Shown: piece after piece, positions 1 through 20,000 of the stretch | Numbering within the stretch: position 1 is the first letter of the stretch | Layout of the letters: every line of letters begins with the position of its first letter | Position numbers and translations under genes: made by a program | Notes under the pieces: generated by a model | The model's input: only the letters and a program-made list of their open reading frames with translations | Database searches by the model: none | What the model was told of the DNA's origin: nothing | From: Chiloscyllium plagiosum | Taxonomy: Eukaryota | Direction of reading: 5' to 3' | Assembly (NCBI RefSeq): GCF_004010195.1 | Contig: NC_057749.1 | Location: 13,885,759 to 13,905,758 of the forward strand | Length of the DNA: 20,000 nt

Positions 1-276
1 GTTTTAACATGACAGGCAGGAGGCTTTTTGGGGTGGTTTGAGGAAAAACCTTTCACCCAGGTTGTGGTGGGGTTCTGATATGTACTGACAGGGAGGGGTA
101 GTATTCGCTAATTATTTCACAACATGGATGAAGTACTTGGATGAACACTTGAAAAATCATAACATTCGAGACTATGGGCCTAGTACTGGAAAATGGGGCT
201 AAAGTAGATGAAGTGTAGTTTTGGCACTACAGACACATTGGTCTAAGGGCCTCTTCTGTATTGTATGATTCTATGA
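1..276 (+). mobile_element. Degraded CR1-clade (HER1-like) LINE 3' end
   Basis: Decayed coding for the CR1 ORF2 C-terminus (resembles R-K-N-x-F-T-Q-x-V-V-G-V-W: 'ttgaggaaaaacctttcacccaggttgtggtggggttc'), followed by a CR1-type tail 'aagggcctcttctgtattgtatgattctatga'. Homologous by eye to the cleaner copy at 12974-13304. Confidence 0.75.
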
Positions 277-469
277 ATGTTTCTCTAGTTTCTCTCCTAC
301 CCTACCCTCTCTAAGCCCATCTAGTCCAGCTGACCTTCTCCTTCGTTCTTGACCCTACTCCAATTAAACAGCTGACCATACATACTTGCTGATAATACAT
401 AAATGATTCCCACTCCTCAGGGACTAACCCACCACTCCAAAATAAACATCCATTATTCATCTATCTCTA

Positions 470-830
470 TGCTATCACCTATGTGCACTGACCGACACTG
501 GCTGCCAGCCCACCAATAAATCAATTTTAAAATTTCATCCTTGTGCTCAAATTTCTCCTATGCTTGACCCGTTCCAAATTTTGTCATGCAACTGTCGAAA
601 ACTCTGATTGCCTCCAAATATGGTCTCTCGTGCATTCCCACTCCCTTTGGCAAATAAGCGCCACCGGTGTGTTCAGCCACTTCAGTACTAATCTCTGACA
701 TTCTTTCTAAATCTCCCCTCCATCATCTTTCACTTCCTTAGAATCCAACTTTAATAAGTTCAAACATTCTGTCGACTTATGCTTCTGTGAAGTGCTTTGA
801 GTGCCTTTCTAGGCGTCAAAGAAATTGTCT
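470..830 (+). mobile_element. Highly decayed L2-clade LINE 3' fragment
   Basis: 'atcacctatgtgcactgaccgacactggctgccagcccaccaataaatcaattttaaaatttcatccttgtgctcaaatttctcc' resembles L2 ORF2 'ITPVL.LHWLPV..RI.FKIL.LV.K.L' with frameshifts. 'gtgaagtgctttgag' near 787 resembles the L2 3' terminus. Confidence 0.5.
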
Positions 831-2155
831 CTTTTTGTATCCAATATCGTTTCTTCTTGTGGGAGGACACCACATTGTTGGCAATGTGAAACTTACATCT
901 TTCTCTGTCTCTTCTGTCATGACTCAGTATAGCTCTACTCTAAAAATGAACACTGACCATAATATGTGTCTGCTGACATTTAGGTAGAATGGCTTCAGAT
1001 GTAAAAGGCAACCTAGGAAGTGGAAAAAAACACTGACATAAAGCTATTGTTTGAAATAATTAGATGATCTAAAGAGGCTGTGCAGCATAACATGAATCAA
1101 TCTATAATGCACACAACTAGGGTGAATGTTTAAGAGGCAATTGCTTGAACTGTTCTTTTTGACAAGTTTTTGAAACTAAGCAATCTCATCATGTGAAAGT
1201 AACTGCTTAGTATTTTTTGCACTTACATACAATTTTGGGCAAATTTGGGCAAATATAAAATTAAGCCTGCCCTTAGATATCTACACATCTTACCCTTTTC
1301 AATCTAGAAGCATCTCTTTGAAGATTCATAATCCAACTTTAATATGTTTCCATATTAAAGCCACAATGGTTTATGAAATCAATGAGATATATTTTGGAAG
1401 GGTATCACAACACTTGAAAGCAACTTTCCTATATAACATCAAATCTTAAACTTCCTGTAAATAATTTATTTTAATGGGACACAAAATTTAACATTGCCAA
1501 GAACTCTTTTTAACCTTTCAAGGGGAGTTAATTAACTGATTGTGCTAATTTAGAGAAAGGTGTTTGGAATTCTTGAATCAGGAAAAAGCATCTTGCTAAA
1601 CGTTGCTGCTGAATTTCTTTAAATTGAACCAACTAAATGGAGGAATCTTATGAACTTATCAGTGACTGGTGAGAATATTTTGGAGGTGAGTGAAGACAGT
1701 GTAGTCTGATTCTAGATGCAAATTATTGAATAATAATGCATTATTATTCAGATGCAAATATGCTATCAAGTTCAACACAACACACACCTACTGTACTTTT
1801 GATAACAACCTTGATTTAGATGCAGGTATTTAGAGTCAATGATTGATGCCTCTGGTGGCAGCCATCTGGATTTCCTCTGCAAGATTTGTTTATAACTGAC
1901 ATGTTTCTTAAAACAAAACTGCAGCTGCTTACAAACATGACAATGGAGTTTAAAGTCAGGTTCAACTCACTCACAAACATAGTGCGCAATCAAAAAAAGG
2001 AAAAATAAACTGCCCGCAATTAAGAACATCACTTGAATTTGAATTCACTTTTCTGTACAGTTTCTTTATAACTCCATTCAAGCAGAATTAGATTTTCCAA
2101 TCACTATTCCTGCATGGTTCCAAAGAATTCAATAAAATCACAACTCATGTTGTGG

Positions 2156-2675
2156 GTACAACCCATGGACAAAACCAACGTCATCTACAAAATTCCATGC
2201 AAGGACTGCCACAAACACTACGTAGGACAAACTCAAGAAAGTTAGCCACCAAGATACACGAACACCAGCTAGCCACAAAAAGACATGTCCCTCTCTCCCT
2301 CGTAGCCCTACACACGGATGAAAAAAACCCACCATTTTGACTGGGACAACACATCTATCCTGGGACAGGCTAAGCAAAGACATGCCAGAGAATTCCTACA
2401 GGCCTGGCACTCCAACCACAACACCATAAACAAACACAGAGATCTAGATACCATCAATCAACCCCACAGAAAACGAACAGGAAATGACATCACCACAAAC
2501 CCTGGGATCCCCATCCAGGACCAACATATAAATAGAAAACATTTCACTTGGAGGTTGCCACTGATGATGTTACCTAGCCAGGTAATGAAACGTCTGGATA
2601 TCAAACCTACAGGTCAGCGAGCAAATCTACATCCTAAACCTCAACTTGAGATACAAACCTTCACAAACCTTGCAA
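2156..2675 (+). mobile_element. 5'-truncated Penelope-like element (Poseidon-like): GIY-YIG endonuclease C-terminus plus 3' terminal repeat
   Basis: Frameshifted translation PMDKTNVIYKIPCKDCHKHYVGQT-RKLATKIHEHQLATKRH...HHFDWDNTSILGQAKQRHAREFLQAWHS. VIY...YVG is the GIY-YIG signature with a CxxC motif. Paralogous to 19700-20000. Confidence 0.9.
2552..2608 (+). ncRNA. Minimal type-I hammerhead ribozyme motif in PLE 3' repeat (core intact)
   Basis: CCA(2558-60) CTGATGA(2561-67) T GTTACC-tagcca-GGTAAT(2569-86) GAAA(2587-90) CGTC(2591-94) TGG(2595-97). Helix I may extend through AGGTT(2552-56)/AACCT(2604-08). Confidence 0.75.
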
Positions 2676-3080
2676 AAATCACTTTAATAGTTATATAAGT
2701 GTTGGTCATTAATGCTCTCAAGCCACCTTAAAGATCTAACGGTTTTGATTCAGACTGGTCCAACTGCAATATTTTGTTACAGTTTTGATGCCAGTCTTTA
2801 AATATCCCAATGTAATGAAATGTATATCACTTCTATTTTGAGCAAAATTTTCCAAAAATAAGTATGCCAGACACATTTCTCTTATCCTGTCCTTCAGGGC
2901 ATTTCTCTCCACTAAGGACAGCTGTTCCATGGCATGAACAAAATGGGATGATCCATCTTAGCCACCTCCGAAGGTTCCCTAAGTTAGAAGTATCAGCCAA
3001 TTTTATTTACTACATGCAATATCAAAGAAATAGATGCAGAAAAATATGAGCTTTTGCAATACGTTTTATTATTAAAGAAA

Positions 3081-3790
3081 GGATGTGGGCATTGGAGCGC
3101 TTGCTGCCCATAACCTAATTGCCCTTGAATAGGTGGTGGTGAACCACTTTTTTAAGATTAGATTAGATTCCCTACAGTTTGGAAACAGGCCCTTTGGCCC
3201 ATTAAATCCACAGTGACCCTCCGAAGAGTAACCCACCCAGACCCATTCCCCGACTCTATATTTACCCCTGACTAATGTACCCAACACTTTGGGCAAATTA
3301 GCATGGTCAATTCACATCTTTGAATTGTGGGAGGAAACTGAAGCACCCAAAGGAAACCCACGCAGACACGGGGAGAATGTGCAAACTTCACACAGACAGT
3401 CATCCCGAAGTGGGAATCGAACCCAGGTCCCTGGCGCTGTGAGGCAGCAGTGCTAACCACTGAGCCACCGTGACGCCCCCTTCTCGAATCGCTGCAGTTC
3501 ATGTGATGCACCACACCCACAGTACTGTTGAGAAGAAATTTCCATGAATAGATTCAGCAGCAGTGAAGGAACAGCAAGTTCCAAATCTGGATAGTGTATG
3601 GTTTGCCAGGGAACTTGAAGGTGGTGGTGTTTGCATGTATCTGTTGCCCTTGTCCTTCGACATGGTAGAGGTTGCAAGCTTGGAAGGTGCTGCTGAGGGA
3701 GCCTTGATGAATTACTGTAGTGCACCTTGCAGATGGTACACATTAATGCCACCATACCTCTGTGGTGGCAGGGGTGAATGTTTGAATGAT
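3081..3790 (-). mobile_element. CR1/L2-group LINE 3' portion, interrupted by a SINE at ~3154-3478
   Basis: ORF 3453..3755 (-) 'VALMCTICKVHYSNSSRLPQQHLPSLQPLPCRRTRA' resembles the 'HRRTVAAVCTIYKMHCSNSPRLL.QHLP' C-terminus of this LINE type. The sequence 'gtggtggtgaacc' / 'ccttctcgaatcgctgcag' resumes across the SINE. Confidence 0.7.
3154..3478 (-). mobile_element. HE1-like tRNA-derived V-SINE, near full length
   Basis: On the minus strand: A box TGGCTCAGTGG (3467-3457), B box GGTTCGATTCC (3423-3413), V-domain 'gtttgcacattctccccgtgtctgcgtgggtttcc', and a CR1-like tail 'gggccaaagggcctgtttcc...(aatct)n'. Confidence 0.9.
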
Positions 3791-4114
3791 AGAATCATAG
3801 AATCCTTCCAGCGTGGAAGCAGGCCATTCAGCCCACAAAGATCCACCAACTCTCCAAAGAGCATCCCACCCAGACCCATGCCCCCTACCATACCCTATAA
3901 CCTTCCATTCTCCATGGCTAATCCACCAAGCCTGGGCACTATGGGCAATCCACCTAATCTGCACATCGTTGGATTGTGGCAGGAAATTGGAGCAGCCGGT
4001 GGAAACCCAGCAGACATGGGGAGAATGTCTCTGTGGAGTTTGCACAGTCACCCAAGGGTGGAATCGAACCCAGGTCCCTGGTGCTGTAAGGCAGCAGTGC
4101 TAACCACTGAACTA
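3789..4114 (-). mobile_element. HE1-like V-SINE, second and more diverged copy with an internal micro-inversion
   Basis: Aligns to 3154-3478: 'ggaatcgaacccaggtccctggtgctgtaaggcagcagtgctaaccactga' head and 'atagaatcatagaatcc' tail. Confidence 0.88.
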
Positions 4115-4971
4115 CTTACTTGTTTGACATAGAAAGCAAAGCCAGCAAGCCAATCTTCTTTTTAATCTGCATCTCCCTCCCAGTGCAAGAACAGGATAGC
4201 TACAATCTTGAGAACCGTCAATTTAAAAAAATGGTCAGAGTGGAAATATCAATCATTTCTTTATCCTCCCTAGAAATTAAAGAATCATTGGGAACAATCA
4301 CCTCCCAAATCCTGCAAACTGGGCACAGGAGCTCATATCCTTGAAAATGTCAGGTTGCAGAAATTGGCAATATGGTATCTGATTTGACAGTCCAGTTGGA
4401 TCTTCCATCCTGCTGTGACAGTGAGGTTTACAACAGTGATTTAGTAACGGGCAGAGACTGCAGACTCCATTTACTGGATAAAGGCTTTCTGCTTCATTGC
4501 AAGGTATTGACCAGTTGGTGCTATTCTACTGGTGTGTGGACACTTCCTCAGGAACGTTTTTAGCAAGTTACATTTAGCAGACCCAAATTAAACTTAGCCA
4601 GGCTTAGGTGTGTACAATGGATTGAAAAGGTCAATAGAAAAAAACATTCTAAGCCACTGACTGTGAGAGAGACAATGGTCATTCTGATCACCAGTCACTC
4701 TCAGCCAAACTCCATTCTAATATCGCAAAATTTGTTTATTCCTGTACTCCAATCCCTTTGCAATAAAGGCCTCCATGCCATTTACCTTCACCATTGTTGC
4801 ATGAACCTATGGGATATCTATGTTCCTTATATGAGTGCACCCTCTGTACATCACATCATTTAAAACATATTCTGCTTTTCTATCTTTCATGCCAAAGAGA
4901 CAAATGTCTGTTTCCCATCATACTCTATCTGCCATCACACTGCCCCTCACCCCTAATTAACGTAACCAGAC

Positions 4972-5785
4972 AGATGGGGTATCAATCAAGTAGGCTGCTT
5001 TATCCCTCATGCTGTCAAGCTTCTGGAGTATTTTTGGAGTTGCCCTTAACCAGGCAGCAGAAAGTATTCCATTATTCTGATTTATGCCTGGAAGGTGGGC
5101 AGACTTTGGGGAGTAAGGGTTAGTTGTTCGCCACTAAAAATTTCAGCCTCTTAACCATTTTTGTACACACAGTACTTGTAAGCTGGTACGGTTCATTTTC
5201 TAGTCAATGGTAAACCTCAGGATGTTGACAGTTCAGACTCCAGTGATGGCGACATCACTCAATATCAAGAGACATGGTCAGATTTACTTTTGTTAAAGAT
5301 CATCATTAACTGGCACTGGTATGGCATGACGGCTACTTGTCACTCACCAGCTCCGGTATGACGGTATCCAGACGTTCAGACATATTGGCATGGCCATTTC
5401 AGAATCTAACATGTCACAAATGGTGTGAAATATTGCACAATCATCAAACATTCCCACTTCTGACTTTATGATGGATGGCAGGTTGTTGATGAAGTAGCTA
5501 AAGATGATTGGGTTTTGGAACAATAACTCCTGCAATGATGTCCTGTGGCTGAGATAACTGACCACCAACAAACATTTTTATGATTCCAAAATGGAAAGTT
5601 TTGCCTGATATGCAGTTACTTCAATTTTGCTAGGGCTCCTTTAAGACACACAGTTAAATGCTGCCTGTCTTTATGTTAATAGCAGTCATCATTTTCACCT
5701 CACCTCTTTTATCCATATTAGGACCAAAGCTGTAATGAGATCAGAGGCATAGTGGCCCTGGGAGAACCCAAACTGAATACTGTTG
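4972..5785 (-). mobile_element. Decayed CR1/L2-group LINE reverse-transcriptase region
   Basis: ORF 5344..5571 (-) 'PIIFSYFINNLPSIIKSEVGMFDDCAIF' is a degenerate RT 'P.IF..FINDLP.......FADD'. Downstream on the minus strand is 'LQKLDSMRDKAAYLIDTPS'. Confidence 0.75.
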
Positions 5786-5789
5786 AGCT

Positions 5790-6048
5790 CCACCATCTTA
5801 CTTGGTTGAATGAGTCTTCAACAACACTCAAGAAACTAAATATCACTAAAGGCAAATCAGCTCAATTGATTGATATCCCATCCATCACCAACACACAACA
5901 GTGGCAATTATGTACATTTACAAAATGCATTGCAATGTCTGCTACTTAGAAGGCCAAGGGCAGACATACATGAATACCACTGCAACTTCCCCTACAACCC
6001 TCATATAATTCAATTTTGGAATAATATCACCAAAATTTCACTGTTGCT
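5790..6048 (+). mobile_element. Same LINE family, opposite-orientation 3' fragment
   Basis: 'TWLNESSTTLKKLNITKGKSAQLIDIPS' and 'tgtacatttacaaaatgcattgc' (CTIYKMHC-like). Homologous to 4972-5060 (-) and 3560-3790 (-). Confidence 0.65.
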
Positions 6049-6050
6049 TT

Positions 6051-6145
6051 GTTCCTGATGAAGGGCTTTTGCCCGAAACATTGATTTTCCTGCTCCTTGG
6101 ACACTGCCTGACCAGCTATGCTTTTCCAGCACCACACTCTTGACT
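6051..6145 (+). mobile_element. Solo PLE terminal-repeat fragment starting at a hammerhead motif
   Basis: CTGATGA(6055-61) A GGGC-tttt-GCCC(6063-74) GAAA(6075-78) CATTG, then 'cctgctccttggacactgcctgaccagctatgcttttccagcaccacactcttgact', shared with 6731-6850 and 16175-16336. Confidence 0.8.
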
Positions 6146-6423
6146 ATAACTTTCTTTGTCCTATTATGACAAACAGCTAAAACAAAAAGTCCTCTAGAGA
6201 ACTGTGGCAAGACTGCATAAGATTAATGAGCAAATCCAATAATCATGACTACTAATATGATGGAAAAATTATAAATCTAAACATATTTGTAAGTTATAGT
6301 ATTGATTAATGTACTTTCAATCAATACTAATTTCTTGGAGAACTGCTAAATACATGTTTCATCACTCCCTGTTAACAAAGTAAAATATTCACATCACAAC
6401 ACTTTAACACTGTAAAATTAATC

Positions 6424-6862
6424 CCCTCCACCTCCAAATCAAAGTCACCCAACAACTGGAGGAAGAACACCTCATCTTCCACCTCAGGACCCTACAACCA
6501 CACGGCATCAACAAAGACTTCACCAGTTTCCAAATCTCCTTACCCTCCCCACCTCATCCCAGATTCAACACTCCAACTCGGCACCACCCTCTTGACCTGA
6601 CCTACCTGTCCATCTTCCTTCCCAGCTATCTGCTCCACCCTCCCCACCAACCTATCACAATCACCTCCTACCTGGATCCACCTGTCGCCAACCCACCTAC
6701 CTTTCCCTCAGCCACCCTTCCCCCACCCCATTCCTGATGAAGGGTTTATGCCCAAAACATCGACTCTCCTGCTCCTCGGATGCCAATTTACCTGCTGTGT
6801 TTTTTCCAGCACCAAGCTTTTCAACTCTGACTCTCCAGCATCTGCAGTGCTCACTTTCACCC
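6424..6862 (+). mobile_element. PLE 3' fragment: endonuclease C-terminus, C-rich 3' region, decayed hammerhead
   Basis: Translation LEEEHLIFHLRTLQPHGINKDFTSF matches the PLE GIY-YIG C-terminal 'E..LIF.LGTL.P.G.N' motif. Hammerhead remnant CTGATGA(6734-40) A GGGT-ttat-GCCC AAAA CATCG. Confidence 0.85.
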
Positions 6863-7289
6863 TTTAGTATAGCCTGTTTCAGAGTGGCCAGAGTACACAG
6901 TCACACTTCCAGTGTGTGACGGATTGCACAATGCTGACTGCAGTGCAAAAAACAGTTACTGTACATTCATTTCTGTACATGGATTCCTGATGCAGCAGCT
7001 GAAGTAGTCACATTGCTCACCTGCATGGGTGAGCTGAGCACTTAGTCAAACAGCAGATGGGGGAAACAAAAAATCAAAAGCAGCCTCAGTTGAGCAGCAT
7101 TCCTATTTTGCTTTTTGTTTTGAATATACTAGAACCCACCAAAACCACAGGTTTCATCAGCAGCAAATTAGAAACAAATTCACCCAGTATAGACAGAATT
7201 AAACAATTGCATTTACATAGTGACTTTCACATATTCACGACCTCCTTAAACACTTTACAGACAAATGAATTATTTTTGTATTGACAACA

Positions 7290-7578
7290 ATAGTCATAAC
7301 TTTGCATCGCAAGATCTCAGACATTAAACAGCTTCTTGCGAAGCTTGTTGGGGGATAATGACCCTCGGGCTTAATACAAGGGCTTCCTACTCTTATCAAA
7401 AGATGCTATGGAATCTTTTACTTTGGCAAGTAGTTGGAGCCTGAGTTTAGCATGACATCTTCAAAAGAGCAACAAAATTCCTCTGCCTTGCGAACGTAGT
7501 CAAATGTTCATGTCCTGGAACACTGCTTGAACCTACAACTCTCTGAAACAAGAGCATTTCCAGTGAGTCAAGTTGACA
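7290..7578 (-). mobile_element. Old DeuSINE (SacSINE1-like) remnant
   Basis: 'tgctatggaatctttta', 'gcctgagtttagcatgacatcttcaaaag' and 'cttgaacctacaactctctga' resemble the reverse complement of the Deu domain and tRNA head as I recall the consensus. Confidence 0.55.
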
Positions 7579-9260
7579 TTTTACACTCCAATGAATGCAT
7601 TCACACAATGTTACAGTTGCGAGAAAAATCTTCTGCTTCCAATTAATGTTTTGCACATGCACACCGATTGGTTTTCCTGTGAGGGTTCCAAGTTAGCAAG
7701 GTCTGAGGAATGGCATTCTTTTGCTTAACCTTGGCTTTCAGCAAGCTTCTTCCATCCCCAGCTGCTCTCACTCCTTTAAACAGTGTTGAGAGCTAAAACT
7801 GAACGAAGAACATCACATTTCAGCACCTTTAAGTAATCATAAAACAAACTTTATTATGACTCTAAAAGTAAATATGCAAATACTTTCCCCAAGAATGCAC
7901 AAGGAAAAGAAATCATTCTCCAATTATCCACTGAATCATTCTTTAACATGTAGAGAAATTCCATGCTGATTAGCTGCAACCTTGCAGTCTCGTAGTATTT
8001 GATTCAGCTCCATGTTATCTGCTCCAATCAGAGCAGTTCCAAGCACCAGTAACCTGAAGCTTGTTTAGTGAACAAGGGAACACAAACAACACAAGCAGCC
8101 GGAGTGGCCCCCGTACTCGCTGGTGCGCATCTTTCCCCTTGCAGCGATGAAGGCCATTTTGTCAAGCAGGAGAGACTGGAACAAAAGTGGCTCTGAAAAC
8201 ACTGTTATGGACAGGCAGATAACAAAGTATAGATGTACAGCTAAAATTACCAATTAGTTTACCAATTGGCTGCAACGGATTCGATTGGTTTGTAATTAAT
8301 TCTAGTTTCTGGCGCATACAGCAGGACGGTTGGCGCCAACCCTTTGTCCTGCTGACACACAATACCAGTACACAAGACCCAAGGGTCCTGGACATCAATA
8401 CCTCTCTCTGCCTCACCTACAGCAGCCAATGCAGAAAATATATCCTGATGTGCTGAAACAGTGAAAAGTTCTGCTGCATGAGAAGGCGCTGACAAGAAAG
8501 AAGTCTTTATGGGCTAAGCTGTGTAACAGCAAGCTTCATGCTAAAATAAACTCCACTGGATTGTCGGACAGGTTGTCTGGTGTATGAAGGGGATTTATTT
8601 TCTGAAGGTCATGCCTGCCACACAGAAGCAACACTGAAATACAACTTTCAGACAAATTATCATCCACCGGTGCGTTCTTTTACTGAGAAAATTGATCATC
8701 CTTTTCATTTCTTTCACTGGAAATGTACTGTGACTACAGCAAACAGCAGATTCATTCATTACAAAATGTACAGGATACATAACACACACCAAACTTGTCT
8801 TGAGATGGTCCAATGCAAATACTAATGCAATTTACAAAGAAAGTGAGAGTTGTAAAAGCACATTTGCTTTGACAAGCACAACTTCGCAACAAGACAAGAT
8901 AATTGATTAGCGCTTTTCTTTCTGTTTCCGGATCAAAGAGAGCTAATTTGAGGGGGTCACGTGTTATTCTTCATAGCAAAGAACAACTGCAAAGGTTCAC
9001 TTTATCAGATTATAATTTCCACTTTTCTGAAAGGGAACTTTAATTAAAGTCATAGAATTTTCAGTGGACAATTTTTTTTTCATCCTTTGTTTACATCATG
9101 TGTTTTTTTTGAAAAATCTCAGATATGAGATATTTACAGAATATTATATTTAATGTTTCTTTGATTTCCCATTGCATTTTTGTGACATTCAACCTATGTT
9201 GATGTTTACTCTCCACACATGTCCTAAGCTCATTTCCTGTTCAATTCTTAAAACCCTTTT

Positions 9261-9288
9261 AGGCTGAATGGCCTCCTCCTGTTCTATA
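9261..9288 (+). repeat. Tiny CR1-type 3' tail remnant
   Basis: 'aggctgaatggcctcctcctgttctata' resembles the CR1 terminal hairpin and tail. Confidence 0.4.
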
Positions 9289-10731
9289 TCGAATTTTCCC
9301 ACTGTACATTTTCATTCAGCCATCTTTTAAGTTAAGTTCTTTCCACTGTCTACTGAAGATCTGACACTTTTCATTATTTCTCAGTTAACCATTTAGTTCA
9401 TCTCACATTCTCGTGTAAGCCAGTTCTCTTTTCTCACCAATACCAAATGTATCTGTTGAAAAAGAGAGCTATAATAATTACAGATATTTATTTAGCATTT
9501 ACTGGTTTCGTGTATTCAGGCAAAATCTTGGAAATATAGTCTAAAGACTATTATAATATTGAAAGAAATATTTAAAGTATACCATCAAAGAAAAAGCCTA
9601 GAACAATAAGATAAATGTTTCTTTATTTCTTATTTTTTCATCTCTGGTGAGACATAGCATGTCAAATGCAATGCTCTCTGAACAGGTAGTTCACTGAGTG
9701 AACTATCACTCCAGCCCAGGCGATACCTAACAGAGAATAGTGCTCAGGTAGTAGCCTCTACTTCTGAGTCTGTCTTCCAATCCCATTTGGGGTGTTGCAC
9801 CATGTTTTATAGCCAATAGCCAGATTGAACATAAAATGTGAATGAGCAAATGACTGTGCATTGAAGTAATTAAAATTTCATCATCTTTTATATTCAGTCA
9901 ACTCTGGTTATTTTAATCCTGAGCAATTGAGCAGGACTACATAAACTTCCTAAATGCAGTGAAGCTCAGCCTTCGCCTTAGGCAAAAACTGCGGTTCAAT
10001 CGTTTCATCTTCATGCCAAAGAAGATAGGATATTGAAGTGTGCAGCTTACACAGTGAGCGTTCAGCTGTAGGTTTTGTCAGGAGTCCGGAAGCCTGATGA
10101 AAATTAAAAGGAATAAACAAATTGGCACTGTGATGACAGCTTTACTATGTAACAATCCAAGAGATTCACATTGAAGCCAACAGACTTTAACATTGTGGAA
10201 TGCATCATCTCAAATTGCTGGCATCATCACTGATGGGCTGAAGTACTAATGGTTACATCCTAAATGTAAGGCAATTCAAAGTGCTGCTCCAGGCACAAGA
10301 CAGGTTTAGAATGTCAAAAAAAAGGTATAATATATGAATATTTTACACAATTCAAGTGGACACAGAAAAAGTTCACAGATGAAGTACTAAATTTTAGGAA
10401 AAAGAATAGGAAAAAATGCTGCAAGGTAGTTTCACAATTGTAGGTTTTAAATGAATATTCATGACAACGTTGTTAACACATCAGTCACATAAATCATCTG
10501 TCTCTATCTCATCAAATATTATCCCAAAAGATAGCCTTTAGCCAGAAGAAAGATTTCAAATGTTACAACAGCACTGGTAGGATGATATAAAATTTTCAAC
10601 CAGAAGATCAAAGTTTGAAGTTGACTTGACTGTACTGCTTCTGAGACAGAGTTAGGGTTCAAAGCAGACACTTGCTAACCAAAATTAATGGGATAGTTAG
10701 AGAGAGATTTCGTCAAAGGACATTTTCTTCA

Positions 10732-12740
10732 GGCTGATGTCATGAGGATCAGTAAATCCTTCTATGCCAGTCTGTATGACGCGAAGCCGACCGACAGCAC
10801 GGCCTCCCAGTCGTTCCTGTCCTCTATCACGGAGGTCTTAGACGACAGAACACGGGAGAGGCTGGACCAGCCGCTATCTCTGGATGAGCTGACCAAGGCC
10901 CTAGAGTCCTTCGAAAAGAATAAAACTCCCGGAAGCGACGGCTGACCGGTCGAGCTCTATTCCGCTCTGTGGGACTTGATTGGCCAGGACCTGCTGGAGG
11001 TGTATGTCAGTATGCTTCGGGCAAGTACCATGAGTGAATCCATGAGGAAAGACATCATCACCCTCATCTACAAGCGGAAGAGGGAAAGGGAGGACCGCAA
11101 AAATTGGAGACCAATCTCACTGTTAAACACAGACTACAAAATCTTGTCAAAGGTCATCGCCAACCGGGTCAGGTCTGCTCTAGGGTCGGTGATTCACCCT
11201 GACCAAACCTGTGCGGTGCCGGGCAGGAAGAACGCTGAGAGTCTCTCACTCCACAGGGATACAATCGCCTACGTGCAGGACAGAGGGTTGGACACCTGCC
11301 TGATCAGCCTGGACCAAGAGAAAGCCTTTGACAGGATATCACACACATATATGAGAGATGTTCTCTCCAAAATGGGCTTTGGGGAGGGAATCTGCAATTG
11401 GATCAGACTGCTCTACACCAACATTGTCAGTGCAGTCTCAATCAACGGGTGGGAATGCTGGGGCGTGCGCCAAGTCTTGGGAGGAGCGTATCAGCAAAGT
11501 GAGGCAGAAACTGGGCAGATGGAAGCTATGGTCGCTCTCCATCGCGGGAAAAAACCTGGTCATCAGGTGTGAGGCACTGTCATTGCTATTATACGTGGCA
11601 CAGGTCTGGCCTATTCCCAGAACCTGTGCCGCTGCAGTCACCCGGGCCATCTTCCAGTTTATATGGAGGTCAAAGATGGACCGAGTCCAAAGGGACTCGC
11701 TGTTCAAAGATCTGGGCAACGGGGAAAAAATACACCCAATGCCACCCTCACCCTGATGGCCACCTTTGCGTGGATGTGCGTGGGTCCCCGGTACGCAAAC
11801 ACCAAGTGTCACTACGTACTGAGGTTCTACCTGTCCCCGGTGTTGCGAAGGATGGGCCTGGCCTCGCTGCCGCGGAACACTCCGAGTAGTTGGACCGTTC
11901 CGTATCACTTGTCCTTCGTGGAGAAGTTTATGAAGAAACTTTGACCACAAGTCCATCAGGAAGTGGTCAGCACGTAGTGTCCTTGAGACCCTTCAGGAAA
12001 AGGAGAGGGCGGATCCTATCAAGCGGTTCCCTGAGCAGACTGTCAAAGCCATTTGGCAGAATGCCTCATCGCCAGAACTTTCCAACAAGCACCAAGACAT
12101 GGCTTGGCTGGTGGTGGCCTGTGAGATCCTTTATGCACGCTGCCCTTGAAGCAGCTGCGGGGGGGACGAGACTGTCACACACCTCCTTCTGGAATGTGCC
12201 GACACAGAAGTCGTCTGGAGAGGAATGCAGTGGTGTTTGTCGAGGTTCGTCCCGAGCAGCGCCGTGACGCAGGCTCCGTGCTCTATGGCCTGTTCCCCGA
12301 GACGCAAATCGAGACGAACATCAACTGTGCCTGGAGGATCATCAACTCGGTGAAGGACACACTCTGGGCGGTCCGAAACCTGTTGATCTTCCAGCTGAAG
12401 GAGTTGACCCCGACTGAGTGTTGCAGACTGGCATATTCCAAGGTCCAGGACTACATGTTGAGGGACGCGCTGAAGCTTGGGGCAGCTGCCGCCAAGGCGC
12501 GGTGGGGAAAGACCACCGTGTAATATCTGCCTGCCTTTAAGAAGAACAGGTGGCCCGCGCACTCATTTGGGCCCTGCTGATGCCTCAGCTAAAAATGCAA
12601 TTGTACAGACCTGCAAATAGGAATGATTACTCTGTTTTCGGTATGCAAACAAATGGAATGTTTACATATGTATGGCATGTCCAGTTGTACAGATCATCAA
12701 AGTATTTTATGAATAAAGTATATTTTTGAAATAAAAAAAA
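10732..12740 (+). mobile_element. Tx1-clade (L1 group) non-LTR retrotransposon, 5'-truncated, internally deleted, with poly(A) and candidate TSD
   Basis: GC/CpG-rich block. ORF2 motifs KTPGSDG*P.ELY, ITLIYK...KNWRPISLLNTDYKILSKVIANR, IHPDQTCAVPGR and SLDQEKAFDRISH; C-terminal zinc knuckle RCP*SSCGGDETVTHLLLEC; stop at 12521-23; AATAAA at 12712-17; A-tail to 12740. Flanking acattttcttca (10720-31) and acattctcttca (12742-53). Confidence 0.92.
10742..12523 (+). pseudogene. Disrupted Tx1 ORF2 (RT N-terminal half plus C-terminal CCHC region)
   Basis: In-frame TGA at 10943-45 separates two same-frame ORFs. A deletion/frameshift at ~11455 (VSINGWE joined to GACAKSWEERI) removes the QG and YADD RT motifs. 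Further frameshifts occur downstream. Confidence 0.88.
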
Positions 12741-12973
12741 TACATTCTCTTCATTCCCAACCGCAGCTAAACAGCAAAGCGTGTTGGCAGGACCACAAGC
12801 TTTAAACCTTTTAAAACTAAGGATCTGAGCTTCAGCTGTTATTTAAATTACTTAAGAAGTTCTTTTTAACAAATAAAATTCAAGAAAATCCCATTTAACA
12901 ATTCAGCCTCATATTTAACTTAATCAATAAATGCTGCCTTCTTATTATAGAGTACTAGGTAAAAACTAGAGTA

Positions 12974-13304
12974 TAAGAGGTGTACAAGATGATCAGAGGA
13001 ATAGATAGAGTAGACAGTCAGAAACTTTTTCCCCGGGTACAACAGAGTGTTACAAGGGGACATAAATTTAAGGTGAAGGGTGGAAGGTAGAGGGGAGATG
13101 TCAGGGGTGGGTTCTATACCCAGAGAGTGGTGGGGGCATGGAATGCACTGCCCGTGGGAGTGGTGGAGTCGGAATCATTGGCGACCTTTAAGCGGCATTT
13201 GGATAGATACATGGATGGGTACTTAATCTAGGTTAGAAGTTCGGCACAACATCGTGGGCCGAAGGGCCTGTTCTGTGCTGTATTGTTCTATGTTCTATGT
13301 TCTA
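12974..13304 (+). mobile_element. CR1 LINE 3' end, short 5'-truncated insertion
   Basis: EVYKMIRGIDRVDSQKLFP...TRGHKFKVKGGR*RGDVRGGFYTQRVVGAWNALP...LATFKRHLDRYMD, followed by 'gggccgaagggcc' and (TGTTCTA)x3. Candidate TSD ctagagta at 12966-73 and 13302-09. Confidence 0.92.
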
Positions 13305-13516
13305 GAGTACTGCAGAAAATGCATTCAAAGCAATTTCATTCTGTTCAGCTTTTATTAAAAGTACATGATACATTATTCTATATCTTGTGACTGTACAGAT
13401 GTATAGTTCCAATACTTGAAACTAACCTGTGACTTGGAGGAATACTTTAAAGTTTACACTTCTGTCCTTTTCTTGGACATTTTACTTTCCCGCTCCAAAC
13501 TGATTTGTTGATGGTA

Positions 13517-14703
13517 TACATAGAGTCATAGAGATGTACAGCACGGAAACAGACCCTTTGGTCCAACCCGTCCATGCCGACCAGATATCCCAACCCAATC
13601 TAATCCCACCTGCCAGCACCAGGCCCATATCCCTCCAAACCCTTCCTATTCATATACCCATCCAAATGCCTCTTAAATGTTTCAATTGTACCAGCCTCCA
13701 CCACATCCTCTGGCAGCTCATTCCATACACGTAACACCCTATGCGAGAAAAAGTTGCCCCTTAGGTCTCTTTTATATCCTTACCCTCTCACCCTAAACCT
13801 ATGCCCTCTAGTTCTGGACTCCCCGACCTCAGGGAAAAGACTTTGCCTATTTACCCTAGCCATGCCCCTCATAATTTTGTAAACCTCTATAAGGTCACCC
13901 CTCAGCCTCCGACGCTCCAGGGAAAACAGCCCCAGCCTGTGCAGCCTCTCCCTGTAGCTCAGATCCNNNNNNNNNNNNNNNNNNNNNNNNNNNNNNNNNN
14001 NNNNNNNNNNNNNNNNNNNNNNNNNNNNNNNNNNNNNNNNNNNNNNNNNNNNNNNNNNNNNNNNNNNNNNNNNNNNNNNNNNNNNNNNNNNNNNNNNNNN
14101 NNNNNNNNNNNNNNNNNNNNNNNNNNNNNNNNNNNNNNNNNNNNNNNNNNNNNNNNNNNNNNNNNNNNNNNNNNNNNNNNNNNNNNNNNNNNNNNNNNNN
14201 NNNNNNNNNNNNNNNNNNNNNNNNNNNNNNNNNNNNNNNNNNNNNNNNNNNNNNNNNNNNNNNNNNNNNNNNNNNNNNNNNNNNNNNNNNNNNNNNNNNN
14301 NNNNNNNCCTCCAGTCTAAAAAACAACCCTCCATCACCACCCTCTGTCTTCTACCTTTGAGCCAGTTCTATATCCAAATGGCTAGTTCTTCCTGTATTCC
14401 ATGAGCTCTAACCTTGCTAATCAGTCTCCAATGGGGAACCTTACTGAAGTCCATATAGATCATATCTAAGGCTCTGCCCTCATCAATCTTCTTTGTTGCT
14501 TCTTCAAAAAACTCAATCAAGTTTGTGAGACATGATTTCCCACATACAAAGCCATGTTGACTATCCCGAATCAGTCCTTGCCTTTCCAAATACATGTACA
14601 TCCTGTCCCTCAGAATTCCCTCCAACAACTTGCCCACCACCGAGGTCAGGCTCACCGGTCTATAGTTCCCTGGCTTGTCTTTACCGCCCTTCTTAAACAA
14701 TGG
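13517..14703 (-). mobile_element. CR1 (HER1-like) LINE, 5'-truncated, spanning the assembly gap
   Basis: Minus-strand FKKGGKDKPGNYRPVSLTSVVGKLLE...QHGFVCGKSCLTNLIEFFEE...YMDFSK, and after the gap LSYRERLHRLGLFSLERRRLRGDLIEVYKIMRG...TRGHRFRVRG. Tail 'ctctatgactctatg'. Confidence 0.95.
13967..14307. other. Assembly gap (341 N)
   Basis: Run of N within the CR1 copy. Confidence 1.
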
Positions 14704-16144
14704 CTACAGCAAACGATAGAATAACAACACTTATAATACGCATCATTCCTTATTGCTCAATATATAGATGTAATAGCCAAGAGTAGGAAGGAAACTGTTA
14801 GCAACTTAAAAGGCCTGTTTAACATCGCATGTAATTGCTACCACACTGTGTGTTTCGGCAAAATCTAGCTCCATGAAAGGAACTGTTCTACTTCCCGAAA
14901 AGCTACTATTGTAATTTATTATCAGACCCATTAGCCAGACGTATCAAGCTATTTGCAGTTTAAATACATGAATTTTGAGCTATTAACTGCTGTTGCATAT
15001 CCTAAGGCACTGTCTCTAGCTCGGAACGATAAAGCAGAAAAAAAAGCTGATCTTCTTATATGGCTAACAGTCCATAAACTAACCACAATTTTTGCATCCA
15101 CACTTGCAACCTAAACCAGGTAGTAGAGCCCCTGTCAACTAAGCACATGACATTATACGGATTGTCAGAATTACACTGCAATCAATTACTGTAGAAGCAT
15201 ATAAAAGGATTATTGTCACAATTCAGATTATTTTCAAATCCTTGAAGTAGTTTTATATTCTATAACAAAATATCATATCCCAGTTGAGCTTAAATGATGT
15301 CCATTAATGATTCAAATTGTCGTTTCACAGCATTTGTGCCATGGAAAATTTTATCGGTTGATTCAGACTCTGATTGGCCAAGCCGTGAATGCTCCATCAA
15401 TAGGGGGTTGGAAAACATGTCCTTCATCAGGCATGTGTATTCCACTAGATATCAACACAGAACTGAGTGAAAGACCTCCTGTTACAGCTCACTACAAATC
15501 TGTAATGCCGGCTTTGGACTCTCCATTTTCTGTCACAGAGACAAGCTAATCAAATGGCGCGTTCCATTCTAGAGAGTTAATGCCATTTAATATTGGACTT
15601 CTGTAACAGTCAATAAGACTGAAACAACACATTTCTCCACATGCAACATAGCGAAAGTGAAATTAAAGTCTATACATATGGCAGGAGAACCTTTTTCTAT
15701 AGTAATAACCAACATATTACTCATGCATGCTCAAACATGACAACTGTATTTCAGTTAATACTTCCTGCTTTGGATTTAATAATTCATTCCAGTTAGTCAA
15801 CAACAACACTGACAGTACAGGGTGTCGTCAGAGATTTAGGGCTGCATTTCTGAAAATCATAATTTTAAGTGAAATAACTTTAAATGAAGCATAGTTTTCC
15901 ATACTAAAACCAAATGTTAGGCTCCTAAGGAAATTTTTATTCAAAAAAGTCAATGGAAAAGTTGAAATATTGCACTTTCATGTACAGTGCCGTGCATTCC
16001 TTGCAAAAATACTTGCAAACAAAACAAGGAAAGCTTCAGAGAAGAAACCAGACACCTTGCTTGCAAAGCAGTCTTTCGAGAGGTTTGCCATACAATGCAG
16101 GTTCCTCAACTATTGTATCTGTATGAGTATAGTACAGTACAGGA

Positions 16145-16337
16145 GAAAATGAGGACTGCAAATGCTGGAAATCAGAGTCAAAAAGTGTGGTGCTGGAAAA
16201 GCACAGCTGGTCAGGCAGCATCCGAGGAGCAGGAGAGTCGACATTGTAAGCATAAGCTTTTCATCCTGATTCAGCTCCCCTGCTCCTCGGATGCTGCATG
16301 ACCAGTTATGCTTTTCCAGCATCACACTTTTGACTCC
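16145..16337. repeat. Fold-back pair of PLE terminal-repeat fragments (~59-bp inverted arms)
   Basis: Arm 16175-16233 'gagtcaaaaagtgtggtgctggaaaagcacagctggtcaggcagcatccgaggagcagg' and arm 16279-16336 'cctgctcctcggatgctgcatgaccagttatgcttttccagcatcacacttttgactc'. Same family as 6051-6145. Confidence 0.85.
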
Positions 16338-16617
16338 AAAGTGCAGTACAGATTATTTTTTAAAAACTAATTCCACGATCATTCCTTTACTAGTAATGAT
16401 ACGAGCAGCAGAGAAATTCAAAACAAAGATTAAAAAACAAAATTTACATCAGTACTTGAGCAGCGAATTGTTAAAGATAACAATGATCTTTGACTGTAAG
16501 GGCAGTCACATTGGCACCAACCAATCATGTGATGACACAACTCGTATGACACTAGTGTCGCAGCAACATGAAATGCACAACTATGCCAGATACAACCAGA
16601 AAATCAGGGAGTGAGCA

Positions 16618-17080
16618 TCCTGCTTACATGCCCACATGTCAGTTCTCGGCATACTGCAGCGTTCCAGTGAATCTCAATGCAAACTGGAGAAACAACATCT
16701 CATCTTCAGACTAGGCACTTTCTAGCCTTCTGTAATTAATATTGAATTCAACACCTTTAAATTGTGAACCATTTCTTTCCTTACTTTTAGCTTGTTATCA
16801 TGTCCTCCCCTTCCCCCATCACACTTACTCTCCTTTCGAGTCAGGCAGGAGACACACCATTGTTTGGCTATTATCACATTCCCATCACTTTATCCGAACT
16901 ACCAAAATCTTTTCTCCACCTACTACTCCCATCCCACCTCCCACACAACTATAACATAAATGCTGCCCCTCCACACTTCACTTCAGCTCTGAAGATGAGT
17001 CATCTCGGCTCGAATATTAGCTTGTCCTTTCTCCATGGATGTTGTCTGACCCACTGTAATCACCAGCATTTGTTGTTTTT
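16618..17080 (+). mobile_element. PLE 3' fragment with decayed hammerhead
   Basis: HMSVLGILQRSSESQCKLEKQHLIFRLGTF*PSVINIEFNTF. Hammerhead remnant AGCT CTGAAGA(16989-95) T GAGTC-atctc-GGCTC(16997-17011) GAATATT AGCT. Confidence 0.82.
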
Positions 17081-17608
17081 AACAGAAAAACAGAAATTGC
17101 TGGAAAGGCTCAGCAGGTCTTGTAGCATCTGTGGAAAGAAGTCAGAGTTAACTTTTCAGGTTCATTCAGAACTGATCGTAGCTAGGAAAAAGTTGGCTTT
17201 TATGTAGAAGATAAGGTGGGGGGGGGGGGGTGAAAAGGTAAATGATAGGCAGAGATCGCCCAGAGACAAGCCCAAAGAGAGAGATTTGGACTGACAAAGG
17301 AGTGGATAACAATCAGTTTGGAAGAATAAACAGCTATTAGTGGACAATGCAGTAGCTAATGATGGGTGTTGTGTAATGGCAGACCATGTGATAACAAGGC
17401 CTGGTGTGTGGGAGTTGAGTATGGGAATGGGAGAAAGTGCCTCAAACCCTAAAATTGTTGAATTCGGTATTGAGTCCAGAAGTCTGTAGAGTTCCCAAAC
17501 AGAAAATGAGGTATTGTTCTTTCAGTTTGTGCTGAGCTTCACTGGAGCACTGCAGCAAACCTGAAACAGAGATATTAGCCAGGGAACACGATGATGTGCT
17601 GACGTGGC
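17081..17608 (-). mobile_element. PLE 3' fragment, same family as 18585-19070; hammerhead partly deleted
   Basis: Reverse complement reads ANISVSGLLQCSSEAQHKLKEQYLIFCLGTLQTSGLNTEFNNF. The terminal 'tcagttctgaatgaacctgaaaagttaactct' (17175-17144) lacks the 5' strand of stem II. Confidence 0.85.
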
Positions 17609-17904
17609 TTACATCCCTTACTTCCTGTCCTTTTTATAGACAGGAAGTAAGGGATGTTAAAACAGGGAATGGCAATTTAAATGAGGGTGGGGCACATGAA
17701 AGAAAACATTAAAGCAGAAGAAAACTTTGAAAGGGGAGACAGCAAACAAGGACTCCAATATAATGTGATGAGCAAACCAGCAGATTTTACATTTCATCCC
17801 TTCAGAAACGTTATTCCAATATTAATAATAAATTTAATAAACAACGCCATTTCCAGCTATCCACTCATGTTTGTAAGTGATCAGCATTGAAAAAGAAAAA
17901 GAAC

Positions 17905-18060
17905 ATAACCATCTAGCCTGTTATCACAATTTTCCAAAGAGCTTTAGGCACCAATTAATTACTTTTGAAAAAGTCTGAGTCTTTAAGTAAACATACTAGC
18001 CAATTTCCACACAGTAATATCGCATTAACAGAAATGAATGACTGGTTCAATTGCATTTTT
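17905..18060 (-). mobile_element. DeuSINE-like 3' remnant
   Basis: 'ccaaagagctttaggcaccaattaattacttttgaa' and 'agccaatttccacacag' resemble the reverse complement of the SacSINE1/AmnSINE1-like 3' portion, from recall. Confidence 0.5.
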
Positions 18061-18065
18061 TAATT

Positions 18066-19070
18066 AAAACCCAAAAGAACTGTGGATGTTGGAAAGCAGA
18101 GACAAAAACAGAAATTGCTAGAAAAGCTCAGCAGGTCTGATCACATCTGTGGGGCCTAGTTACCATCATCCCTGAACCAGAACGTTAACTCTGAATACTC
18201 TCCACAGATCCTACCAATGACCTGCTCAACTTTTCCAGCAATTTCTGTTTTTGTTTCTGATTTCTAGCATCCGCAGTTCTTTCCATTCTTGTTTAGTGTT
18301 TAATTCACTGCCACATATCTTCCAGGTATGCCCACCTTGAGGAAGTTCTGTTCCTCTCTCTGGAAGGATCTCCATTCCAATCTTTTCTCTTGTCCACTTT
18401 CATTAATTTCACTGTCACTCCTGGTGTTTGACAAGGTACTTGCTAAAACTTGTTTCCACACCACATCACATTCCTCAGTGACTGCCTCCGGCTCAGACTC
18501 TCACCATGAGGATCCCAACTCAAGAATCATCCTTCATATTTTGAATCCACCCAGGTCCATAGATATCTCAGTGATGTTCAACTGCCACTTCAATGCACCA
18601 TCGTGTTCTCTGGCCAACATCTATGTCTCAGGCTTGCTGCAGTGCTCCAGCATAGAAGTGCACCTCATTTTCTGCTTGGGAACTCTTCAACCTTCTGACT
18701 CAATATGGAGTTCAACAATTTTAGGGCTTGAGGCACCCTCTCGCATGCCCTTAAACCAACCCCCACACACTAGGCCTTGTTAACATATGGTCTGGTATTA
18801 TACACAACTCATTGTTAGCCACTAACAATCCCCATTAGTAGCTATTCATTCTCCTAGGCTAATAATTTGTCTGTCCAACTGTTCTCTCTCTTTGGGCTCT
18901 AACTCCACCTATTGTTTACTCCTTATCCCCACCCCAACCCTATCTTCTGCATTAGAAAAACAACTTTTTCCTGGCTGTGATCAGTTCTGAGGAAAGGTCA
19001 CTGAGCCTGAAACGTTAATTCTGATTTATCTCCAGAGGTGCCACCAGACCTGCTAAACTTTTCCAGCAAT
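18066..19070 (+). mobile_element. Internally deleted, non-autonomous PLE retaining inverted partial repeat, 5' repeat, ORF start, EN C-terminus and 3' repeat with hammerhead
   Basis: Inverted arms 18074-18152 and 18202-18282. ATG at 18328, then VFDKVLAKT.FH and (after a frameshift) HITFLSDCLRLRLSP*GSQL, a PLE N-terminal FLxxCLxxxLxPxG-like motif. This jumps to CHFNAPSCSLANIYVSGLLQCS...HLIFCLGTLQPS (EN end). The 3' repeat at 19010-19070 matches 18180-18242. Confidence 0.8.
18981..19024 (+). ncRNA. Minimal type-I hammerhead ribozyme motif (core intact)
   Basis: AGTT(18983-86) CTGAGGA(18987-93) A AGGT-cactga-GCCT(18995-19008) GAAA(19009-12) CGTT(19013-16) AATT(19017-20). Confidence 0.7.
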
Positions 19071-19111
19071 GGTTGTAAGGGCTACTCATTCTAGACTATG
19101 CAGAGTCTAGA

Positions 19112-20000
19112 CAGACAATTATGTAGAGACTAGAACGAACAGCCCTCCCCACAATCAACCCAAGCTTTGTGTCTGCTCTGTGGATGACAGCTTTGTCATC
19201 ATGAAACGTTTCAAATTAGAAGAAACCTACAATATCATTAACATCCTTACTGGCATAAATTTCACCAAAGAGGAACACAACAACTCCAGACTTCCCTTCC
19301 TAGATGCCACAGTGGAACAAACAGTCAACTGCAGACCAGCGTCGATAGAAAAGCAACACACACAGACCAGATACTCAACTACGGGAGCAATCGTCCCAAC
19401 AGCCACAAACAGAGCTGCATCAGGACATTATTTAAACGGGCCACAACACGCTGCAGCACCCAAGAGCTATGAGAAGAAAAGTACCGATACAACAACATTA
19501 TCAAGAACAACGGGTACCCAATAAGCACAGTCCATTGATTCTTAAACAACAAACCCAAACAAGAAGACACAACATGCCCACAGACTCTAGCCAAACTACC
19601 GTACATCAAAGACATCTCGGAGATAACAACCAACTACCCCGACCCCTTGGCATCATGGTAGCTCACAAACCTACCAACACACGGAAACAGCTACTAATGA
19701 GCTGAAAGGATCCTGTACCAACAGCCAGCAAAACAAATGTCATATACAAAACACCCTGCAAGGGCTGCAACAAACACTAGATCGGACAGAAAGGTAGGAA
19801 ACTAGCCACCAGGATACATGAGCACCAACTAGCTACCAAAAAACATGACCAACTATCACTAGCATCCTTACAGACAGACAAAGAAGGACACCACTTTGAC
19901 AGGGACAAAACATCCATCCTAGGACACACATGGGAATTCCTCGAGGCCAGGCATTCAAACCCGAACTCCATCAATAAATACATTGATTTGGACCCCATAT
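19112..20000 (+). mobile_element. Penelope-like element (Poseidon-like) RT C-terminus plus GIY-YIG endonuclease, decayed, running off the window
   Basis: VDDSFVI (YVDD motif decayed), INFTKEEHNNSRLPFLD, TSVDRKATHTDQILNY.SN.P.SHKQSCIRTLFKRA, LPYIKDISE and KTNVIYKTPCKGCNKH*IGQKGRKLATRIHEHQLATKKH. Confidence 0.92.

Follow-up and report, generated by a model that had tools for sequence, protein, structure and literature searches.

An intact-core hammerhead ribozyme lying behind a broken Penelope endonuclease in the genome of the shark Chiloscyllium plagiosum raises the question of whether the motif is still a working ribozyme or a relic of the element that carried it. The motif is found in a 20,000-nucleotide stretch of contig NC_057749.1 that we analysed as a whole (the window), and all coordinates given here are those of the window. 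The first-pass annotation had proposed residual self-cleavage for this copy, if transcribed on the plus strand, and cutting of a host pre-mRNA, if intronic, and we find support for neither proposal. The motif is very probably a minimal hammerhead (min-HHR) of the Penelope-like element (PLE) terminal repeat (pLTR), carried as a passenger of a 5′-truncated Penelope/Poseidon-type insertion, drifted, and most likely inert.

Direct reading of the plus strand places the minimal hammerhead at 2558-2597, with every core base present and no mismatch. Helix I is formed by the 5′ arm CCA (2558-2560) and the 3′ arm TGG (UGG, 2595-2597), which pair over 3 bp, while the core consists of an intact C3-A9 segment, CTGATGA (CUGAUGA, 2561-2567), and of GAAA (G12-A15.1, 2587-2590). 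Stem-loop II (2569-2586) is 6-7 bp long, with GTTACC (2569-2574) pairing to GGTAAT (2581-2586) over 6 bp and an additional U·G pair at 2575/2580, and its pair probability is 0.69-1.0 in all three fold contexts (71, 181 and 351 nt). In place of helix III there is a palindrome, ACGT (ACGU, 2590-2593), and the GTC (GUC) triplet at 2592-2594 predicts a cut after C2594. The first-pass annotation had read the core, stem II, helix I, palindrome, triplet and cut site in the same way, and its anatomy is complete except for two omissions. The first is an extra T (U) at 2568, between A9 and G10.1, whereby A9-U-G10.1 spells ATG (2567-2569), the probable start codon of the element's ORF. The second is the closing pair of stem II at 10.1-11.1 (2569/2586), which is G·U where the min-HHR class has G-C. 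Across an internal loop, helix I is extended by a distal helix of 5 bp (2552-2556 with 2604-2608), which accounts for the outer limits of 2552-2608 originally assigned to the motif; the pair probability of this distal helix is 0.53-1.0 in the 71-nt fold and 0.04-0.08 in the 351-nt fold. The outer pair of helix I is C-G in the window copy and U-A in many family contigs, and seems to be compensated, with the two sides read from unlinked loose contig ends.

The hammerhead is part of a solo repeat copy of 533 bp on the plus strand, at 2142-2674, delimited by a jump in contig depth, by loose contig ends and by a candidate target-site duplication. When the contigs of four public runs are placed on window positions 1800-3000, depth is ~10-20 on the flanks vs 10^5-10^6 inside ~2150-2670, with the climb from ~18 to 10^5-10^6 falling between bins 2128-2168 and 2661-2701. 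The hammerhead bin of run X1 reaches ~5x10^4 times the flank, a depth ratio that is no copy number, and the Penelope family is plainly very abundant. Loose contig ends fall at 2156 and 2672, and similarity to the repeat family begins at ~2156, 14 nt inside the insertion start at 2142, which leaves 2142-2155 unassigned. The longest direct match between the junction regions is an 8-bp repeat, AAAATCAC, at 2134-2141 and again at 2675-2682, both on the plus strand and at the edges of the depth jump. This candidate duplication suggests insertion of 2142-2674, and in AT-rich DNA a repeat of this length could be chance. Within the insertion, tblastn and six-frame reading recover a broken C-terminal GIY-YIG endonuclease fragment at 2156-2500 (+), with the motifs VIY (2180-2188), CxxC (2198-2209) and YVG (2219-2227) and with frameshifts near 2232 and 2325, the former an indel relative to the family. 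Its match to the zebra-shark PLE protein P0001 (tblastn E 4.6e-38) bears out the Penelope origin initially proposed for it, and its pieces are 71% and 85% identical, in different frames, to the bamboo-shark protein P0003. Pfam GIY-YIG gives no match for the window's endonuclease pieces themselves. In the relatives P0002 and P0003, an RVT_1 match (above the cut-off in P0002) is followed by a GIY-YIG match below the cut-off, so that a C-terminal GIY-YIG after the reverse transcriptase in one ORF is the relatives' layout, of which the window copy retains the endonuclease end only. The hammerhead lies directly 3′ of this fragment, on the same strand and within the repeat, which is the pLTR position, and the P0001 translation reads through the hammerhead motif downstream of its endonuclease (14/24 residues). 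Self-blastn and motif scans detect no second pLTR copy in the window, and the hammerhead is the single one in the insertion.

Which PLE clade this stump belongs to can be approached through its cysteine motifs and its 3′ end. The Penelope/Poseidon clade of EN+ PLEs is described as having a CCHH motif and lacking a CX2-5CxxC linker (PMC8557442). The CxxC of the window copy falls within the GIY-YIG motif, and the CX2-5CxxC linker finger is absent by inspection from P0001-P0003, the window copy itself extending over no linker region; a CxxC inside GIY-YIG together with linker-less relatives would fit Penelope/Poseidon. A close parallel in layout is the Anolis carolinensis Poseidon (PAc): its ORF begins at stem II, its cut site lies 26 nt past the start codon, and its reverse transcription initiates within an A/C-rich stretch, 111-118 nt into the ORF (PMC11167929). 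Likewise, the window copy has its ATG at stem II and a predicted cut 27 nt from the A of ATG, while the segment following helix I (2598-2674, +), the tail, is the start of the next ORF unit and ends in an A/C-rich tract. The insertion's 3′ end thereby lies 108 nt after the ATG at 2567, i.e. ~110 nt into the ORF (+108 in the window vs +111-118 in PAc). PAc also carries a C-terminal GIY-YIG, like the window copy's family, but is intact, tandem and expressed, whereas the window copy is a solo, frameshifted 533-bp stump (PMC11167929). Read in the frame of the ATG, the motif gives MMLPSQVMKRL, and the N-termini of two full-length ORFs read MMSSRLVTKRL (P0006) and MPPRMVVKRL (P0008); this likeness is by eye and not significant, P0006 giving no alignment and P0008 an E of 0.16.

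The min-HHRs of metazoan PLE pLTRs, among them those of the fish elements Xena, Poseidon and Neptune, were described in 2014 (PMC4209133), and the identity that the first-pass annotation gave to the motif, a minimal type-I hammerhead of a PLE terminal repeat built to cut as a dimer, is right and matches that description. The window copy shares with the class its type-I topology, the absence of helix III, palindromic positions 15.2-16.2, an extra base after A9, a long helix II and a short helix I whose outer part is poorly defined, and min-HHRs likewise occur mostly as single motifs in truncated copies (PMC4209133). Published lengths of helix II and helix I are 7-8 and 4-5 bp in Schistosoma and 6 and 2 bp in Drosophila virilis (PMC4209133). 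Unlike the class, the window copy has a helix I of 3 bp plus a distal 5 bp, and its 10.1-11.1 pair is G·U although the class strongly conserves G10.1-C11.1, a consensus trait that stands outside the descriptor of that paper (PMC4209133). The motif is most aptly placed in this known class as a decayed member, departing from the consensus in that one trait. Sharks are unnamed among the min-HHR hosts in the available text of PMC4209133, and a literature search on shark PLE hammerheads returned no relevant paper, though supplements may list shark motifs. Two neighbouring classes were considered and rejected. The non-LTR retrozymes of animals, reported from one chondrichthyan, also carry a type-I hammerhead that originates in the terminal repeat of a PLE, and dispersed monomers are common among them too; they are non-coding tandem units with at least 2 hammerheads, whereas the window motif is single, non-tandem and accompanied by endonuclease coding sequence (Li, Clavereau and Pollet 2026, bioRxiv 10.64898/2026.07.22.740005). 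A canonical type-I hammerhead (Rfam Hammerhead_1, RF00163; the Schistosoma Sm-alpha type) has the same catalytic core and UH rule, but the window copy is without helix III, without a recognisable loop II-helix I contact and without an Rfam match. Further afield, the exact pattern of the family motif has no match in metagenome and viral contigs, and a protein-based search of viral contigs found no PLE relative, while that of metagenomes recovered 80 distant PLE loci of at most 46% identity. Near the ORFs of these 80 loci we scanned with a full descriptor comprising the core, a stem II of at least 4 bp, a helix I of at least 3 bp, the palindrome and UH; all six matches (five distinct) have the extra base after A9, and all six have G-C at 10.1-11.1, which the scan did not require. 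These six hammerheads (L001, L002, L004, L005, L045 and L073), on contigs that are probably host DNA, lie on the strand of the ORF in three cases and on the opposite strand in three.

The insertion is old. Its left junction is spanned in organisms B and C by single contigs that differ from the window at 18/682 and 26/768 letters respectively, and since the left junction is common to both organisms the insertion predates the split from them. The rule applied to junctions asks for 31 letters inside the element, and only the left one was counted because the right-junction contigs of B and C reach 12 and 23 letters. In the flank, at 1965/1966, the contigs of both organisms carry ~70 extra bases relative to the window. 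The window copy has also diverged from its family. There are 14 listed positions where the window copy has one letter and at least 92% of the X1 family depth another, and the copy lacks ~16 nt of family sequence directly upstream of the motif, near 2540. Among the differences listed, to which 38 more can be added, none falls within 2558-2597.

How such a copy could arise may be pictured from the design of the active element. In tandem copies, the hammerhead would overlap the ORF start codon, and it would cut after GUC only when two copies pair via their ACGU palindromes and so build helix III, or alternatively when the element's protein aids hammerhead folding. Reverse transcription would start ~110 nt downstream of the ATG and, in the window copy, would have stopped ~530 nt later, so that what was inserted would be the endonuclease end with a single hammerhead and a short tail behind it. 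This copy would then have drifted, its core staying intact by chance and a G·U pair being acquired, in a stump that has neither a partner nor its own protein.

The G·U pair at 2569/2586 is probably the product of CpG decay in the window copy, because the site would otherwise be a CpG and the element is poor in CpG (8 observed vs 23.5 expected); it could instead be a subfamily trait. In P0008, an intact distant ORF, the N-terminal residues would call for U at 11.1, provided that the register holds, a hint that an intact element can have U at this position. A search for the family letter at 2586 among proteins translated through the motif gave three matches, none through the core, and then no candidate, and a literature search for measured effects of G10.1·U11.1 found none. 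Changes at the 10.1-11.1 pair reportedly lower hammerhead activity, in work by Ruffner (1990) and by Tuschl and Eckstein (1993). That the copy could still self-cleave is a claim that we do not sustain, and we infer inactivity because the copy is solo, has a G·U pair, belongs to a frameshifted ORF and is of a kind whose single motifs showed no cleavage in published work (PMC4209133).

The rival that survives best, though an unlikely one, is that the relic is weakly competent and cuts occasionally under read-through transcription, either by pairing in trans with one of the numerous transcripts of its family or with the protein of an active element, with no selected function. The core is complete, stem II and helix I are in place, the family is very abundant, and the G·U may be tolerated if P0008 is a guide. 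Min-HHR dimers do cut, at a low level (PMC4209133), and the Anolis Poseidon motif was cut when the element's protein was present, and only then (PMC11167929). Trans pairing, on the other hand, relies on a 4-bp palindrome and 3-bp helices, and the active homodimer is computed at -13.7 to -17.7 kcal/mol vs -30.2 kcal/mol for two folded monomers, i.e. 12-17 kcal/mol less favourable, in a calculation that ignores tertiary contacts and has no known-active control. The monomer fold also hides the core in a hairpin, with a probability of 0.92 in the 71-nt context but 0.46 at 181 nt and 0.10 at 351 nt, the probability of helix I likewise going down to 0.07 in the 351-nt fold; given the missing active control, these fold results count as weak evidence. 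Only one of nine Xenopus dimers is published as cut, and even the Anolis Poseidon has no RNA-seq ends at its cut site (PMC11167929). A second intact-core hammerhead in the window, at 18987-19016, was rejected as a cis partner: it lies 16 kb away, and the helix I arms of the two cannot cross-pair.

A bolder form of the same idea, which we regard as very unlikely, is that solo min-HHR stumps in general are active, host transcripts that contain them pairing in trans via ACGU, or being folded by a PLE protein, and getting cut. Dead Penelope stumps would then make up a genome-wide, concentration-dependent RNA-cleavage system, with the window insertion as one retained site. As found, the motif has little significance, being one more instance of a type known since 2014, although the layout of PAc, with its ATG at stem II and its 3′ end ~110 nt into the ORF, is now seen in a shark element. 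The matter would gain weight were solo copies shown to cleave host RNA inside cells, given that shark genomes appear to hold very many and that the role of PLE hammerheads is not settled. For such a test the G·U pair makes the window copy ill suited, and a young copy that has G-C and lies in a sense-strand intron would be preferable.

Less likely again, and in our judgement extremely so, is domestication of the motif as a cis-acting RNA element that cuts or ends a host transcript, for example from an intron, and is kept by selection. The insertion is old, common to three organisms and intact in its core, and domesticated intronic hammerheads exist in mammals (PMC6155905). The motif has gained no helix III, though, and the conserved G-C pair is absent. 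A Pfam scan of 217/311 stop-to-stop frames of at least 34 aa, the remaining 94 lying in known repeats and being skipped, found no host exon, short exons being of a size that may escape such a scan. The proposal that the motif could cut a host pre-mRNA gains no support from the frames scanned. Two weak Pfam matches below the cut-off, TMEM170 and CDPF1, were both rejected as host genes, and run X16, which we guess to be RNA, covers the repeat family and almost none of the unique flank, which makes it uninformative for the window locus. Survival of the core is likely by chance: all 13 core bases persist with a probability of 0.51 in a copy that has diverged by 5%, and of 0.25 in one that has diverged by 10%; on this model selection is not needed to explain the intact core, and because of these values a large family would be expected to hold many such cores.

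The remaining possibility is a chance arrangement that is no hammerhead at all. The two core boxes alone match five times in the window against a shuffle mean of 2.22, with at least five in 11/200 shuffles, and by themselves are weak, not significant evidence. The fold is of unremarkable stability (z -1.85, with 12/200 shuffles equally good). The Rfam search that the first-pass annotation had put forward as a check returned no hammerhead, whether on the whole window (0/12 matches) or on 181 nt around the motif at E up to 10 (0/4 matches), a miss that we infer is due to the missing helix III and is to be expected for such a hammerhead. Chance nonetheless has a negligible probability, as the full descriptor matches the window twice, at 2558-2597 and 18987-19016, and none of 1000 dinucleotide shuffles, and the motif stands at the usual PLE hammerhead site with class features beyond the chance model.

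The preferred reading, a drifted min-HHR in a truncated insertion, concerns one of several repeats in the window. At 19147-20000 (+) there is a second, longer Penelope-type copy, broken by stops and frameshifts, in which both reverse transcriptase and endonuclease are recognised (tblastn E 3e-96); over 286 nt it is 71% identical to the copy at 2142-2674. It runs past the window end, and its hammerhead would be expected ~100 nt beyond. The intact-core hammerhead at 18987-19016 (+) belongs to another repeat family; its stem II and helix I are 4 bp each, its triplet is GUU, and in the one-extra-base register its 10.1-11.1 pair is A-U. Two decayed hammerheads of a third, short repeat family lie at 6055-6082 and 6734-6761 (+), one without the palindrome and the other without G12; two of the three other window motifs, these two, have thus lost core bases where 2558-2597 did not. 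Fold-back (inverted) repeats of the same short families, at 16181-16331, 17086-19070 and 18074-18282, have arms of 35-70 nt with 80-91% complementarity and look like inverted pLTR insertions. Elsewhere, GC is elevated at 8070-8500, a region with several CCAAT-like boxes and, near 8143, a possible splice acceptor; it has no Pfam match and could be a promoter or a non-coding exon. A near-perfect 49-nt hairpin at 17610-17658 gives weak microRNA-precursor matches, far below gathering scores. Two LINE fragments are also present: a GC-rich, frameshifted one at 10700-12530 (+) with a reverse transcriptase (Pfam RVT_1 E 5e-17), and one at 13520-14710 (-), interrupted by an N gap at 13967-14307, which from its peptide we take to be CR1-like.

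Follow-up and report, generated by a model that had tools for sequence, protein, structure and literature searches.

The 20,000 nucleotides of Chiloscyllium plagiosum DNA analysed here (the window) contain eight 3' end-pieces of Penelope-like elements (PLEs) that carry a hammerhead motif, most of which are broken (Table 1). The motifs are real and of a known kind, and it is very probable that they are relics of PLE 3'-terminal segments from four families, each with a minimal type-I hammerhead of the pseudo-LTR type. Direct reading of the window found all six motifs and both remnants that the initial annotation had claimed, each where it had been placed. The motifs share an architecture that consists of CTGANGA, one extra base, a stem II that abuts both boxes, GAAA, and a palindromic ACGT, with no helix III, and they sit in truncated retroelement copies that belong to four families, at approximately 75-125 nt from the 3' end.

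Table 1. Hammerhead motifs and element fragments in the window.
Feature	Position	Strand	Details
Family B hammerhead	2561-2594	+	CTGATGA-T-GTTACC(T)/(A)GGTAAT-GAAACGTC; 7-bp stem II; every core base intact
Family A hammerhead	6055-6084	+	CTGATGA-A-GGGC/GCCC-GAAACATT; GAAA kept, palindrome broken
Family A hammerhead	6734-6763	+	CTGATGA-A-GGGT/GCCC-AAAACATC; G12 replaced by A
Family A hammerhead, heavily mutated	16259-16248	-	Stem AAGC/GCTT; box 1 CAGGATGA, box 2 ACAAT
Family D hammerhead remnant	16989-17018	+	CTGAAGA-T-GAGTC/GGCTC-GAAT; box 1 and 5-bp stem II kept, box 2 destroyed
Family C hammerhead remnant	17144-17175	-	Stem II deleted; homologous to 18987 copy
Family C hammerhead remnant	18170-18194	+	3' half only; homologous to 18987 copy
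Family C hammerhead	18987-19016	+	CTGAGGA-A-AGGT/GCCT-GAAACGTT; both boxes intact; A-U at 10.1-11.1; triplet GTT
Family B PLE 3' fragment	2156..2683	+	C-terminal end of endonuclease-side ORF, hammerhead, tail; 86-90% identical to six family B loci
Family A short unit	6052..6145	+	Starts at hammerhead, ends at short-form 3' end
Family A longer fragment	6456..6862	+	About 280 nt upstream of hammerhead; long-form 3' end
Family A head-to-head inverted pair	16140..16336	.	Inverted repeat I7 (57 nt, 91% complementary); BLAST
Family D fragment	16681..17080	+	78% identical to family D copy at locus L063 across 16934-17040; left limit approximate, set only by a conserved peptide motif
Family C fragment	17081..17608	-	Inverted relative to 18582-19070 copy; inverted repeats I3, I4, I6, I8, I9, I11; BLAST
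Family C head-to-head inverted pair	18065..18283	.	Inverted repeat I2 (64 nt, 88% complementary); BLAST
Family C fragment	18582..19070	+	Holds hammerhead 18987-19016; BLAST
Family-B-like decayed ORF	19121..20000	+	End of RT region into GIY-YIG-like part; about 70% identical to family B coding loci; runs off window

The extra nucleotide that had been claimed to follow CTGANGA is a single base ahead of stem II in all six full motifs, and this unpaired base between A9 and 10.1 reads T, A, A, A, T, and A. The 5' box (C3-U4-G5-A6-N7-G8-A9) is exact in five of the eight sites (2561, 6055, 6734, 16989, and 18987), mutated at 16259 and 17144-75 (both minus strand), and absent from 18170-94. The 3' box (G12-A13-A14, A15.1, U16.1-H17) is fully intact at two of the eight (GAAACGTC at 2561 and GAAACGTT at 18987) and destroyed at 16259, 16989, 17144, and 18170, while the genomic main variant of every family has it intact. 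Only the sites at 2561 (family B) and 18987 (family C) have, on paper, a complete set of core bases; the change of G12 to A means that the core of the 6734 copy is dead. The ACGT palindrome is common to families A to D, is self-complementary, and is compatible with a dimer. A fifth family in the genome has AGCT, which is also self-complementary, and among the matches listed for it C stands at 16.2 in 85 of 100 copies with G at 15.2. Helix I, as read directly, comprises 3 bp, an internal loop, and 4 bp in family B, 4 bp in family C, and only 2 contiguous bp in family A, the short units of which are without the 5' strand. The single-sequence folding energy of five solitary motifs was not better than that of shuffles (z from +0.2 to -0.8).

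On its own, the word CTGANGA shows no enrichment in the window (17 occurrences versus 12.0 +/- 3.6). A strict descriptor, which demands CTGANGA, 0 or 1 nt, a stem of at least 4 bp, and GAAA(C), matched four times in the window where 0.004-0.08 matches are expected, and four matches were reached in none of 500 dinucleotide shuffles, so that the motif count does not equal the shuffled expectation against which the initial annotation had wished it to be checked. Three of the four strict matches are sites of that annotation. The remaining one, at 18478 on the minus strand, was considered as a ninth motif and rejected as a chance match, having an all-G.U stem, no ACGT, and no family homology. This apparently accidental match and the unenriched bare word are what could be said for a reading in which AT-rich repeat DNA has produced all the motifs by chance, as accidental hits to a short degenerate pattern. 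That reading is refuted by the strict count in the window and by the 137,805 strict matches found genome-wide versus 430 in controls; every site, moreover, sits inside a repeat family that shares the motif, and chance can be dismissed almost entirely.

Stem II is closed by 4-7 pairs in all six full motifs of the window, and it reaches at least 4 bp in 45 of 71 distinct candidates that were selected by the boxes only (window plus 89 loci). The initial annotation had claimed covariation in this stem, and between families it is borne out, with 92% of cells paired versus 69.8 +/- 2.9% in shuffles, in an alignment of 26 rows hand-chosen from 54 distinct PLE-like candidates that represent only about five independent families. 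None of 500 shuffles reached 92%, all four pairs vary on both sides, and slid controls paired in 15-58% of cells. In this alignment (A1), the rows for 16989 and for two family E sequences are off by one column, which counts against pairing. At the closing pair 10.1-11.1, families A and D have G-C, family B has G.U, and the window copy of family C has A-U; among 25 distinct rows of A1 this pair is GC in 12, GU in 10, and AU in 3. Among family A copies, one compensated sublineage only was seen. The source of the covariation is the differences between families together with this one sublineage.

The initial annotation had assigned the hammerheads to several families of the Penelope type. Four families were found in the window, and an RT/GIY-YIG-like ORF was found for family B only. 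The ORF upstream of family B hammerheads matched RVT_1 at 30.4 bits (cutoff 29.6), and its relatives combine RVT_1 with a C-terminal GIY-YIG-like stretch that lies in the expected place in three proteins, although the GIY-YIG matches are below the Pfam cutoff (17-18 bits versus 22.6). The window ORF at 2306-2698 can be aligned (E=7e-20) with the C-terminus, residues 651-702, of such a homologue, which is 705 aa long and has RVT_1 and a weak GIY-YIG. Through its predicted proteins, family B is linked to an RT/GIY-YIG-like ORF. For families A, C, and D, a Pfam search of four upstream ORFs gave no match, BLASTP against the PLE-type homologue reached only E=0.07, and a database search with the frame 18547-18783 gave no match; because of this lack of an upstream protein match, their assignment to PLEs rests on structural hallmarks only. 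These hallmarks include the position of the 3' ends. Among 30 copies of family A, 10 end at +89 to +104, 19 at +125 to +133, and 1 at +120; among 30 copies of family B, the end falls at +72 to +87 in 16 and at +103 to +120 in 13; and family C ends likewise fall into two groups. The bimodal ends of families A and B correspond to the "tail" of PLEs and to the pair of RT start sites described in the Anolis element (PMC11167929). A tRNA scan of the window returned no rows.

Pairs of fragments occur in the window; two are tight and head-to-head, and one is wide and inverted. In the family A pair, the minus arm (16140-16265) carries the mutated hammerhead, the plus arm (16276-16336) consists of tail only, and folding of the pair back on itself gives z = -4.1. 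In the tight family C pair, the minus arm (18065-18152) contains nothing but tail, and the plus arm (18169-18283) joins the 3' half of the hammerhead to the tail. Genome-wide, tight family A head-to-head pairs occupy at least 10,873 sites (control 0). The start of the copy falls within approximately 14 nt of CTGANGA in 19 out of 30 for family A (13 solo and 6 fold-back) and in 16 out of 27 for family C, versus 2 out of 30 for family B. These starts, together with several solo units that were read directly as flanked by 8-15-bp target-site duplications, would also suit a scenario in which the short units found in families A and C form a separate non-autonomous lineage, retrozyme-like or SINE-like, that is self-transcribed and mobilised in trans by a PLE enzyme, instead of being by-products of autonomous elements that were dead on arrival, and a 2026 preprint (10.64898/2026.07.22.740005) argues for an origin of animal retrozymes from PLE pseudo-LTRs. 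However, the window contains no tandem arrays (TRF, 0), family A pairs arranged head-to-tail at 104-134 nt from start to start number only 323 against the head-to-head sites counted above, and short and long copies of a young sub-type share one tail variant, as expected from a single source. A separate lineage is therefore unlikely, and the origin of the short units from PLE 3' ends is preferred.

Six of the eight window copies lack at least one core base or half of the motif. The 2561 copy is identical, letter for letter, to the commonest genomic variant of family B (6,165 copies within 3 mismatches, control 0), and the 18987 variant has 486 genomic copies within 3 mismatches. The genomic main variant of family D has the stem GAGTC/GACTC. 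Decay had been claimed to fall largely on CpG sites, and in comparison with the commonest genomic variants CpG transitions account for both differences of copy 6055 and for two of the three of copy 6734, with which genome-wide data agree. In the 6052..6145 unit, two such transitions removed the ACGT palindrome and the cleavage triplet. Among the matches listed for family A, at least one of three CpGs is mutated in 46 of 100 copies, and the partner of an uncompensated G-to-A change at stem pair 3 is altered in none of 100. The observed/expected CpG ratio of the window is 0.32. After insertion, sequence change is neutral, with CpG sites mutating about ten times as fast. Some of the motifs might instead have been adopted by the host to process its transcripts as functional ribozymes, given that the copies at 2561 and 18987 are complete on paper and that reviews describe conserved hammerheads in amniote introns. 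Such adoption is nevertheless very improbable, as the motifs come from families with 10^2 to 10^5 members, in which decay proceeds at a neutral rate, and the 2561 copy is simply identical to the young family variant.

The closest described counterparts are the minimal hammerheads (min-HHR) of metazoan PLE pseudo-LTRs (Cervera and De la Pena, 2014; PMC4209133). The two sets are alike in the CUGANGA and GAAA boxes, in the unpaired base between 9 and 10.1, in a stem II placed directly between the boxes, in a palindromic ACGU instead of helix III, which implies a dimer, in that a genome holds several consensus families showing compensatory changes, and in mainly solitary truncated copies with some opposite-strand pairs (PMC4209133). 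They differ in that most family A and C copies of the shark open exactly at the motif, and in stem II and helix I, which measure 7-8 bp and 4-5 bp in Schistosoma families (PMC4209133), whereas in shark family A stem II has 4 bp and helix I only 2 contiguous pairs. They also differ in copy number, which is approximately 4,000 in coelacanth and 9,000 in Xenopus (PMC4209133) versus approximately 225,000 net box-intact matches in the shark. The Poseidon element PAc of Anolis carolinensis combines internal initiation of reverse transcription with a hammerhead assisted by protein (Frangieh et al., 2024; PMC11167929). Its hammerhead is likewise located approximately 110-120 nt upstream of the 3' end of the insertion, with alternative ends approximately 35 nt apart, and is dispensable for insertion in vitro (PMC11167929). 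In PAc the ORF starts at stem II (PMC11167929), and comparably the ATG within CTGATGA of family B begins a frame that extends across the tail, with 45 codons in the copy at 2561; in contrast, the ATG frame of family A closes after 17 codons. Non-LTR retrozymes of animals, as described by Cervera and de la Pena (2020; PMC7229834) and in a preprint (Li et al., 2026), resemble the shark motifs in their dimer-requiring type-I hammerheads, kinship to PLE pseudo-LTRs, and very high copy number. According to these sources, retrozymes form tandem arrays of 150-450-bp units and have a short real helix III and circular RNAs, whereas the shark motifs have no helix III, form no tandem arrays in the window, and give few head-to-tail family A pairs genome-wide at a spacing of 104-134 nt.

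Under the preferred source, PLE 3' ends, published work suggests how the motif would act. In the RNA of a source element, two copies of the motif would pair through the palindromic ACGU to form helix III, and each paired copy would cut after GUC or GUU, probably helped by the protein of the element, which would process read-through or multimeric transcripts. New copies probably arise by target-primed reverse transcription from either of two internal sites, approximately 35 nt apart and roughly 75-125 nt downstream of the motif, and synthesis that halts early or folds back would yield 5'-truncated copies, short units headed by a hammerhead, and head-to-head pairs. Following insertion, the copies are inert, and their neutral decay runs fastest at methylated CpG. 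In families A and C, most copies open at the first conserved box, where the head-to-head joins also lie, and this observation is the basis of a reading of the template end. It is conceivable, though rather doubtful, that the shark carries the densest hammerhead load reported for any genome and that the template RNA's 5' end lies at the hammerhead, so that a mini-retroposon is the main product. Such an end would arise by transcription start or by processing, and synthesis from an internal start 90 or 125 nt downstream would run off the hammerhead end or snap back, making the main product a self-contained, ribozyme-headed mini-retroposon.

Box-intact matches number about 234,000 genome-wide versus about 9,400 in controls, which leaves approximately 225,000 net or 63 per Mb. 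The retrozyme sources (PMC7229834; Li et al., 2026) give 126,247 hammerhead motifs for axolotl in a roughly eightfold larger genome, and the density in the shark is approximately 15 times higher when the axolotl genome is taken as 28.2 Gb, the figure in the preprint. The very large ribozyme reservoir that the initial annotation had proposed is consequently large as a count of motifs, and with six of the eight window copies judged dead from their letters it is better called a reservoir of ribozyme motifs than of ribozymes. The suggestion that it is uncatalogued holds for the Rfam models and the literature searched, but the class, including its extra base, was published in 2014 (PMC4209133); the main text of that paper names no shark. 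An Rfam search of the whole window gave no hammerhead family at the gathering score or at E up to 10, and 121 nt around an intact copy matched no hammerhead model. Weak miRNA and snoRNA rows in the Rfam search of the window were rejected, as they reflect hairpins and are far below the cutoffs. The hammerhead families of Rfam are Hammerhead_1, Hammerhead_3, Hammerhead_II, HH9, and HH10, which have the same catalytic core as the window motifs, yet none of their models matches.

These results leave knowledge of how hammerheads or PLEs work unchanged and extend the host range of PLE minimal hammerheads to a cartilaginous fish. A genome of this kind can have them among its commonest recognisable RNA motifs, at about one box-intact copy per 16 kb. 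Standard Rfam scans are blind to them; annotation of ribozymes and small structured RNAs in sharks therefore needs a dedicated descriptor, and annotators should expect nearly all matches to be dead retroelement ends. The large and mostly neutral set of copies could serve as a natural mutation-accumulation series, and could also help to map the starts and stops of PLE reverse transcription.

All six hammerhead motifs and both remnants reported in the initial annotation were present on direct reading of the sequence, and BLAST against natural copies from the same genome placed every site inside a repeat. The sites belong to four repeat families (A-D), assigned to the Penelope-like elements (PLEs), that carry a minimal type-I hammerhead, in which stem II lies between box 1 (CTGANGA) and box 2 (GAAA), and an ACGT palindrome takes the place of helix III. 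All core bases were kept only in the copies at 2561 and 18987. The 6734 copy had lost G12 and the 6055 copy its palindrome, and in the copies at 16259, 16989, 17144, and 18170 a box, stem II, or half of the motif was gone. Judged by their sequence, the window copies appear to be inert relics.

Hammerhead sites, host repeats, and neighboring features of the window (G000:C40:13885759-13905758; 42% G+C, CpG observed/expected 0.32; assembly G000, 3.56 Gb)
Feature	Position	Strand	Details
Family B hammerhead	2561	+	CTGATGA-T, stem GTTACC(T)/(A)GGTAAT, GAAACGTC
Family A hammerhead	6055	+	CTGATGA-A, GGGC/GCCC, GAAACATT
Family A hammerhead	6734	+	CTGATGA-A, GGGT/GCCC, AAAACATC
Family A hammerhead	16259-16248	-	AAGC/GCTT, both boxes mutated
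Family D hammerhead	16989	+	CTGAAGA-T, GAGTC/GGCTC, GAAT
Family C hammerhead	18987	+	CTGAGGA-A, AGGT/GCCT, GAAACGTT
Family C remnant (18987-type copy)	17144-75	-	stem II deleted
Family C remnant (18987-type copy)	18170-94	+	3' half only
Family B repeat	2156-2683	+	BLAST
Family A repeat	6052-6145	+	BLAST
Family A repeat	6456-6862	+	BLAST
Family A inverted pair	16140-16265/16276-16336	-/+	BLAST
Family D repeat	about 16681-17080	+	BLAST
Family C repeat	17081-17608	-	BLAST
Family C inverted pair	18065-18152/18169-18283	-/+	BLAST
Family C repeat	18582-19070	+	BLAST
Decayed family-B-like ORF	19121 to window end	+	BLAST
Peptide-like motif, families A, D, C	6470-6540, 16690-16760, 18660-18730	+	HLIF-x-LGTLQP...N..F
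Strict-descriptor match, rejected	18444-18478	-	CTGAGGA-A-TGTG/TGTG-GAAAC
Inverted repeat	17610-17658		perfect 20 bp, 9-nt loop; abuts 5' end of minus-strand family C copy
Repeat pair	3404-3468/4051-4115, also 3216-3251/3849-3884		88% alike, ~647 nt apart
LINE-type reverse-transcriptase fragment	10946-12560	+	RVT_1 E=5e-17
LINE-type reverse-transcriptase fragment	13780-14703	-	RVT_1 E=1.2e-7; spans N run 13967-14307

The CTGANGA word alone was not enriched in the window (17 occurrences vs. 12.0 ± 3.6 expected). A strict descriptor (CTGANGA, at most one extra base, a closing stem of ≥4 bp, and GAAA with or without a further C) matched four sites, compared to 0.004-0.08 in dinucleotide shuffles, none of 500 of which reached four. 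Three of these were sites of the initial annotation; the fourth, which lacks ACGT, has only G.U pairs in its stem, and resembles none of the families, is probably due to chance. Across the whole genome, box-intact matches numbered 137,805 for CTGANGA-N(10-22)-GAAACGTC (430 for the reversed pattern), 30,445 for the version ending in GAAACGTW (control 1,072), and 65,909 for that ending in GAAAGNTH, mostly family E (control 7,885). The net total of approximately 225,000, or 63 per Mb, bears out the proposal of a very large reservoir of motifs; the pattern counts are lower bounds and did not include stem II, although it was present in most of the listed matches. The two box-intact copies in 20 kb are an unexceptional density for this genome. 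Family A accounted for 124,920 copies within two mismatches of its 30-nt motif (control 0) and family B for 6,165 within three mismatches, the window copy being identical to the commonest form. The family C and D variants of the window had 486 and 62 genomic copies, respectively. A fifth family, E, which was highly abundant in the genome and absent from the window, has the form CTGATGA-A-GGAGC-N3-GCTCC-GAAAGCTA (e.g., loci L063:84-112 and L049:2148-2176) with the cleavage triplet CTA, and many of its copies lie in head-to-head pairs ~10 nt apart.

A coding sequence was found upstream of the family B hammerhead. The ORF of one family B locus scored 30.4 bits against Pfam RVT_1 (cutoff 29.6), and a 216-aa ORF ending ~100 nt before the motif matched annotated proteins of carpet sharks and other animals. 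These proteins contained RVT_1 and, when rescanned, a C-terminal GIY-YIG-like stretch of 17-18 bits, below the Pfam cutoff of 22.6. The window ORF at 2306-2698 aligned with the C-terminal 52 residues of an RVT_1/GIY-YIG-like protein of 705 aa (E=7e-20). Pfam searches of ORFs, BLASTP against a PLE-type homolog, and a protein database search gave no protein match upstream of the hammerheads of families A, C, and D; their assignment as putative PLEs is based on three hallmarks, namely the motif, two alternative 3' ends ~35 nt apart, and frequent inverted partners. The 3' ends of family A were near +90 in 10 of 30 copies and near +125 in 19, and those of family B formed two groups near +75 and +115. 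The Poseidon element of Anolis has two internal reverse-transcription start sites, with the hammerhead ~110-120 nt upstream of them (PMC11167929), and the two 3' ends of the shark copies match this PLE "tail" with its two start sites. A peptide-like motif common to families A, D, and C was located 264-323 nt upstream of their hammerheads on the same strand; no protein match was found for it, and it suggests a conserved coding end of the source elements.

Stem II differed among the families (A, GGGC/GCCC; B, GTTACCT/AGGTAAT; C, GGGTC/GACCY; D, GAGTC/GACTC; E, GGAGC/GCTCC). When the spacers of the family representatives were shuffled, a closing stem as long as that observed was found in 0.1-5% of trials. 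In an alignment of 26 natural copies, selected by the authors from 54 distinct PLE-like box-only candidates, the four closing pairs were 92% paired vs. 69.8 ± 2.9% in shuffles, a level reached by none of 500. Both sides changed in all four pairs, double-change cells numbered 23 (5.3 ± 2.5 in shuffles), and slid controls were 15-58% paired. Stem II thus covaries between families, as had been claimed; the support is solid but shallow because the rows were author-selected and represent approximately five independent lineages. Within family A, 1,815 copies carried A at the second stem position, and among the 100 listed, T had replaced the pairing partner in 20, against a background of 3 of 89 listed matches (Fisher p = 6e-4). 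GAGC/GCTC represents a single amplified lineage, since 12 of its 18 copies were one identical variant. Of 1,806 copies with A at the third position, none of the 100 listed had a changed partner. Pairing is therefore not kept after insertion, and compensation in family A was seen only where it was already present in a source lineage. Covariation extends to the helix III palindrome: that of family E is AGCT instead of ACGT, and G at 15.2 was matched by C at 16.2 in 85 of 100 listed copies.

Decay fell largely on CpG sites, in agreement with the initial annotation. Among the first 100 listed of 155,830 family A copies with exact non-CpG motif positions, all three CpGs were kept in 54, and the first, second, and third were lost in 18, 28, and 20, respectively, corresponding to ~9-14% per CpG base. 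Two non-CpG stem positions were each changed in roughly 1.2-1.5% of copies (denominator, ~89% of the 137,805 matches), an approximately tenfold difference. In the window, CpG transitions accounted for both changes in the 6055 copy and two of three in the 6734 copy.

The copies had a sharp 5' limit at the first box of the ribozyme, and the cleavage site is located elsewhere. Thirteen of 30 sampled family A copies began 2-11 nt before CTGANGA and six were fold-backs joined there; 16 of 27 family C copies started within 14 nt of CTGANGA, as did only 2 of 30 in family B. The limit may reflect an RNA 5' end at this point or a protein that blocks the template. Short family A units at five loci (L001, L002, L009, L011, and L018) were flanked by 8-15-bp target-site duplications that overlapped the CCTG with which the motif begins, an overlap that suggests microhomology at the 5' joint. 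Family A pairs in a tight head-to-head arrangement (motifs ≤30 nt apart) were counted at 10,873 sites in the genome and at none in the control. Head-to-tail pairs at the tested spacing of 104-134 nt start-to-start numbered 323 in the genome and a tandem-repeat scan found no tandem repeats in the window, which argues against retrozyme-type arrays. According to published work (PMC4209133, PMC11167929), the motif of the source elements would dimerize via ACGU and cut after GUC or GUU, and cleavage would be weak alone and better with the protein of the element. Cleavage was not needed for insertion of the Anolis element in vitro (PMC11167929).

Several other features were observed. The inverted repeat beside the family C copy was the source of weak miRNA-like Rfam rows and may be a snap-back joint of that insertion. 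The minus strand of the 3404-3468/4051-4115 repeat has a tRNA-derived look (GGTTCGATTCC-like arm) and the repeat is probably a SINE; ARAGORN called no tRNA in the window, this repeat included. Minisatellite-like arrays at several loci (e.g., G000:C1:93358047-93358226 and C4:4348045-4348224) had a 28-nt unit that combines the initial 12 nt of the family A hammerhead with 16 nt from the sequence upstream of it.

The minimal hammerhead of metazoan PLEs was defined by Cervera and De la Peña (2014; PMC4209133) as two boxes without helix III, in which only the palindromic 15.1-16.1 tetranucleotide is present, so that pairing of two copies is required. Positions 9 and 10.1 are separated by a conserved extra base, the 10.1-11.1 pair is mostly G-C, and each genome contains families rich in compensatory changes, with some pairs on opposite strands (PMC4209133). 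These points were seen in the shark motifs, in which the 10.1-11.1 pair is G-C in families A and D, G.U in family B, and A-U in the family C copy of the window; the extra base emphasized in the initial annotation is thus part of the known consensus. The suggestion that the reservoir is uncatalogued holds for Rfam, whose models matched no copy in the whole window or in a 121-nt stretch containing an intact one, and fails for the class, which was already published with its extra base (PMC4209133). Among the papers covered by full-text searches, none connected hammerhead ribozymes to sharks or other cartilaginous fish; a 2026 preprint on tandem retrozymes sampled one chondrichthyan (10.64898/2026.07.22.740005). 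Published counts are ~4,000 minimal motifs in coelacanth and ~9,000 in Xenopus (PMC4209133), and 126,247 canonical type-I motifs in axolotl (PMC7229834). The original observation was correct and of a kind already known; the present analysis adds a count for the whole genome, statistics on CpG decay and on compensation, the two alternative 3' ends, and a tally of head-to-head pairs.
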